Of a DNA stretch of 64,000 bases, positions 1-64,000 are shown one piece after another. Source of the DNA: Candidatus Hadarchaeota archaeon (GTDB lineage Archaea > Hadarchaeota > Hadarchaeia > Hadarchaeales > JAGGTB01). Location of the stretch: positions 160,001 to 224,000 of the forward strand of contig CAYLJV010000001.1 in NCBI GenBank assembly GCA_964384105.1, in the 5' to 3' direction. Within the stretch, counting starts at the first letter, position 1; every line of letters begins with the position of its first letter. Made by a program: the position numbers and the translations under genes. Below the pieces are notes generated by a model. That model did no database searches. It worked only from the letters and a program-made list of their open reading frames with translations, and was not told where the DNA came from.

Positions 1-309
1 GAAGAGGTTTTCGAGACCAAAGATAATATCTGGAGAGGGTTCCCGATTATCCCAGGATCTCATTTAGAACTTAGAGAAGAGTTTGAGTCCTACGATGCAA
101 GGAAAAAATTCGATGTGCGCATCGAAGAGGAGCGAGAGTTTGCTGAGGGATGTCGTTGTGGAGAAGTGCTAAAAGGTTTGATTTCTCCTACTGACTGCCC
201 GTTGTTTATGAAGGGTTGTAAACCAGATTCACCGAAGGGTCCATGTATGGTGTCTGTTGAGGGGACCTGTAGCGTGTGGGCGAAACACGGAGACCCTTCT
301 AAGTTTTGA
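1..309 (+). CDS. hypD: Hydrogenase formation protein HypD, C-terminal part (runs off the window start)
   Basis: Frame 1 is open from base 1: WRGFPIIPGS...GCRCGEVLKG...CPLF...PKGPCMVSVEGTC, the HypD C-terminal Fe-S motifs. Confidence 0.93.
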   Translation, partial: EEVFETKDNIWRGFPIIPGSHLELREEFESYDARKKFDVRIEEEREFAEGCRCGEVLKGLISPTDCPLFMKGCKPDSPKGPCMVSVEGTCSVWAKHGDPSKF

Positions 310-1291
310 ATATTCTCCATAGTTCATCCTGTTTTGGAAAGTCAAGTTCCTTGCCGTCCATGAGTCTAGTTTTTTCGTCCTCCAGTATCTCACCGATCTC
401 TGAGGCTGGAATGTCTTTTTCTTCTAGAGCTTTGATTATGGCTTTGGTGTCCTCAGGTTCACAGCAGATTAGCAGACTTCCGGATCCGATGGTTTTTAGA
501 GGGTCTATATTGAAGTAATCGCATATCTCTCTCGTTATTTCGGAGATCGTTACAGAATCAGAATTTATAGAAAACCCGACTTTGGAAGCGTCGGCCAGTT
601 CATGGAGACCGCCTACGAGCCCGCCTTCAGTGGGATCATGCATAGCATGGACTTCTCCCGAATTAATCGCAGTGGATGCGTCCTCCACCACGCTTATCTT
701 TTTGAGAAATTTTTTTGCTTTATCTAGTGAACCTGGACGAAGCTTTTCGCTTAATTTTTCCTCATAGTTTGAGGCAAGTAAAAAAGTGCCTTCTATTGCA
801 GCGGTTTTAGTGAAGATTATGTGATCTCCGGGCTTTGCTCGGTCGGTGGATACCCATTTGTCCAATGGAGCTTCTCCGATCATAGCTCCAGAGATCAGAA
901 CTCTCTTTAATCCAGGTGTTACTTCTGTGTGGCCTCCGACTAAGGAGATTCCCAGTTCTTCGCTTGCTGTTTTTGCCCTTTCGAAAATTTCTCTTATCTC
1001 CGATTCTTTTATTCCCTCAGGTAAGAAGAGATTCATTAGGAACCATTGGGGAGTTGCTCCGGTAGTTGCTACATCATTTGCGTTAACATGTACTGAGAGC
1101 CAGCCGGGGTCTTTCAGTGCACCGGTTATAGGGTCTGAAGAGAGGGCCAATACTCTGTCTTCGAGCTTTACTATCGATGCATCTATTCCTACTTCCGGCC
1201 CGACCAAGACCCTTTCGTCTTTTAATTCTAATAGAGAGAAAAGTATCTCTTTTAGCTTATAAGGACTGATTTTTCCTGTTGGTAGGGGCAT
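299..1291 (-). CDS. AIR synthase-related (HypE-like/PurM family) protein
   Basis: SSDPITG, VHVNANDVAT, GGHTEVTPG and MHDPTEGG motifs; start moved to ATG at 1291 (MPLPTGK). Confidence 0.85.
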   Translation of the reverse strand: MPLPTGKISPYKLKEILFSLLELKDERVLVGPEVGIDASIVKLEDRVLALSSDPITGALKDPGWLSVHVNANDVATTGATPQWFLMNLFLPEGIKESEIREIFERAKTASEELGISLVGGHTEVTPGLKRVLISGAMIGEAPLDKWVSTDRAKPGDHIIFTKTAAIEGTFLLASNYEEKLSEKLRPGSLDKAKKFLKKISVVEDASTAINSGEVHAMHDPTEGGLVGGLHELADASKVGFSINSDSVTISEITREICDYFNIDPLKTIGSGSLLICCEPEDTKAIIKALEEKDIPASEIGEILEDEKTRLMDGKELDFPKQDELWRIFKT

Positions 1292-1381
1292 TTGAATCAA
1301 TAACTTTTTGTTTTTACCGAGTAAAAGTTTCACTTAAGGTGTTGACTGGAGCATTTGATTTAAGACATTTTTTATAAAATT

Positions 1382-1430
1382 AGTTCTTGAGCGGCCGTGG
1401 TCCAGTGGCAAGACTCTGGCTTCCCGAGCC
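1382..1430 (+). repeat. att site, left copy: 9 nt of tRNA leader plus the first 40 nt of tRNA-Gly
   Basis: agttcttgagcggccgtggtccagtggcaagactctggcttcccgagcc, identical to 2997-3045; flanking bases differ on both sides. Confidence 0.95.
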
Positions 1431-1740
1431 GAACCAACTTTTTTGGAAAAAAAAAAACGTTGACGAAAAAACTTCAATAGACGAAATATTGGATAAATTC
1501 AAGGATTTTTGCCTGATAGACATTGACTTGACCGAAAGCACGTACGAAAGACACAAGTGCTGTATATGGGATTTTTTGAAGTTTTATGACGGTAATATTT
1601 CTGGTTTAAACAAGAATGATGTCCGTGATTACCTCAAAACGAGAAAGAATAACGAGGCTAAAAGTACCTACGCTAACAGGATTAAAGCGTTGGGAAGGTT
1701 CTTTCGTGATTTTTTACCGTTTAGGATTTTCGTGCATTAA
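1387..1740 (+). pseudogene. Tyrosine integrase intC fragment (SAM-like core-binding domain only; catalytic domain absent)
   Basis: FKDFCLIDIDLTESTYERHK...DVRDYL...KSTYANRIKALGRFFRDFL resembles an integrase core-binding domain; begins inside the att site and stops before any R-H-R-Y catalytic motifs. Confidence 0.8.
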
Positions 1741-1753
1741 TAATACTTCTTAG

Positions 1754-1838
1754 TATGACAAATTAACAATTATTGTTATAAGTCATATTTAATATAAAAG
1801 TACTTATGACAAAATGTTATTTATAATTATAAGTCATA
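1754..1838. promoter_or_regulatory. Two tandem palindromic operator-like sites, TATGAC-N22-GTCATA
   Basis: 1754-1787 and 1805-1838; both share TATGACAAA and TTATAAGTCATAT; 51-bp period; upstream of fic. Confidence 0.6.
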
Positions 1839-1872
1839 TATAGTATAAGTATGCATAATGTAGTGTGTTAAA

Positions 1873-2832
1873 ATGAAAAATATCATATTAGAAAAACTTC
1901 GTGCTGCGTTTTTTGAACGTTCGGATTTGGAGACTTTACCTGAGTCTGTCTGGAAAAGAAGTTCAGCTCTTAACACCTGGGGCACCAACGCAATTGAAGG
2001 AAGCACTATTTCTCGTGAAGATGCGGAAAAAATTATTTTAGAAGGAAAAAGTGTCAAAGGTAAACCAATTCGTGATATTGCAGAAACCATGGACCATGAA
2101 CGAGCCTTTAGAGGACTTTTGAAACTCCGAAAAAAAGAGATCGATCTTGAAACAGTATTAGAACTTCATGAAAAAGTATTCTTAAGGACCAAAGATGATG
2201 CTGGGCAGTGGCGAAGAGTAAATGTTCGAATTAAAGGGGCAGACTACACGCCACCCCGATGGGAAAAAGTAGTTAATGAAATGAAAGAATGGAAAGAAAA
2301 TTATAGAGAACGGGATATAGATGATGAGGACCCTTTTTCCCTTGGAGCTTGGATGCATTATGAATTTGAACGCATCCACCCTTTTAGTGATGGTAATGGA
2401 CGCGTGGGGAGATTGCTTTTAAATCTACACTTTCTTAAAAGAAATTGGTCTCCAATCCATGTTCTTCCGATAAATCGTGATAAATATCTAAAAGCCCTAA
2501 ACAAAGCTGCTAAAGATGATTTTTTACTCTTAGAAGAATTCATAAAATTTTTGATTGGGGGTAGTTTATTGGATATTCTTGACCAAGTAGGTGTTGCCAA
2601 AGACGAGCTGATTTCTTTAAAAGAAGCAACTAGGTTAAGTCCATATGATAGAAAATATTTGGCTTTGAGATGTAAACAGGGAGAGCTACCAGCATTTAGG
2701 ACGGGAAAGAAATGGATGACAAGCGAAAGAGCACTTGAACTTTATTCAAATTTTGTGAGTAATAAGGAAATAAGAATAGTGGACAAGAGGAAAGGCGAAG
2801 ATACGAAAAAAAGCGAAAAATCTAAAGAATAA
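1873..2832 (+). CDS. Fic family protein with C-terminal excisionase-like HTH
   Basis: Canonical HPFSDGNGRVGR; inhibitory-type TNAIEG near the N terminus; C-terminal LISLKEA...CKQGELPAFRTGKKW. Confidence 0.92.
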   Translation: MKNIILEKLRAAFFERSDLETLPESVWKRSSALNTWGTNAIEGSTISREDAEKIILEGKSVKGKPIRDIAETMDHERAFRGLLKLRKKEIDLETVLELHEKVFLRTKDDAGQWRRVNVRIKGADYTPPRWEKVVNEMKEWKENYRERDIDDEDPFSLGAWMHYEFERIHPFSDGNGRVGRLLLNLHFLKRNWSPIHVLPINRDKYLKALNKAAKDDFLLLEEFIKFLIGGSLLDILDQVGVAKDELISLKEATRLSPYDRKYLALRCKQGELPAFRTGKKWMTSERALELYSNFVSNKEIRIVDKRKGEDTKKSEKSKE

Positions 2833-2839
2833 AATTGTT

Positions 2840-3045
2840 AAAAACGGAAATAACTATTGATGAAACTTATAGAAAGGCTAAGAAGGTTTGAATGATTTTC
2901 TACCTGAAAAAGAAGAAGGCTATAACCTCTCTAAAACCCTTGAAAACGCAATTAAAGAGAAATTAAACAACTATGATAAGCGGATTAATAATGATCAGTT
3001 CTTGAGCGGCCGTGGTCCAGTGGCAAGACTCTGGCTTCCCGAGCC
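2840..3045 (+). pseudogene. Integrase intN fragment (RHH/CcdA-like), degraded at its 5' end
   Basis: KEEGYNLSKTLENAIKEKL reads in frame into the att-encoded LSGRGPVARLWLPEP; an upstream ITIDETYRKAKK piece lies in another frame. Confidence 0.65.
2997..3045 (+). repeat. att site, right copy, overlapping the intact tRNA-Gly
   Basis: Identical to 1382-1430. Confidence 0.95.
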
Positions 3046-3079
3046 AGCGACGCGGGTTCAAATCCCGCCGGCCGCACCA
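3006..3079 (+). tRNA. tRNA-Gly (CCC), CCA encoded
   Basis: Acceptor GCGGCCG/CGGCCGC, anticodon arm CTGGC-TT-CCC-GA-GCCAG, T arm GCGGG-TTCAAAT-CCCGC, ends ACCA. Confidence 0.98.
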
Positions 3080-3190
3080 TATTCCACTTTTTGCAGTGAT
3101 CGATTTGGAAAGGTGGTTAAAAAAACCACAAATTGAAATTACCGATAATAATTATAACCTTGTTATGAATAGATAATAGGGGAGTTTAAC

Positions 3191-3757
3191 GTGCGGCCAG
3201 CTTTGTTGATTATAGATATGTTGGAGGATTTTGTATATGGTGAATTAGGTGATGAAAAGTTTCAGAAGATCATACCGCCGTTAGATAGACTCATCAAGGA
3301 AGCGAGGAAGAGCGGGATACCGGTCATGTATTGTAATGATTCTCATGAGGAAGATGATCCAGAGATGGGAATTTGGGGAAAACATGCTATGAAGGGAAGT
3401 GAGGGAGCAAAAGTAATCGAAGAACTAAAGCCAGAGAAATCTGATGAAGTGGTGGAAAAAAGTACGTATGGTGCTTTCGAAGGGACTGATCTGGAAGAGA
3501 GGCTTAAAAAATCATATAATGGTAAGGGTGCAGATACTGTCATTATTACCGGTTTGCACACTCATTTGTGTGATCGGCACACGGCTTATGGTGCTTTCGC
3601 TCGGGGCTATGATGTTGTCTTTGCAGAAGACGCTACTGAGGCTTTTAGCAAAGAACAACACGAAGAGGGATTGGATTATGCCCAAAAATTTTACGGTGCC
3701 AAAATATTGAGCAGTAATAAGATTATATCTGAAATTTTCGAGAAAGTCGAAAACTAG
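3191..3757 (+). CDS. Isochorismatase-family cysteine hydrolase (nicotinamidase-like)
   Basis: ALLIIDMLEDF, DSH, WGKHA, KSTYGAF, GLHTHLCDRHT. Confidence 0.9.
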   Translation: MRPALLIIDMLEDFVYGELGDEKFQKIIPPLDRLIKEARKSGIPVMYCNDSHEEDDPEMGIWGKHAMKGSEGAKVIEELKPEKSDEVVEKSTYGAFEGTDLEERLKKSYNGKGADTVIITGLHTHLCDRHTAYGAFARGYDVVFAEDATEAFSKEQHEEGLDYAQKFYGAKILSSNKIISEIFEKVEN

Positions 3758-3878
3758 CTAAAAATTTCAAGTGAATACTACAGTCGAGCTGATTATTGGT
3801 TAAAAGATAAATTGGTAAATCTCCAATCTGTCTGTGAATGGAAAGAAGTTTAACTTTCTTTTTAGAGAGAGGTATGAA

Positions 3879-4721
3879 ATGTTTAGAATAGGTGCTCATG
3901 TTTCTATTTCGGGTGGCTATGAAAAGGCGATTGGCCGTGAAATTGATTTAGGTGGTAACTGTGGGCAGATTTTCGCTGGCTCACCACGTGGGTGGAAAGT
4001 AAGTCAGCCATCTGAAGAAGAAGCTCAGAAATTCCGAACTGAATCGGAAGAGGAGGATTTGAAACCGTGGATAGTTCACGGGACATATTTGATCAATTTT
4101 GCTACTCCAAAGAAGAATTTAGCAGAAAAATCAGTGAGGGCTGTTCAAGAAGAACTGAATGCAACGGCAAAAATTGGTATCGATTACTACGTTTTTCATC
4201 CTGGAGCACATACAGGTGCTGGTGAAGAGCAAGGTATAAAGAATATCTCCGAGAGATTGTCAAAACTCGATATTCCTGACGGTGTAAAACTTCTCTTGGA
4301 AAATACTGCAGGAAAGGGGACTACCCTCGGGAAAACCTTTGAACAACTCAATGAAATGGTAGAACTTTCTGATTACGATTATTCGAAGCTCGGTGTTTGC
4401 TTGGATACTGGTCATATGTATGCTGCAGGTTATGAAATAAATTTGAAATATGAACTAGATGAGATAGTAAAAAGTATTGATGAGGATATTGGTCTCGATA
4501 ACATGCACTTTTTGCACCTTAATGATTCTAAGCACCCACTAGGTTCGGAAAAGGATGAACATGAGCATATTGGGGAGGGTGAGATTGGAGGAGATGGCTT
4601 TGAATATTTTATTAACCACGAAAAATTGCGAGATAAGCCTATGGTTCTCGAGACTCCGACTAATGGCAAGGGTTTCGCTTGGAATATCAAGAAGTGTAAA
4701 GAGCTAAGAAAGGGGGATTAG
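3879..4721 (+). CDS. nfo: Endonuclease IV
   Basis: GAHVSISGG, VFHPG, LLENTAG, CLDTGH, HLNDSK, DEHEHIG, VLETP; start at ATG 3879. Confidence 0.95.
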   Translation: MFRIGAHVSISGGYEKAIGREIDLGGNCGQIFAGSPRGWKVSQPSEEEAQKFRTESEEEDLKPWIVHGTYLINFATPKKNLAEKSVRAVQEELNATAKIGIDYYVFHPGAHTGAGEEQGIKNISERLSKLDIPDGVKLLLENTAGKGTTLGKTFEQLNEMVELSDYDYSKLGVCLDTGHMYAAGYEINLKYELDEIVKSIDEDIGLDNMHFLHLNDSKHPLGSEKDEHEHIGEGEIGGDGFEYFINHEKLRDKPMVLETPTNGKGFAWNIKKCKELRKGD

Positions 4722-4822
4722 GGGAATTGTCGTATTATATGATCTGCTTTACAAATGTAAGGAGAAAGCTAATATAATCGAAGAATTGATTTTTCCTACG
4801 AAAGATGTGAAAGAGGAAGATT

Positions 4823-7800
4823 ATGCCAAAGCGCACTGATATAAATAGTATAATGGTGATTGGGTCTGGCCCTATCAAGATCGGTCAGGCTTGTGAATTT
4901 GATTATTCAGGTTCTCAGGCTTGTAAGGCTTTGAGAGAGGAAGGCTACAAGACTATTCTAATGAATTCTAATCCTGCAACTATAATGACAGACTTGAATA
5001 TGGCGGATAGAACATATATAGAACCCTTAACCGCTGAATTCGCTACCAAGGTAATAGAAAAAGAGCGTCCTGATGCCCTTCTTCCTACCTTAGGAGCTCA
5101 AGAAGGCCTTAACATCGCTTCTACTCTCTCGGAGGAAGGTATCCTAGAGAAATATGGGGTCGAACTTATTGGAGCCAAGGCTGGAGCTATAAAGAAGGCT
5201 GAAGATAGGACCAGTTTCAAGGAAGCGATGGATAATATAGATGTTCCATATTTGAATAGTGAGGCGGTTAATACAGTAGATGATGCTCTTAGGGTTGCGG
5301 ATAGAATAGGTTATCCTGTGGTTGTTCGCCCGGCTTACACGCTTGGTGGTTCAGGAGGTGGTTCTGCTTATAATCAAGAGGAACTTCAGGAGATAGCTGA
5401 GAGAGGGATAAACAAGAGCAGAATAAATCAAGTGTTGATAGAAGAATCAGCTGTGGGTTGGAAGGAATATGAACTTGAAGTTATGAGAGATTTTGCAGAT
5501 AATGTTGTGATCATTTGTACGGTCGAGAATATGGATCCGATGGGGGTACATACTGGTGATTCTATTACCTGTGCCCCAGCTCAGACTTTGACTGATAGAG
5601 AGTATCAGAGGATGAGAGATTATTCAATCGATATAATGAGGGAGATTGGTGTGGAAACTGGTGGTTCTAATATTCAGTTTGCTGTCAATCCTGAGAATGG
5701 AAGAATGATTGTAGTTGAGATGAATCCGAGGGTTTCTAGGTCTTCGGCACTTGCTTCTAAAGCTACAGGTTTTCCCATAGCGAAAATAGCAGCTAAACTT
5801 GCAGTTGGCCTGACCTTGGATGAAATTCCTAATGATATCACTAAAGAAACTCCAGCTTCTTTTGAACCTACTATCGACTATACCGTTGTGAAGATGCCGA
5901 GATGGCCTTTTGATAAGCTACCTGGTGCAAACGATGAGCTGACTACTCAAATGAAATCCGTAGGTGAAACGATGTCGATTGGAAGGACTTTCGAAGAAGC
6001 CTTACAGAAGTCAATCCGCTCTTTAGAGATTGGAAGATATGGATTGGGTTCGGATGGAAAATCCTTGGACAAAGAAGTGGATATTGAGAGAAAATTATCG
6101 AGGCCGAATCCGGATAGAATATTTTACATCAAAGAGGCTCTTTTGTCTGGCTATACGGTAGAAGAGGTCAGTAAAATGACTAGAATCGATCCATGGTTTA
6201 TCTTTAAGGTAAGTAAAATCATTGAAGTTGAGAAGGAAATTCAGAATTATGATAGTATAGAAGATTTACCTTCAAAGATGCTTAGAAAGGCTAAGAGGTA
6301 TGGGTTTTCTGATAGGCAATTAGCATTTTTGCTCAACTCGCAGGAGAAAGAAGTCAGAGAGATTAGGAAGAAAAAAGGAGTTCTTTCTACCTACAAAGCC
6401 GTTGATACGTGTGCGGCAGAGTTTGAAGCGAAAACTCCCTATTTCTATTCAACCTATGAGGATGAGAACGAAGTGAGGGAAACCGACAGAGAATCTATAA
6501 TGATCTTAGGTTCGGGACCGAATAGAATTGGTCAAGGAATAGAGTTCGACTATTGCTGTGTACAGTCTGTGTTTGCTCTCGAGGAGGAGGGTTACGAGAC
6601 GATTATGGTAAATAGCAACCCTGAAACAGTTTCTACAGATTATGATACCTCTGATAAACTCTATTTTGAACCTCTAACGGCTGAGGATATATTGGGAATA
6701 ATAGAAGCGGAGAAACCGATGGGTGTCATAGTACAGTTTGGTGGGCAAACTCCTCTTAACATAGCGGAGGAGCTAGAAAAGGAGGGTGTTAATATTCTCG
6801 GTACTTCTCCAAAATCGATAGATATGTCTGAGGACAGGCAAAGGTTTGGGGATATGATAAAGAAGCTTGGCTTGAATCAACCTGAAGGTGGTACGGGTAG
6901 GTCCGCTGAGGAGGCCTTGAAAATAGCCAACAATATTGGCTATCCCGTGCTTGTTAGACCATCCTACGTCCTCGGGGGGAGAGGCATGAGGATAGTGTAC
7001 GGAGAGGAAGAGCTTGAGAGTTACATAAACGAGGCTATTGACGTTTCTCCGGATAAACCGATTCTTATAGATAAATTCTTGGAGGAGGCGATAGAGGTGG
7101 AAGTTGATGCAGTTTCGGATGGCGAAGATGTAGTTATTGGTGGAATGATGGAGCACACCGAAGAGGCGGGTGTTCATTCGGGGGACTCTGCTTGTGTGTT
7201 CCCACCTCAATCCATAAGTGAGGAAATAATGAATGAGATGAGAAAGGCAACTTATGCCATGGCGAAGGAGTTGAATGTTATTGGTCTTATGAATATTCAG
7301 TTTGCTGTCAAAGATGGTAAAATGTATGTTCTCGAAGTCAATCCTAGAGCCTCTAGAACTATTCCTTATCTCAGTAAATCTACAGGCGTTCAGTTAGCTA
7401 AAATTGCTACTAAGGTGATGGTAGGTAAGAGTTTGGAAGAATTGGGGTTCACGGAGGAGGTAAATGTTGATCATGTTTCTGTAAAGGAAGCAGTTTTCTC
7501 TTTTTCAAATCTTCCAGGTGTTGATACTGTTTTAGGTCCCGAGATGAAGGCGACCGGGGAGGCGATGGGTATCGATTCCGATTTCGGAAAAGCTTACTAC
7601 AAATCTCAAATTTCTGCGGGCATGGAGCTTCCTGACAGTGGGAATATTTTCATCTCTGTTAGGAACAAGGATTTGAGAACAGTTACTCTGATAGCTTCTA
7701 ACCTCGAGAACCTTGGGTTCAAAATATATGCGACTGAGGGAACGGGGAGGAAGCTAAAGAATATGGGTGTAGATGTGGAGATAGTTCCTAAGGTAAGTGA

Positions 7801-8044
7801 TATAGAGAGACCGAATATACTTGATCTGATAAAGTCGAAGAAGATAGATTTGATAATAAATACTCCAGTGGGTAAAGGAGCAAAATCAGATGAGTTCGAA
7901 ATAAGGTCCGCGGCAGTTAATTTCGACATTCCCTACATAACTACGATGGCTGGTGCGACCGCTGCGGTTAATGCTATAAAGAGAATTAAGAGGGGTAAGA
8001 TGAGTGTTAAACCGATTCAGGAGTATGTGGAGGAGATAAAATGA
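4823..8044 (+). CDS. carB: Carbamoyl-phosphate synthase large subunit
   Basis: MPKRTDI...[17 protein letters not shown], duplicated ATP-grasp domains, MGS domain, 1073 aa. Confidence 0.99.
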
Positions 8045-9120
8045 AGGCTTACTTAGCTTTAGAAGATGGAACTTTCCTTGAGGGGGAAGGCTTTGGGGCA
8101 AAAGGCCGAGCGAAAGGAGAGTTAGTTTTCGAAACGGGAATGACTGGTTACGTGGAGGCTCTGACCGATCCATCCTATAACGGACAGATTTTAATGTTAA
8201 CTTATCCACTGATAGGAAACTATGGAGTTTCAGAAGAGGATTATCAGTCTGATGGTATCAAGTCTGAGGCCCTTGTTATAAGAGACCTTTGTCAATACCC
8301 GAGCAATTGGAGATCTGATAAGTCCCTTGATGAGTTTTTGAAGGAATTCGATATTCCTGGCATTCAGGGTGTGGATACTAGAATGCTAACACGGAAAGCA
8401 CGTATTCACGGGACGATGAAATCTGTGGTTTCAGTCGGTGAAGAGGTAGATAAGGATGAGCTTATCCGCGAAGCTAGAGAGCAACCTGGGATTGTAGAGA
8501 AGGAATATTTGGTGGAAGAAGTCTCCTGCGATGAGGTCCAAAGATTTGAGAACGGTGGAGACCTCGAACTGGTTATGCTTGACTGTGGATATAAGAGAAA
8601 TATTTTGACTAATGTTCTAAAGGAAGGAATAAATGTTACGATAGTTCCTCACGACACTTCCGCCGACGATATTTTGAGTTATGAATCCGATGGGGTTTTG
8701 GTCTCTAATGGTCCCGGTAACCCTGCCCTCTTGGATGAGGTGATAGAGAATGTAAGGAAACTTTTCGGCGAGACTGTTCTCTATGGAATTTGTCTGGGGA
8801 ATCAGTTGATCTCGCTTGCTTTGGGTGCCGAAACTTTTAAGCTGAAATTTGGTCATAGGGGGATAAATCACCCCGTGAAGGACCTCGAAACGGGTAGAGT
8901 TTTCATCTCTACTCAGAACCATGGCTTCGCAGTTACAGAAGATAGTCTAAAGGATGTAGGTTTGGAAATAACTCAAATTAATTTAAACGATAATACTGTT
9001 GAAGCAGTGAAACATAGTGAGATGCCAATAAAAGCCGTTCAGTATCACCCGGAAGCGGGTCCGGGCCCGCATGACACTTATTTTTTCTTCAAAGAGTTGA
9101 GAGAAAGCATGGAGAAGTAA
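8041..9120 (+). CDS. carA: Carbamoyl-phosphate synthase small subunit
   Basis: [36 protein letters not shown]. Confidence 0.98.
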
Positions 9121-9165
9121 TTTTTTCTCCTAATAGAACAGTCTCTCCTAAGTTAGAACGATAGT

Positions 9166-9495
9166 TTGAGTAGAACTGTACATTATAGAACTTGTGAAAC
9201 AGTTTTGGAGTCCGAGTTTTGCTTACTTAAGGCAGCGATTGAGAGTATAAATTCTCAGTATTGTTGGGAAGTTGAAGGACTAAAGTTATGGAGAGAGGGT
9301 ATCTTATCGGATAATTCGAAAGTTTGGGGGTTTACTAAAGTCGGCTCTGGGAGTGAAGCAGAGGTAGTTATTTGTGCAGTGGAATATTTGTCTTCGCTTG
9401 TTCCTAGATTAAAGTGGATAGTAACGGATGAAGGATTCAGTGTTGGAAGAATTTTTATTGTGAAGAACGGCGACAGAATTTCTTTGGATTGCTGA
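9166..9495 (+). CDS. Hypothetical protein
   Basis: 109-aa ORF filling the gap between carA and nucS; no motif recognised. Confidence 0.5.
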   Translation: MSRTVHYRTCETVLESEFCLLKAAIESINSQYCWEVEGLKLWREGILSDNSKVWGFTKVGSGSEAEVVICAVEYLSSLVPRLKWIVTDEGFSVGRIFIVKNGDRISLDC

Positions 9496-9607
9496 TTTCA
9501 GAATTTCGAGTTATCAGGATCTCTTTTAGTTTTTGAACAATTCAGTTAATATCTTATAGACTCCAAAAAGCATTATTAGTCTGAATCCTTTCAGACCATT
9601 CTAATGA

Positions 9608-10384
9608 TTGGTGATTAATCTGCACGTACTTAGGAAGCCTACGCTTAAATCGGCTCAACAATTACTTGAGGACTCTTTGAGGGAGAATAAGATTATAGTA
9701 ACGGTGGGCTCGTGCATTGTGGACTATGAAGGTCGAGCAAGTTCTATGCTATCTGAGGGAGAACGTTTAGTAATAGTGAAACCGGATGGAACGGTCTTAG
9801 TTCATCAAACTGAAAAAAGAAAACCAGTTAATTGGAATCCACCTGGGTGTGTTGCTAGGGTTGACCTTCGTGAGGGTGGTCTCTGGTTGATTTCGAGGAG
9901 GTCTAATCCGCCGGAACGACTTTCTATTCTATTTAAAGATCTTAAGATAGCGGCGTCTTTCGACTTGGTTGATAAAGAAAGCCTGCAGCTTGTTGGCACT
10001 GAAGAAGATTTAGTAAAATCTGTTTTGAAGAAGCCGGATTTGATTGAGGAGGGGTTCAAACCAATAGAACGAGAGAAATCCACGAGATCTGGTGTTATAG
10101 ATTTGTACGGTACGGATTCTGAGGGAAGGAAAGTTGCCGTGGAATTTAAAAGGGGAAAGGCCACTCTGTCGGCGGTCGGTCAGTTAAGCCGGTATATTAA
10201 GGAATTGGAAAAGCAGACTAACGGAAAAATTAGAGGTATTCTAGTGGCTCCGAAAATTACCTCAGGAGCTCTTAGGCTTTTAAGAAAGGAGGGGCTCGAG
10301 TACGTTCGAGTAAAAGATTCATCGGATAAAAAATCCACAGATATTATCTACGATAAAAACCAGAAGCGTATAAAGGAATACTAG
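9608..10384 (+). CDS. nucS: Mismatch endonuclease NucS/EndoMS
   Basis: VDYEGRA, KPDGTVLVH, PVNWNPPG, IDLYG...VEFKR, QLSRY; exact start uncertain. Confidence 0.95.
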   Translation: MVINLHVLRKPTLKSAQQLLEDSLRENKIIVTVGSCIVDYEGRASSMLSEGERLVIVKPDGTVLVHQTEKRKPVNWNPPGCVARVDLREGGLWLISRRSNPPERLSILFKDLKIAASFDLVDKESLQLVGTEEDLVKSVLKKPDLIEEGFKPIEREKSTRSGVIDLYGTDSEGRKVAVEFKRGKATLSAVGQLSRYIKELEKQTNGKIRGILVAPKITSGALRLLRKEGLEYVRVKDSSDKKSTDIIYDKNQKRIKEY

Positions 10385-10394
10385 CTTTTTAGAA

Positions 10395-11129
10395 TCAGTA
10401 TGACTGATTTTTGTTTTTTTCCGTCTTTTTGTGCCACTCACTTGGTTTCTGACTTCTTATGGTTTCTGGAAAGTCTCTAGTGCTTAGTTTTTCTTCCTCT
10501 GCTTCTAAGGATGATGTACTTTTGGGGGGTTCATTATTCCTTTTCAGATATAAAGCAACTTTTCCGATGAAATCTTTATTGATTATTTTTGGGGGATTTT
10601 CGATATTCATTACTGCTTCTTCTATCTTTTCATGATCGGGTATCTCTACGAGGTAGTCTAAGGCTTCTTCATCAGGATGGATGTTTTTTACATGAAAAAG
10701 TCTTTTTATAGTTTTTCTTAAACCAAAGGGAGTTTCTATACTACCTTCCTCTGGATTAAACAATATAACGCTGAATGGTTGCTCTTTTATCAATTTTTCT
10801 TCTTCCATTAACGTTTTTCTGTTATCTTTATTGTCCTCAAAAACTATGTATGGATTAAGATTTTCCGATTCTAGGTCTCGTTCCTTTGAATAAAATTTGG
10901 TTTCTATTTTTATCTGCTTAACTGCGTCCTCTATCTTTTCACTATCTCTCCAAAAATCGAATATGGCAACGTTGGAAGGATTCTCAACTACTAGGTCTAT
11001 GAATCCTAGGACTCCGTGGTAATAATAGGGCGACCAAACTTCGTAATTACCTTCGAATTTGAGACACTCTACGAAAGCTTTGATCAAATTTTTGTTCTTT
11101 TTCCGAGATTTTCTTCTAAGTGCTTGCAT
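10395..11129 (-). CDS. Hypothetical protein with a degenerate PD-(D/E)XK-like N-terminal domain
   Basis: GFIDLVV...AIFDFW...AVKQI pattern; 244-aa ORF. Confidence 0.55.
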   Translation of the reverse strand: MQALRRKSRKKNKNLIKAFVECLKFEGNYEVWSPYYYHGVLGFIDLVVENPSNVAIFDFWRDSEKIEDAVKQIKIETKFYSKERDLESENLNPYIVFEDNKDNRKTLMEEEKLIKEQPFSVILFNPEEGSIETPFGLRKTIKRLFHVKNIHPDEEALDYLVEIPDHEKIEEAVMNIENPPKIINKDFIGKVALYLKRNNEPPKSTSSLEAEEEKLSTRDFPETIRSQKPSEWHKKTEKNKNQSY

Positions 11130-11203
11130 CTTTCTTCAATAATAAATGTCTCATTCAAGTCGTAAAAAACTCTACCCTTGGAGGGTTTCTGATTAATCCT
11201 TGC

Positions 11204-11935
11204 TCAAATCTTTTCACAAAAATTGGATTTTTCTTTTTGGAACAGAAAGTTACGTACTTGTCTTTTAATTTCGGAGAATCCTTTGTTTTTATACAGGAAT
11301 AGGTGTATATACATTCCGAAAATACCGACCGTAGCTACTATTGACAGCCACAAGTTTTGATAGAATATAGATAAGAGATGAGGCGAAATATAAGATTCAA
11401 TCGGTCCTGCAATAAATATAAGAAGAAATCCTATCGAAGCAAGTGTGAGATAATCCTTCCAGAATGTTTTTGTGATTATTTCTTTGGTTACTGCTCCTTT
11501 TAATATGTAGAGGGAAAGGGCGGCTAGCAGGAAGAAACCTATACTTTCAGGTATTCTGTGAGCAAAAGTTCCACCTAAGAATCCGAAAAGATAATCTATT
11601 CCCCCAAATTGGTATTGATATGCGGATGCCCACGAGGAATTATATTCACTTATGAAAAGGAAATTCACACCCATGATGGGGATTAGGTGGTACGCACCGA
11701 GCTTCAGGTTGTTGCCCCAATAATATAGAGTTCTATCAAATTCATCTTTTCTCATTGTAGTATCTACTCTGTTTTCGTACTCCTCTGTCTCTTCCATGTT
11801 TGCAAATTGTTCTTGATTGAAATTTGTCGAATAGTGGATTAGACCGGTGAAATATATCGCTAGAGAAATCAGAATAACGAGGCCGATTAACCAAGAATTT
11901 CTTTTGAAAGATTTGATTATTTCAGTAATTTTCAT
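11204..11935 (-). CDS. Stage II sporulation protein M (SpoIIM/DUF95)-like membrane protein
   Basis: NNLK, HRIPESIG, IAGPIESYISP; several TM segments. Confidence 0.75.
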   Translation of the reverse strand: MKITEIIKSFKRNSWLIGLVILISLAIYFTGLIHYSTNFNQEQFANMEETEEYENRVDTTMRKDEFDRTLYYWGNNLKLGAYHLIPIMGVNFLFISEYNSSWASAYQYQFGGIDYLFGFLGGTFAHRIPESIGFFLLAALSLYILKGAVTKEIITKTFWKDYLTLASIGFLLIFIAGPIESYISPHLLSIFYQNLWLSIVATVGIFGMYIHLFLYKNKGFSEIKRQVRNFLFQKEKSNFCEKI

Positions 11936-12010
11936 TCCTTTTCCAGGTTTTCTAATTTTATTTCATAGATTTTTGGATAGGCTTTTTGTTCATTTATAGG
12001 CAATATGATT

Positions 12011-12598
12011 TCAATATTTTGGAGATACGTGGTCACTATTATTTATATAAAACCTATGTTTTCCATCTAGGTCTTCTTTAACTCCTATTCTGTGGGAAGA
12101 ATTAATTTCGATTTGGCATTCCTTCCTCGGTTTTTTTATATATATTTTCTCAGAGCTAGTTAGATCGGTCCCATGAAGACTTTTGGTTATTTTTAGAGCT
12201 TGAGTTAGCTTCCCCGGTCCAGATGCCAATTCTTTAAGCTTGTCTCTGCCTCTACGTTTTTTCATAATTTCAATACCTTCGATCGGTTCTAAAGCTCTTA
12301 TTAATACGGCTCCAGGGGTTCCCTTCTTCTCTGTGGTGATATTGAGGAGCCAGTTTCCGTGTACCATATATATGAGAGCTAGCCCCGGTTTTTCCCACAT
12401 CAGCTCATTTATCTTGTTCTTTTTCTTTGTTGCTCTTGAAGCCGGATCCTCTGGCCCATAGTAAGCTTCTGTTTCGACTATCTTTCCGCTTATTATGGTC
12501 TTTTCTGATCTTGATACCAGAGATTTCCCCAATAAATCTCGAGCAACTTTTCCTGTATCTTGATTATAAAAGCCCTTGGATAGTCTCATATTAATCAT
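12011..12598 (-). CDS. DNA-3-methyladenine glycosylase (AAG/MPG family)
   Basis: ARDLLGK, IVETEAYYGPEDPAS, AVLIRALEP, GPGKLTQAL, RIGV. Confidence 0.95.
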   Translation of the reverse strand: MINMRLSKGFYNQDTGKVARDLLGKSLVSRSEKTIISGKIVETEAYYGPEDPASRATKKKNKINELMWEKPGLALIYMVHGNWLLNITTEKKGTPGAVLIRALEPIEGIEIMKKRRGRDKLKELASGPGKLTQALKITKSLHGTDLTSSEKIYIKKPRKECQIEINSSHRIGVKEDLDGKHRFYINNSDHVSPKY

Positions 12599-12678
12599 AA
12601 GCCTCTGTGGGTGTGATTGATTAGAAATCTGGAAACAACGCTTAGTTGTTGGAAGTTTCTTGGAGTTTTCTAAATAAT

Positions 12679-13029
12679 CTATTCAGTTAAGTTTACAATA
12701 GCTTGGGCGATATCTCCATCTGTTTTCTCCAGAGCTTCTTTTGCTGTCTCTCTATCAACGTTTGTTTGTTCCATTACCATTTCGATATCTTCATCTGTTA
12801 TGTCCGTATCAGATTCAGTTTTCTGTTCTTCTGCTTCTCCTATAATCTGATATGTTTTCTGACCCTTCATTTCCGTGATTTGGACTTGTGGATTTGGAAT
12901 AACGAGCTTTTTATCTGATAGTTCTATGGTAACTCTCTGAACGTCTGTCATCTCTTCTGTTTTTACACCCATTTGCTTCATCAGTTTCTGGATTTTCTTT
13001 GGATCTAGTCCTCCTCTGCCAAACATCAA
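12679..13029 (-). CDS. nac: Nascent polypeptide-associated complex protein (aNAC)
   Basis: MKQMGV...VIPNPQV...GQKTYQI plus C-terminal UBA-like domain. Confidence 0.95.
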   Translation of the reverse strand: MMFGRGGLDPKKIQKLMKQMGVKTEEMTDVQRVTIELSDKKLVIPNPQVQITEMKGQKTYQIIGEAEEQKTESDTDITDEDIEMVMEQTNVDRETAKEALEKTDGDIAQAIVNLTE

Positions 13030-13084
13030 AACACCTCTTTAGTTCACATTTTATTTGGAAAGCTGAAATGTGTTTCCATGAATT

Positions 13085-14515
13085 TTAACGTTCCGATTTT
13101 AATGCCCCCACTGATTCCCAGAATTTTCTTCCAATGGCTCTGTTTATAGCTCCTCTTAACGCTTTTTTGTTTTCTTTTGATTCTTCAAAAGCATCGAGAG
13201 GGATTTTTGCACCCCCCATTGTGGGGTGTCCTCCGGCAGACCCTAGATTGCCGTAGATTTCTTTCATCAGTTTTCCTATATGCATTCTCACGTCGGTGGT
13301 TCTTCCCGATATGTATACTGAGTCTCCTTCTATACCATAAACTAAGGTTGTTAGTGCACCTTCTCTTCTGAGTAAATAATCTGCTGCTTGGGCTATTGAG
13401 TCTCGATCCTTTACCTCTCCCACATTGGAAATAAGGTATCCTCCTTTTACCCTGCTACTCCTTATCGCTTTTCTAATAACTTCGAGGGTGTCAGCGGAGA
13501 GCGGGGGGGAACGGAATTTCCTTAGAAGCTCATTGCTGGTTTTGGGCAATAAAAATTCGAGAGTTGAAAAATCTAAGTGGGTCCCACCTCTAGTGAAATT
13601 CATAGTGTCAGTAAGTATGGCGAATACAAGTGCAGTCGCTAGTGTTTCGTCAATTTCTATTTCCCCATATCTCAGATAGTTGGCAAGTATCGTGGCAGTT
13701 GCTCCTACTTTTATAATATCCTTGTATTCGGCTTCTGCCCTTTCAGAAACTGCTGAGTGATGATCGATTATTATCGTTGGGGGAATTTCGTTTGGGAGAG
13801 AGCAATTTCCGTGGGTAGAAACATCCACCATTGCGTAAGCCGCATAATCGTCAAAATTTACCTTTTCGGCTTCTATCATCTGGGCATTTAGGGAATTGAC
13901 CAAAGATCTGTTCTGTTGGTGTCCTATTCTGCCTCCGTAAATCAAATCGGATTCGATTCCAAGAGAATTTGCATATGTTTTGAGTGCCAGGCCCGAAGCG
14001 ATGCTATCGGGGTCGGGATTATCCTGCAATATTATACCCAGTTTTCCTTCTAGATTCTTAAAGAGGTTTCTTAGTTGTTTCTCTTTTATCCTGATCCGAA
14101 ATTCCTGAAATTTATCGTATATGTATTCCGCAAAAAGCTCGGAAGTTACTATAACTTCGTCAGCTCCCAGTTCTTTTATTTCCGGGGCTATTATGGAATC
14201 GGCTCCTCGGGCCACAACTATTGGATCTATTTCTAGATCAAGTTTCAACTGATTAATAGCTCCTAGTGACTTCTCGACAGTTTCTAGGTCCGGAGATAGT
14301 ATTAGGATTACTTCTACTTCCTCTATTCCAGCTTCCTTCAAATCTTCTGAACTCGTAAAATCCCCTAGGTGAGCGTCAAAATCCGCTTCTTTTAGTTGGT
14401 TTACTTTACTTTCGTTTTTTTCTATTATTCTAACGTCTTCTTCCTTTTCTTTAAGCTTATTAGCTATTGCAAATCCTAAATCCCCACAGCCGAATAGCAA
14501 ATACATAGTTACCAA
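13085..14515 (-). CDS. TrkA-N domain plus DHH/DHHA1 phosphoesterase
   Basis: GCGDLG Rossmann motif; NPDPDSIAS, IDHH, TDT, AGGH. Confidence 0.9.
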   Translation of the reverse strand: MVTMYLLFGCGDLGFAIANKLKEKEEDVRIIEKNESKVNQLKEADFDAHLGDFTSSEDLKEAGIEEVEVILILSPDLETVEKSLGAINQLKLDLEIDPIVVARGADSIIAPEIKELGADEVIVTSELFAEYIYDKFQEFRIRIKEKQLRNLFKNLEGKLGIILQDNPDPDSIASGLALKTYANSLGIESDLIYGGRIGHQQNRSLVNSLNAQMIEAEKVNFDDYAAYAMVDVSTHGNCSLPNEIPPTIIIDHHSAVSERAEAEYKDIIKVGATATILANYLRYGEIEIDETLATALVFAILTDTMNFTRGGTHLDFSTLEFLLPKTSNELLRKFRSPPLSADTLEVIRKAIRSSRVKGGYLISNVGEVKDRDSIAQAADYLLRREGALTTLVYGIEGDSVYISGRTTDVRMHIGKLMKEIYGNLGSAGGHPTMGGAKIPLDAFEESKENKKALRGAINRAIGRKFWESVGALKSER

Positions 14516-14699
14516 CTTACATTACTTTCTTACTCTCATTGTTTCCTAAATATGATTCGGAAAAGCCAAGAATGGTACTGTTTTTTTGAGGTTATCCAAG
14601 GTCGTATTTAAATCCATTTGTTTTTTCTTCTAAATTATTAACAATATTTATATAGAAGATGTTACATTTATTCAGAATTGCTCAAGGAGGGGGGATAAA

Positions 14700-14951
14700 A
14701 TGGAATTTTGTTCTGAGTGTGGTACAATTATGATGCCTAAACACAAGGATAATTCTGTTTGGCTTGTTTGTTCGAATTGTGGTCATTCCCAGGAGCTGAA
14801 ACAGGAGAATGATTATAAAATTGGTAGCCAGAGCAAAAAGGAAAAGAAACCTGAGGTAGCGGTTATAGAAAAAGAAACTAGGAAAAGGTACAGAGAGCCT
14901 AATTATGACCTTGATCTCGATCCTTACGCAGAAATTTACGATGATTATTAG
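14700..14951 (+). CDS. TFS/RpoM-like protein with N-terminal zinc ribbon only
   Basis: MEFCSECGTIMMP...CSNCG; no C-terminal zinc ribbon or RSADE hairpin. Confidence 0.8.
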   Translation: MEFCSECGTIMMPKHKDNSVWLVCSNCGHSQELKQENDYKIGSQSKKEKKPEVAVIEKETRKRYREPNYDLDLDPYAEIYDDY

Positions 14952-15760
14952 GGTTCTACTGTAGCTCCCGATAGAGCGTCTTTGCAAGGACACTTTCTTT
15001 CTTCAGAAATTTCTGGAATAGAGCTGAATATCAAGTTTTGAACTTTCTTTATGTTTTTGTCCATTATCTCTGCTACTTCCTTATGTGTTAGCTTATCGGC
15101 TGAGATACCTGCCGCATAGTTAGTTACTACGGAGATTGTGGAGTAGCACATTTCTAGCTCCCTTGCAAGGACACTTTCGGGAACGTTTGTCATTCCCACA
15201 ACATCAGCTTCCATCTTTTTCAGCATCTTGATTTCTGCTGCAGTTTCGAATCTGGGACCCTCAGTACAGGCATAAGTGCCTTTTTCTTCTATTGGGATCC
15301 CCCTCTTCTTACCTATTTCTATTAGAATTTTCCTAAGTTCGGGACAATATGGGTTTGTCATATCTACATGTACGACTTTTTCCCCATTACCTTCGTAGAA
15401 CGTTTTTTCTCGGTTTTTGGTAAAGTCTAGAAATTGATCTAAAATTATTAACTTGCCCGGTTCAAATTCTTTTCTTAGAGATCCCACAGCGGTAGTAGCT
15501 AGTATTCGTTCTATTCCGAGTTCTTTAAGGCTCCAAAGATTCGCTCTGAAATTTATCTTATGGGGTGGGGTAGTGTGCCCTTCACCATGTCTAGGCAGAA
15601 ATGCTAGTTTCTTCCCTTCGAATTCTCCTACAACTATGCCAGGGGATGTTCCATAGGGTGTTTCTATTCTTTTTTTCTCTGTTTTTTTAATGGAATTAAG
15701 AGAATACAAGCCTGATCCACCGATTATGGCTATTTTTGGATTCAAAATTTCACTCTCCAA
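14948..15760 (-). CDS. mtnP: S-methyl-5'-thioadenosine/purine nucleoside phosphorylase
   Basis: IIGGSG, LPRHG, PPHKINFRAN, EGPRFETAAE, VGMT, VTNYA. Confidence 0.92.
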   Translation of the reverse strand: MESEILNPKIAIIGGSGLYSLNSIKKTEKKRIETPYGTSPGIVVGEFEGKKLAFLPRHGEGHTTPPHKINFRANLWSLKELGIERILATTAVGSLRKEFEPGKLIILDQFLDFTKNREKTFYEGNGEKVVHVDMTNPYCPELRKILIEIGKKRGIPIEEKGTYACTEGPRFETAAEIKMLKKMEADVVGMTNVPESVLARELEMCYSTISVVTNYAAGISADKLTHKEVAEIMDKNIKKVQNLIFSSIPEISEERKCPCKDALSGATVEP

Positions 15761-16559
15761 ACCTTCGGTCTCTACCTTGATAGTTATAGATAGCTCTTAG
15801 GAAGTTAATCTTATCAAAATTAGGCCAATTTGCTTCACAAAAATACAATTCGCTATAGGCAGATTGCCATATTAAAAATCCACTAAGTCTTTCTTCTCCG
15901 CTGGTTCTTATTATTAGATCTGGGTCGGGTATATCGGCTGTATAGAGGTTTTCTTCTATTGTTTTTTCGTTAATGTCAGAAGGTTTGATTTTGCCTTTTT
16001 CGATTTTTTGACATATATTTCTTACAGCATCTACCAGTTCGGATCTTCCCCCATACCCTACGGCAATATTTAATGAAAAATTATCGTAGTTTTTAGTGGC
16101 TTCTTCGGCTTCTTCTATAGTGTCTCTTATGCATTTTGGTAAAGAGCTTAGGTCACCTATCGCTCTAACTTTGACTTTATTTCTGTGAATTCTATCGTCT
16201 TCAATGATTTCTTCAAATTTCTTTTTGAAAAGCTTCATTAGAGCTTTGATTTCCTCGGGAGGTCTTTTGTAGTTTTCATTGGACAGGGCGTAGACGGTCA
16301 TATGCTTTATCCCTAATTCTTGGGCCCAGTTTAAGACATCTTCAAGCTTTTTGGCTCCAAGTGCGTGACCCTTTTCTTTTGATAGACTTTTTTCTTCCGC
16401 AAATCTGCGGTTGCCGTCCAGGATTATCCCTATGTGCTGGGGTAAATGTTTTCTTTTTTTCACTCTGTTTAGAAGTCGGTTTTCGTAGTATTTTGATACG
16501 AGATTTCTAAGTTTTTTTATACCCGGTAGTTTTCCTATGGGGATTCCGTTCTGATTCAT
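15750..16559 (-). CDS. uppS: Polyprenyl diphosphate synthase (cis-prenyltransferase)
   Basis: HIGIILDGNRRFA, YALSNEN, YGGRSE, IRTSGEERLSGFLIWQ. Confidence 0.97.
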   Translation of the reverse strand: MNQNGIPIGKLPGIKKLRNLVSKYYENRLLNRVKKRKHLPQHIGIILDGNRRFAEEKSLSKEKGHALGAKKLEDVLNWAQELGIKHMTVYALSNENYKRPPEEIKALMKLFKKKFEEIIEDDRIHRNKVKVRAIGDLSSLPKCIRDTIEEAEEATKNYDNFSLNIAVGYGGRSELVDAVRNICQKIEKGKIKPSDINEKTIEENLYTADIPDPDLIIRTSGEERLSGFLIWQSAYSELYFCEANWPNFDKINFLRAIYNYQGRDRRFGE

Positions 16560-16713
16560 TTTATTCTCAAAAGAACCTTTAATGGCCGCACTCTTATGAA
16601 GATTACTTGAGTTTTTTAGAATTAGTAAAATGTTTTATTATTCAGAAAATGTATTTTATTAATCAGAGGCTGTGACCGGGGACTGAAAATAAAAAAACAG
16701 GACCGGGTCTAAG

Positions 16714-19035
16714 TTGGTACATGTAAGCAAGTTGGAAATGAGGGGCTTCAAGTCCTTTGGTCATAAAAAGGAGTCTTTGCCTCTCTCTTCTGGGTTAACG
16801 GCAATAGTAGGGCCTAATGGCAATGGAAAAAGCAATGTAGTGGATGCGCTTTCCTTCGTTTTGGGACAAAGAAGTGCAAAGACTCTGAGAGCTTCAGAGT
16901 TTTCTGCTTTAATTTATCACGGAAGTGAAGGCGAAAACGGTAGAAGGCCCGCGTCATCGGCTAAGGTAAAATTGTATATTAATGACGATAATAATTCTCT
17001 TTCTATTGACACAGATGAAGTGACTATTTCTCGAAAAGTTGACCGAGATGGAAAAAGTACCTATCGGATAAATGGTAATCGCTCTACTCTTCAGGAAATT
17101 CTTGATCTCATTTCAGGCACTTTGATCGGCTCAGAGGGTTATAACTTTGTTATGCAGGGCGATGTTGGCAGATTTATAAAAATGAGCTCTGAAGAGAGGA
17201 GGAAAATCATTGATGACTTGGCAGGCGTAGCAGAATTTGAGGAAAAGAAATCAAAGGCTCTTAACGAGCTTGAAAAAGTACAGACTAATTTACAGAGTCA
17301 AGAGGGAAGGATCGAAGAATTGGAGAAGAATATGAAGAGGTTAGAAAAGGAAAGGAAGGAAGCTATTGAATATAAAGAGTTAAAGAAAGAGGTAAAAGTC
17401 AAAAAGGCTTCTCTTGCAAAATTCGATGTTTTATCTTGCAAGAAAGAACTGGAGAGTATTGAAAAGGATATCAAAAAAAGAAATAAAGAACTAAAAAAGT
17501 TAGAAGAAGAAAGAAATAACATTAAAGAACGTCAAAAGGAACTTAAGGAAGAAAGAAAGAACCTAGATTCCAGAATTCAGGAAAAAAGACAGTCAGAAGT
17601 ATTAAACCGAGTGGAAAGAATCAATTCCAGAATAGAGACTTTAAAAGAGAGTTTAAGGGCAAGTGAAGAAAACTATAATGCACTTTCTGAAGAAATAGAG
17701 AAAGCAAAGAAGAAAGCCAAAGAGCTTGGTGAAAAAGTCGAAGAGGAATCCCCGCTTTCAGAAATAGAGGAATTCACTACTGATTTCCAAAACTTACATG
17801 AGAAGTTTGTGAGTTTAATTGATTTTATCAAAAATTATGATAAAGACTCAAAAGAATTTGAAGAATCTCTTTCTGAATTGAAAGGAGTCTTGGAATCACT
17901 CGATGATGTAATATCAAACTTAGAAGGACGTTTTAGGAAGGCTTTGGAGTCCCGAGAGAAGTTCATAAAGCTTGCTGAAGAAACGGATGATATCGAAAAA
18001 GCGGGTTCGGAATTTGAAAGGATTAAATCTCGCTTAGCTTCTATTAAGGGGAGACGTGAAGATGCGGAAAAAAGAATCAAGAGCTTGAAAGAAAAAATAA
18101 AGGAAAATGAGAGTTTATTAGAGGAGACTGAGAACGAAGCTGAGAAAATCAAGAATAAAATAAGCGAATTCGAGGAAAAACTTAGTAAATTGGATAAAGA
18201 GGACGATAAGCTAGGTAATAAATTCGAATCATTAGAGGAAAAGATAAGGAAAATAGAGAATAAGAAAAGCGATTTAAGGACAGAGAAGGCTTCTACGGAA
18301 GCAAAGTTGACCCAAGCTGAAGAGAATCTCAAGGAGTATGGGATTGGTGAGGTTGATATTTCTGATAAATCTCGGAAAAAATTAGAAAAAGATGTTAGTA
18401 AGATTGAAAAAAAGGTTGAGAATCTTAAACCTATTAATGAGAGGGCTATAGAGGCTTATGGGGAGGTTGAAGAAAGATATCAATCTCAAATGGAATATTA
18501 CAGTAAATTGGAAAAGGAAAAGCAAAAATTGATTGATTTTATGAAGGAAATAGATGAGAAAAAAACAGGGGTGTTCATGGAGACTTTTGAAGAGGTTTCA
18601 AAGAATTTCAGTGATATATTCAGTGAACTTTCACCTGGTGGTGAGGGGAGGCTGGTACTAGAGAATTCTGAGAGGCCATTGGATGGGGGATTGGATATAG
18701 AAGTTAAACCCAAAGGTAAAAAATTGGGTAACGTAGCTTCACTTTCGGGAGGGGAAAAAGCATTGACTGGTCTGGCGTTTATATTTGCTATTCAGAGAAC
18801 CAAACCTTCGGCTTTGTATGTCTTTGACGAACTTGATGCTCATCTTGATCCCGAAAATCAGAGGGGCGTGGCTAAGATGATTAAAAAATTCTCCAGCGAG
18901 TCACAGATAATCGTAGTCACACTTAGAGATTCGATGATGTCCGTTGCTGACAAGCTTTTTGGTGTTAATATGGATGAGGATAATATCTCTCATATAGTAT
19001 CTGTTGACTTAGAAGAATATGAGGGTGAAAATTAA
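16714..19035 (+). CDS. smc: SMC-family ATPase, short (773 aa), no recognisable hinge
   Basis: GFKSF, Walker A GPNGNGKSN, Q-loop MQG, PINERAI, LSGGEK, Walker B/D-loop FDELDAHLD; followed by scpA and scpB. Confidence 0.92.
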   Translation: MVHVSKLEMRGFKSFGHKKESLPLSSGLTAIVGPNGNGKSNVVDALSFVLGQRSAKTLRASEFSALIYHGSEGENGRRPASSAKVKLYINDDNNSLSIDTDEVTISRKVDRDGKSTYRINGNRSTLQEILDLISGTLIGSEGYNFVMQGDVGRFIKMSSEERRKIIDDLAGVAEFEEKKSKALNELEKVQTNLQSQEGRIEELEKNMKRLEKERKEAIEYKELKKEVKVKKASLAKFDVLSCKKELESIEKDIKKRNKELKKLEEERNNIKERQKELKEERKNLDSRIQEKRQSEVLNRVERINSRIETLKESLRASEENYNALSEEIEKAKKKAKELGEKVEEESPLSEIEEFTTDFQNLHEKFVSLIDFIKNYDKDSKEFEESLSELKGVLESLDDVISNLEGRFRKALESREKFIKLAEETDDIEKAGSEFERIKSRLASIKGRREDAEKRIKSLKEKIKENESLLEETENEAEKIKNKISEFEEKLSKLDKEDDKLGNKFESLEEKIRKIENKKSDLRTEKASTEAKLTQAEENLKEYGIGEVDISDKSRKKLEKDVSKIEKKVENLKPINERAIEAYGEVEERYQSQMEYYSKLEKEKQKLIDFMKEIDEKKTGVFMETFEEVSKNFSDIFSELSPGGEGRLVLENSERPLDGGLDIEVKPKGKKLGNVASLSGGEKALTGLAFIFAIQRTKPSALYVFDELDAHLDPENQRGVAKMIKKFSSESQIIVVTLRDSMMSVADKLFGVNMDEDNISHIVSVDLEEYEGEN

Positions 19036-19709
19036 TGCCAATAATATTTGATCAACCCTTTCAGATATTGTTGAATCTGGCTCGTGAGAAGAAGATAGAT
19101 CCATGGGATGTGGAGATAGACAAGTTAGCGGATTTATATGTGGAGAAAATTAGAGAGATGAAAAAATTAGATCTTAGAGTATCTGGTAGAGCTATTTTTT
19201 CGGCTTCGGTTCTTCTAAGAATGAAGGCTGATAGTTCGCCTGGCAATGGTCATTCTGAAGATGAAGATGAGATATTGGATGACCTCGACTTTGATATACC
19301 TGAGTTGGAACCGATTACTATAATAAACAGTAGTCATCAGAAGATAACTCTCTCGGACCTTGCTACTTCTCTTCAGGAAGTTATGGAAAAACCTTCCGAA
19401 AGTAAAAGTAAAAAGAGGAAGCGAACGACAGTGAAGAATATCATGAAGGAGCTGGACGAATATCAGATTCACATAGAGGATCATATAGAGGAGTTCCACG
19501 AAAAAGTTGCAATGCTGGCCTCAAACGGGGAAATGATAAACTTTACTCAATTATTACCCGAGAGAAATAAACTAGAGGTGGTCAGAAATCTACTACTTGC
19601 TCTATTTTTGAGCTCTCGTGGAAAGATATCTTTGCATCAGGAAGAGCACTTTGGGGATATTTATATCAGATTGGAAGAGCCACCGGAGGGGATGGAATAT
19701 GGGAATTAG
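19035..19709 (+). CDS. scpA: Kleisin ScpA
   Basis: KIDPWDVEI, DLRVSGRAI...LLRMKA, C-terminal LFL...I.L.QEEHFGDIYI. Confidence 0.92.
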   Translation: MPIIFDQPFQILLNLAREKKIDPWDVEIDKLADLYVEKIREMKKLDLRVSGRAIFSASVLLRMKADSSPGNGHSEDEDEILDDLDFDIPELEPITIINSSHQKITLSDLATSLQEVMEKPSESKSKKRKRTTVKNIMKELDEYQIHIEDHIEEFHEKVAMLASNGEMINFTQLLPERNKLEVVRNLLLALFLSSRGKISLHQEEHFGDIYIRLEEPPEGMEYGN

Positions 19710-20205
19710 TGATGATGTTTCTACGGTAGAAGCTGCTTTGTATGCTTCTGATAGGCCACTTTCATTGGATGAATTAAAGAAGACTGTTGGTACTTCCTCT
19801 GAGACCTATATTCGAAAATTGTTGGATAGATTGAGAGATAGATATGATCGAGATGGGTCACTCGAGCTTAAGGAGACTACAGAAGATATGTTTACGGTGC
19901 AACTTCGGGAAGAATTCATGCCTAAAGTAGAAGGTATAGTACCAAAAACCAAGCTCTCAAAAGGTGCTCTCAAGACACTTGCGGTAATAGCTTATAAGCA
20001 ACCTATTAAGCAGTCCGAACTGGCAGAGATAAGAGGAGGCCGTGTTTACAAATACGTAAGACGACTCCAGGAACTTGATTTTGTTGAGGCGAAGCCGCAC
20101 GGAAGAACAAAAGTTTTGAGAACATCTAAGAAATTTGCTGGTTACTTTGGCATGGAGGATCAGATGGATAAGATAAGGGAAAAACTTCAGCAGATGGTCA
20201 AATAG
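19699..20205 (+). CDS. scpB: SMC-Scp complex subunit ScpB
   Basis: VEAALYASDRPL, LKTLAVIAYKQPI, IRG, TSKKFAGYFG; start at ATG 19699. Confidence 0.95.
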   Translation: MGISDDVSTVEAALYASDRPLSLDELKKTVGTSSETYIRKLLDRLRDRYDRDGSLELKETTEDMFTVQLREEFMPKVEGIVPKTKLSKGALKTLAVIAYKQPIKQSELAEIRGGRVYKYVRRLQELDFVEAKPHGRTKVLRTSKKFAGYFGMEDQMDKIREKLQQMVK

Positions 20206-20290
20206 GAGTTCTATTCGAGTACTTTCGAATAGTTTTTAGAAAGGGGAGATTTTTTAATCTTTAAGTTTAAAGTGGACAGGTGGTGTTGTA

Positions 20291-20758
20291 ATGGCTAAAT
20301 GGCAAGGAAGATCTAGAAAGAAGCCGAGTAGTGGAAGAATATGGCCCAGCCGTAAAAAGCGAAAGTATGAGTTAGGTCGTGAATCTGCGGATACTAAAAT
20401 CGGAGAGGAGAAGAAAGTCCAAGTCTCTGTTAGAGGCACAGGCCAGAAGACGAGATTACTTTCTGTTAATTCTGTTAACGTGACTGATCCAGAATCCGGA
20501 GAGAGCAAGAAGGCTAGTATTAACACGGTTTTAGAAAATCCTGCAGACCCTCATCTTGCTAGACGGAACATCATAACCAAAGGTGCGATAATAGAGACGG
20601 ATATAGGAAAAGCCAGAGTTACAAGTAGGCCAGGCCAGGAACAAACCCTTAACGCAGTTTTGATAGAAGGTTCTTTCAAGAAAGAGTCTCAGAAAAAAGA
20701 GACAAAAGGAAAGGAAGAGCCCGCCGAAAAAGATGAGTCAGAATCACCGAAAGAATGA
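20291..20758 (+). CDS. rps8e: 30S ribosomal protein S8e
   Basis: [38 protein letters not shown]. Confidence 0.97.
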
Positions 20759-20805
20759 GGCACTGAGCCGAAGCATATTTTCTCTCAATTCTCTAAAAAG
20801 TAGAA

Positions 20806-21102
20806 TTAGTAATAGATCGGTCTTTGACCGGCAATTACTTGATCGACACTATGTACTACTCCACCCCACTCTTCTATCTTAGATCTGATTTCCCTGTAGT
20901 CTAGGTCTCCGTCAACTGTCAGCTTGAGTGTTTCGGTTTCTTTGTCTATCTCTAGAAGTGCGGCATCTACTCCTTCGACTCCTTCCATGGCTCCTATTTT
21001 TTCAGCGAAGTCGGGAAGTGGTGGATCATGAGGCTTTAGCACGTCCAATACTATTCGCCAGACTTTTGATTTTTGTGAAGAATCTTCAGGCATTCTGACC
21101 AA
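20806..21102 (-). CDS. DUF211 family protein
   Basis: RIVLDVLKPHDP, GGVVHSVDQVIAG. Confidence 0.9.
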   Translation of the reverse strand: MVRMPEDSSQKSKVWRIVLDVLKPHDPPLPDFAEKIGAMEGVEGVDAALLEIDKETETLKLTVDGDLDYREIRSKIEEWGGVVHSVDQVIAGQRPIYY

Positions 21103-21194
21103 GCTTTAATCTCTCTTATTTAGTAAAAGATTTTTCTAATTTCCAAATCCCCAATATTCAAATTCTTAACACCGTTTATAGTTCTGGAGTTTCT

Positions 21195-21644
21195 ATGAAG
21201 GGCACATACGTGCTTCTAATCTGTCTTTCGGAATGCGAAAGTATTAAGATCGGGAGCCTTGGGGCCATAAAATTCGAAAAAGGCTGGTACGCTTATGTTG
21301 GTTCTGCCTTAAAATCGTTGGAAAATAGGATCGAGAGGCATATCTGTAGCGAAAAGAGTATTTATTGGCACATAGATTACCTCCTTTCTAGAGCTGAGCT
21401 CGAAAATATTTTCTATGGAGAGGGTGAAGAAAGAAGAGAATGTGGCATTGCGGAGGAGATTTCGAGAGATTTCCCGTTCATTGAAGGATTTGGTTCGAGT
21501 GATTGTCAATGCGAAAGTCATCTTTTTTATTCTAGAGATGTTTCGAAGTTGAGAGATAGTATAGTCTTGGGCTTTATAAGAAATGGATTAAAACCAATTT
21601 CTTGGTACGATGGGAAAGAGATGGCAGCAGAAGAGGAAAAATGA
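21195..21644 (+). CDS. GIY-YIG/DUF123 family nuclease
   Basis: GTYVL, YAYVGSA, RIERH, WHIDYL, GFGSSDC.C.SHL. Confidence 0.9.
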   Translation: MKGTYVLLICLSECESIKIGSLGAIKFEKGWYAYVGSALKSLENRIERHICSEKSIYWHIDYLLSRAELENIFYGEGEERRECGIAEEISRDFPFIEGFGSSDCQCESHLFYSRDVSKLRDSIVLGFIRNGLKPISWYDGKEMAAEEEK

Positions 21645-22221
21645 GCATTTTTACAAGCAAGCTAAAAAAGAAGGCTACAGAAGCAGAGCTACTTATAAAC
21701 TCAAACAACTTGATGACAAATACAGCCTTATTCATCCGGGGGATATAGTTGTAGACCTGGGTGCAGCGCCTGGTAGTTGGCTTCAATTTGCGAGGGATAA
21801 AGTTGGTGAAAATGGGTTTGTTTTGGGTGTTGATCTTGAGGAGATAGAAGATTTGGATTATGAAAACGTTAAAACAGTTCAAGCAGACATTACTGAATCA
21901 GAAACAATAGATATTATTCAGAAAAATCTTCCCGATTCTCCTAATATTATAATTTCGGATGCTGCGCCAAATATCACAGGGATATGGGATGTTGATCACG
22001 CTAGATCGATAGACCTGTGTAGATCTGCTTTGAAAATAGCCGATAAAGTACTGAAACAGGGCGGATTCTTATTAGTTAAGGTTTTCCAGGGTGAATTTTT
22101 CGACGAACTCTTGGAGGATTTTAAAAAGAAATTTAGTTTCTGTAAGGCTTCTAAGCCCAAAGCTTCTAGAAAAAGGAGTTCTGAAATATATATAATTGGT
22201 AAAGGTTTTTCTTCAGGCTAA
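21610..22221 (+). CDS. rlmE: 23S rRNA U2552 2'-O-methyltransferase RlmE/FtsJ
   Basis: GYRSRATYKL, DLGAAPGSW, SDAAP, KVFQG, ASRKRSSEIY. Confidence 0.96.
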   Translation: MGKRWQQKRKNEHFYKQAKKEGYRSRATYKLKQLDDKYSLIHPGDIVVDLGAAPGSWLQFARDKVGENGFVLGVDLEEIEDLDYENVKTVQADITESETIDIIQKNLPDSPNIIISDAAPNITGIWDVDHARSIDLCRSALKIADKVLKQGGFLLVKVFQGEFFDELLEDFKKKFSFCKASKPKASRKRSSEIYIIGKGFSSG

Positions 22222-22235
22222 TATTCTCGTGATTT

Positions 22236-22676
22236 TTAGTTTCTGTTTTTCTCTATATGGTCTTCGGCTATATCCCCAACTATCGGAAACTTGTAAAGTT
22301 CCCCTTTGTAGGCTTTGATCATCCCGACTACCCAAACTATGAATCCTATAATGCCCAGTATAGCTCCTACGATGGCTCCAAAAATAGGTATAGGACTTAA
22401 AATAGCCCCAACTATGAATAGTCCTAAGAATATGATCGTTGATTGAAAGGCGTGAAATCTAACGAAGTAACTTTTCTCTTCGATGAAGTAAAGAATTATT
22501 CCTGACACAAAAACTAATAGGTAGGCTAGTGCCCCTTCTAGATTTTCTTCAAGGCCTAAAGATGTTTTATTGCTCTTTTTCTGAGTTCTTTTAGTTCTTT
22601 TTAACTCAGCGCCACATTCCGGGCAGAAAGCAGCATTTTCAGGAATTTCCTCTCCACAATCTGGACAATATTTCAT
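22236..22676 (-). CDS. Zinc-ribbon plus DUF4870 membrane protein
   Basis: CPDCG...CPECG; GLEENLEGALAY, FVRFHAFQS, YKFPIVGD. Confidence 0.85.
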   Translation of the reverse strand: MKYCPDCGEEIPENAAFCPECGAELKRTKRTQKKSNKTSLGLEENLEGALAYLLVFVSGIILYFIEEKSYFVRFHAFQSTIIFLGLFIVGAILSPIPIFGAIVGAILGIIGFIVWVVGMIKAYKGELYKFPIVGDIAEDHIEKNRN

Positions 22677-22743
22677 GACTCATCTAAAATAGCTGTCTTT
22701 TACTTAATAATTCTTTTTCTGCTGGATGAGGTTAATAGAAGCT

Positions 22744-23904
22744 TCATTCAGATATCAATTTTGTCAAACTTTCCATCGTTGCGTCCGTTCTTATCCCATT
22801 GCTTAGAAAATGCGTTCTTGAGGCAAAATAGCCGTTTTTCCTAAGTTTTTGAATAGCATGATTGATCTTAGGTGGGGATGCACCAGATTTTGAGCAAACC
22901 TCATGGAGATCATAGAATATGGGTGGCCCTTCGTTCTCTTTTGCCAAGGTTTCGAGTAGGTTTCTTTCTTCTCCGTATAGTTTGAAGTTTCTTAGGGAGA
23001 GGTCATTTATCAGGGCTTTTATGTGTTCTTTATCTCCCATCTTTTCGAGATATAGTGGGCCCGCTTGTTTGTATTTACCACCACATTCGCAGTTTTCTGG
23101 CAGGTTTGGAAAAAAACCTTTTTTGTAAGTTCTCTTTCCGCATTGAAAACAGTGAGCTAAGTAACCTTGATCTTTCAGAATTCGGTTAGCTTTCCTTGCT
23201 CCTTGGTCAACTTGAAAGTGGATTCTGAAATAGTGTTGAGTAGCATGGCTTAGAAGGGGGATCAGAGCAAGATCAAAAGCTGCTGCTTTTCTTTGTATTG
23301 ATCCAACTAGAATTCTTAGTCCCAGTTCTCTTGAGTAGGGAGTTCTTAGGGGTGTTGAACCGTATTTTCTCTTACATGCGTTTGGATACGCTCCGCATAG
23401 GGGTGCAGTGTCAGTGGCTGTTATCAGAAGGGCACCTCTTCTAGATATTGCAGTGAAGGAAGGCTCTAGGAATGGAATGGGGGTACCAAAAGGGTCAATA
23501 TCTATAATATGGAATCTTGGTCTGTGATTATAGAGTAAAACATTAGCGTCTTCTCTCTTTGCTTCCGCTACGGAGAGTTGATTGTGTTTTATGTTTTTCT
23601 TTATGAATTCGAAGGCATCGGCTGATCTATCATTCACGACTACTTTTTTTACTCCAGAGACCTCTTTTGCATATCTTAGACCTCTAGCACCTATACCAGT
23701 TAGAACATCGCAAATTCTCAGACCATCTATACTCTTTCCGATTACTTGAACGGAAGAAACAGATATATCTCTGGATAGTTCCATTATGGGATTAAAAAAA
23801 ACAGGTGTCTTGGAAGGGACGTACTCTTTTTCAGAAGTTTTGTAGTTTTCTAGTTTTGGTACTTCTAATTTTAATTCTCCTTCTTTGATTATCTCTGTCT
23901 CCAT
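22744..23904 (-). CDS. trm1: tRNA (guanine-26-N2)-dimethyltransferase
   Basis: VFFNP, GIGARGLRY, DIDPFGTP, TATDTAPLCG, ELGLRIL, SRTHF. Confidence 0.96.
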   Translation of the reverse strand: METEIIKEGELKLEVPKLENYKTSEKEYVPSKTPVFFNPIMELSRDISVSSVQVIGKSIDGLRICDVLTGIGARGLRYAKEVSGVKKVVVNDRSADAFEFIKKNIKHNQLSVAEAKREDANVLLYNHRPRFHIIDIDPFGTPIPFLEPSFTAISRRGALLITATDTAPLCGAYPNACKRKYGSTPLRTPYSRELGLRILVGSIQRKAAAFDLALIPLLSHATQHYFRIHFQVDQGARKANRILKDQGYLAHCFQCGKRTYKKGFFPNLPENCECGGKYKQAGPLYLEKMGDKEHIKALINDLSLRNFKLYGEERNLLETLAKENEGPPIFYDLHEVCSKSGASPPKINHAIQKLRKNGYFASRTHFLSNGIRTDATMESLTKLISE

Positions 23905-23958
23905 TTTATCCTATACAGAGTAGAGTCTCCAGCTTTAACTTGCTTTTGAAAAGATCTT

Positions 23959-24495
23959 CTACATATTTTCAAGTATTAGATTAGCTAACTCCTTTGATAT
24001 CTGATCGCGGTTATTTTTGTTTACCCCAAATATCCTGGCGTCTTTTCTTCTTTTCACTTCTCCTATGAATCCACTCTTTGATCTTTTATGTATGACTCCT
24101 ATGGTGGGTTTTTCAGATTCTAGAGCTTTCTTTACTTGTTTTTTGAACTCTTCACTGTGAACTTCCATCGGTGCTATTTCGTCAATTATTAGGAAGTCCG
24201 CTTCTCTGAGCGCTTTAGGAATTGAGTATTTACAAATTTCGTCAATATTAGAAATATTAACTCTATATTTGCTGATCTTCGGTCCGTTATCTAAATCTAC
24301 GTGCGCTAATATTTTTGATTCGCCGCTAGCTATATCTATAATTTTGAATCCTTTTCTAATTCCGTTAGACTTTATCTCTGGACAGTAAATTCCTCCAGCC
24401 TTCAGATCTTTTTCTTTTAATATTTCCGAAGTCCTTTCGACTACTGTAGTTTTCCCACTGCCTGGTGAACCCGTTATTAAAAAATTGTTTGGAAT
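23959..24495 (-). CDS. Nucleoside-triphosphatase (THEP1 family); probable ATT start
   Basis: ITGSPGSGKTT, RKGF, KYRV, IIDEIAPME; SD GAGGGTGA 4 nt before ATT at 24495 (alternative start TTG 24540). Confidence 0.9.
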   Translation of the reverse strand: MPNNFLITGSPGSGKTTVVERTSEILKEKDLKAGGIYCPEIKSNGIRKGFKIIDIASGESKILAHVDLDNGPKISKYRVNISNIDEICKYSIPKALREADFLIIDEIAPMEVHSEEFKKQVKKALESEKPTIGVIHKRSKSGFIGEVKRRKDARIFGVNKNNRDQISKELANLILENM

Positions 24496-24664
24496 TCTTT
24501 CACCCTCTCTACGTGTATATTCTCTGCTTTTGCAGTACAACTTTCCGGATTTTAACGTATTAAAATTTCCAAGACTCTATTAGTTTGCAAAGAGATTATC
24601 TAGACAGTAATGTTATGAATTGAGTGTTGACAAATGAAATGTTATATATGCCGGAGGTGTTTCT

Positions 24665-25332
24665 ATAGGACCTAATTTTGTAGCTGGCCTGGACGAGGCG
24701 GGTAGAGAATCAATCCACTGGTAGATGATTCGCCCAAAGGTCCCGTTCTAGGCCCGATGGTTATATGTGGCGTCGTAGTGAGTCCAAAGGTATTCTCTGA
24801 CCTGAGAGCTGAAAGGGTAAGAGACTCTAAGCTGATAGGCCCCAATCGGAGAGAATTCTTAGACGGGTTCCTAAAAGAAAAGATGAAAAAATATGAGATT
24901 GTTGAATATTCTCCATTTGAGATAGATCGACTCAGGGGTGGAGGAACTAACATAAACCAAATAGAAGCAGAAGGTTTTGCCAAGGTACTAAATTTTCTTC
25001 AACCTTCAAAAGCCTACATAGACTCAGCGAGCGCAAATACGGAAAAATTTGCATCTGATATAGCAAATAAGTTAGAGTGCGAAGTTGAACTGATTGTTGA
25101 GCATAAAGCTGATGAAAATTATCTTCCCGTTTCTGCAGCTTCTATTATAGCTAAAGTTAGAAGAGATCAGAGAATCGATGAATTAAAAGAAGAATACGGT
25201 GAAATAGGATCAGGTTATCCTTCTGATGAGCGAACGATAAGATTTTTGGAAAGATGGGTGGATGGGAACAAGAAATTTCCAGATTTTGTGAGAAAATCTT
25301 GGAAAACTGCTCAAAGATTTTTAAATAAGTGA
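24665..25332 (+). CDS. rnhB: Ribonuclease HII, interrupted by a 32-nt BHB intron (exons 24665-24705 and 24738-25332; 211 aa after splicing)
   Basis: Exon 1 (M)GPNFVAGLDEAGR joins exon 2 GPVLGPMV...VRDSKL...IDSAS...EHKAD...VSAASIIAKVRRD...GSGYPSD...RKSW; the exons are in different frames; probable ATA start after SD GGAGGTG. Confidence 0.92.
24706..24737 (+). other. Bulge-helix-bulge (archaeal-type) intron in rnhB pre-mRNA
   Basis: Central helix GGGT(24700-03)/GCCC(24732-35), bulges AGA(24704-06) and AAA(24736-38), inner helix GAATCA/TGATTC, outer exon-exon helix; cutting after the 2nd bulge nt gives GGT AG|A GGT CCC = GRGP. Confidence 0.88.
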
Positions 25333-25338
25333 GTTTTA

Positions 25339-25624
25339 AGACCCCTGTGTTGCCTTTCCTACTAACTCCAAGCTTCCTCGTCTGCCAAACGGCGTCCTCC
25401 ACTTGGTAACCCTCATGGAAGGCTTTTTCAGGGGTCTGCCCATCATGTTTCGTACCCGGGTTGTCTCTCAGTCATCGACTGGTGTCACGCCAAGCACTCC
25501 TGAAAGGACCGCATGGGTACGGTTTGTTTGATGGATACTCAAGTGTTACCTCAGCATTGCTCTGGCGATCATGTTTTCACGCCAGTCCTCGAAGCTGTGG
25601 TTTTAGCCTTTCATCGCAGTTAGT
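25339..25624 (-). ncRNA. Candidate structured ncRNA of unknown class (~290 nt); strand tentative
   Basis: GC-richer than its AT-rich flank, no credible ORF, about ten complementary segment pairs, several of them crossing. Confidence 0.6.
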
Positions 25625-25818
25625 TTTCTGTATTTAACAAGTAAAAAAAGATATCCTTTTTATTATCCTGCTTAATATTTTAGTCTCACTAAAATTTCTA
25701 AAAGGGTTTTTTATATATTTTGGAGTGAATTTGAGCTTTATTTTTATATTTAAGGAGAATAAAGATAACTCAAAAATTTTCAAAATGCTTATAATAATAT
25801 AAATCTTAAAAATATTCA

Positions 25819-27213
25819 ATGTCGAAGGAGAAAGACGGATATAACTCTCCTTATATTCCCAATAACGATGCAGAAATACGCGAGGAGATGCTCCAAGAGA
25901 TCGGAGTGAAGGATGTCGAAGAGCTTTATGCAGATATTCCAGAGAGTTCTAGATTCAGGGGCAAATTGAATATTCCCCCTTCTATGTCCGAATCTGAAGT
26001 AAAAAAACATGTCTCTTCAATTCTATCAAAAAATAGGTCAAATGAAGAAGTAATTAGCTTTTTAGGAGCTGGTTGCTGGCCTCACTATGTTCCAGCACTC
26101 TGCGATGAGGTTAAGGGTAGGTCCGAATTTTTGACGGCCTATGCCGGGGAGACATATTCCGACTTGGGAAAATTTCAAGCTCTGTTTGAATTTCAGAGCA
26201 TGATGGGAGAACTACTCAATTTAGACGCGGTTGGATTAAGCGTATATGACTGGGCTACAGCCTGTGGAGATGCTGCTAGAATGGCTGCAAAGGTCACTGG
26301 GGATAGCGAGATTTTAGTTCCCAGGTTAATTAATCCGGAGAGATTATCTGTCATGAGAAATTACTGTGAGTCATTGGCAGAAGTAAATCTTGTTGATTAT
26401 AGTCCTGAGACCGGTCTTTTGGACCTGGAGGACTTAAAGGAAAAAATATCCGCGGATACAGCTGGTGTTTACATAGAAAATCCTTCTTACTTGGGGTTTA
26501 TTGAAGAAAATGGAAAGGAAATTTCAGAAATTGCCCATGATTATGACGCATTGAGTATTGTGGGAGTGGACCCGATCTCTTTAGGAGTGTTAAGCCCGCC
26601 CGGTGATTATGGTGCAGATATTGTATGTGGGGAAGGTCAACCCCTTGGTATGCACATGAACTATGGTGGGGGTTTAGTAGGAATATTAGCCTGTCGGGAC
26701 GAAGAGAGGATTGTCTCTGCTATGCCGTGTCAGTTGTTAACCATTGCTCCTGAGGCGGAGGGTGATAATTTTGGATTTTCTTGGTGGGCACTACCAGAAC
26801 GGAGTATGTATTTTGAGAGAGCTAAAGTTAAATCGATTGTTGGGAGTTCTACAGCTCTTTGGAGTATAGCTGCTGGAGTTTATTTAGCGCTGGTGGGATC
26901 TGATTTAGACAAACTCGGAGAAACCATAATGCAGAAATCTCATTATGCGAAGCAATTAATCTCCCAGATAGATGGGGTGAGTGTCCCTGTTTTTGAATCA
27001 TCTTACTTCAAGGAATTCACAGTTAATTTTGATAATACAGATAAGAGTGTGAAGGAAGTAAATCAAGAGCTTCTTGATGAGGGAATTCAGGGTGGGAAGG
27101 ATCTATCTGAGGAATTTCCCGAACTTGGAGAGACCGCACTTTACTGTGTTACTGAAATACATGACCAAGAGGAAATCGAAAAACTTGCTCGAACTCTGGA
27201 AGGGGTGTTGTGA
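25819..27213 (+). CDS. gcvPA: Glycine dehydrogenase (decarboxylating) subunit 1-like, divergent
   Basis: SFLGAG.W.HYVP, RSEFLTAY, QALFEFQSM, PGDYGADI..GEGQPLG. Confidence 0.9.
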   Translation: MSKEKDGYNSPYIPNNDAEIREEMLQEIGVKDVEELYADIPESSRFRGKLNIPPSMSESEVKKHVSSILSKNRSNEEVISFLGAGCWPHYVPALCDEVKGRSEFLTAYAGETYSDLGKFQALFEFQSMMGELLNLDAVGLSVYDWATACGDAARMAAKVTGDSEILVPRLINPERLSVMRNYCESLAEVNLVDYSPETGLLDLEDLKEKISADTAGVYIENPSYLGFIEENGKEISEIAHDYDALSIVGVDPISLGVLSPPGDYGADIVCGEGQPLGMHMNYGGGLVGILACRDEERIVSAMPCQLLTIAPEAEGDNFGFSWWALPERSMYFERAKVKSIVGSSTALWSIAAGVYLALVGSDLDKLGETIMQKSHYAKQLISQIDGVSVPVFESSYFKEFTVNFDNTDKSVKEVNQELLDEGIQGGKDLSEEFPELGETALYCVTEIHDQEEIEKLARTLEGVL

Positions 27214-28763
27214 TAATGAAAGATAAGGATACGGGCTATCAGGCTGTCGGCTGGAATGAACCTATTATTTACGAGTTTGAGGGCAGGAATGTAAATAACA
27301 ATATTATCCCTGCTGCTGAGGATGAGATAAAAGAGAGTGTAGGCGATGTGACTTCAAAAATATCTCCGAAAATGAGAAGAAAAAGTTCGCCAAATCTGCC
27401 AAGACTCTCTGAACCTCAGATTGCGAGACACTATATTCGATTATCGCAGCAAACTTTTGGAGTCGACTCTGGTAGTATGCTAGGATTGGGAACCTGTACT
27501 ATGAAGTACAATCCTAAGTTCAGTGAGCAACTTGCTAGGTCTCCGAAAGCAGCGGATGTGCATCCCTTACAGGATGAGAAAATATCTCAGGGATACCTCG
27601 AACTGCTTTACAACTTGAAGAAGTTCCTTTGTGAGATCAGCGGAATGGATGAGTTTTCTCTACAACCGAGAGGTGGGGCGCATGCTGTATATACTAACGC
27701 CTGCATAATTAGGGAATATCATAAAATGAGGGATCAACTTGATCAGAAGAATGAGATAATAACTACTGTTTTGTCTCATCCGTGCAATGCAGGAGCTCCA
27801 GCAATGGCTGGTTTTAATGTTGTAAATCTTTATCCAGATGAAGAAACTGGTGTTCCTGACATGGAGGCCTTCAAGGAGGCTCTTTCGGAAAAAACTGCCG
27901 GTTTGATGATTACTGACCCGTATGATACTGGTAAATATGACGATAATCTGGAAGAATACATAGATATGATACACGAGGTTGGTGGACTTGTCGCTGTGGA
28001 TCAAGCCAATTTTAACGGGGTTATAGGTAAGCTTCGTATTGGTGATATAGGGGCGGACCTGTGCCATTTTAATCTTCATAAGACTTTTGGAGCTCCTCAT
28101 GGGTCCTACGGCCCAGCGTCTGCACCTGTTGGAGCTAAGGAGGAGTTAGAGGAACTCCTGCCAGTTCCTTCCATAAATTTTGATGGTGATAAGTATTATC
28201 TCAACTATAAAAAGGAAAATAGTATTGGTAAGGTAGCTGGATTTCAAGGAACGGCTCCTGCTCTTTTGAAAGCCTATGCGTGGATAAGAAGAATGGGAGC
28301 AGAGGGTTTGGAGGAGGCCGCGGAAATGGCTGTAATCAACAATAATTATCTATTAAAGAAACTGCTGGAGGTAAAGTGGATAGACATTTCTTATCAGAGA
28401 GATCATCGAATTCAGGAGGCAAGAATGAGTCTGCAAAAGATGAAGGAGGATACGGGGGTCGGAACCGAGGATGTCAATCGTAGGATCGTGGATTATGGGG
28501 TTTCGAGTTATTTTGAAAGTCATCATCCTTGGATAGTTTCGGAACCGTTTACACCAGAACCTACCGAATCGGCTTGGAAGGAGGAGCTTGACAGGTGGGC
28601 GGAGATAATGAAAAATATATCGGACGAGGCTTATAGTAATCCTGAGATAGTTAAAAGTGCTCCACATAAGGCACCAATAGGACGTATTGATGAGAGTCCC
28701 TTGAGTGATCCTAATAAAGCAGCTTTAACTTGGAGAGCCTATCTCAAAAAATATAGTGATTAA
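27210..28763 (+). CDS. gcvPB: Glycine dehydrogenase (decarboxylating) subunit 2-like, divergent
   Basis: RHYIRLSQ, LGTCTMKYNP, SLQP.GGAH, PLP site HFNLHKTFGAPHG, EPTE. Confidence 0.9.
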   Translation: MIMKDKDTGYQAVGWNEPIIYEFEGRNVNNNIIPAAEDEIKESVGDVTSKISPKMRRKSSPNLPRLSEPQIARHYIRLSQQTFGVDSGSMLGLGTCTMKYNPKFSEQLARSPKAADVHPLQDEKISQGYLELLYNLKKFLCEISGMDEFSLQPRGGAHAVYTNACIIREYHKMRDQLDQKNEIITTVLSHPCNAGAPAMAGFNVVNLYPDEETGVPDMEAFKEALSEKTAGLMITDPYDTGKYDDNLEEYIDMIHEVGGLVAVDQANFNGVIGKLRIGDIGADLCHFNLHKTFGAPHGSYGPASAPVGAKEELEELLPVPSINFDGDKYYLNYKKENSIGKVAGFQGTAPALLKAYAWIRRMGAEGLEEAAEMAVINNNYLLKKLLEVKWIDISYQRDHRIQEARMSLQKMKEDTGVGTEDVNRRIVDYGVSSYFESHHPWIVSEPFTPEPTESAWKEELDRWAEIMKNISDEAYSNPEIVKSAPHKAPIGRIDESPLSDPNKAALTWRAYLKKYSD

Positions 28764-28804
28764 AGTTTTTCTTGCCGTTCAGTTAATTTTTAAACTTTTA
28801 GAAA

Positions 28805-29953
28805 TTGGTTAGTTTGGAAGTTGCTATGAGAAAGTTAGGTCTTATCGTAAACCCAATAGCTGGAATGGGTGGAAAGGTTGGCCTGAAAGGAACTGATGGA
28901 AAAGAAACGCTCGAAAAAGCAGTTAAACTGGGTGCTACTCCTGTCTCCCCAGAGCGTGCGCGCATGACGCTCCATGAAATCTCGTCTTTGAGTGAAGAGA
29001 TTGAACTGGTTACTTATCCGAATGATATGGGGGAGAACGAGGCGCGGGAGAGCGGCTTCAATCCGACGGTTCTAGGACAATTGAGTTCAGAAAAAACAAC
29101 TGATCAGGATACCAAAAGAGCGGCAAATGAATTGACTGATTATGGTGTTGACCTGTTGCTCTTTGCAGGTGGAGATGGAACTGCTAGAGATATTTACGAT
29201 TCTATAGGTGAGCAAACTGTTGCTTTGGGTATACCGACGGGTGTTAAGATACACTCGAGTGTCTTTGCGTTAGATCCAAAGAATGCTGGTAGACTTGTTA
29301 AAAAGTATCTTGTAGGTGAGAGGAGAATCGAGGTCAGAGAAGGGGAGGTTATGGACATCGATGAAAGCGCTTTTAGAGAGGATAGGGTTTCTGCTAGACT
29401 TTATGGTTGTCTAAAGATACCATTTGAAAGAGAGATGGTGCAAAACGCAAAACAAAGCAGCAAGGGTTGTGAATCTCCGGAATCTATTGCCTGTGATATT
29501 GTAGAAAATATGAAAGAGAATTGTATCTACGTAGTAGGGCCGGGTACTACGACTAGAGCGATTATGAGACAACTCGGTTTAGATCATACTTTGCTTGGTG
29601 TAGATGCCGTTTGCGATAAGGAACTTATCGGTTCAGATCTTAATGAATCTCAGCTAATAGATCTTATCGAAAGTAATGAAGATAAGGATGTTAAGATAAT
29701 AGTCACGGCCATAGGTGGGCAGGGATATATATTTGGGAGAGGGAATCAACAAATCAGTCCCAAAGTAATCAAAAAAGTTGGTAAAAAAAATATAATTATA
29801 ATTTGTACTTCTGGTAAGATAGATTCCTTAAATAGCAGACCTCTTTTAGTGGACACCCCCGATAGAGAAGTCAACAAGATGTTAAGTGGTTATACTAGAG
29901 TCAAGACTGGATATAGAGAAGAAATTGTCTACAAGGTAAAAGGCTGCAAATAG
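28805..29953 (+). CDS. ATP-NAD kinase family protein
   Basis: LIVNPIAGMGG.VGLKGTDG, GGDGTARD, GVKIHS.VF, GGQG..FGRGNQQ. Confidence 0.9.
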   Translation: MVSLEVAMRKLGLIVNPIAGMGGKVGLKGTDGKETLEKAVKLGATPVSPERARMTLHEISSLSEEIELVTYPNDMGENEARESGFNPTVLGQLSSEKTTDQDTKRAANELTDYGVDLLLFAGGDGTARDIYDSIGEQTVALGIPTGVKIHSSVFALDPKNAGRLVKKYLVGERRIEVREGEVMDIDESAFREDRVSARLYGCLKIPFEREMVQNAKQSSKGCESPESIACDIVENMKENCIYVVGPGTTTRAIMRQLGLDHTLLGVDAVCDKELIGSDLNESQLIDLIESNEDKDVKIIVTAIGGQGYIFGRGNQQISPKVIKKVGKKNIIIICTSGKIDSLNSRPLLVDTPDREVNKMLSGYTRVKTGYREEIVYKVKGCK

Positions 29954-30206
29954 GTTTTTGGATTTTATTTAGTGGACGTTCGGATTTTTTTGGTGTAACA
30001 AAAAGGATTCAAGTCGACTGACTAGATTGTATTTCTAAATTGGGAGTTTTCTTAAGTCTGGCTTAGTTCTATAATCCAGATTTTTTTGATTATTGGTGAC
30101 CAATATTAAATCTTCAAATATTGCTTAATTTTGGATTTGAAGTTTATTTTATGGTTTCTCTTTTCGACATTTTTTGTTATGGGTGTAACAAAAAATCCAC
30201 TTGTTT

Positions 30207-30869
30207 TCATTCTAGTTCTCTCAGGTAAGTTCTCTCTGTCCCAAAGTTCCTTGCCTTGAGAACCTGTGAGAGATCGAATCCGTAGCGGGATACGGAGGCT
30301 AGGAATGGAATGAGTATGGGAATTTTTCTCTTTGCTCGTTTTAGTGGATTACCACCTTTCTTAAGACCGCGGGAAAGTTGGGCCTCTTCTATTTCTCTGA
30401 ATTTTCTTCTCATCTCTGGAATTAGCTTCATTGTGAGTGAGGAAATAAATGCAAATTTCCAAGGGACTCCCAGTTTTTTCAGCCCGAATTCGAACTCTTC
30501 TGGTGGAGTTGTGACTACTAACCAGGCTGCCGAGAACGCTACGGAAATAAGTCTGGATGCTATCATTATGGATCTTTCAATTCCTCCGGAAGTCACTGCC
30601 AATTCGAATAGTTTCAAGTCTACAGAAGCAAATGTTCTTCCATTGGCGTAGAAAAAGAGATTTATAGTAAACAGTATTGGAACAAGAATTGTTAGTGGGG
30701 ATAGGTAGGAAAATAGCTTTGACAGATAGCGGCCTTTGAGGGATATGATTATTATCACACTTGTTAAGAGTGCCATTACAAGAGTTCTTGAGATTATGAT
30801 AGCTAGAATTATCATTGCTGAGGTGAAGATTATCTTCAATCTCGGATCTATTTTCTTAATTTGAATCAC
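30207..30869 (-). CDS. ECF transporter transmembrane component T
   Basis: DPRLK, EAQLSRG and LKARNF coupling motifs. Confidence 0.9.
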   Translation of the reverse strand: MIQIKKIDPRLKIIFTSAMIILAIIISRTLVMALLTSVIIIISLKGRYLSKLFSYLSPLTILVPILFTINLFFYANGRTFASVDLKLFELAVTSGGIERSIMIASRLISVAFSAAWLVVTTPPEEFEFGLKKLGVPWKFAFISSLTMKLIPEMRRKFREIEEAQLSRGLKKGGNPLKRAKRKIPILIPFLASVSRYGFDLSQVLKARNFGTERTYLRELE

Positions 30870-31614
30870 CTTCTCGAAAAATCTTCAGAGCTTCTTCGAA
30901 ATTTTTTGGAGGATCTATTCCCTTGAATTCTGCCCATTCTACGATTTGGGGAACCTCTAAGCCTGCCTTATTGCAGAGTTCTCGATTCGAGAGAATCGAT
31001 TTAGCATTTTCATCTTTCAGGATTTTTCCGTTTTCTAGAAGGATAACTCTATCCGCAAATTCGTAGGCGAAATCGGAGTTGTGTGTTGAAAGTATTATGG
31101 TCGTCGATTTCTTCAGATATCTTAATAATTCCCCTATTTCCCTCTCGGCTTTTCTGTGTAGGCTTTTGACGGGCTCGTCTAGCACCATTAATTTTTGGAC
31201 TCCTGAAAGTACTGAAGCCATAGAGACCTTTCTCATCTCCCCTGCAGAGAGGGTAAAAGGTGATCGGTCCGCAAGCTCGAGTATATCGAGTTTTGAGAGC
31301 GCTTCTTCAGCTCGTTTCTTGTAGTTTAGATCGAGATTTTTTGGAAAAAACTCTACTTCTTCTCTGACTGTGTTGGCGAAGAAACCATCCTCGGGGTTTT
31401 CTGGAACAAATCCTACAAAACTTTCTTTTCCAACTTCGACCTCCCCTTTTTTTGGATCAAGCAATCCTGCTATCAGTTTTAGAAGAGTGGTTTTACCAGA
31501 ACCGTTTTTTCCCATTAGGGCCGTCAATTCCTCTTGTATTTCTAGAGAGACATCGGATATTGCTACTCTATCAGAATCCTTATATGAGAAGTAGATGTTC
31601 TTCGCTTTAACCAT
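30856..31614 (-). CDS. ECF transporter ATPase
   Basis: GKNGSGKTT, LSAGE, LDEP, STH. Confidence 0.9.
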   Translation of the reverse strand: MVKAKNIYFSYKDSDRVAISDVSLEIQEELTALMGKNGSGKTTLLKLIAGLLDPKKGEVEVGKESFVGFVPENPEDGFFANTVREEVEFFPKNLDLNYKKRAEEALSKLDILELADRSPFTLSAGEMRKVSMASVLSGVQKLMVLDEPVKSLHRKAEREIGELLRYLKKSTTIILSTHNSDFAYEFADRVILLENGKILKDENAKSILSNRELCNKAGLEVPQIVEWAEFKGIDPPKNFEEALKIFREGDSN

Positions 31615-32323
31615 CTTTTTCCACTTCCGCTTTCAGTTCTAATTCGAGAGGGAGTCGGACCCCCTCAGAGTATAGTTCGGATATGATCTCTTTCGGTTTT
31701 CCCTGATTTCTGATACGCCCGTTCTTCAAGAGTACGATTCGATCAACTATTGGAAATAGATCCTTGATGTCGTGTTCGGCTATTATGAGAGTTTTTTCCT
31801 GTTTTTTTATTTTCTTTATTTGATCTATCATCATTTTCTTGTTTGGAGAATCGAGCATCGAGAGAGGTTCGTCAAGTATCAAGATGTCAGGTTCGGTGAC
31901 CAATACTCCTACAAGAGCTACTTTCGCTGCTTCTCCAGAAGAGAGTTCTTTGGTCTCTCTTTCTAGGAAGTCCGTTAGATTGTAGACTTCAGCGTATTTT
32001 TCTATTCTTTCCTTTATTTCCCTCGGTGGTATGCCCTCGTTTTCTAGTCCGAAGGCCAGATCACTGATTACTTTTTCTCTAACAATCTGTTTCTTCGGTG
32101 ACTGGAATAAAAATCCGGATTCACCTTTCACTTTCACTTTGCCAGTGACTTCAAAGTTTCCGGGTAGAATGTCCTTCAGAGCCTTGCACAGTACTGTCTT
32201 TCCTGATCCAGGTTGTCCACAAAGTAGGACTGTTTCTCCCTTCTCTACCTTTAAATTCACATTTTTGAGGAGGGGCTTTCCTCCGCTTGTTTTGACTGTA
32301 AGAGCTGCAGTTTCTACAATCAA
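31607..32323 (-). CDS. ECF transporter ATPase
   Basis: GQPGSGKT, LSSGE, LDEPLSMLD, AEH. Confidence 0.9.
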   Translation of the reverse strand: MIVETAALTVKTSGGKPLLKNVNLKVEKGETVLLCGQPGSGKTVLCKALKDILPGNFEVTGKVKVKGESGFLFQSPKKQIVREKVISDLAFGLENEGIPPREIKERIEKYAEVYNLTDFLERETKELSSGEAAKVALVGVLVTEPDILILDEPLSMLDSPNKKMMIDQIKKIKKQEKTLIIAEHDIKDLFPIVDRIVLLKNGRIRNQGKPKEIISELYSEGVRLPLELELKAEVEKDG

Positions 32324-32826
32324 CTTCCGGCCAACTCTGGAATTCTCGATTTGATAGCTTGTGAGATTGGTATGGCTATTGCGGCCCCAACTCCTGCTTG
32401 GATTATGTCTATAGGGAGTTCTTGAAAGAGTGCAGCGGGGGTCCCTTCAAAGTATGCCCTAGCTAGTGTGTATCCTCCTATCATAATAGGGGCTCCTGCT
32501 CCTACCGCCAAGATTTTGCTTTTTACGCTTTCTCCAGCTATTCTGCCTACTAAAAATCCTTCTAATCCTTTGACTACGAGGGTTATAGGAGCGTAGAACG
32601 CCCATCCCAGTATAACGTCTGCTGCTGCCGCTCCAATTCCACCCGCTAGACCCCCAACTATTCCTCCGAATAGGAAGGCTGCTATGTAGATGAGGATCTC
32701 CCCGAAATTGAGGTATCCTAATCCAACTGGTATTGAAACCATTATGGTTGCAACAGCCACAGCGGCCGCGAAAGCCGAACTCAAAGCTATCTCTTCCGGA
32801 CCCAGAGATTCTTTTTTTGATTTCAT
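32320..32826 (-). CDS. ECF transporter S component
   Basis: GYLNFGE...GGIGAAAAD...YAPITLVVKGLEG; heads the ECF operon. Confidence 0.88.
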   Translation of the reverse strand: MKSKKESLGPEEIALSSAFAAAVAVATIMVSIPVGLGYLNFGEILIYIAAFLFGGIVGGLAGGIGAAAADVILGWAFYAPITLVVKGLEGFLVGRIAGESVKSKILAVGAGAPIMIGGYTLARAYFEGTPAALFQELPIDIIQAGVGAAIAIPISQAIKSRIPELAGS

Positions 32827-33076
32827 AATATATCAGTCGACCTAATTTTGTACTAATTGGATAAAAACACTCTTTTTGAATTTTTGGCATAAGTGTGATT
32901 TTATCCGGTAAATGGTATTTAATCATGATATAAGGGTGTTATGGGATATTTATTGATATTCGAGAGATTTTTATAGTCTTTAAAAATTAATTTTTTTATC
33001 AAAAATTTTTCTTCTTCTTAGAAAGAAAATGGTATTGAGGAAATTTTTACTGTATTTCGGAAATATGGGGGCATAA

Positions 33077-33470
33077 TGAGTTCAAAATTTTTTTGTATGG
33101 TTTTATTTTCTGTGTTTTGTTTATGGTTTTTGCTATCATAAATGGATTTATTTATTCCTCAGTCATTGGTGAGTGGAAAGGGCACGTAGTTAATTCTCTA
33201 CCCATTATCGAGTTTGTAGTTCTCGTAACGTACCTATTTCTAAATAACTTATTATCAGATTATACATCACTTCAGTTAATCCTTCTGGGGTTCTCTGACT
33301 ATCCATGACGGTGGCTTTCGAGTTTATCTTTCAACATTACTTAATGGGAGTTTCTTGGAATACCGCTGCTATCTGATTATTCTTGAGAGGAAAATATGGT
33401 CATTAGTGGTACTTACAACACTAATCGCTCCGTATGTCGTGGGAGTTATTCGTAAAGAAATAAATTTTCC
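33077..33470 (+). pseudogene. Frameshifted remnant of a small membrane protein gene
   Basis: Pieces FAIING, TVAFEFIFQHYLMGVSW, LLSDY and IWSLVVLTTLIAPYVVG lie in shifting frames. Confidence 0.55.
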
Positions 33471-33537
33471 TTAAATCTGGCCTAAAAATCTAAATTAAAA
33501 TTTTAAGTCTAAGGGGCGTTTTTGATTCCTTCTTTGA

Positions 33538-33960
33538 TTATTTCTCTTTGAATTTCTTAGTGTAGAACGAAATACCACGATAATTTACTAGTTTTTCGTT
33601 TTTTGGCGATTCTTCTGAACTCAATGGCTTTATTAGAAGGTCTGATTTTACTTCTTTTGAGATGCTTTCTAGAAAGGAGTGTAGTTCGGTGGGTGGTCTG
33701 ATCGAAAAAATTAGTTCTGCGCCTTGATATATACTCTTTTTTGGAGATGTGATATCGTCTTGATAGAATTCTATGCCATTAGGAACTTCCAATTCTCTCA
33801 TATCTGTGCTGATTAACTCGCAGTTTGGGATTTTCTCTTTTAGGAACTCTGCGGTATGAAAAGATTTCCCTATTCCAATTTCTACAATCTTTTTGGCATA
33901 GGGATAATTCTCAGCAATCCACTGGGCTATCAATTCGAAATCATTCATTCGATGACCCAA
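33538..33960 (-). CDS. UPF0146 family protein
   Basis: KIVEIGIG, DDITSP, IFSIRPPTEL, IKPLSSE. Confidence 0.88.
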   Translation of the reverse strand: MGHRMNDFELIAQWIAENYPYAKKIVEIGIGKSFHTAEFLKEKIPNCELISTDMRELEVPNGIEFYQDDITSPKKSIYQGAELIFSIRPPTELHSFLESISKEVKSDLLIKPLSSEESPKNEKLVNYRGISFYTKKFKEK

Positions 33961-35600
33961 GTCGGTAAATCTACCTCAAAGACCGCTACGGGATGACTTA
34001 ATTCAAAATTAAGTATAACTTCTGGGTGTAACTCTCCTACGAATCCAATATGTTTTCCTTCCACTAGAAATTCTGCTGCTCTTTCGTTTATTAACGAAGG
34101 ATGTTCGAAGGGTTTCACTTTCCATTCTATATCGAGCTCTCGAAGCAATGCTTCGGCTAGTGATCTAGAATATGTAAATTCAGCTTTTTCCCCCGTTTCC
34201 GCTGCTGCTGCTCTTCTGACGGTTTTCGCTCCGTTTTCGGATTCTTTATCTAGAGTTACTACGTCCCCGACTTCAAAGATTTGTTGGGGGAGTTCGTGAT
34301 GTCTGTTTTCTCTGAGTACTTCCATCAGGCCGGGAAGTAACCAGCTTCGAAGAATTGAATATTCTTCAGAGATCGGATTTTTTATTGTTACTGCATCTCC
34401 TTCAAAGTTCATCATTTCGAAGTTCAGTTTTTCGCTGGTGAGCATGTAAGGCATTACTTCCATTAGGCCGAGTCCTGTAAGAATTTCTCTGGCTATTTCA
34501 CTCATTTCACTCTCTGGTTTCACTTCTCCCGAAGTTTCTATCGAAGGAAGATAAGGTTCTAATCTATCGTAGCCAAAACCTATAGCGATATCTTCGAAAA
34601 GATCGACTTCGTGCATTAGATCAAAACGGTAAAATGGAACTTCAACTTTTATTTTTCCGTTTTCTTCTTCTAAAACTCTATATCTCATCTTTTCGATTAT
34701 TTCTTTAATTTCATCGGAACTGAGATCAAGGCCTAATTTTGTATTTGCTCTTTTTATATCGAATGTTCGTTTTCTATTTTCTATTCTTGGTGTTTCCAAT
34801 GTTTTATCAGGATATTCTACAGTTACTGCTCTCAAATCAAATCCTCGTTCAGCAACTGCACTCATAACTACCTGTAGCGCTTGTTCTGCAGCTTTTCTGT
34901 CAGTTCCCGTCACGTCAATTGCCATTTTCTTCGTGTTGATAGTTACCCGAGATTTTTCACTGTTTATTATTGGTGGCATGGAGAGAACTTGATCATTTGA
35001 ATCTACTAATATCGGATATTTTCGTAGACCCTCCATCAGATGACTATATTCTTTTCCTTTTGGATGTTTTTCGAGAATCTCTTTTGGGGATAGTTTTTTC
35101 CTAAAATCTAGAGGGGCGAAACCCTCGCTTTCAGGTTCTATTGTAGTAAATCTGATAGGTGTCTTGAGATCCTTCATATCGTAGGTTCCTATGGATATTT
35201 TTCTTCTATCTTGTCCTATTATCTCATGTAGAGTGTCTTGAAGATCCATTAGACCTTTCAAAGATCTTTCGCTAAAATCTGCATTTTCAACGATACCCAT
35301 GACGATTACTGGTCTGATTTTTTTGACCTCCGAATCGACTTTTAATTTTATTTTTGGCTTAAGGAGGTCGTAGTTAGGAACGCCAGTTTCTATACCTAGA
35401 TAGCCTTTTAAGGCTCGAGCTATCCCTTCAACTCCAAATAAATCAGGTCTATTGTGGAATACTTCCAGCTTTAAACTCTCGGTAGTCATTCCTTCGACTT
35501 CTATACCGAGATTTTGAAGAGGATTTTTGAGTTCACTAAGCGTATATTTTTTACCTAGTAGGTTATTTAGATCGGATAGATCTATTGTTATAGTCGGCAT
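33945..35600 (-). CDS. pheT: Phenylalanine-tRNA ligase beta subunit
   Basis: MPTI, NRPDL, LSMPPIINS, RFDLMHEVDLFEDIAIGFGY, GELHPEV. Confidence 0.97.
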   Translation of the reverse strand: MPTITIDLSDLNNLLGKKYTLSELKNPLQNLGIEVEGMTTESLKLEVFHNRPDLFGVEGIARALKGYLGIETGVPNYDLLKPKIKLKVDSEVKKIRPVIVMGIVENADFSERSLKGLMDLQDTLHEIIGQDRRKISIGTYDMKDLKTPIRFTTIEPESEGFAPLDFRKKLSPKEILEKHPKGKEYSHLMEGLRKYPILVDSNDQVLSMPPIINSEKSRVTINTKKMAIDVTGTDRKAAEQALQVVMSAVAERGFDLRAVTVEYPDKTLETPRIENRKRTFDIKRANTKLGLDLSSDEIKEIIEKMRYRVLEEENGKIKVEVPFYRFDLMHEVDLFEDIAIGFGYDRLEPYLPSIETSGEVKPESEMSEIAREILTGLGLMEVMPYMLTSEKLNFEMMNFEGDAVTIKNPISEEYSILRSWLLPGLMEVLRENRHHELPQQIFEVGDVVTLDKESENGAKTVRRAAAAETGEKAEFTYSRSLAEALLRELDIEWKVKPFEHPSLINERAAEFLVEGKHIGFVGELHPEVILNFELSHPVAVFEVDLPTWVIE

Positions 35601-35604
35601 TTTT

Positions 35605-37137
35605 TTACCTCAGTGGTTGCTTTTTTAGCCATTCGAGATCGTTATTGTGAAGGTCTCTCATATCCTCGATCCCCATCCGGATCATAGCGAGTCTACTAAA
35701 GCCAATTCCCCAGGCTAAAACGGGGTATTCTATTCCTAAAGGTTCTAAAAGTTCTGGTCTGAACATTCCGGCGCCTAAAAGTTCGATCCATTCTTCTAAT
35801 TCGGGGAAATAACCATCAGCTTCGGCGGATGGTTCGGTATATGGAAAGTAACCAGGTCTGAACCTAATTTTGGTTATCCCTATATCATGCAGAATTTGTT
35901 TTAGGTATCCTAACATATGCCTGAAATTAAGATTGGGGGCCATTACGATTCCTTCTGCTTGCGGAAATTCTGCTAAGTGCTGGTAATCTATCCTTTCACG
36001 GCGAAAAACTTTACCTATACAGAAGACTTTAACTGGTGGTTCGGGTTTTGTGGATAGATATCTTACTGTATCTGCTGTTGTTTGTGACCTCAAAATAGTC
36101 TTTTTACTGATATTTTTATCGAATTTGTATCCCCACCCATCTGACCCGGCTACTCCGTCTTCGTGAGCCTTTTTGACTCTCTCCAATAATTTTTCGTTTA
36201 TATTTTTGGTTTCCTCGGGTTTTGATAAAGAGAGAGTATCATGAATCGCTCTGGCTGGATGATTCTGTGCTTGGTAAAGAGCATCAAAATTCCAGAATTC
36301 AGATTCGACAATAGGTCCGTTTATTTCTTTAAAACCCATTTTTAGAAGAATAAACCTTAGTTTTTCTATCATTCTTCTCTGTGGATGCTTTTTACCAGGA
36401 TATGTTGAAGGGCCAGGTGCAGTTACATTATATTTCCTTAATTTGACTTCTTTCCATTTTCCACTTTCTATAAGATCTTTTGAAATTTTGCTTACTGTTT
36501 TTTGCGTATCAAATCCTGATTCTAACGCTTTTTCTCCTTCTTTGGTTAGAATTAGTTCTCTTTCTACTCTTTCTTTTGATTTTAATAATCCCCTACTTTC
36601 TAGGGTGGAGATTTCACTCCTAAGATCTGGATTAATTTGATTTAAAAATAAATTATTTTCTTTTTCGAACTTTTCTAATAATAATTCGTCTTTTCCTTTC
36701 TCCCCTTTGGCTTTGAGGCCTTTTTCTGTTACTTTTAGAATTCTACTTTCACCGTTTTCTATTTCAGCCCATCCTTTTCTTTTTAACCAGCCAATTGAAA
36801 TTCCGATTTTCTTTTGAGGGATATCGGTTTTATCTGATAAAGAATCAAGAGGTAAGGAGGTTTCTTTTACTAGAATCTCTAGTATCTTCTTTTCAGGCAA
36901 TGAATTACTTATATAGTCTCTCCCTTCCTCGGTTACAAAAATTTCTTTTCTGGTCTTCTCTTGTATTTCGACAAGATTTTTTTCTTCTAAATTAAGCGCA
37001 GATCTCATTATCGCCGGATGTTCAAGGTCAGTTGATTCTTCTATTTTCTCTATTTCTGTTTCTTTTAGTTCACCCAAGGCCGTTAGGATTTTCTTCTCTT
37101 GGTTGGTTAGATTTTCCAGCTCATCTTTCTGTATCAT
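35605..37137 (-). CDS. pheS: Phenylalanine-tRNA ligase alpha subunit
   Basis: FWNFDAL..AQNHPAR, LRSQTT, FRRE, YFPYTEPS, GAGMFRPE. Confidence 0.97.
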   Translation of the reverse strand: MIQKDELENLTNQEKKILTALGELKETEIEKIEESTDLEHPAIMRSALNLEEKNLVEIQEKTRKEIFVTEEGRDYISNSLPEKKILEILVKETSLPLDSLSDKTDIPQKKIGISIGWLKRKGWAEIENGESRILKVTEKGLKAKGEKGKDELLLEKFEKENNLFLNQINPDLRSEISTLESRGLLKSKERVERELILTKEGEKALESGFDTQKTVSKISKDLIESGKWKEVKLRKYNVTAPGPSTYPGKKHPQRRMIEKLRFILLKMGFKEINGPIVESEFWNFDALYQAQNHPARAIHDTLSLSKPEETKNINEKLLERVKKAHEDGVAGSDGWGYKFDKNISKKTILRSQTTADTVRYLSTKPEPPVKVFCIGKVFRRERIDYQHLAEFPQAEGIVMAPNLNFRHMLGYLKQILHDIGITKIRFRPGYFPYTEPSAEADGYFPELEEWIELLGAGMFRPELLEPLGIEYPVLAWGIGFSRLAMIRMGIEDMRDLHNNDLEWLKKQPLR

Positions 37138-37173
37138 CGGGTAATGACACTCCTTTCAATTTATTAGACTTTT

Positions 37174-37821
37174 TCATGCTATTCCAGCGTTTTCTATTTT
37201 GGTGGATATTTTTTCCATCATTTCTTCGATCGGCTTTTCTTCCTTTGCAATAATGTCTTCGACTATTCCTTTTTCTTTGTAGTAATTGATTAAGGGTTGA
37301 GTTTTCCTTTCGTATTCCTTTAGTCTTTTCTTGATTACTTCGGGTTTATCATCTTCTCTCTGGTAAAGTTCTCCACCACACTTGTCGCAAATTCCTTCTT
37401 CTTCAGGTTGTAAGGATCTTAAATTATAGATTTCACCACATTCTGTGCATATTCTCCGATTTGACAGTCTCTCAATTATGACATCCTCAGACACTTTTAG
37501 GTTTATTACTAAATCGATGTCAGTCATGTCATCTAGAGCTTCCGCTTGTTTAGTGGTTCTTGGATATCCATCTAAGACAAAACCGTTTTCACAGTCTGGT
37601 TCAGATAGTCTTTTCTCTACGACTTCTATTACGGTCTCGTCAGGGACTAATGCCCCCGTGTCGAGGTATTCCTTGACTTCTTTCCCTAGTTTTGTGCCTT
37701 TATCTACCTCTCTTCTGAAGATATCTCCAGTGGCTATGTGTGGTATGCCGTATTTTTCACTTATACGGCTGCTATAAGTTCCTTTTCCACCTCCTGGTGG
37801 ACCAAGTACTATCAATCTCAT
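37174..37821 (-). CDS. adk: Adenylate kinase (bacterial type, Zn-binding LID)
   Basis: GPPGGGKGT, LVPDE, LDGYPRT, CTECG...CDKCG, QREDD. Confidence 0.96.
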   Translation of the reverse strand: MRLIVLGPPGGGKGTYSSRISEKYGIPHIATGDIFRREVDKGTKLGKEVKEYLDTGALVPDETVIEVVEKRLSEPDCENGFVLDGYPRTTKQAEALDDMTDIDLVINLKVSEDVIIERLSNRRICTECGEIYNLRSLQPEEEGICDKCGGELYQREDDKPEVIKKRLKEYERKTQPLINYYKEKGIVEDIIAKEEKPIEEMMEKISTKIENAGIA

Positions 37822-37878
37822 TATTTTTCACCTCCTACTCTTTTCTGACTTTGGAAATAAAATCCTTGTTCCATTTTT

Positions 37879-38862
37879 TTACTTTCGAAAGTGTTCATAT
37901 CCTCTGTCTGGTAGATCTTCTAGTTTACCATTTCGACGGATAGTTACTCCTTCGTTTCCTTTAACTCTCCCGATTTTTGATATTCGGGTTCCTATTTCTT
38001 CGAATTTCTTCTTTAACTCTTTCCATCCATTGGGTTTTACCGTAAAAAGGAGTTCGAAATCTTCTCCCCCATATAGGATAATTTCATCCAGATCAAATCC
38101 TTCTTCTCTTACTAGCTTCTTGGCGTCTTTGTTGATTGGGAGTTTTCCATGTTCTATAGTTAATCCAACATCGCTTTCCTTTGAAATCTGCCAGAGATTT
38201 GCGGCTAAACCATCAGTAACGTCTATTGCAGAAGTCACTTTTCCAGATTTTGAGAGTATTTTCCCTTCTTCTACTCTCGCTGTGGGTTCCTGAAGAGCAA
38301 TTTTTAAATCTTTTTTGTTTTCAAAATCTATGTTTTCCAATGTGGCTTTAACTGCTGCAGTTGCTGCTCCTAGTTCTCCTGTGATTCCAATTATATCTCC
38401 TTTTTCGGCTCCGGATCTCAATAGTAATCTTTCTTGAGTGGTAATTCCGAATGCTGTACCGGAGACAATTATTTCTTCGGCTTCGTTTAAATCTCCCCCA
38501 ACTAAAGATGAACCGTATTTTCTGGCAGTCGAGTTCATCGATTTTAGTAGATCAGAGACAAATTCTACCTCAAGGTTCGCTGGAGTTCCGACCGAATAAA
38601 CTAACCCGATTGGATCTGCACCCATCGCAGCTATATCACTTAGATTCACTACTACTGCTTTCTTTCCTATTTGTGCACTTGGAGTATCTAGGGTGAAGTG
38701 AACGTTGCTGATGAGCATGTCTGTGGTTATAACCAACAGATTTTCACCTATTTCTAGGACCGCTCCGTCGTCTCCAACTCCCACTTTCACATATGGGCCT
38801 TTTTCACAAATATTCCTTGTGAGTTCTAAGAGAGTTCTCTCCCCTACATCTTTCAGCTTCAT
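37879..38862 (-). CDS. thiL: Thiamine-monophosphate kinase
   Basis: GDDGA, NLSDIAAMG, GGD, DVTDGL, GGEDFELLFT, GYEHF. Confidence 0.95.
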   Translation of the reverse strand: MKLKDVGERTLLELTRNICEKGPYVKVGVGDDGAVLEIGENLLVITTDMLISNVHFTLDTPSAQIGKKAVVVNLSDIAAMGADPIGLVYSVGTPANLEVEFVSDLLKSMNSTARKYGSSLVGGDLNEAEEIIVSGTAFGITTQERLLLRSGAEKGDIIGITGELGAATAAVKATLENIDFENKKDLKIALQEPTARVEEGKILSKSGKVTSAIDVTDGLAANLWQISKESDVGLTIEHGKLPINKDAKKLVREEGFDLDEIILYGGEDFELLFTVKPNGWKELKKKFEEIGTRISKIGRVKGNEGVTIRRNGKLEDLPDRGYEHFRK

Positions 38863-38872
38863 TTTTTTACAC

Positions 38873-39241
38873 CTATAGCAATTTTAAGTTTCCAGTAACC
38901 TTATCAATCTCTTCGTTTGGAGCGGGTCCAATTCCGAGAACTGTTGATGTACCGGGGTCAAGCTCAGTTAATCCGGCGTCGGTTATCAGTTTATGGGGGA
39001 GACCTACATTTTTTGCTTTCTTTTTCAAGCTTCCCAGTTTTTTCTCTGACTCAATCTTAACGACTACTTTTTTCTGCTGTTCATCGATCCAATTTCTGTA
39101 CCACTCTGGGTGATTCTTTCTTGTTTTCTCTGCTGCTGAGAGAGATGCATGTGCTACTTGAACTGCGAGTTTACCTGGACTCATACCGAGATCAGTTCTT
39201 ACTACCATGACTTGCTTGTATTTGAAAGTCATTTCACTCAT
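38873..39241 (-). CDS. pth2: Peptidyl-tRNA hydrolase Pth2
   Basis: KQVMVVRTDL.MS.GK.A.QVAHA, DAGLTE, GIGP. Confidence 0.96.
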   Translation of the reverse strand: MSEMTFKYKQVMVVRTDLGMSPGKLAVQVAHASLSAAEKTRKNHPEWYRNWIDEQQKKVVVKIESEKKLGSLKKKAKNVGLPHKLITDAGLTELDPGTSTVLGIGPAPNEEIDKVTGNLKLL

Positions 39242-39255
39242 CTTTGATGGAAATT

Positions 39256-39573
39256 CTAATCGGTGGAATTACTTCGACTTAAAAAATTACTGAAAGATTG
39301 GCGGCTTTCTTTTCTTACGTACATTATGACTCCCAGAATTGCACATAATAAGAGGACGGATCCTATGAATGGAGCGAGTCTCAGCGCTCTGAATGTGGGT
39401 TGCGAAAGAATCACTATTATCACTATATCCGCCAATGCGCTTAATCCAACGCTTGTGGCTATCCTCTGCCAGACGTCCAAGCTTTTTGCGTCGGAGTAGA
39501 GTAAGAAACTTAGGAGGAATCCGGGGAAAAAGAGAACAAATATTCCCAATAACAGGTATCCTATCCCAATCAT
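39256..39573 (-). CDS. Small membrane protein (DUF1616-like)
   Basis: FVLFFPGF...RIATSVGLS; three TM segments. Confidence 0.65.
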   Translation of the reverse strand: MIGIGYLLLGIFVLFFPGFLLSFLLYSDAKSLDVWQRIATSVGLSALADIVIIVILSQPTFRALRLAPFIGSVLLLCAILGVIMYVRKESRQSFSNFLSRSNSTD

Positions 39574-39628
39574 TTTTTCCCACTCTCGATATCGTTATTT
39601 GTATGAAGCTTAAAAAAATCGATGTTGG

Positions 39629-40831
39629 TTGATTAGAATGGAAGATGTTGTAGTTGTTGGCGGAGGCCCCTCTGGTAGCTATATAGGGGGAAAATTAGCT
39701 CAAAAAGGGTACAAGGTCAAGGTTTTAGAAGAACATTCTGAAATCGGCAGACCTATGTGTTGTGCAGGGATTTTGGGTTCTGAGGAGATTAAGGAGTTAG
39801 GATTGGACCCGAGAGAGTGGGCTTTGAACTCCCTGAAAGGTGGGAAGTTCCATTTCCCTTCGAATAGATCCGTGTTTTTGTCTAGGGATAGGATAGAAGC
39901 ATATGTTATAGACCGAGCTAAATTCGACCAAGATTTATCCCGAAAGGCCATTGAATCGGGCGCTGAGCTGAAGCTGGGGTGTAGATGTAATGCCATTTCA
40001 GTTCGAGATGATCATGTAGAATTGAAAGTTGAAGGAGAAAACGGTACGAGCTATATAAAGAGTAGGATTGTAGTAGGGGCTGATGGTACCAATTCCACAG
40101 TAGCCAGAAATTGTGGCTTAATAAGCAGATTTTCACCTCTTATATGTGCTCAGGCGGAAGTTGTAGGCGGCCCAAAAAATGAACTTGTGAACGTATATTT
40201 GGATAATGAGTTGTCTAGAAGTTTCTTTGGTTATGTTGTCCCCGCTGGAAACTTCTATCGAGTTGGGCTCTGCGACAAAGAAGGTAATATAAGAGGGAAA
40301 TTACTAGATTTTTTGAAAAAGATTTCCTTCTTTCCAGATAATCCCGGCAGAAAGGTCGTAAGTTTAACAACTGACCTTATTCCCGAGCCTAATAGTCGTA
40401 AAATTTACGGAGAGAGAGTCTTACTGGTAGGTGATGCTGCGGGTCATGTCAAGCCTATGACTGGTGGTGGGTTGTATATTGGGATTTCTTGTGCGAAAAT
40501 CGCAAGTGAAGTTCTGGAAAAGGCTTTGGAGAGCGTTCCTTCAGAAAAGACCTTGGAGATGTATGGTGATTTAGTTAAAAAGAAATTTGGAAAGGAATTC
40601 GAACTTGGCCTGAAAGCGAGGTCTTTGATGGAGAGGATGAATAATGAGGACCTTTCCGATTTATCGGAACTACTTGAGATTCAGGAAGTCCAAAAATTTA
40701 TATCAGAAAACTTTGATTTTGACCGTCATTCGGATTTTTTTGAGGCTTTAATAAAGAAAGGACCAAAGCTCGTGAATAGCATTGGCATTGGTAAAACTTT
40801 TAAGTTTTTGAGATGGTTTGCGTATCTTTAA
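39629..40831 (+). CDS. Geranylgeranyl reductase family FAD oxidoreductase
   Basis: VVGGGPSG, CAG, DRAKFD, GADG, VGDAAGHVKPMTGGG. Confidence 0.9.
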   Translation: MIRMEDVVVVGGGPSGSYIGGKLAQKGYKVKVLEEHSEIGRPMCCAGILGSEEIKELGLDPREWALNSLKGGKFHFPSNRSVFLSRDRIEAYVIDRAKFDQDLSRKAIESGAELKLGCRCNAISVRDDHVELKVEGENGTSYIKSRIVVGADGTNSTVARNCGLISRFSPLICAQAEVVGGPKNELVNVYLDNELSRSFFGYVVPAGNFYRVGLCDKEGNIRGKLLDFLKKISFFPDNPGRKVVSLTTDLIPEPNSRKIYGERVLLVGDAAGHVKPMTGGGLYIGISCAKIASEVLEKALESVPSEKTLEMYGDLVKKKFGKEFELGLKARSLMERMNNEDLSDLSELLEIQEVQKFISENFDFDRHSDFFEALIKKGPKLVNSIGIGKTFKFLRWFAYL

Positions 40832-40836
40832 AAGAA

Positions 40837-41508
40837 TTATTTTCCTCGGAAGGATTTTGCTACTGACATCACGTCATCTGATTTGCCTACCAAGATTACT
40901 TGATCTCCTTCTTGGAGATCGGTATTACCACGAGGGGGGATCAGTTTCTCTTCTCTTGTGATCATAGCGATGGTACACAGGTCAGGTAGATCCAATTCTT
41001 TAATTGGCTTTCCTATGACTCCCGATTCATTCGAAATCGTGACTTCTACTACCTCGGCTTCTCCTCCACTTGCCCCGATAAGTCCGTACATCCCGGGTCC
41101 TGTAACTGCTTTTTCGAAAAGGGCTACCGCTGCACTAACGATACTTACTGCAGCATCTACTCCCAGATCTTCGAACATGCTGGCATGTTTATCGTCGTTT
41201 ATCCTTGCAACCACTCTTGGGACTCCAAGCTCTTTGGCCAATTTACTGGACATGAAGTTTACCTCGTCGGCGGCGGCAACTGCTACCATTGCATCCGCTT
41301 TTTCTGCTCCAGCGTCCTTTAAAACATCTAAGTCAGTCCCACTGCCTTGAATTATCAAGCAATCTAGGTTTGCTGCTAGTTCCTCGGCTCTTTCCTTGTC
41401 AACTTCTATTAAAACTGGTTCGTGATTCCGCTTCAGTAGGCGGTCGGCAAGTAGATAGCCGGTTCTACCTCCTCCGACTATTATGACGTACATACTATCC
41501 TTTTGCAA
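40837..41508 (-). CDS. trkA: TrkA family potassium uptake regulatory protein
   Basis: GGGRTG NAD-binding RCK-N domain plus RCK-C (IPPRGNT.LQEGD). Confidence 0.9.
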   Translation of the reverse strand: MQKDSMYVIIVGGGRTGYLLADRLLKRNHEPVLIEVDKERAEELAANLDCLIIQGSGTDLDVLKDAGAEKADAMVAVAAADEVNFMSSKLAKELGVPRVVARINDDKHASMFEDLGVDAAVSIVSAAVALFEKAVTGPGMYGLIGASGGEAEVVEVTISNESGVIGKPIKELDLPDLCTIAMITREEKLIPPRGNTDLQEGDQVILVGKSDDVMSVAKSFRGK

Positions 41509-41642
41509 AATCTCCTAGTAAAGAATATTAATCTTTGTGTTTTTCGAAAAAACGAAGTATTATTAGTCAGGAGTCAACTTTTTTCTTTGAGTATTACCTC
41601 AAAGTATTAATATCCATAAGGACTAACATTCGAGGACTGAAA

Positions 41643-42164
41643 ATGCCCGAGAAACCAGCAAGCGCGTATAGAGAGCAGGATAGGCCGGCCTATACTAGAA
41701 AGGAGTATGTGACAGGTATCCCTGGGTCCCGTATTACATTCTTTGAAAGAGGTGATTCGGAGACCGATTTTCCCATACAAATTTCGTTGGTATCTACTGA
41801 AAAAGGCCAAATTAAGCATACGGCCTTAGAATCAGCTCGTATCTCTGCGAATAGACATATGGAGAAGGGTGCAGGTGAGAAGAATTATTACCTGAAACTA
41901 AGGATCTATCCCCACCAGATACTTAGAGAAAATCCTATGGCTTTAGGAGCGGGGGCAGACCGTATTTCCGATGGAATGAGAAAGTCTTTCGGAAGACCTA
42001 TCGGTTTGGCGGCTAGAGTTTCTCCAGGTCAAAGAATAATAACGATTAGAACTACTCAGGAATTCTACAATATAGCGAAAGAAGCAATAAGAAGAGCTAG
42101 AATGAAGTTGTCGGTTAATTCTAAGAGAGTTTTGGAAAGGGGATCTGAGTTAATCTCCTCTTAA
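41643..42164 (+). CDS. rpl10e: 50S ribosomal protein L16/L10e
   Basis: PAYTRKEY, ALESARI, YPHQILREN, GAGADRISDGMRKSFGRP; start at ATG 41643. Confidence 0.97.
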   Translation: MPEKPASAYREQDRPAYTRKEYVTGIPGSRITFFERGDSETDFPIQISLVSTEKGQIKHTALESARISANRHMEKGAGEKNYYLKLRIYPHQILRENPMALGAGADRISDGMRKSFGRPIGLAARVSPGQRIITIRTTQEFYNIAKEAIRRARMKLSVNSKRVLERGSELISS

Positions 42165-42911
42165 GTATAGCTATAATTTCTTTTTTATAAGTTCAATTTG
42201 ATTTCAGATTTTCTGACAGATAATTAGGTTTTACGGAAAAGTCGAAAATTTCGCATTAATATAAAATTAAAATATTACACTAATAGTTTTCATTCTCGCA
42301 GATTTCCTGTTTCCAAATGTTTTTACCTTTTACATTCCACCTTTGACTTTCCGCTTTACTCTGTGCTTTATCCATCTAGCTTTCATCTTCTTTGAAGCTA
42401 CCTGGGTCTTTGCGTAGTTGGATAGGCTCTTTATCCTTTCGCTTTCTTTTAGCTCATTCATCTTTTCTTGAGCTACCTGCTTAGCTATTCCTAGCTCGTT
42501 GGCTATTCCTTCTGCGTCCAATCTATCCATAGATGTTATGATATGGTTTGTTTGCGATCTCGACCAGTTAATAATGATCCCCAAGAAAACACATGAGTCA
42601 AGTATGGTATAAAAATGTATACCCTCTGCGAGTAAAATCTCCTATAATTAAAGTTATTTCTTCCCCTAATTTGACTAAAAAGTTCTTTTTTGGACTTTTA
42701 ATTGAAAATAATATACTTTAAGATGTTTTAATGGGTGAAGGGGTTGGTATTTGGGGATTCGACTTTTGGGTCTATTGCTCCGGCTCGTGTTTTCAAATAT
42801 TTATAGTCTATCTTGGATAGTCCTAATAATTTACTATTTCCGGGGGATTGGCTCCCCTGCTGTAAAGCAGAACCGAAAATTTTATAACTTTCTTTGCATT
42901 TTTGTGCATAG

Positions 42912-43190
42912 ATGCAAAGTTTCTCTAAGGTTTTCAAGGCTCTGTCTTCCGAGCAAAGATTGAAAATAATAGACCATCTCTTGGAAGTCGGAGAGTACAA
43001 GTGCTACTGTGAGCTTGGAGAAGTTGTCGATAAGGATATGTCGGTGATATATAGGCACTTTAAAGCTCTTCAAGATGCAGGGGTCATAGAGACAAGAAAG
43101 AGGGGAAAGAGGCTTGAAGGTAGAATAAAAAATCAAGATAAAATTCGAGAATTGATTAAAATTGCGAAGGAGGTAAATAATGAAAGTTGA
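42912..43190 (+). CDS. ArsR/SmtB family regulator
   Basis: FKALSSEQRLKI, CYCEL, YRHFKALQDAG. Confidence 0.9.
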   Translation: MQSFSKVFKALSSEQRLKIIDHLLEVGEYKCYCELGEVVDKDMSVIYRHFKALQDAGVIETRKRGKRLEGRIKNQDKIRELIKIAKEVNNES

Positions 43191-43413
43191 GATTTTAGGG
43201 CCCGGATGTTCGAACTGCGAAAGACTAAAGGAAAACACTAAAGACGCTATAGAAGAGCTGGAGCTCTCGGGTATTGAATTAAGGGAAATTGATGATCCTG
43301 TAGAGATCGCCAGTAAAGGTGTCATGAACACGCCTGCGCTAATAGTAGATGGTGAGATTAAGATGGCTGGTAGGGTTCCGTCCAAAGAAGAGATTAAAAA
43401 GATGCTGAAGTAA
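43180..43413 (+). CDS. Small redox-active disulfide protein (MTH895/thioredoxin-like)
   Basis: ILGPGCSNC, GVMNTPALIVDG. Confidence 0.92.
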   Translation: MKVEILGPGCSNCERLKENTKDAIEELELSGIELREIDDPVEIASKGVMNTPALIVDGEIKMAGRVPSKEEIKKMLK

Positions 43414-43414
43414 G

Positions 43415-44354
43415 ATGGTATTTGAAGAAATAGCGAATTTTTTAGTTTCACTTACTGGTCTGACTGGTCGACCAGCTGATGCTTTTCACTTCTGGGTCTA
43501 TGATAGTTTAAAGATAGTTTTCATCTTGTTTTTAGTGATATTTGGTGTTGGCTATCTAAGGACCTACCTAAAGCCTGAGAGGATAAGGGACTATCTGAAA
43601 GGTAAGCATAGCATAATCGGCTACGTTGGGGCAGGCCTCTTGGGGATAGTTTCGCCATTTTGTTCTTGCTCGACAATTCCCATTTTTCTTGGTTTTGTCA
43701 GTGCGGGAATTACCTTTGGTATGACTATAACATTTCTTTCGGTCTCCCCGATGGTCAATGAGGCGGCAACTGTTGTCCTATTTGGGGTATTAGGTTGGAA
43801 AGTGACTGTTCTATACATCTTGGGGGGAGTTAGTGTAGGAATTGCTGGCGGATATATTTTGACTAAATTGGGCTTTGATAGATATATAAGAAAATTTGAA
43901 GGGGTCGAGCAGTGTTATTGTGAAGCCGATGTCACCATAAGGGAACGGGTAGATAGAGCCTATAAAGAAGCGAAGGGGATCGTGAAAGGAGTTGTGCCCT
44001 ATGTACTTATCGGAGTGGGGATCGGGGCCTTTGTTCATGGATATTCATGGATATATTCCTGCAGAGTTTATTACCCAGTATTTAAGGGATTCGTTAGCTG
44101 TCCCTGCAGCGGTTATAATTGGTGTACCAATATATACTAACATAATGGGTGTTATTCCAGTTGTCGAGAGTCTTATAGGTAAAGGTCTTCCTATTGGGAC
44201 TTCAATAGCTTTTATGATGTCTGTTGCAGCTTTGTCCTTGCCCCAATTTGTAATGCTGAAAAAGGTCATGGAAAGAAGATTGATTATAGCATACGCATTA
44301 ATGATCTCAGTTGGGATAGTTTTGCTTGGGCTAGTTTTCAACACTTTTCTTTAG
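43415..44354 (+). pseudogene. ArsP/DUF318 permease, frameshifted by a 10-nt tandem duplication
   Basis: SPFCSCSTIP and SPMVNE in ORF 1; GVPIY and ALSLPQ in ORF 2; ttcatggata twice at 44034-44053. Confidence 0.85.
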
Positions 44355-44557
44355 GTAAAAACTCCGACTACTGGTTTTTTAAAGAAATCGTTTGGGTAGG
44401 GGGGGGATTAGATGTTTTTGATTCCTAATTTCTTCTTTTCAAAAATTTTAGACACATGTGAAAATTATCACTATTTTTTTGCTGATCGCTTTAATTCTAT
44501 AGCTTAGGACTTAAATATTATAGTCTTCATAATTGGGAACAAAAAGGAGAAGATAAG

Positions 44558-44902
44558 ATGTGTGAGAGTTCACCGCCTAACCAGAATAGACCGAAAAGTG
44601 GATTTGGAAAGCGAATACAGAAATTACAAGGGTTGGCGAAAGCTCTTCACTGTCCTACGAGATGGGACATAATCGATATAATTGGATCTGGATCGGCTAA
44701 GACCAAGGAGATTCGAGAGGGTTTAAAAAGAAAAGGTTACGATATCACCCAATCTGGACTTTATTATCATCTGTCGGAACTTAAAGACGCTGGCCTGATA
44801 GAAGTCGCCGAGTATGTCGAAGAGGGAAAGGGTGCTCCTGAAAAGGTTTGGAGACTGACTCGGGAAAAGATCGAGATTGATCTGGTAGTTTCAGGGGATT
44901 GA
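44558..44902 (+). CDS. ArsR-like winged-helix regulator
   Basis: AKALHCPTRWDII, LYYHLSELKDAGLI, GAPEKVW. Confidence 0.85.
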   Translation: MCESSPPNQNRPKSGFGKRIQKLQGLAKALHCPTRWDIIDIIGSGSAKTKEIREGLKRKGYDITQSGLYYHLSELKDAGLIEVAEYVEEGKGAPEKVWRLTREKIEIDLVVSGD

Positions 44903-45831
44903 TTTTCGTGGACTCTATTGTTCAAGCCCAGCAACTTTATAAGAGATTTAATGGAGTTCAGGCTGTAAATGGTGTTTCTTTTGAGGTCGAGAAGGGAGAG
45001 ATATTCGGATTTCTTGGCCCCAATGGGGCTGGTAAGACAACTACTGTGAGAATGTTAACTGGTGTTTTGGCTCCCGATTCGGGGGTTGCTTGGATAAATG
45101 GAAAAAATATCCAGGAAAAACCAAGTGAATCGAAAGCTGAGATTGGAATCGCTCCCGAGGTTTCTAATGCTTACGTTGATTTAACGGCATGGCAGAACAT
45201 TAACTTCATGGGGGAGCTCTATGGAGTACCCCAGCAGGAGAGGAAAGAGAGTGCGATTGAACTTCTGGAATTATTTGGATTATCAGATAGAATGAACGAT
45301 AAGGTTAAGGGATATAGTAAGGGGATGCAGAGAAGATTGATTTTGGCTATGGCCATGATTCACGATCCCCCATTACTTTTTCTAGACGAGCCCACAGCCG
45401 GTTTAGATGTTCAGAGCCAGCGCTTGATCAAGAGAAGAATTAGGGAGTTGAATGAAGACGGTAAAACAGTTTTTCTTACCACGCACAATATCCCAGTTGC
45501 AAATGAACTATGCGACCGGGTAGCTGTCATCAGCCGAGGGAGTATTGCGGCAATTGATGCGCCCGAGAACCTGAAGAGTACAATGAGGGGAACACAATCT
45601 GTCGAAGTCGGGTTTGATGGATTATATTCACCTAAGGATTTAGAAAAGCTTGACAAAATCGAAAAAGTGGAGAAAGTTGGAGATAAATACCGAATTTATG
45701 GCCCCGATCCGATTTGGATCACGGAGAAATTGTTTGATTTGGCAGAAGAAAAGAGTCTCAGACTAATCTCAGTTCGGACTTTGGGTCCAAGCCTTGAAGA
45801 TGTCTTTGTTGAGTTAACTGGAGATGAATAG
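44899..45831 (+). CDS. ABC transporter ATP-binding protein (DrrA-like)
   Basis: GPNGAGKTT, YSKGM, LDEPTAGLD, PSLEDVF. Confidence 0.93.
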   Translation: MIFVDSIVQAQQLYKRFNGVQAVNGVSFEVEKGEIFGFLGPNGAGKTTTVRMLTGVLAPDSGVAWINGKNIQEKPSESKAEIGIAPEVSNAYVDLTAWQNINFMGELYGVPQQERKESAIELLELFGLSDRMNDKVKGYSKGMQRRLILAMAMIHDPPLLFLDEPTAGLDVQSQRLIKRRIRELNEDGKTVFLTTHNIPVANELCDRVAVISRGSIAAIDAPENLKSTMRGTQSVEVGFDGLYSPKDLEKLDKIEKVEKVGDKYRIYGPDPIWITEKLFDLAEEKSLRLISVRTLGPSLEDVFVELTGDE

Positions 45832-45833
45832 AT

Positions 45834-46586
45834 ATGAATTATGTTTCCCAATTTAAGAGATCTATTTCAGTAGCCAAGAAAAATTTGCGGATATATTACG
45901 TAAAAGGACCAGTTATTATATTCGGAATTCTCCTTCCGTTCTTTTTCTTTCTCGCATTTTGGCTAGGTAGAGAAATGTCTTCTATCATGCTCGGTACGGG
46001 ACTAGTGGGAATGGCGATTTGGTTTACATCGACTTCAATCAGTCCTGTTATTACGCCTTGGGAGACAAGAACGAAGACTCTTGAAAGACTAATCTCATCA
46101 CCAATTGGTCATTCTTGGATTTTGCTCGGAGATGTTTTGGCGTCGGTCCTGATAGGAATGATAATGACGATTATCCCCTTATCGATCGCTTTCGTTTTTT
46201 TGGATTTGGGTTTATTATATCCAATTTATCTGGTTCTTGGGCTTATTTCTGCTAGTTTTTGTTTTTCTGCGATAGGAGTACTAATGGCTGCTCTTCCTAC
46301 AGATGCCCCCTCAGATGTGATGATGTTGTCTTCTTTGGTTAAATTTCCTGTAATATTCATAAGTGGGATATTTATTCCGGTGAATGAGCTTCCTCGTTGG
46401 GGCCAAATTATTTCTCATGTATCTCCTCTCACTTATCTCACGGATTTAACTCGGCAAAGCTTTGGAGGTGGAGGTAGTTTTTGGCCGTCTCCTGTTTTAG
46501 ATACGTTGATTCTTGTGGCATTCTTCTTGATTTTCATGATACTTGCAATCATTTTACACAGAAAGACGCTCTCTGGTAGGCTTTAG
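45834..46586 (+). CDS. ABC-2 type permease
   Basis: TLERLISSP, FISGIFIP, SPLTY; six TM segments. Confidence 0.9.
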   Translation: MNYVSQFKRSISVAKKNLRIYYVKGPVIIFGILLPFFFFLAFWLGREMSSIMLGTGLVGMAIWFTSTSISPVITPWETRTKTLERLISSPIGHSWILLGDVLASVLIGMIMTIIPLSIAFVFLDLGLLYPIYLVLGLISASFCFSAIGVLMAALPTDAPSDVMMLSSLVKFPVIFISGIFIPVNELPRWGQIISHVSPLTYLTDLTRQSFGGGGSFWPSPVLDTLILVAFFLIFMILAIILHRKTLSGRL

Positions 46587-46708
46587 TTAATGGGTAAAAA
46601 TATGGGCTGGAGACTGGTCCGCTTAATTATTTCAAATAAAAGAGTTTAGTCAAATAAAAAAACGAATTCGTTCAGTCTCGTAACTTTTTAACTTAGTGGC
46701 CTTGAGGG

Positions 46709-47470
46709 TCAACGTTTCAATTTCTTTGCTTTTACGTTTATACTCATTATTTTTGCATCTATAGATTCAGTTTCTTCAAAGGTTTCTTGGGATAGAATTT
46801 CGAATTTTTTAAATCCTGCGTCTCTGATTGTGTTAAGATAATCATTCTTTTCCATCGCCCCACCTATGCAGGCTGACCAAGCTTCGGGATCCTCTTTTAT
46901 TTCCTTCGGAAGCTTTCCTTCTGTCACGATATCGGAGATAATTATTCTTCCGCCTGGTTTGAGGACTCTATATATTTCCTTATATGTCTTGAGCTTATCT
47001 GTAGAGAGATTTATTACGCAGTTGCTGATTACGGTATCGAAGATTTGGTCTTCGAAGGGTAAGTCTTCAATTTTGCCTTTTTTAAATTCTACATTTTCGT
47101 ATCCGTTCTTCTTCGCTATTTCTCTGGCTTTTTTAACCATTTCTTCAGAGGCATCTATTCCCGTTGCGAGTCCACTCTCGCCTACTCTTTCGGAAGCTAG
47201 AAATACGTCTATGCCCAATCCTGATCCGAGGTCCAGTACGTTTTCTCCAATCTCCAAATCAACTAAGTTTAGTGGGTTTCCACATCCTAGTCCCCGAATA
47301 GCTTCTTTGGGTACTTTTTCTAAATCTTCTCGAGAATAGCCTATTTTTATACTTCGATTTTCGGATTCACTTTCACAACAGGAGGAAGTTGAGCAACAAC
47401 ACCCTTTATCTGTTTGCGCAATTTCGGAATATTTTTTCTCCACAAATCTGTTAATTTTTTCTTCTTTCAT
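46709..47470 (-). CDS. arsM: Arsenite methyltransferase
   Basis: N-terminal Cys cluster, GLGCGNP, VLDLGSG.G.D, ISNCVINL, WSACIGGA. Confidence 0.93.
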   Translation of the reverse strand: MKEEKINRFVEKKYSEIAQTDKGCCCSTSSCCESESENRSIKIGYSREDLEKVPKEAIRGLGCGNPLNLVDLEIGENVLDLGSGLGIDVFLASERVGESGLATGIDASEEMVKKAREIAKKNGYENVEFKKGKIEDLPFEDQIFDTVISNCVINLSTDKLKTYKEIYRVLKPGGRIIISDIVTEGKLPKEIKEDPEAWSACIGGAMEKNDYLNTIRDAGFKKFEILSQETFEETESIDAKIMSINVKAKKLKR

Positions 47471-47480
47471 TTTTTACTCC

Positions 47481-47759
47481 TTAACAACATGGTTCGATTT
47501 CATCAATTCCTAGTTCACGAAAAGTATTCTTTAGATCTTCGTCCGGAATTTTATAGACAACATTTTTACCGTCTCTTTTCTTCGCTAGTATCCCGGCCTC
47601 AACAAGTACTTTCAAATGTCTGGAGATGGTGGTCTGATCTTTGTCTACTACGGCTTCAAATTCACAAGCGCATCTTTCGTTCTCTAGCAAGTATTTTACT
47701 ATTCTTAACCTCGTTTCGTTCCCTAGGGCTTTGAAAAATTTTACTTTGTTTTCGATCAT
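47481..47759 (-). CDS. arsR: ArsR family regulator
   Basis: FKALGNETRL, CACEF, ISRHLKVL, terminal CC; directly upstream of arsM. Confidence 0.9.
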   Translation of the reverse strand: MIENKVKFFKALGNETRLRIVKYLLENERCACEFEAVVDKDQTTISRHLKVLVEAGILAKKRDGKNVVYKIPDEDLKNTFRELGIDEIEPCC

Positions 47760-47852
47760 TTCTTTTTATGTATAAATGCACATATTTAAATATAATGTTC
47801 GACTGCAGATAATTACTGATTAATTTTGAAAAAATTGGTAATTTTTATTGAT

Positions 47853-47940
47853 TGGTGCGGGGAGAGGGATTTGAACCCTCGAACCCCTATGGGACAGCGC
47901 CCTGAACGCTGCGCCGTTGACCTGACTTGGCAACCCCCGC
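47853..47940 (-). tRNA. tRNA-Leu (CAG), CCA encoded
   Basis: Reverse complement GCGGGGGTTGCCAAG...CAGCG-TT-CAG-GG-CGCTG, long variable arm, GAGGG-TTCAAAT-CCCTC, ends ACCA. Confidence 0.98.
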
Positions 47941-48150
47941 AATCACTGTAAGGTTATTTTAGGTTCGATTTCATTAGAGTTTTCCGAAGAATTCGTGATT
48001 CACAATCTATGTTTTTTCTATAATCTTTGTTTCAGTACCGATTCTAGAGTTTTACATACGTGATCTCCAGTTACTTGGCTTCTTCAAGTAATTCTTCATC
48101 GATATAAACAGAGAATTATTCTTAGTTATTTTACCTTTTAATTTGGACAT
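47941..48150 (-). pseudogene. Decayed RHH/CcdA-like intN remnant pointing into tRNA-Leu
   Basis: Minus-strand pieces MSKLKGK.., SVYIDEELLEEAK*LEI.., VCKTLESVLKQRL*, similar to the intN at tRNA-Gly. Confidence 0.55.
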
Positions 48151-48494
48151 AATTTCATCTAGTAGAGTATCCTAAGGTTTTGGGTTAGAATATAAAATAG
48201 AGTAAATAAAAAAGAATTTTATCTACCTAATCCGGAAACCGGATATCTAGTTCATGGATTTTAGTCAACACCACTATTATTGTAGGTCTCAGTTCCTAGA
48301 CCTTTGGTTCTCATTTATTACTTCAGCAGTTTTGGTTGCATCAAATGTTTTACCAGCTTTTTTGGTTCTTTGAGATAATATTTACCCCTAATTTGATCTT
48401 AAAGCTTTATTTAGTAAGATTTTGAGTTCTTAGACTATTAAAGAGTTTAAATAAAAATAAAAAAATAAAAACTTATTATATGGTTCATTTGAGT

Positions 48495-48689
48495 CTACTC
48501 TATTTTCTTGACTTTTACGGCTCTTGGGCCTTTGTCTCCTTGTTCAGACTCAAACTCTACTCTATCGTCCTCGCCAAGAGACCCGGATTCTATGTCACTC
48601 GCATGAACAAAGAGATCTTCATCTCCTTCGTCTGGCGTGATAAAGCCGAAATTTTTCATTCTGTTGAAGAATTTTACTGTTCCTTTCAT
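48495..48689 (-). CDS. Cold-shock domain protein
   Basis: GTVKFFN...FGFI...DLFVH...KGPRA. Confidence 0.96.
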
Positions 48690-48867
48690 ATTGATACACC
48701 TCCTAAGGATACTAACGAAACACGAAATCCAAGAAAATCTTCAAAAAATTTGAAAATACCTTTAAACACGTGAAACAAGTTTCTCCATTATTCTTTACTA
48801 TCTAACACCTCGGTTTGCAAGCTTAAAAGAGTTCCCTTAAAGTCTATTCGAAAATTCCAGACAGATT

Positions 48868-49983
48868 TTATCTTTCATCAATGGGAATATATTCTCTGTT
48901 CTTTTTGCCCACGTACTTCTGCAGAGGCCTTATTAGCGTGTTTTCGTCGTACTGGTCCATCATATGGGTAGTCCATCCTGCGATTCTACTCATTGCGAAT
49001 ATCGGTATAAAGAAGTCGTCAGGTATCTCCAGATTTGCGTAGACTGAAGCTGCATAGAAATCTACATTCGGATAAATATCTTTTTTATCCATAACCGTTT
49101 CTGCTAATCGTTCTGAGAGGGAGCACCAATTATTTCCTTTCAATTCATCCAGCTTTGTGGCAACTTTTTTCAGTTCTTTTGCTCTTGGATCCATAGTTTT
49201 GTATACGCGATGGCCGAAACCAGGTATTTTTTCGCCCACTCGTAGCTTGTTTTCTACCCACTGCTCGGGAGTCGATTTCGTGCTCTTTACTTCTCTGAGC
49301 ATTTCCATAACTGCTTGACTCGCCCCTCCATGGATAGGCCCCATGAGTGTTCCAGTTGCTCCAACAACTCCAGCGTACATATCAGAGAGGGTCGATGCCG
49401 CAATCCTGGAGGAATAGGTTGAAGCATTCAATGTGTGTTCAGCGTGAAGTATGAAATCTATGTCCAGCGCTTTGCTTTCTATCGGATCTGGTTCCTCTCC
49501 CTTGAACATCCATAGGAAATTAGCTGCGTGGCTTAGGTCCGTTCGTGGCTGGACTAAGGGTTCACCTTCCCTGATTCTGTGACAATAGGAAATTATTGTA
49601 GGAATCATCGCAAGAAAATCTTTGCTTTTTTTGAGATTTTCTTCCGAGTTTATGACATGTAGGTTTTCGTCTAGAGAACCTCGGTAAGAGATAGCAGTTC
49701 TTAAGCTGACCATTGGGTGGGTAACTTTTGGAAGTGTAGTCAAAATTCCGATTATTTCTGGTGGTATTCTTCTTCTATCATCTAGATCTCCGGAAAACTC
49801 TTCCAACTCTTCTCTTTTTGGAAGACGTCCGTACCACAGCAGAAAGACTACTTCTTCATAGGATGAATTCTCGGCGAGGTCGTGGATTGAATAACCTCTA
49901 TATTCTAGTTTTCCATTTTCCCCATTTATCCTTGATATTTCCGATTCTTGGGCTACAACATCTCTCATTCCTTTTTTTACCAT
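48868..49983 (-). CDS. Citrate (or 2-methylcitrate) synthase
   Basis: LEYRGY, HAEHTLNAST, GPIHGGA, GFGHRVY, PNVDFY. Confidence 0.95.
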   Translation of the reverse strand: MVKKGMRDVVAQESEISRINGENGKLEYRGYSIHDLAENSSYEEVVFLLWYGRLPKREELEEFSGDLDDRRRIPPEIIGILTTLPKVTHPMVSLRTAISYRGSLDENLHVINSEENLKKSKDFLAMIPTIISYCHRIREGEPLVQPRTDLSHAANFLWMFKGEEPDPIESKALDIDFILHAEHTLNASTYSSRIAASTLSDMYAGVVGATGTLMGPIHGGASQAVMEMLREVKSTKSTPEQWVENKLRVGEKIPGFGHRVYKTMDPRAKELKKVATKLDELKGNNWCSLSERLAETVMDKKDIYPNVDFYAASVYANLEIPDDFFIPIFAMSRIAGWTTHMMDQYDENTLIRPLQKYVGKKNREYIPIDER

Positions 49984-50115
49984 AAGCTACACACAATACT
50001 AATTATTCATTTTACTCTTTTCAATCCTGCGTTGTTTTCTTCTTATTCGAAGAGAGCTAGCCTTTTCAAGTAAATGTCAAAAGGGGCCCCAATGTGGCCA
50101 TCCTTTTCGGCCGTT

Positions 50116-50430
50116 TTAGGTATGACTTCCATATTTCTTCTTGAGCCCGCCGAGATCTCGCTCTTTTTCTTCTCTTTGAACTTCTTTAACATGCTCGTCC
50201 ATTTTATCGTCAGCTTCTTCTAAAACTTTCCTTACCTTTTCCACAAGGTTACTAGCTCTTTGAAAGGGTATATTGACACCCTTTTTAGTCGGTCCTTGGT
50301 AACTCCCTTTGTCTTTCCATTCTCTTATATCAAAGTAGTAAGAACCTTTGAATTCCTTCACTTGTATTTTTATAACTGATTGGTCGTCCTTTCTAATTTC
50401 TTCTGATGCTAGAACATCTTCATCTGCCAT
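50116..50430 (-). CDS. PC4/YdbC family ssDNA-binding protein
   Basis: EFKG..YFDIREW...PTKKGV. Confidence 0.85.
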   Translation of the reverse strand: MADEDVLASEEIRKDDQSVIKIQVKEFKGSYYFDIREWKDKGSYQGPTKKGVNIPFQRASNLVEKVRKVLEEADDKMDEHVKEVQREEKERDLGGLKKKYGSHT

Positions 50431-50488
50431 TCTTTATCTCCTCCGCTTAGTGTTTTGATCTAATAGTGAAAAATCTATCCTCAGTATA

Positions 50489-51799
50489 TTATTCCATTGA
50501 TATGAGAATTCCATCTTCTAGGTGATCCAATATCAGAATATAACTATTAAGGGCGTGGCAGATAGAATCTGTCCTCACGTACCAATTTCCTACATTCCAA
50601 TAAACTCCCCCGATGGCTCTGTCTGGTATTTTCAGGATTTTTTGATGTTCTTCCGAGTACGTGTTTTGAATTATCCATCTTATTCCTCGGACAACTGCTT
50701 CTTTGTACTTTTCACAGTTGTTTATCCCCTGGTCTCTACAGAATAGGTAAGTTTCGGCCATGACTTCGGATATCCACCCGTTTCCGCTTGTTGAATAAGC
50801 ACCTCGCCACCTGCCGTGATTGCGAATAAAATCTTTGTCTGTTATCTGTTCTTTTAGGATAAGGTCGCTTAGTTCTAAAACTACATCTTTATATTTTTCT
50901 TCTCGACTGGCTTTGTAAAAATCTAGTAAGGACATTACTACCCAAGAGTTAGAAATCGGATTTTTGTCTCTATATTCTCCTTCAACGTAACCTTGCTCAT
51001 TTTTGTATTTTTCAACGTACCTATCAGCGATTTTTTTAGCTGTTTCATAATACTTTTGATCTTCAGTTACTCTGTAAAGTCTTGATAGAGAAGATAGGAC
51101 CTGTCCTTGATAAAGGAGAGATTCTTTGTTTCCTTCCCACCAAGCTCCAGTTGGCCCTCTTTCGAGATAGGGATTTATTGTTCCGTCTAGATTTTGCATT
51201 GTGGTAAGCCAATTTCCAGCTAGCTTTGCAGATTCTAGATATCTGTTTTCTTCGGTAAGATCGTATAATTCGATTAGAGTAAATATATTGAGTGCGCTTG
51301 TACCTACGACGAATCTATTTTCCTTTGTTCCTGTTTCTAATTGGTATGAGTAGTGAAACGCTCCGTAAGTTCTTTCACTTTTGTCTTTGTTTTGCATAGA
51401 GAGAAGAAAATCCCCAAATTTGGAGAGATGTTTTAAAATTCTGTTGTCGGTTTCTAGTTCATTAGCATATAGTAGGGTGTATACTATTGAGGCCGAGTAG
51501 ACAGAAACCAGTTGGTCGTCGAAGCTATCTTTGAAGGTATGATAGTATTTATGAAATCCATATTTGTTTTCATCCATTGCTTTGAAAAGAAAGTCTGTTC
51601 CCTGATCGATTTTTTGACGAATCAGCTTCTTGTCAAGATTAACTACGAAAACTGAGTTATCTAAGATTTTTAGTTTCTCATCAGATTCATCGGTTCTGGT
51701 TATTACTTCGCCTGTTAAAAATAGGAAGCTCAAGATCCCTGCAGTGATTATAATGATTATTGTCACTATTGCGACCGGAGTTCTAAAGTTGCTTTTCAT
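50489..51799 (-). CDS. Membrane-anchored (alpha/alpha)-barrel protein (glycoside hydrolase/terpene cyclase-like fold)
   Basis: N-terminal TM; repeated LYxxTxxxxYLxxA, QxxDG and FLxxxQ motifs; VRTDSICH. Confidence 0.6.
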   Translation of the reverse strand: MKSNFRTPVAIVTIIIIITAGILSFLFLTGEVITRTDESDEKLKILDNSVFVVNLDKKLIRQKIDQGTDFLFKAMDENKYGFHKYYHTFKDSFDDQLVSVYSASIVYTLLYANELETDNRILKHLSKFGDFLLSMQNKDKSERTYGAFHYSYQLETGTKENRFVVGTSALNIFTLIELYDLTEENRYLESAKLAGNWLTTMQNLDGTINPYLERGPTGAWWEGNKESLLYQGQVLSSLSRLYRVTEDQKYYETAKKIADRYVEKYKNEQGYVEGEYRDKNPISNSWVVMSLLDFYKASREEKYKDVVLELSDLILKEQITDKDFIRNHGRWRGAYSTSGNGWISEVMAETYLFCRDQGINNCEKYKEAVVRGIRWIIQNTYSEEHQKILKIPDRAIGGVYWNVGNWYVRTDSICHALNSYILILDHLEDGILISME

Positions 51800-52188
51800 A
51801 AGTGATTCTTCCGTTATTTGGAGTAAATCTAGTTTTAAACTTAATTAATATTTGATTAAGAACTACCGGAGTATTTTTATAGAATTTACTCCTTGTAAAC
51901 TGCCTCCAAATGCTTATTTTTCAGATTTTAAAAATTAGTTAACTTTTTTCCAAGATTTATCCCTTATTTTAGGGAAAATTCAAATCCATGGGTTCTATTT
52001 TTTGATTTAGTTTATTTACAGTAGTTAATATTTTTAAATTAAAGAGATAAAATAAGATTGCTAATAGAGATATGGTGTGTTCAATACTTTCGGAGGATAA
52101 TTTTATTTATAGGACAATAAATATGGCAAGGTAAACTATTTTATAGGGAAGCAAATTTTAATGAAGAGAGAGGTAGAGGTCTAGTTCA

Positions 52189-53448
52189 ATGTTAGATAAT
52201 GCGGTTTTGGCGATTATAGGAGATTTTACTCCAGAAAATTTCATAATCTGGTTAGTTCTATTTGGTGGAATCTCTATACTTTATATGATATTTATGCCCC
52301 AAATGATGGGACTACAGGCTACTTTTGCCATAAGAGGAGCCAAAAAATCTTTGAATAAGTTAAAAAATTGGTCTGATGATTCCAGGAGAATAGCCCTCAA
52401 GGAATTATCCAAACATGGTAGATCTACTTCAGAAATTAAGTCTGAATTTGAAGACATTTTAGAATTTTTCACGATTAGTCCTGTTTCCGAGGATCCTAGT
52501 GGAGTTTTAAAAAGACTTGAGCATCTTTTAGATGTTAGAAAAAGTAGATTTGAAGAGAATGTTAGGCGAATGGCTCCCGAGGCTGACGGTGAGGCGGCCG
52601 CAAATCTCGAAATGACTATAGAGGGGGCCCTGGCGAATTACACTCTTTACAAGGTTGTCAGGCACTTCATCTCCGTAGCGGAGAAAACCAATAGTATGCA
52701 ATTGGCTACAATGCTTCAGATGATGTTACCAATGCTCGAAAAGATGGCGGAAGCCTATCACGTAGCTACGGAAGCGTTTGTTGAAGGTAAGATCATTGGA
52801 GATGGTATTGGTCCGATGATTGCTACCAACTTCATAGGGGAAGAACCTACTACTGAGGAGATAAAGGATACAGTTTATGCTAAGACAGAAATCGAAGGCA
52901 GAACTGCTTATATAGTCAAAGCAAAGGGTCCAGGTGGAAGAGTAGGAAAACCTGGTGAGTTGATTAGAAGCCTTTCCAGGAATAAGAAGCTTGATAGAAT
53001 AATCATGGTAGATGCTGGTTTGAAACTCGAAGGCGAAGAGAGTGGAAAGATTGTAGAAGGTGTTGGAGCTGCGATTGGTGGACCCCCAGTTGAGAAACAC
53101 AAGATAGAAGAGCTTGCAACTAAAAGAGAGATACCTGTTGATGCTATAGTCATCAAACAGAGCTTGAAGGAAGCCATCACTCCCATGACTGAGACTTTGT
53201 CAAAGTCAATCGATGGAGTAGTAGAAAAGATTAAAAAAGCCGTCCAAGAGAGGACCGATGAAGGCGACGTCGTTATAGTTGCCGGTATTGGAAATACAAT
53301 TGGAGTGGGACAGAGCTTCAGGGATTTGCCCAAGGAGTTCCCGAAGGAGAAGAAGGAGAAAGGTGAACTTGAATCTTTCATGCCTTTACCTGGTATGGGC
53401 GGAGCCTCTAAGTTTAAAGAACACTTCGGTCTATCCGAAAAGCATTAA
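52189..53448 (+). CDS. DUF1512 family protein
   Basis: PVSEDPSG, IGDGIGP, KAKGPGG.VG.PG, VDAGLKLEGE.SG, GIGNTIGVGQ. Confidence 0.88.
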   Translation: MLDNAVLAIIGDFTPENFIIWLVLFGGISILYMIFMPQMMGLQATFAIRGAKKSLNKLKNWSDDSRRIALKELSKHGRSTSEIKSEFEDILEFFTISPVSEDPSGVLKRLEHLLDVRKSRFEENVRRMAPEADGEAAANLEMTIEGALANYTLYKVVRHFISVAEKTNSMQLATMLQMMLPMLEKMAEAYHVATEAFVEGKIIGDGIGPMIATNFIGEEPTTEEIKDTVYAKTEIEGRTAYIVKAKGPGGRVGKPGELIRSLSRNKKLDRIIMVDAGLKLEGEESGKIVEGVGAAIGGPPVEKHKIEELATKREIPVDAIVIKQSLKEAITPMTETLSKSIDGVVEKIKKAVQERTDEGDVVIVAGIGNTIGVGQSFRDLPKEFPKEKKEKGELESFMPLPGMGGASKFKEHFGLSEKH

Positions 53449-53474
53449 AGCAGTGAATGTTGGAAGGGTAAAAG

Positions 53475-55661
53475 ATGAGAAGATATAAACATTTGTCCGA
53501 GATCCAGAAGCTGATGTGGGATCATGAACATATCCGGGATATAGGGATAATCGCTCATATCGACCACGGCAAGACCACTTTGACTGATTCATTAGTAGCC
53601 GACTCAGGAATTATCTCAGAAAAGCACGCAGGTGAACAACTTTTCACTGATTTTATGGAGGAGGAACAGGAAAGGGGAATAACAATTCAGACTGCAGCTG
53701 TAAGTTTGGCCCACAATTATGAAGGCGACCACTACATGATCAACTTACTTGATACTCCCGGTCACGTTGACTTCAGTGGGGATGTTACTAGAGCTCTTAG
53801 AGCGATTGATGGAGCAGTTGTGGTAGTAGATGCGGTCGAGGGTGTCATGGTTCAAACAGAAACCGTTCTGAGGCAAGCCATCCGAGAACACGTTCAACCT
53901 GTTCTGTTCATAAACAAGGTTGATCGTCTAATAAGCGAATTGAAGCTAACTCCCCAAGCTATGCAGGAACGGTTTATCAAAATCATTACCAAGTATAACA
54001 AGCTCTTGAAAAAATATGCGCCGGATGATCTTGCTAAAGAGTGGAAGGTTAGTGTAGAGGATGGTTCTGTCGCATTTGGTTCAGCCGTTGATAAATGGGC
54101 TTTGTCTTCAACTCAGATGGAAAAGAAGAAGATCAAGTTCGGAGACATTATCGAGGCTTACAAGAATAATAAAATCGAAGAGCTCACTGAGAAGAGTCCT
54201 CTCGATGAAGTTATTCTAGATATGGTGGTTCACCATCTTCCGAATCCGGATAAGGCTCAGGCCGAGCGTATTCCGGTCATCTGGAGAGGAGACCCGGAAA
54301 GTGAGCTAGGTAAGAGTATGATCAGATCGGATCCGGAAGGTCCTCTGTGTATGATCGTTACAGATGTTCAGGTCGATGAACAAGCCGGTGTTGTTTCCAC
54401 TGGTAGAATATTTTCTGGAACCTTAGAGGTTGGCAAGGAAGTACACCTAGTTAATGCGAAAAAAGACGCTAGAATACAACAGGTGGGTATCTACATGGGT
54501 CCGGATAGGGTGACGGTGGAAAAGGCCCCAGCCGGTAATATTGCTGCGGTTATAGGTATGGAGGATGCTATTGTTGGAGAGACTATTGTTGACAGGGGAG
54601 TTGAGAGTCAGGGATTCGAAGACCTACAGTATGTAAGTGAGCCTGTTGTTACCGTTGCCGTAGAGCCTAAAAATTACAAAGACCTTCCTGAATTAATAAA
54701 AGAGATGAAGAGGATTTCTAGGGAAGATCCAAATGTCGTTGTTAGTATAGACGAGGAGACTGGTGAATATCTCATTTCAGGTATGGGGGAACTACATCTT
54801 CAGATAGTTGAACATGCATTAGAGGATGCGGGTCTTGAGATAGAGACCTCCGAGCCATTAGTCGTTTATAGGGAGGCAGTTAAAGGAAGGAGTGATTCTA
54901 TTGAGGGAATTTCTCCGAATCGACATAATCGATTGAAGTTTTCTGTGGAGCCGCTGGACTCTGAGGTCGTTGAAGCGTTGGATAATGGTGAGATTTTCGA
55001 TAAACAGGATCAGAAAGAAAGAGCCCAGAAGCTTAGGGATTTAGGTTGGGAAACAAAGCCAGCAAAGAACGTGATGGCGGTAGAGGATCAGACTATTCTT
55101 GTTGATACTACTAAAGGTATTCAGTATTTGAGGGAGATAGAGGATTATATCGCTGATTCTTTCAGGGAAGCTGTGAATGAGGGTCCCTTGATGGGAGAGC
55201 CTGTTAGAGGAGTTCGAGTGAATCTAGTCGATGCTAAGCTTCATGAGGACAATATTCATAGAGGTCCTGCTCAGATAATGCCTGCGACTCGAAAAGCTAT
55301 CCATGCTGCGGTTCTTGTGGCAAATCCCACGATCTTGGAACCGTTTTTGAAGGTGGAGGTTAGAACACCACAGGAGTTCTTAGGCAATGTGACCCAAGTT
55401 ATCCAAAGTCGTAGAGGTCAAGTTAATTCTATAGACTCGGAGGAGGGGTTGGCTATAGTTACCTCGCATATACCAGTTGCAGAATCTTTCGGATTATCTG
55501 CAGATATGCGTTCTTCGACTGAGGGACGTGCCCTTTGGGGATCGGAGTTCTCCGAATTCGATGAGGTACCTCAAAGCTTGCAAGGGGAAGCTATCAAAAC
55601 TACTAGAGAGAGAAAAGGAATGAAACCGAAACCGCCGAGACCGGAAGACCTTGTCGAGTAG
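53475..55661 (+). CDS. fusA: Elongation factor EF-2
   Basis: AHIDHGKTT, RGITI, DTPGHVDF, NKVD, diphthamide loop HEDNIHRGPAQ. Confidence 0.99.
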   Translation: MRRYKHLSEIQKLMWDHEHIRDIGIIAHIDHGKTTLTDSLVADSGIISEKHAGEQLFTDFMEEEQERGITIQTAAVSLAHNYEGDHYMINLLDTPGHVDFSGDVTRALRAIDGAVVVVDAVEGVMVQTETVLRQAIREHVQPVLFINKVDRLISELKLTPQAMQERFIKIITKYNKLLKKYAPDDLAKEWKVSVEDGSVAFGSAVDKWALSSTQMEKKKIKFGDIIEAYKNNKIEELTEKSPLDEVILDMVVHHLPNPDKAQAERIPVIWRGDPESELGKSMIRSDPEGPLCMIVTDVQVDEQAGVVSTGRIFSGTLEVGKEVHLVNAKKDARIQQVGIYMGPDRVTVEKAPAGNIAAVIGMEDAIVGETIVDRGVESQGFEDLQYVSEPVVTVAVEPKNYKDLPELIKEMKRISREDPNVVVSIDEETGEYLISGMGELHLQIVEHALEDAGLEIETSEPLVVYREAVKGRSDSIEGISPNRHNRLKFSVEPLDSEVVEALDNGEIFDKQDQKERAQKLRDLGWETKPAKNVMAVEDQTILVDTTKGIQYLREIEDYIADSFREAVNEGPLMGEPVRGVRVNLVDAKLHEDNIHRGPAQIMPATRKAIHAAVLVANPTILEPFLKVEVRTPQEFLGNVTQVIQSRRGQVNSIDSEEGLAIVTSHIPVAESFGLSADMRSSTEGRALWGSEFSEFDEVPQSLQGEAIKTTRERKGMKPKPPRPEDLVE

Positions 55662-55664
55662 GCT

Positions 55665-56528
55665 TTAGATTTTTCTTTTTGGTAGTTCTGCAGAGATTTC
55701 CTCGAGAGAATTCGAAATTTTTCCAAAATCCTTTGGTTTTATCTGACCCGGCCGAAGGTTTTTGATTTCTTCTGGTAGAGCCTTATCTATTATTTCCCTT
55801 TTTTCTTCCTTGGAGAAATTTGAGTTGGGGAATATTCTTTCGAAAGAATTGCGTAGACTGTTTCTAATTTTTTTTCTGCGATGTTGGAAAGCAGATTTTA
55901 CCACTTTATAGAATCTGTTTTTGTTTAAAACTTCAAAGGGTGGTTCTCTTGGTGTTACCTTCACTATCGCCGACCAAACTTCAGGTTGGGGCATGAAGGC
56001 GTTGGGTGGAACCTCTTCTAATATTTCGGCCTCTGCTTGAAATAGTAAATTTACTGTCAGACTATTGTAGTTCCTCGATCCGGGTTCGGCAACCATTCTT
56101 TCAGCGAATTCTTTTTGATACATCAGAATTCCGAAATCAAATTTTTGTTTTAATATTTTGGAAGTGACGGGTGACGATATAGAATATGGAAGATTTGCGA
56201 TCACTTTGTGAAAATTTGGGAGTTCAATTTCTAGAATATCTCCTTGGACAAGATTGAGATTGGAATTTTCTTTAAACCTTTCATTTAAAATTGGAATCAG
56301 TCTTTTGTCTTTTTCAACGGCTATTACTTCTTCTGCTTTTTCTAGTAGTAGTTCAGTGAGATTTCCTATACCCGGGCCGATCTCTAAAATTTTCTCGGCA
56401 GAAGAAATTTCACCGTAATCTACTATCCTTCTGAGGACTTCTTCGTTTACTAGATGGGATTGTCCATGTTTTTTGCTAAGCCTTATATCATATCTGCTTA
56501 GAATCTCTTTTGTCTTTTTTCTAATCAT
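55665..56528 (-). CDS. rsmA: 16S rRNA adenine dimethyltransferase KsgA
   Basis: GQSHL, EIGPGIG.LT, ANLPY.ISSP, QKEFAER, FQHRRK. Confidence 0.96.
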   Translation of the reverse strand: MIRKKTKEILSRYDIRLSKKHGQSHLVNEEVLRRIVDYGEISSAEKILEIGPGIGNLTELLLEKAEEVIAVEKDKRLIPILNERFKENSNLNLVQGDILEIELPNFHKVIANLPYSISSPVTSKILKQKFDFGILMYQKEFAERMVAEPGSRNYNSLTVNLLFQAEAEILEEVPPNAFMPQPEVWSAIVKVTPREPPFEVLNKNRFYKVVKSAFQHRRKKIRNSLRNSFERIFPNSNFSKEEKREIIDKALPEEIKNLRPGQIKPKDFGKISNSLEEISAELPKRKI

Positions 56529-56588
56529 TATTTCCCCAATTAACTATTACCTAATAACAAATAGAGGATTGGTTAAGGTGAGTAATCT

Positions 56589-56915
56589 TTGGTTGAAAAT
56601 TTTGAGAAAAAGAAGAAGGAGCTCTTTCAGAAGATATGTTCTGCGGATGAATTGAATAGAGATTTAGAGCGTAAAATTGTAGATCTGTATGGTCCTAGAG
56701 GAAAGCGGGCCATAAATGTAGTTAAAGAGGGAGGAGTGAGGAGAGAGGGAAAGAGATGGTTCGTTCGGGGAAGAGAGGAAGAATACGAGGTTGTGAAATC
56801 TCATTGCTCTTGTTTTGATTATGTCCTGAATATTACAACCGGTAAGACAGAGGTGGATATGTGCTACCATGCTCTTGCTAAGAATATCAAGGAGCTTTTG
56901 GAGCGAGAGTTTTGA
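56589..56915 (+). CDS. SWIM-type zinc finger protein
   Basis: FVRG.EEEY.V...CSCFDY...CYH. Confidence 0.8.
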   Translation: MVENFEKKKKELFQKICSADELNRDLERKIVDLYGPRGKRAINVVKEGGVRREGKRWFVRGREEEYEVVKSHCSCFDYVLNITTGKTEVDMCYHALAKNIKELLEREF

Positions 56916-56983
56916 GAGGAGGCCTCTTTCGTTTTTAGTTATTTTTAAACCTATCCGTTTCCTATAGAGCTACAGGCGTCATT

Positions 56984-57364
56984 TTGGAGTTGTTGTATCT
57001 CATATTATTAGTCGGTTCGCCTGCTCTTGGTTTGGAGGTCTTATTGATGGGGCAAGGTGAGACTCTACATTCTTTGTATGCAAAGAAAAAATTTACTACT
57101 GTCCTGGTTATTTCCTTGATAGGTTTTAGTATCACAGGTACTTCTATAGTTATAGATAACTATCTGTCCTTGAACGCTCTCTATTTAGGTGGTTTGATTT
57201 TTCTCGGAACTTATATGGTGGGCAAGATCTTGCAGCTATCTAGCTCTAATAGTTTTGAAATGGATGATGTTGATGTTGAGGATGAGATCACGGATAAAGA
57301 AATTAGATTGTTACTCAAAAAGAGGGGCTTGAAAGATCTGGTGAAGGATAATAATGAGGAGTAA
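56984..57364 (+). CDS. Hypothetical membrane protein
   Basis: Three hydrophobic segments plus a charged tail. Confidence 0.55.
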   Translation: MELLYLILLVGSPALGLEVLLMGQGETLHSLYAKKKFTTVLVISLIGFSITGTSIVIDNYLSLNALYLGGLIFLGTYMVGKILQLSSSNSFEMDDVDVEDEITDKEIRLLLKKRGLKDLVKDNNEE

Positions 57365-57439
57365 ATCGGTAAGTCATCCCAAAACTTATAAGCTACTTTG
57401 CTAAATCAATGTTCGGAAAAAATTTAGAGGTGGAATATT

Positions 57440-59467
57440 ATGTCTGAGAATGTTGGTGGAAATTTGAAAGATTCTGGAAAAAATTGGGTTAAGGAAGACC
57501 CCGAAAAAGAAAAGGTCTATTGGCCAAGTGATGAGTTGAAAGAAAAGGCTTGGTTGAACGATCCTAAAGTTTACGAAGAGGCTAGAAAAGATCCAAAAGC
57601 ATTCTGGGCTAAGAAAGCGAAGGAAGCGTTGGATTGGTTCGAAGAATGGGACGAAATTCAAGAATGGAATCCACCTTACTTTAACTGGTTCTTAGGTAGT
57701 GAAACTAATTTAGCTTACAATTGTTTGGATAGAAACTTGGATGAAAGAAGAGATCAGGCTGCGATAATTTGGGAGCCTGAGCCGGAAGATGAGCATCCAA
57801 GAATATTCACTTATCAAGATCTTTATAGGGAAGTGAACAAGTTCGCAAATGCCCTGAAGAGTCTGGGGGTCAAGAAAGGTGATCCAGTTACTTTCTGGAT
57901 GCCAATGATTCCCGAGACTGCGATAGCAGCATTGGCTTGTCAGAGAATTGGTGCATGGCACTCTATTGTTTACACTGCGTTCAGTCCGAATGCGGTGAAG
58001 GACCGGATGGAAGATGCTGGTTCTAAAACACTCATAACTGCTGATGCTCTTTTCAGAGGCGGCAAACCTGTTACTCTAAAGGAAAAGGTTGACAAGGTCC
58101 TAGAAGAAGTAGGTGCAGAAAACTGTATAGTTGTCAACAGGGCGAAGACTGATCCACCAATGAAGGAGGGGAGAGATCACTTCTTCGGTGATATAGTAAA
58201 AGATCAATCGAACTATTGTGAACCCGAAAGCATAGGTGCGGAGGATACAGGATTCCTTCTTTACACCTCAGGTACCACAGGTAAGCCAAAAGGTATTAAA
58301 CATTCTTGTGGGGCATATGCTGCACAAGCCGCCCTAACGACTAAGTGGGTTTTCGATCTCAAACCCGATGATGTGTTTTTCTCTACGGCCGATATAGGCT
58401 GGATTACTGGTCATAGTTACACTTTGTATGGTCCGCTTCTTAATGGATCTACTACACTCTGGTACGAGGGTTCTCCATATTACCCCGAACCGGATCGATG
58501 GTGGAGAATCATTGAGAAGTATGGTGTCACTATATTTTACACAGCACCAACTGCTATCCGAGCCCTTAGACAAAAGGGTGACAAGTGGATTAAGAAGCAT
58601 GACTTGAGTACCCTAAGGTTGATGGGTTCTGTAGGTGAACCAATAGATCCTGATACTTGGGAATGGTTCTTTGAAGAAATTGGTGGCGGAAGATGTCCCA
58701 TTGTGGACACTTACTGGCAAACCGAAACTGGAGGGATACTACTTTCGTCCTTGCCCGGAATCGGTCCATTCGTACCAGGAGTTGCGGGTCCACCACTACC
58801 CGGAATAGAATACGAGGTAGTTGATGTTACAGGACAACCTTTAGGTGTAAACGATAGCGGCAAAGTTGTAATGAAACCTCCTTTCGGAATAGGTATGCTG
58901 AGAGGGGTTTACAAGAGACCCGACAAGTACAAGGAAGAATACTGGAGTGAATACGGAGACGAGCTCTACTTCTCTGGAGACGGAGGTAGGAAGACGGACC
59001 TTGAGATTGGTGGACAACCACTGATCCAAATCACAGGTAGAATTGATGATGTGTTAGAAGTTGCTGGACACAGACTGGGAACGGCAGAAATTGAAGACGC
59101 CATAAGCGAATTGGATGAAGTAGTTGAGGTAGCAGTTGTTGGAGAACCTCACGATGTTAAAGGAGAAGTTCCAGCAGTGTTTGTAATCACAAAGGAAGGA
59201 GTAGATCCGGAAGCTCAAAGAGAAGAACTCGAAAAGAAGATCGTTGATATCGTGAGAGATAAAGTTGGTCCAGTTGCAACGCCTGGCGTAGCTTACTTCG
59301 TCTCGGATGTGCCACGAACAGAAAGTGGTAAGGTTATAAGAAGATTCCTTAAAGCGCTGGTTAGAGATGAGGAACTAGGTGACATGACCACTGCGAGTAA
59401 CCCACAGTGTCTAAAGGAACTTGCTGAGAAGACAAACTATAAAGGACCACAAAAAATCGATTTCTAA
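57440..59467 (+). CDS. acs: Acetate-CoA ligase (AMP-forming)
   Basis: YTSGTTGKPKG, ADIGWITGHSY, SVGEPI, DTYWQTETG, GRIDDV, SGKVIRR. Confidence 0.96.
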   Translation: MSENVGGNLKDSGKNWVKEDPEKEKVYWPSDELKEKAWLNDPKVYEEARKDPKAFWAKKAKEALDWFEEWDEIQEWNPPYFNWFLGSETNLAYNCLDRNLDERRDQAAIIWEPEPEDEHPRIFTYQDLYREVNKFANALKSLGVKKGDPVTFWMPMIPETAIAALACQRIGAWHSIVYTAFSPNAVKDRMEDAGSKTLITADALFRGGKPVTLKEKVDKVLEEVGAENCIVVNRAKTDPPMKEGRDHFFGDIVKDQSNYCEPESIGAEDTGFLLYTSGTTGKPKGIKHSCGAYAAQAALTTKWVFDLKPDDVFFSTADIGWITGHSYTLYGPLLNGSTTLWYEGSPYYPEPDRWWRIIEKYGVTIFYTAPTAIRALRQKGDKWIKKHDLSTLRLMGSVGEPIDPDTWEWFFEEIGGGRCPIVDTYWQTETGGILLSSLPGIGPFVPGVAGPPLPGIEYEVVDVTGQPLGVNDSGKVVMKPPFGIGMLRGVYKRPDKYKEEYWSEYGDELYFSGDGGRKTDLEIGGQPLIQITGRIDDVLEVAGHRLGTAEIEDAISELDEVVEVAVVGEPHDVKGEVPAVFVITKEGVDPEAQREELEKKIVDIVRDKVGPVATPGVAYFVSDVPRTESGKVIRRFLKALVRDEELGDMTTASNPQCLKELAEKTNYKGPQKIDF

Positions 59468-59498
59468 TCACGATTGAAATGACGAGTTGGAATTAACG

Positions 59499-60077
59499 AT
59501 GGCTGCCGAAAAATTCGCGAATCCAGCTCCATTGGGACTAGCAGGATTCGGATTCACCACAGTTTTACTTAATTTAGTTAACGCAGGCATAGTTGGTAGT
59601 GGATTAGAGACAAGTTTTGTTTTGACTATGGGGCTTTTCTTCGGTGGACTATGTCAGCTTATCGCTGGTCATTGGGCCTTTAAGTTGGGTGAAGTATTCC
59701 CTGCTACTGCTTTTACATCGTACGGTGCGTTTTGGGAAACTTTCGCTTTTTACCTTCTTCTGAGTCAAGTCGGATTAGTTGGTGTTCCTACTGGTGGTGG
59801 CATCGCTGCTTATATGATACTATGGGGAATATTCACTTTCTACATGTGGATTAATAGTTTCTACCACAATTGGAATCTTGTGGGTGTATTTCTCACATTA
59901 TGGATTTTATTCTTCCTTTTAGGAGCTCACTTTGCCTTGGATAGCACCTTGCTATTGAGAATAGCCGGAATTGAAGGTATTATCTGCGGTTTCTGGGCAG
60001 TTTGGACAAGTTTCTGTTTTGTCTTCCTTGACCACACTGGGGTTAAACTGCCAGGCATGGGTAATCCCCTAGAATAG
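59499..60077 (+). CDS. Acetate uptake transporter (SatP/GPR1/FUN34/YaaH)
   Basis: ANPAPLGL, GGLCQ, TAFTSYGAFW; directly after acs. Confidence 0.93.
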   Translation: MAAEKFANPAPLGLAGFGFTTVLLNLVNAGIVGSGLETSFVLTMGLFFGGLCQLIAGHWAFKLGEVFPATAFTSYGAFWETFAFYLLLSQVGLVGVPTGGGIAAYMILWGIFTFYMWINSFYHNWNLVGVFLTLWILFFLLGAHFALDSTLLLRIAGIEGIICGFWAVWTSFCFVFLDHTGVKLPGMGNPLE

Positions 60078-60111
60078 GGATTAATGGAAAAAATAGTAGT
60101 TTTAACTAATT

Positions 60112-60666
60112 TTAAGATTCTATTTCTTCTAGTAATTTTTTAACAATAGGAAATTCTTCTTGATACTTTTCTATATCTTCTTTTACGGTTTCCCATATTT
60201 CCTTGATCTTTTTGGATTGTATCCCTCTCTGGAATAGATATTTTGCTTCGATAAGAATAGAAAATTTATCTGCTAAGTGAACTAGTTTTGATTCCTTTGT
60301 TTTTGAGTCAGAGTATTCTTTCCACAGGTTTAGGTATTCCTCTCTGTTAGGTATATCCTTGACAATTATGTTTTCTATGACATTTTCTTCAATGTTTCTT
60401 TTGACTTCTTTTCCGATTTGTTCTGTAACCTCTTTTGAAAAGTCTCCGATTACAGCTTCCGCCCAGTCGTGGAGAACAGACATTTTCAAAGCTCTTTCGA
60501 TATCTATTTTTCCATCTATCGAGTCTGAAAGTATCATGGTAATTGCTGTGGTCTCGAAAGAGTGTTGGGCTACGTCCTCTGCTTCTGAAGGAGCGGCCCC
60601 GCTTTCTAGCCAGCCCATTCTCGGGACTCTTTTTAATGAATTTATCTTCTTTAGAAAATCATACAA
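60112..60666 (-). CDS. HD family hydrolase (YfbR/HDDC2-like)
   Basis: LKRVPRMGW, EDVAQHS, LHDWAEAVIGD, ADK. Confidence 0.9.
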   Translation of the reverse strand: MYDFLKKINSLKRVPRMGWLESGAAPSEAEDVAQHSFETTAITMILSDSIDGKIDIERALKMSVLHDWAEAVIGDFSKEVTEQIGKEVKRNIEENVIENIIVKDIPNREEYLNLWKEYSDSKTKESKLVHLADKFSILIEAKYLFQRGIQSKKIKEIWETVKEDIEKYQEEFPIVKKLLEEIES

Positions 60667-60819
60667 ACTATCGGTCCCTTCTCTTTTCTTTTGGAAAGTT
60701 TATTATGTCTATTAATTAATTGTATCTATTTTGCTTCCAAATGGTTTAATAGACCGGATTTGAGTTTAAATAAGTAGAAGTTTTAAGTTGAGATTGATAA
60801 TCATCAGAGAGGAAGTAAA

Positions 60820-61227
60820 ATGCATGAGTGGGCTCTAGCAGAAGGTGTGATTAATACAGCTATAGAAGTGGCTGAAGAAAATGATGCCAAGGAAATCATT
60901 GAAATAAAGATAAAAGTTGGGAGTCTTCAGCAGGTGGATCGAGAAGCTTTCGAATTTGCGCTCAAAGAAATTTCTAGAGAAACTATGGCTGAAAATAGTA
61001 GGAAAAATATTATTATCGAAAATGCAGTTTTAAAATGTCGTACTTGTGGAGAAGTTTGGGAACACGATAAGACGAAAGAAAATCTATCTGAAGAAGAGAC
61101 TGAATCGATCCATTTTATCCCTGACTTGGCTCATACTTACATTCGCTGTCCTGAATGTAATAGCCCGGATTTCAAAATCGAAAGCGGGCGTGGCGTATGG
61201 ATAGAATCCGTGGAATTGGAAGGGTGA
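60820..61227 (+). CDS. hypA: Hydrogenase nickel incorporation protein HypA
   Basis: MHEWALA, CRTC...CPEC, GRGV. Confidence 0.95.
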   Translation: MHEWALAEGVINTAIEVAEENDAKEIIEIKIKVGSLQQVDREAFEFALKEISRETMAENSRKNIIIENAVLKCRTCGEVWEHDKTKENLSEEETESIHFIPDLAHTYIRCPECNSPDFKIESGRGVWIESVELEG

Positions 61228-61955
61228 ATCTTTTGGATCCTAGGATCAGGGTAATCAGAGACCGTCTGGATAGAGTTGACAGGCTTGTTCCTGTTGCTAG
61301 CGGGAAGGGTGGTGTTGGAAAAAGTTTGGTCGCTTCAACTACCTCTTTGATCTTATCTAGAAAAGGGTACGACGTTGGACTTTTAGATTTGGATCTTCAT
61401 GGACCATCCTCTCATGTTATACTAGGGGCCGGTAATCTTGATTTTCCTGAAGAGGATAAAGGGGTAATTCCTCCTGAGATCGATGGTATAAAATTCATGT
61501 CAACTGTTTATTATTCTAAGGATAAGCCATCTCCACTTAGAGGTGGGGATATTTCTAATGCGCTTAAAGAGATTCTTACTATAACTAGATGGGGGGATCT
61601 AGATTATCTTATTTTGGATATGCCGCCCGGTACAGGGAACGAAACCCTTGATCTTATACAGCTTATGAGAAGTGCAGAGTTCCTTTTAGTAACAACTCCC
61701 TCCAAGGTGGCACTGAGTACGGTAAGGAAACTAGTAAACATGTTACAGGAGTTGGAGGTTCTAATAGCAGGAATTATCGAGAACATGAAAACTGATAGCT
61801 CACCATCAATTGAAGAGGAGATCGAGAGTTTGGATATAGCTTATCTTGGTGAAATATGGTACGATAGTAATCTTGAGAAAGCTATAGGTGAGCCAAAAAA
61901 ACTTCTTGAAACAGATTTTGCTAGAGAATTGGAAAAAACACTTCCTTATTTTTAA
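61224..61955 (+). CDS. Mrp/NBP35 family P-loop ATPase
   Basis: DPR, SGKGGVGKS, DLDLHGPS, DMPPGTG, ENM; follows hypA. Confidence 0.92.
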   Translation: MNLLDPRIRVIRDRLDRVDRLVPVASGKGGVGKSLVASTTSLILSRKGYDVGLLDLDLHGPSSHVILGAGNLDFPEEDKGVIPPEIDGIKFMSTVYYSKDKPSPLRGGDISNALKEILTITRWGDLDYLILDMPPGTGNETLDLIQLMRSAEFLLVTTPSKVALSTVRKLVNMLQELEVLIAGIIENMKTDSSPSIEEEIESLDIAYLGEIWYDSNLEKAIGEPKKLLETDFARELEKTLPYF

Positions 61956-61982
61956 CTTGGATAGGGGAGTTTTCAGTCTTTT

Positions 61983-62396
61983 TTAAAGTTCGGCAGGTGA
62001 GGTCATCACTAATTTTCCGTGTTTAACACCTTTTCTACTGATTAGCTTATCTGAGGTTTCTTTAACTTCCTTAGCTTTTCCTTTTATTGCTATGATCTCC
62101 ATACAGTTGTGTTTATCAAGATGCAGATGCATGCTAGAAAGAACTTTCGCTTCTGCGCTGTGCTGGAGGTCTGTTAGCTCGTCTGATATTCCACTTACAT
62201 CGTGGTCATAGATTAATGTTAAAGACCCAATTATCTGTTCATTTGGATCCTTCCATTCTTCCTCTACTAAGAAGTCCCTTATCAAGTCTCTAATTGCCTC
62301 AGATCTGTTTGTGTACATTCTTTCTTCGATTTTTTTATCGAATTTTTTGAGCAGCTCCGAGGATATTGATACTCCAAATCTTTTTGCATATTCCAT
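61983..62396 (-). CDS. nikR: Nickel-responsive regulator NikR
   Basis: [38 protein letters not shown]. Confidence 0.97.
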
Positions 62397-62460
62397 GTTG
62401 AATCCCAATTGAATTTCAGCTGGCTGATTTATTTTATTTTCGCGTTTAGAATTAGTTTTT

Positions 62461-62556
62461 TGATACTAAATAATATTTTAGTGTAACTTTCGTGTTACTT
62501 TTTTTTAATAGGTGCGAAAAATTTATATGGTATTACAAATATTTTCTTAGTGTTAC
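62461..62556. promoter_or_regulatory. Putative NikR operator(s) between divergent nikR and fmdE-like gene
   Basis: GTATTAC-N13-GTGTTAC at 62530-62556; related half-sites at 62461-62466, 62481-62487 and 62492-62498. Confidence 0.5.
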
Positions 62557-62565
62557 ACTTGAAAT

Positions 62566-63282
62566 ATGCTGCTGATAAATATGAAAAATTTTCAAAACCC
62601 CCGGGAAAAAATACATACTTGGATTAAATCCGAAAATATTGAGGCGTTACTTTTAGAATCGGCTAAATTACATGGGCATGTTTGCCCCTTTCTTACTCTT
62701 GGAGTTCGAGGTAGTGTAGTGGCTGCGAAAAACTTGGATGTTGTAAATCGAGGCATGGAGGATATACTTGCGGTTATAGAAACAAATAACTGTTTTTCCG
62801 ATGGGGTTCAGTATGTTACAGGCTGTACGTTTGGAAATAACTCTTTGATTTACAGGGATTATGGAAAAACCGCATTTACGTTTTTGAGACGAGGTGCTGA
62901 AGGAATTCGGATATCAGTTAAACCTGATTTCGGAGATTATTTAGAGGACTCCTATCCTTCGTATTCAGAATTGTTCGAGAAGGTTGTAGCAGAGAGAAAT
63001 GGGAATAAGAAAGATCGCGAGAAGTTAATGAAATATGCTATTCAAATTTCACGAGAAATTATTGAGGTTGATTTTAATGAGATTTTTAGAATGGAGAATG
63101 CGGATCCAGAGATACCGGATTACGCGCCTATTTTTGAGAATCGAATATGTTCAAGCTGTGGAGAAAATGTTATGGCTTCACGGGTTCTTGAGAACGAAGA
63201 TAAAAATTTGTGTATTTCCTGTGCGAATGCGGATTTCTATGAGTTAAATGGGGATGGAATCGAGAAAAAGGAGGTTCAATAA
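62566..63282 (+). CDS. FmdE family protein with C-terminal zinc finger
   Basis: HGHVCP, ETNNCFSDGVQ..TGCTFG, CSSCGE...CISC. Confidence 0.92.
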   Translation: MLLINMKNFQNPREKIHTWIKSENIEALLLESAKLHGHVCPFLTLGVRGSVVAAKNLDVVNRGMEDILAVIETNNCFSDGVQYVTGCTFGNNSLIYRDYGKTAFTFLRRGAEGIRISVKPDFGDYLEDSYPSYSELFEKVVAERNGNKKDREKLMKYAIQISREIIEVDFNEIFRMENADPEIPDYAPIFENRICSSCGENVMASRVLENEDKNLCISCANADFYELNGDGIEKKEVQ

Positions 63283-64000
63283 TTGAATAGAAAACTTCTT
63301 CTTTTTCCAATTATCGCTCTAGTCTTAGTAACTTTGATGAGTCCATGGTTATTGGGTTCTGATGGAAATGTTGAAGGTCAGGAGAAGATTAAGATTACGG
63401 ATATGTCGGGAAGGACGGTCTATGTTCCTAGGGAGATAAAAAAGGTCGTAGGTATTGAGGCGGGTTCTCTGAGGTTGATTGCTTATCTTAACGATACTGA
63501 AAAGGTGGTGGGAATAGAGGATTTTGAGAAGAGAGATCAAACCGGTAGACCGTATATAGTTGCACATCCTGAACTTTTGGATCGGCCATCGATAGGACCC
63601 ATACATGGCGGAACTCCTGAGTTAATAGCTTCCAGGGAGCCGGACGTAGTTTTTTGGACGTATACAACTGCTGGTAAAGCCGATGATTTGCAGCAGAAGA
63701 TTGGTATACCTGTGATCGTCTTGGATTATGGGGACCTCGGACATAATAGAAGTAATTTTTACGAATCGCTTAATTTAATGGGAAACGTACTGGGGAGTGA
63801 GGATCGAGTCGAGGAACTAGTTTCGTTCATAGATGATACTATAGAAGATCTAAATGAGAGAACAGAGAATATTTCGAGGGAGAATAAACCTAGAGTATAT
63901 GTTGGAGGAGTAGGTTACAGAGGTGCTCACGGGATCGTATCTACTGAGCCAGCTTATGAGCCCTTCTCTTTTGTCAATGCTAGAAACGTCGCTAGTGGAC
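63283..64000 (+). CDS. Iron/metal-chelate ABC transporter substrate-binding protein (runs off the window end)
   Basis: TTG after SD GGAGG; signal peptide, then ITDMSGRTVYVP..IKKVVG...GSLRLIAYL...RPYIVAHPEL...EPDVVF. Confidence 0.88.
   Translation, partial: MNRKLLLFPIIALVLVTLMSPWLLGSDGNVEGQEKIKITDMSGRTVYVPREIKKVVGIEAGSLRLIAYLNDTEKVVGIEDFEKRDQTGRPYIVAHPELLDRPSIGPIHGGTPELIASREPDVVFWTYTTAGKADDLQQKIGIPVIVLDYGDLGHNRSNFYESLNLMGNVLGSEDRVEELVSFIDDTIEDLNERTENISRENKPRVYVGGVGYRGAHGIVSTEPAYEPFSFVNARNVASG

Follow-up and report, generated by a model that had tools for sequence, protein, structure and literature searches.

The stretch of DNA analysed here, which we refer to as the window, is 64,000 nucleotides long and corresponds to C1:160001-224000 of a 1.62-Mb Hadarchaeia assembly that comprises 12 contigs and is 90.2% complete. 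It contains an open reading frame on the forward strand (24757-25332, 191 aa) that matches the Pfam family RNase_HII (PF01351) with 122.6 bits over profile positions 15-198 of 199. Since the match begins only at profile position 15, the N-terminal catalytic segment is absent from this reading frame. The segment lies upstream, where nucleotides 24680-24705 encode …VAGLDEAG and two bases of an Arg codon in another frame, and the D-E of this DEAG motif, supplied by exon 1, completes the 15-198 match of exon 2. We therefore agree with the preliminary description of this locus, which had noted that the ORF beginning at 24757 lacks the catalytic DEAG and that the motif is found upstream in a different frame with 32 extra nucleotides. 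Without splicing both frames are closed, by a TAG at 24722 in the exon-1 frame and by a TAG at 24703 in the exon-2 frame. The break falls 14 codons past the likely start of rnhB, within the Arg codon of the catalytic sequence DEAG-R-GP. The features of the locus, including the parts of the bulge-helix-bulge (BHB) motif predicted from the insert, are as follows.

24653-24659, forward strand: Shine-Dalgarno-like GGAGGTG, 5 nt before ATA 24665; putative function, from its spacing only
24665-24705, forward strand: rnhB exon 1, encoding …VAGLDEAG with the catalytic Asp-Glu, plus AG of the Arg codon; putative non-canonical start at ATA 24665
24686-24699, forward strand: 5' strand of the outer exon-exon helix (h), in which GGCCTGGA, CG and GGC pair with 24740-24754
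24686-24693 with 24747-24754, forward strand: outer helix pairing of GGCCTGGA with TCTAGGCC in the unconstrained RNA fold
24700-24703, forward strand: 5' strand of the central 4-bp helix (H), GGGT, in exon 1; invariant and 100% paired in 9/9 sequences
24704-24706, forward strand: 5' bulge AGA, predicted cut after 24705; unpaired in 9/9 unconstrained Hadarchaeia folds
24706-24737, forward strand: predicted BHB intron, 32 nt; removal gives in-frame DEAG/RGP
24707-24731, forward strand: inner hairpin (h'), GAATCA 24707-24712 with TGATTC 24726-24731, plus loop
24732-24735, forward strand: 3' strand of the central helix (H), GCCC, in the intron; pairs with GGGT 24700-24703
24736-24739, forward strand: 3' bulge, predicted cut after 24737; AAA (3 nt) or AAAG (4 nt) depending on register
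24738-25332, forward strand: rnhB exon 2, comprising the last Arg base, GPVLGP… and the remainder of RNase HII up to and including the stop; open in 7/7 genomes of the genus

Inspection by eye of the exon-1 frame, which is open from 24638, revealed no ATG, GTG or TTG from the stop at 24635 up to the intron. In the alignment, same-genus relatives have an ATG where this genome has ATA 24665 (M-x4-[IV]-[AS]-G-L-D-E-A-G), and since no canonical start is available the start is either non-canonical or reflects an error or polymorphism. Downstream, an ATG is present at 24757, 19 nt beyond the insert end. No second RNase_HII match was found in the genome, i.e. rnhB is single-copy. The genome also contains an RNase HI-type gene (42.4 bits, C4:27879-28283). 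Two metatranscriptome runs shared sampled words with the region (fractions of 0.07 and 0.05), and their contigs on 23900-26000 cover 25344-25607 and 23926-24094, outside rnhB, with no joints among them.

In archaea, EndA cuts after the second nucleotide of each bulge of a BHB motif, a rule that we re-derived from the geometry of tRNA position 37/38. Unconstrained folding of 24680-24760 yielded a 5' bulge, a 4-bp central helix, an inner stem and an exon-exon helix, and every coordinate that had been given for the helices, the bulges, both TAG stops and the outer helix matches the sequence. The earlier claim of 3-nt bulges on both sides holds for the 5' bulge (AGA), whereas the 3' bulge can be read in two registers, of which the stable one has 4 nt (AAAG): in the minimum-energy fold GGC 24697-24699 pairs with GUC 24740-24742 and closes it, and the 3-nt form requires a lone pair, C24699-G24739, adjoining a G-G mismatch. 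Minimum-energy folds of the Hadarchaeia sequences likewise had a 5' bulge of 3 nt in 9/9 cases and a 3' bulge of 4 nt (AAAG or AUAG). The canonical archaeal BHB has been described as two 3-nt bulges around a 4-bp helix (Hirata 2019, PMC6379350). Because both cuts are counted from the central helix, the predicted spliced product is the same in either register of the 3' bulge; because an A follows each cut site, moving both cuts one base later would also give an identical mRNA. The spliced product proposed in the preliminary description, DEAGRGP in frame, is recovered in this way, although its length of 211 aa applies only if ATA 24665 is the start. The fold energy of the insert region is ordinary (z = -1.14, with 23/200 shuffles folding as well), and Rfam at the gathering threshold gave no match at the rnhB locus. 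The evidence that the insert is more than a chance structure comes from comparison across genomes rather than from fold energy.

The exon-2 protein served as the query against 41 related genomes, 37 of which yielded one rnhB each, and we read the upstream DNA for the best 30 loci. Among these best 30, an insert is present at the identical codon in 9 and absent from 21. The carriers are all seven genomes of the genus together with two genomes of another family (G030 and G028). In the 21 intron-less relatives D-E-A-G-R-G-P-V runs uninterrupted and equals the predicted spliced sequence. A pattern describing the interrupted form, GAYGARGCNGGNAGA-N(10-60)-AGGNCCNGT, was also searched in 65 genomes of the class with the reversed pattern as control. 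It occurred once each in 9/65 genomes, i.e. in 7/7 genomes of the own genus g1 (this genome included), 1/6 of g5 and 1/1 of g14, and the reversed control gave 0 matches in the 65 Hadarchaeia genomes. Five of the nine inserts are 26 nt long and the others 25, 28, 29 and 32 nt, and the frame is shifted in 9/9 cases. When the rule of cutting after the second bulge base was applied in silico, an in-frame DEAGRGP was obtained in all nine Hadarchaeia genes. The coding sequence upstream of the insert is intact: in the 6 same-genus relatives it consists of a start, 4 variable residues and [IV]-[AS]-G-L-D-E-A-G at the correct distance, and …[AS]-G-x-D-E-A-G is retained in 9/9 insert-bearing Hadarchaeia genes.

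Base pairing is maintained among the nine aligned sequences, with 93.3% of cells paired versus 86.7% in shuffles, and the covariation score of 0.356 was reached in 0/500 shuffles. Sliding the partners by one column lowered pairing to 50-55%. The three helices differ in how they vary. In the inner helix h' (5-9 bp, 94.4% of cells paired) two-sided changes were seen in 7/8 pairs; the central helix is invariant, with its 5' strand coding (Ala and Gly codons) and its 3' strand in the intron; and the outer helix has one-sided changes only (88.9% paired in its 10-pair part and 96.3% in its 3-pair GGC part). Alignment of relatives, to which the preliminary description had pointed as a source of covarying or intron-less alleles, has thus supplied both kinds.

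In 9/9 carriers there is no difference in the 16 bases GACGAGGCGGGTAGAG of the exons and borders, and by eye the codons under them vary among intron-less relatives. The seven genomes of the genus each have one rnhB match with an open frame. Pairwise dN within the genus is 0.22-0.44 and dS is saturated in 20/21 pairs, leaving dN/dS undefined in those 20; in the one computable pair it is 0.13. That GACGAGGCGGGTAGAG is fixed despite saturated synonymous sites has the look of RNA-structure constraint acting over the codons. In the rnhB gene tree the genus forms one clade (support 100/99) and the two other carriers fall in an unresolved part of family f3; the well-supported branches within the class require at least two gain or loss events.

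The enzymes that would be needed to process such an intron are encoded in the genome. There is one EndA gene, in which PF01974 (119.1 bits) and PF02778 (57.1 bits) match a single 178-aa ORF at C1:105623-106159, so that both the N and the C domain are present; among relatives of solved structure, the M. jannaschii homotetramer 1a79 is the best over the full length and the M. kandleri enzyme has the highest score. RtcB is likewise present as one gene (594.1 bits), and 11/48 tRNAs have introns predicted by ARAGORN, two of them of implausible length. The cbf5 gene (TruB_N) is one open, uninterrupted frame of 332 aa in this genome.

We consider it very probable that the 32-nt insert at 24706-24737 is an archaeal BHB intron that is spliced from the rnhB mRNA. 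This was the central proposal of the preliminary description, and it is strengthened by the recurrence of the insert at the same codon in 9 genomes, its invariant borders, its compensatory inner stem, the identity of intron-less alleles to the predicted product and the presence of both EndA and RtcB. From these sequence comparisons we infer cleavage and ligation of the rnhB pre-mRNA by EndA/RtcB. Base pairing between the exon flanks of the pre-mRNA would give the outer helix, pairing of the final four bases of exon 1 (GGGU) with the intron GCCC would give the 4-bp central helix, and the body of the intron would fold into a hairpin. Two bulges on opposite strands would thereby be offered to EndA, which would cut two bases into each; RtcB would then join the exons and probably circularise the intron. 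The product of the spliced mRNA would be a full-length RNase HII, about 211 aa long, whereas unspliced RNA would give only a 19-residue peptide or a protein from ATG 24757 that lacks the catalytic Asp-Glu. Several observations count against the intron: the 3' bulge is not the textbook one (4 nt in the stable register), the EndA of this genome belongs by size to the single-subunit enzymes, a canonical start codon is absent from exon 1 here, and the fold energy is unexceptional (z = -1.14), with BHB-like geometry being frequent by chance.

The same motif could instead be cut by EndA without productive joining, in which case it would switch rnhB off through processing or decay, and whatever protein arose would be the truncated, catalytically dead form from ATG 24757. 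BHB motifs outside tRNA can be regulatory, e.g. the intron in the 5' UTR of Haloferax HVO_1309 (PMC7714728), and the placement of an ATG only 19 nt after the insert would suit such a role. However, the predicted cuts restore both the frame and the Arg codon in 9/9 genes, a precision for which a switch of this kind would have no need. Moreover, the exon 1 coding sequence is intact in the 6 same-genus relatives and the DEAG motif is present in all 9 carriers, and there is no second rnhB to supply the activity. We regard this explanation as very improbable.

Ribosomes are able to bypass a stretch of mRNA, as in phage T4 gene 60, and the insert might similarly be crossed by translational recoding, i.e. 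by bypassing or frameshifting, with the hairpin as the recoding signal. A short insert with a stable hairpin near the beginning of the ORF would be compatible with recoding, and the cbf5 introns were themselves once mistaken for frameshifting (Yokobori et al., PMC2738675). Conservation, however, is seen in the BHB geometry (a 4-bp helix with one bulge on each strand) and in the borders that restore the Arg codon exactly, and not in matched take-off and landing codons. The intron GCCC that is complementary to exon 1 is invariant and a hop needs no such strand, while the length of the insert varies from 25-32 nt in Hadarchaeia and from 14-37 nt elsewhere. With a plain frameshift, the catalytic motif would acquire 8-11 non-conserved residues, and the exon-1 frame of G002 runs into a stop after three more codons. 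Recoding is accordingly a very unlikely account of the insert.

The insert could also be a chance indel in a decaying gene, with rnhB a pseudogene or truncated remnant. Exon 1 lacks a canonical start in this genome and an RNase HI-type gene is present (42.4 bits), as decay would allow, but it is hard to reconcile with an insert that 9 species share at one codon despite saturated synonymous sites, with compensatory changes that preserve the hairpin. There is no other stop or frameshift in rnhB, and the dN/dS of 0.13 in the one computable pair points the same way. We consider decay highly unlikely. An assembly or sequencing artefact, which a metagenome-assembled genome in 12 contigs at 90.2% completeness might contain, has a negligible chance of being the cause, as nine independent assemblies carry the insert with differing yet compensating sequences. 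Two further candidates were ruled out: an intein, as the insert is far too short, and the remnant of a mobile element, as there are no repeats and the insert is precisely codon-restoring.

The preliminary description had also raised the possibility that the rnhB intron marks a genome-wide class of such introns, for which we obtained no support in this genome. A loose BHB-like motif gave 12,706 raw matches genome-wide versus 12,487 for a mirror-image decoy; with an ORF-joining filter the numbers were 2087 for the real motif versus 2061 for the decoy, and the counts were equal at every exon-length threshold. A strict scan returned 5 candidates including rnhB, versus 2 for the decoy motif, and the other four candidates resemble antisense frames or normal gene starts and look like chance matches. 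This crude genome-wide scan, which is ORF-based and misses relaxed motifs and short first exons, yielded no convincing second BHB coding intron in this genome. As the real counts are close to those of the decoy, a genome-wide class is without support in this genome.

The rnhB site is, on the other hand, occupied in other archaea. We took 70 rnhB loci from named genomes and sorted the upstream output by eye. The motif is in frame by pattern in 48/70, and in a further 14/70 it is in frame but was missed by the pattern (6 alignment offsets, 6 E-E-A-G variants and 2 divergent sequences). The remaining 8/70 loci are interrupted at the DEAG/RGP site: they comprise a Hadarchaeia relative, one member of the Promethearchaeia (Asgard), one metagenome-assembled genome (MAG) titled Nanohalarchaeota, one unclassified archaeon and four Micrarchaeota. 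Occupation of the site in other archaeal phyla had not been foreseen in the preliminary description.

Searching larger samples with the interrupted-form pattern gave matches in 24/301 Asgard genomes (control pattern, 1 match) and in 4/151 Micrarchaeota genomes (control, 0), and a whole-exon-2 match follows in all 28 of these loci. The Asgard inserts are exactly 30 nt long in 22/24 cases and introduce a stop in the exon-1 frame in 24/24; 16 of the 24 have a central helix of 4 pairs and the other 8 one of 3 pairs. In Micrarchaeota the cut would lie two bases further downstream than in Hadarchaeia, and two examples (L085 and L104) have the strict 3-4-3 motif with a 4-bp outer helix. Insert lengths outside Hadarchaeia range from 14 to 37 nt, and EndA is encoded in 5/5 genomes checked from the carrier groups other than Hadarchaeia. 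Interrupted rnhB genes thus number 37 by pattern (9 Hadarchaeia, 24 Asgard and 4 Micrarchaeota), counts which are lower bounds in all three groups, plus five more seen only in the named-genome sample.

On balance we lean towards the view that the DEAG/RGP site of rnhB carries the most widespread mRNA intron of Archaea, found in at least three phyla (Hadarchaeia, Asgard and Micrarchaeota) as well as in the Nanohalarchaeota-titled MAG and an unclassified MAG. This distribution could have arisen either (i) by repeated gain at a 'protosplice' hot spot whose codons supply half a BHB or (ii) by deep ancestry with frequent loss, and archaea in general would then be capable of splicing coding sequences by EndA/RtcB. 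Since the site recurs in several phyla at one codon, the long-standing question of how BHB introns spread becomes directly testable, with gain at a preferred site set against ancient inheritance.

The closest known counterparts are the cbf5 introns of Crenarchaeota (Desulfurococcales and Sulfolobales), which are 16-44 bp long and disrupt the codon of a catalytic residue (Yokobori 2009, PMC2738675). Like the rnhB insert they are short, of BHB type, inside the coding sequence, patchily distributed with gain or loss and often annotated as a frameshift, and because a catalytic codon is broken in both genes, both introns must be spliced for an active product. The rnhB insert would be spliced by the same kind of mechanism but differs in its host gene and in its occurrence in Hadarchaeia, Asgard, Micrarchaeota and the Nanohalarchaeota-titled MAG rather than in Crenarchaeota. 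In the cbf5 study, mRNA introns are linked to hetero-oligomeric EndA being relaxed in its specificity (PMC2738675). The cbf5 hosts have a hetero-oligomeric (alpha-beta)2 enzyme, whereas here there is one 178-aa EndA of alpha4-like size and the motif is near-canonical. In Haloferax volcanii, a BHB intron in the 5' UTR of HVO_1309 has been demonstrated experimentally together with its excised circle (Schwarz 2020, PMC7714728). This is an mRNA substrate of EndA outside Crenarchaeota, as rnhB is predicted to be, but it lies in an untranslated leader and leaves the frame intact, whereas the predicted rnhB intron interrupts the frame.

With the BHB introns of tRNA and rRNA the rnhB insert shares the h-B-H-B-h' layout, the cut rule and the predicted enzymes EndA and RtcB. 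It differs from them in that its host is an mRNA, in that its exon halves are built from codons (…GAG GCG GGU AG / A GGN CCN…) and in that the stable register leaves it a 3' bulge of 4 nt. In eukaryotes, IRE1 removes a short frame-changing intron from the HAC1/XBP1 mRNA at stem-loop sites and an RtcB-type ligase joins the exons, a system that is also mentioned in PMC13149111. The predicted rnhB intron resembles this system in being a short, frame-changing mRNA intron that would be handled by a protein endonuclease and RtcB-type ligation; the endonuclease and the recognition motif are different, however, and HAC1/XBP1 is a stress switch.

If the rnhB insert is indeed a spliced intron, BHB splicing of mRNA would be more general than has been thought, as it would extend to unrelated lineages, to a near-canonical motif and to a single-subunit EndA, and the making of a genome-maintenance nuclease would depend on the RNA-splicing machinery. 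If the widespread reading of the site is also true, splicing of coding sequences would be no crenarchaeal curiosity and would be present in the closest prokaryotic relatives of eukaryotes. A BHB intron would explain why rnhB looks truncated or frameshifted in carrier genomes, and would help the re-annotation of the 37 pattern-counted and five further interrupted genes, which would otherwise be called pseudogenes or N-terminally truncated. With a length of ~80 nt, the motif is also a compact substrate for biochemistry.

Within the literature searched, rnhB would be the second archaeal protein-coding gene to be spliced in this way, after cbf5. As of 2009, splicing had been confirmed in no archaeal protein gene besides cbf5, according to Yokobori et al. 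2009 (PMC2738675), who also cite a 2006 book chapter by Brugger et al. on introns predicted in further protein genes of Sulfolobus, which may affect how new the rnhB case is. Schwarz et al. 2020 give cbf5 as the only other reported case besides their own (PMC7714728), and a 2025 structural paper refers to no work on mRNA splicing other than that on cbf5 (PMC12397907). A 2026 review of non-canonical splicing does not mention cbf5 (PMC13149111), and a 2026 preprint on Asgard tRNA introns mentions neither mRNA nor RNase H. No report of an rnhB/RNase HII intron in archaea was found in the literature searched, which included few subscription papers. The terms 'bulge-helix-bulge' and 'RNase HII' do occur together in one paper (PMC3082918), in unrelated passages.

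The reading frame of the RNase HII gene, rnhB, contains no in-frame ATG, GTG or TTG in its first exon (window 24638-24680). The ATA at 24665 lies 5 nt 3' of GGAGGTG and aligns to the ATG of six relatives of the same genus; it is therefore either a non-canonical start, or else a polymorphism or assembly error.

Outside this genus, the intron-bearing rnhB genes of two Hadarchaeia genomes from another family, G030 (locus L014) and G028 (locus L018), have in common an N-terminal extension (…K-P-Q-x-I-A-G-x-D-E-A-G) and the 3' bulge ATA in the predicted bulge-helix-bulge. G010 and G039, the genus mates of G030, have neither the extension nor the ATA bulge. This distribution hints that rnhB was transferred together with its intron, or that a genome has been misplaced.

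The rnhB inserts from Asgard archaea (L117-L140) are exactly 30 nt long in 22 of 24 cases, which keeps the frame, and each has a stop inside. A palindromic hairpin centred on TTCGAA or ATCGA is common to many of them, and their central helix is weaker than that of the Hadarchaeia inserts, with only three pairs in 8 of the 24. The Micrarchaeota inserts (L083, L085, L092, L104 and L141-L144) range from 14 to 37 nt, the inner stem being nearly absent in the 14-nt one, and the predicted cut follows AGA G, displaced by 2 nt in the 3' direction. In the two Micrarchaeota genomes checked (G066 and G069), EndA, the archaeal splicing endonuclease, is encoded by open frames of ∼400 aa, the size of the epsilon2-type enzyme.

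The assembly under study encodes its own EndA outside the window:

C1:104375-107632 (locus L031): region that includes endA (178 aa)

Ahead of endA stands a tRNA-Trp gene (C1:105316-105457) for which a 65-nt intron is predicted, and a putative tryptophanyl-tRNA-synthetase-like ORF, named by eye, comes immediately after endA. An endA-trpS1 operon is described in Haloferax (PMC7714728).

tRNA calls in the window itself:

3006-3076: tRNA-Gly (Rfam)
47853-47940, minus strand: tRNA-Leu (CAG), 88 nt (ARAGORN)

At the gathering threshold, Rfam reported only the tRNA-Gly in the window and not the tRNA-Leu called by ARAGORN. Elsewhere in the assembly, ARAGORN gave tRNAs with 'introns' of 1998 nt (C1:224420-226513) and 1443 nt (C3:126454-127985), which if real would be long tRNA introns, but which are probably artefacts of the program's intron option.

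Features downstream of rnhB:

25343-25653, minus strand: structured RNA, directly 3' of rnhB, with a weak Rfam match to HgcG/Pab40 (H/ACA-box sRNA)
25819-27213, plus strand: glycine-cleavage P-protein family gene (family match)

The HgcG/Pab40 match extends over the full length of the model (E = 4.6e-5) and scores 25 bits, where the gathering score is 77. The interval 25344-25607 is spanned by contigs assembled from two metatranscriptome runs, one of which coincides with it exactly. The RNA probably represents an expressed H/ACA guide RNA with multiple hairpins that has diverged too far for the curated Rfam threshold.

Follow-up and report, generated by a model that had tools for sequence, protein, structure and literature searches.

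A conserved RNA gene of Hadarchaeota with the predicted build of a three-unit box H/ACA guide

An unannotated intergenic stretch in the genome of a Hadarchaeota archaeon, located at positions 25339–25618 of the minus strand of the window (the whole 64,000-nucleotide stretch of DNA that was analyzed), contains a small RNA gene of ~280 nt that very probably specifies a three-hairpin archaeal box H/ACA guide sRNA. It appears to be the counterpart of Pab40, Pf7 and Afu4 and would guide pseudouridylation of 23S rRNA. Its anatomy, its predicted targets and its sole recurring Rfam match all point to the archaeal multi-hairpin H/ACA guides, a kind of RNA that is already known but that the Rfam model missed here, and not to the new class that the original prediction had considered. 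The analysis assigns a predicted function to a conserved unannotated RNA gene shared by the majority of genomes in an uncultured archaeal phylum, and it predicts three pseudouridines at the functional center of that phylum's ribosome. Among the matches listed in literature searches, none dealt with H/ACA RNAs or pseudouridine in Hadarchaeota, nor in uncultured archaea or MAGs.

The RNA gene and its homologues

The gene lies between two plus-strand frames, an RNase HII-like frame (rnhB), whose last position is 25332, and a GcvP-subunit-like frame, whose first is 25819. GC content, taken over 150 nt at a time, is 0.50–0.51 across 25325–25624, compared with 0.21–0.23 at 25625–25849 and ~0.35 in rnhB, in agreement with the earlier description of a noncoding, GC-richer stretch. 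The frames that overlap the RNA are all short, 42–81 aa, and were set aside because the stretch is conserved in the pattern of a paired RNA. The neighboring rnhB gene contains a 32-nt insert that resembles a bulge–helix–bulge. A scan of the whole window against Rfam at gathering thresholds returned a tRNA at 3006–3076 and nothing else.

A DNA search of 41 related genomes located the RNA in 19, its own genome counted. Eighteen of the 19 copies were aligned with MAFFT (alignment A1), the remaining copy being excluded because it is cut by a contig end. The homologues share a fold composed of three units, each built from a lower stem, a two-stranded internal loop (the pocket) and an upper stem that ends in a K-turn or K-loop, together with an ANA box. 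The parts of the RNA are as follows.

25641–25650, minus strand: T-rich TATA-like box, ~23–32 nt before the 5′ K-turn begins
25608–25618, minus strand: enclosing K-turn, 5′ strand (C-stem UGC, 3-nt bulge GAU, GA, NC-stem AAG)
25536–25543, minus strand: enclosing K-turn, 3′ strand (NC-stem CUU, GA, C-stem GUA)
25549–25600, minus strand: unit 1, with lower stem 25594–25600/25549–25555
25587–25593, minus strand: unit 1 5′ guide, UUCGAGG
25580–25586/25561–25567, minus strand: unit 1 upper stem (93.6% paired; 4 of 7 pairs compensatory)
25568–25579, minus strand: unit 1 K-loop
25556–25560, minus strand: unit 1 3′ guide, GCAAU
25544–25546, minus strand: unit 1 ACA box (homologues: ACA 16 of 18, AUA 1, AAA 1)
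25440–25534, minus strand: unit 2 with its closing helix (helices 5–8 of the covariation model)
25529–25534/25440–25445, minus strand: unit 2 outer helix (4 of 6 pairs compensatory)
25515–25521/25451–25457, minus strand: unit 2 lower stem
25507–25514, minus strand: unit 2 5′ guide, AUGCGGUC
25500–25506/25465–25471, minus strand: unit 2 upper stem (6 of 7 pairs compensatory)
25472–25499, minus strand: unit 2 K-turn region
25458–25464, minus strand: unit 2 3′ guide, ACAACCC
25446–25448, minus strand: unit 2 ACA (ACA in 18 of 18 homologues)
25339–25437, minus strand: unit 3 with its closing helix (helices 9–12 of the covariation model)
25429–25437/25339–25347, minus strand: unit 3 outer helix
25417–25423/25352–25359, minus strand: unit 3 lower stem, with one bulged A
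25407–25416, minus strand: unit 3 5′ guide, AUGAGGGUUA
25401–25406/25368–25373, minus strand: unit 3 upper stem (97.2% paired)
25374–25400, minus strand: unit 3 G·A motif and apical stem
25360–25367, minus strand: unit 3 3′ guide, AGUUAGUA
25348–25350, minus strand: unit 3 ACA (homologues: ACA 16 of 18, AAA 2)

The covariation model comprises 12 helices and 69 pairs, with the lower and upper stems of unit 1 as helices 3 and 4. In A1 (n = 18), 80.9% of the cells of these pairs are paired, compared with 72.6 ± 0.7% in shuffles, and 38 of the 69 pairs show compensatory change, compared with 27.7 ± 2.6. None of 500 shuffles matches the model in any of five measures, and when its partners are slid just 36–50% of cells remain paired. 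The core of the three stems of unit 3 was also recovered independently by RNAalifold, run on that unit alone. The homologues and their covariation thus bear out the earlier view that the stretch is a functional structured RNA. An ANA follows every lower stem (54 of 54, from 18 sequences and three units each; ACA in 50, AAA or AUA in 4), the opposed GA dinucleotides atop every upper stem are invariant columns, and the pocket strands, which are the predicted guides, hold the most conserved letters of the RNA. The T-rich box is conserved as well, with the consensus TTTTTTTAT in columns 9–17 of the 18-homologue alignment. It lies where the original prediction had seen a promoter-like tract and is a putative archaeal promoter element.

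The dimensions of the units are those of H/ACA RNAs. We looked for a lower stem of ~7–9 bp, pocket strands of 5–11 nt each and an ANA box at a distance of 14–15 nt, or at most 16, from the pocket-closing pair. The lower stems have 7, 7 and 7 bp, that of unit 3 with one bulge, and the pocket strands are 7/5, 8/7 and 10/8 nt long in units 1, 2 and 3. The rules in the parts of two structural papers used here (PMC2377435, PMC4652768) specify ~10 stacked layers up to the second G·A, an upper stem of 5–6 bp and an ANA box 14–15 nt from the pocket. Counted by hand in the RNA itself, the K-turn or K-loop lies 10 layers above the pocket in unit 1 and 9–10 layers above it in units 2 and 3, while the distance from the ANA to the pocket-closing pair is 14, 14–16 and 16 nt, respectively, the value for unit 2 depending on two unpaired nucleotides. 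Unit 1 conforms to the published rules, and unit 2 follows them roughly, having two surplus unpaired nucleotides. Unit 3, whose ANA distance of 16 nt exceeds the 14–15 nt given in PMC2377435, appears to resemble the atypical helix 69 guide of Haloferax; in the SL2-type guides of that organism such a distance works, as described in PMC7075261.

Strand, competing folds and enclosing elements

In the minus-strand reading of the 18 homologues, G–U cells number 139 and A–C cells 18 out of 1,223, and therefore the RNA is on the minus strand, as originally proposed. ANA boxes and G·A motifs are legible on that strand only. Both observations argue against a plus-strand cis element, which might be the 3′ end or terminator of rnhB or else serve the downstream glycine-cleavage gene as leader or riboswitch. 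For such an element speak its position directly upstream of the GcvP-subunit gene and the slightly better folding of the plus strand, whose energy has a z of −3.75 with 0 of 200 shuffles equal, as against a z of −2.61 with 4 of 200 equal or better for the minus strand. However, single-sequence folding, a check that the original prediction had suggested, beats shuffles only moderately here and alone decides nothing. In addition, the gcvP neighbor is found at this locus and at none of the 18 other relatives' loci, whereas rnhB adjoins the RNA gene at 11 of those 18, and the Rfam scans gave no match to a glycine riboswitch. We therefore give the cis element almost no credence.

A further alternative is a new class of large noncoding RNA with several pseudoknots, possibly related to the raiA motif. 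The RNA is indeed conserved and structured, and the sequence does contain every one of the complementary segments on which that view was built. Five of the 11 listed pairings are conserved covarying helices; the remaining six are unsupported. The five (AGACCCCTG/CAGGGGTCT, GCCTTTCC/GGAAGGC, CCATCA/TGATGG, CGTACCC/GGGTACG and CTGGCG/CGCCAG) are the closing helix and lower stem of units 3 and 2 and the upper stem of unit 1; the six use guide strands, an ACA box or strands of better-supported helices. Taken together, ACTAACT/AGTTAGT, AGCTTC/GAAGCT and GGTAAC/GTTACC are paired in 67.0% of cells (shuffles, 67.3%), a result matched by 390 of 500 shuffles. The set of CACTTG/CAAGTG, TCCT/AGGA and CAGTC/GACTG has a covariation score of 0.186, compared with 0.173, and is equaled by 114 of 500 shuffles; its 71.9% of paired cells, compared with 69.5% (5 of 500), come mostly from invariant letters, and CAGTC/GACTG alone is paired in just 46.7% of cells. 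Because the crossing pairs do no better than shuffles, they reflect chance complementarity and not the pseudoknots that had been read from them. Searches of 25200–25800, both strands, against Rfam at E ≤ 10 gave no match to raiA, ROOL, GOLLD or a group I/II intron, nor to SRP or RNase P RNA, the last two as the original prediction had anticipated. The purine-rich "UGA…" loops that it had pointed out are real, but they are the G·A motifs of K-turns and K-loops and not T-loops. All conserved elements are explained by the three nested H/ACA units, and a new class is accordingly very improbable.

The box H/ACA reading leaves one feature beyond the textbook picture. The two strands of a fourth K-turn flank unit 1 and its ACA box, units 2 and 3 lie inside helices of 6 and 9 bp, and therefore each ANA box is in an internal loop. 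As read from the sequence, the enclosing K-turn has a C-stem, a 3-nt bulge, tandem G·A/A·G pairs and an NC-stem, and AUGA in its 5′ strand and GAG in its 3′ strand are invariant in 18 of 18 sequences. The C-stem is paired in 88.9% of cells, with compensatory change in two of three pairs, and the NC-stem in 79.6%. Taken alone, the 21 clamp pairs are paired in 78.0% of cells, compared with 70.1 ± 1.3% in shuffles (0 of 500), and have a covariation score of 0.293, compared with 0.179 (0 of 500); 11 of them are compensatory, a number matched by 16 of 500 shuffles. The RNA may thus be a "clamped" H/ACA RNA, in which the fourth K-turn and the closing helices hold the ANA boxes in closed internal loops, an idea that we put forward tentatively and with some doubt.

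If the clamps are part of the mature RNP, an extra L7Ae site would be implied, the presentation of the ANA box to the PUA domain of Cbf5 would be of a form undescribed for characterized H/ACA RNPs, and the clamps might set a unit-by-unit assembly or protect the RNA. They could be tested with recombinant L7Ae and Cbf5. The novelty is structural and modest. Pab21 of Pyrococcus, as described in PMC2377435, also combines an H/ACA unit with an extra K-turn-forming element outside the hairpin in one transcript; that element is a complete downstream C/D guide unit, whereas here it is a bare K-turn that flanks unit 1.

Predicted 23S rRNA targets and known relatives

The genome has a complete 23S gene and a 16S gene that is split across two contig ends. 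Every U in both was scanned against each pocket, with at least 4 bp per arm and at most two unpaired guide nucleotides beside the upper stem. The best site of unit 1 is 23S U2607 (UUGC-UA-CCUCGA, 4 + 6 bp), equaled by 2 of 300 shuffled guides; that of unit 2 is U2697 (GGGUU-UA-GACCGU, 5 + 6 bp), equaled by 27 of 300 and reached with two extra unpaired guide nucleotides beside the upper stem; and that of unit 3 is U2036 (UAAC-UA-UAACCCUC, 4 + 8 bp), equaled by 1 of 300. When the register of unit 3 is shifted by two, U2038 lies 14 nt from the ACA box and U-A-U-A is left unpaired; the predicted target of this unit is U2036, and probably U2038 as well, in the loop of helix 69. The 3′-guide duplexes are short, 4–5 bp. 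The exact bipartite target strings of units 1 and 3 are found in the 23S gene only within the 1.6-Mb genome, and a genome-wide search with the contiguous unit 2 target, strict in its 5′ arm, gave scattered one-mismatch matches only. Other candidates for unit 2, the A-loop GGGUUGU at 23S 2659 and two GGACCGC strings in 16S, were dropped because each matches a single arm. We take U2607, U2697 and U2036/U2038 to be E. coli 2496, 2586 and 1915/1917.

In the scheme that we infer, which takes in protein binding, pseudouridine formation, the promoter and the RNA ends, one minus-strand transcript of ~280 nt would fold into three box H/ACA units, each of which would bind one set of Cbf5, Nop10 and L7Ae (plus Gar1, if the organism has it). 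L7Ae would occupy the K-turn or K-loop that caps the upper stem, and the PUA domain of Cbf5 would bind the lower stem and ANA box. The pocket strands would pair with the 23S segments that flank an unpaired U-N and thereby place the U in the Cbf5 active site. Unit 1 would direct modification to U2607, adjoining the peptidyl-transferase center, unit 2 to U2697 in the peptidyl-transferase ring, and unit 3 to the loop of helix 69, at U2036 and probably U2038, where U-A-U-A would stay unpaired.

The pairing was followed in the relatives. Where the site is available, the target rRNA is invariant or nearly so, and the guide strands are conserved because of this near-invariance. Among relatives in which both RNA and rRNA site are present, the unit 2 pairing of 5 bp plus 4–6 bp is kept in 11 of 11 and the unit 3 pairing of 4 bp plus 8–10 bp in 8 of 8. 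Unit 1 pairs less well in the more distant relatives, where its 3′ arm is down to 3 bp and pairing of the 5′ arm requires an unpaired UNN. A change in guide and target together was seen by hand in unit 1, with the rRNA CCUCGC accompanied by the 5′ guide AGCGAG in one genome (G018) and CCUCGA by AUCGAG in another (G017); a third genome (G015) breaks the pattern.

Among known families, the scan of 25200–25800 at E ≤ 10 returned RF00064, HgcG (Pab40), at 25343–25653 of the minus strand over the full model length, along with two matches at chance level (E 8.1 and 5). The HgcG score of 25.0 bits (E 5.5e-5) is far below the gathering score of 77 bits, so that by the Rfam threshold the RNA is not a member of the family but a probable distant counterpart of it. 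HgcG is the only Rfam family to recur, in 11 of the 19 homologous loci (E ≤ 1), with 18.3–33.5 bits in the relatives. The Rfam check set by the original prediction did therefore lead to a known family, at a subthreshold score, and the HgcG model is too narrow for annotating this family outside Thermococcales. When the RNA is aligned to the HgcG model, the guides of units 1 and 3 fall on those of Pab40 motifs 1 and 3; the aligned pocket letters are CGAGGA and GC.A in the first hairpin and GGUUA and GUUA in the third, with an ACA after each hairpin.

The published targets fall in with these alignments. According to the sections of PMC2377435 compared here, Pab40 guides 23S 2588 through motif 1 and 2016, in the loop of helix 69, through motif 3, while motif 2 of Afu4 and Pf7 is expected to target the counterpart of P. 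abyssi 2678, where haloarchaea, fly and mouse have a pseudouridine. For Haloferax sR-h45, PMC7075261 reports that SL1 guides 2605 and that SL2 guides 1940 and 1942, with an unpaired UNUN. Equivalence of positions across species was drawn from spacing arithmetic and 23S numbering: the sites of units 2 and 1 are 90 apart (2697 − 2607), as are 2678 and 2588 (PMC2377435); those of units 1 and 3 are 571 apart, compared with 572 for 2588 and 2016 (PMC2377435); and those of units 2 and 3 are 661 apart, compared with 665 for 2605 and 1940 (PMC7075261). By this analogy, units 1, 2 and 3 would correspond to motifs 1, 2 and 3 of Pab40/Afu4, and units 2 and 3 to SL1 and SL2 of sR-h45.

In Pab40, Pho40 and Pf7 of Pyrococcus and Afu4 of Archaeoglobus, a single transcript of about this length likewise comprises three H/ACA units, every one of them with its own ANA box and K-turn or K-loop, and the order of the predicted targets is the same as here (PMC2377435, in the part compared). 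The Hadarchaeota RNA differs from that family in its diverged sequence, evident from the gap between score and Rfam threshold, and in its extra enclosing elements, the Rfam HgcG consensus structure being without such helices. With sR-h45 of Haloferax volcanii it shares, as judged from the published target positions, the site pair and the 5′-to-3′ order of units 2 and 3, as well as a unit 3 pocket that leaves U-A-U-A unpaired and a longer ANA distance (PMC7075261). As described there, sR-h45 itself consists of two units with a linker of 56 nt and a hinge resembling an H box, whereas the present RNA has a third unit at its 5′ end and closing helices.

These correspondences also bear on a reading in which the RNA has the H/ACA build but at least one of its units does not guide, acting instead as a chaperone of rRNA folding or processing or as an orphan, with the clamps serving some other assembly. 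Such an RNA would be consistent with a unit 2 target score that shuffled guides reach with some frequency (27 of 300), with the reduction of the unit 1 3′ arm to 3 bp in distant relatives, and with the covarying closing helices and fourth K-turn, which the H/ACA papers compared do not explain. Against this, the best rRNA match of all three pockets is the site guided in the homologues, as far as the targets given in PMC2377435 and PMC7075261 extend, and the guide strands are the most conserved letters, as expected when they match an invariant rRNA. We consider a nonguiding role unlikely, and a guide RNA for the three 23S sites remains the favored reading.

RNP proteins, RNA libraries and distribution

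Of the proteins with which such a guide would act, the genome encodes Nop10 (93.1 bits), two members of the L7Ae family (94.4 and 60.1 bits) and, in a frame of 332 aa, a DKCLD domain of the Cbf5 type (68.3 bits). A search for Gar1 (PF04410) gave none in this 90.2%-complete genome, and the same search matched 3 of 14 control genomes, two of them above the cut-off.

Contigs from four RNA-library runs, from four studies, fall on the gene. One of 264 nt lies wholly on 25344–25607 with two differing letters, another of 176 nt covers 25425–25600, several short ones with adapter letters at both ends lie on 25429–25605, and one of 195 nt, from a relative, falls on 25348–25513. The gene is probably expressed, although contigs tell neither the strand and level of an RNA nor its true ends, and DNA may be present in an RNA library. 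In three runs, RNA runs only, the contigs end at 25600–25607, short of the 5′ strand of the enclosing K-turn, which is at most a weak hint on the 5′ end. Within 25608–26100 there are low-depth pieces only, and 24900–25343 is uncovered, an absence that is not evidence. Small shares of the stretch were also seen in runs of various sample types, from which no habitat is drawn.

For the distribution of the RNA, a covariance model of unit 3 and its closing helix (model R1) was used. It finds unit 3 in 55 of the 65 genomes of the order, including 23 of the 25 of high quality, and matches all six genomes of a family that BLAST had missed; the genomes with unit 3 have a single copy each, one genome excepted. 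At E ≤ 0.001, R1 gave no match in the one genome of the phylum covered from outside the order, and at E ≤ 0.1 none in three of five genomes of other archaeal groups. Outside the phylum it matches a hairpin in a Promethearchaeia MAG (21.9 bits) and one in a Methanobrevibacter MAG (27.1 bits).

The Methanobrevibacter RNA (L159:690–840) has two hairpins that carry the guides of units 2 and 3 in the same order (ACGGUC/AACCC and CGAGGGUUA/AGUUAGU), is without unit 1 and has AAA or AUA as its 3′ box. Guides for all three sites recur, in unchanged order, in Pyrococcus and Archaeoglobus, and guides for two of the three in Haloferax and this MAG. The pattern supports the view that the most conserved pseudouridines of rRNA are served by an ancient, modular guide RNA. 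When aligned to R1, the Methanobrevibacter RNA lacks most of the unit 3 closing helix, and that hairpin is unclosed.

An interrupted rnhB gene beside the guide RNA

The rnhB gene, which neighbors the gene for the three-unit box H/ACA guide RNA (sRNA), has its reading frame broken by an insert in the plus strand of the window. The interrupted stretch, considered for its frames and fold along with loci L002-L007 and L123, is as follows.

24638-24760 (insert 24707-24738), plus strand, interrupted rnhB stretch

The first frame stops at ...GLDEAGR and the main frame picks up at GPVLGPM after 32 nt, a length that is no multiple of 3. As modeled, the insert region folds in the order helix, 3-nt bulge (AGA), 4-bp helix, 3-nt bulge (AAA), helix; this predicted fold is a bulge-helix-bulge motif, resembling the substrates of the archaeal splicing endonuclease. 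An insert of 25 to 26 nt is located at the identical rnhB site in all six other genomes of the same genus, and its inner helix covaries among them. In a survey of the insertion site, 81 loci were examined for the GLDEAGR and GPVLGPM motifs. The two motifs directly adjoin each other, with no insert, in 3 further loci from the order, as well as in 44 other archaeal loci. A single Micrarchaeota MAG has this site occupied by a 23-nt insert. In 26 of the 81 loci, neither the motifs nor their junction could be located. Judged from sequence, the rnhB insert is probably a mini-intron within a protein-coding gene. Mini-introns in such genes are rare among archaea, and the insert may be of greater interest than the sRNA itself.

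Apparent interruptions of 23S genes near the predicted guide targets

Two sites in the 23S genes of relatives lie close to predicted targets of the sRNA. The first adjoins the target of unit 3, the hairpin predicted to pair with helix 69: directly after the helix 69 string UAACCCUC, the 23S of six relatives diverges from the genome's own sequence. This pattern resembles an insertion or an intron in the rRNA at this site.

Loci L026, L034, L041, L042, L043 and L048 (relatives G007, G021, G036, G009, G013 and G022), 23S departure after UAACCCUC

The second is near own-23S position 2613, slightly 3′ (by several nucleotides) of U2607, the predicted target of unit 1, where the 23S match is broken into pieces separated by roughly 0.2 to 1.2 kb in eight relatives (G009, G013, G023, G025, G027, G035, G036 and G037). 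This split probably reflects an rRNA intron. Unit 3 of the guide RNA is kept in most of these eight.

RNA ends, a related guide RNA and a tRNA gene

RNA-library contigs from three runs stop at 25600-25607, just inside the 5′ K-turn strand (25608-25618). This could mean that 5′ ends are under-represented or, alternatively, that this strand is absent from the mature sRNA despite its covariation.

An unannotated two-hairpin H/ACA RNA is present in a Methanobrevibacter sp. MAG (L159:690-840). Its guide strands are identical to those of units 2 and 3 of the Hadarchaeota sRNA and its 3′ box is AAA or AUA. In the alignment to R1, the covariance model of unit 3, its second hairpin lacks the closing helix that surrounds unit 3.

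Across the whole window, the sole Rfam match at the gathering threshold is a tRNA gene.

3006-3076, plus strand, tRNA gene (Rfam match, 65.2 bits)
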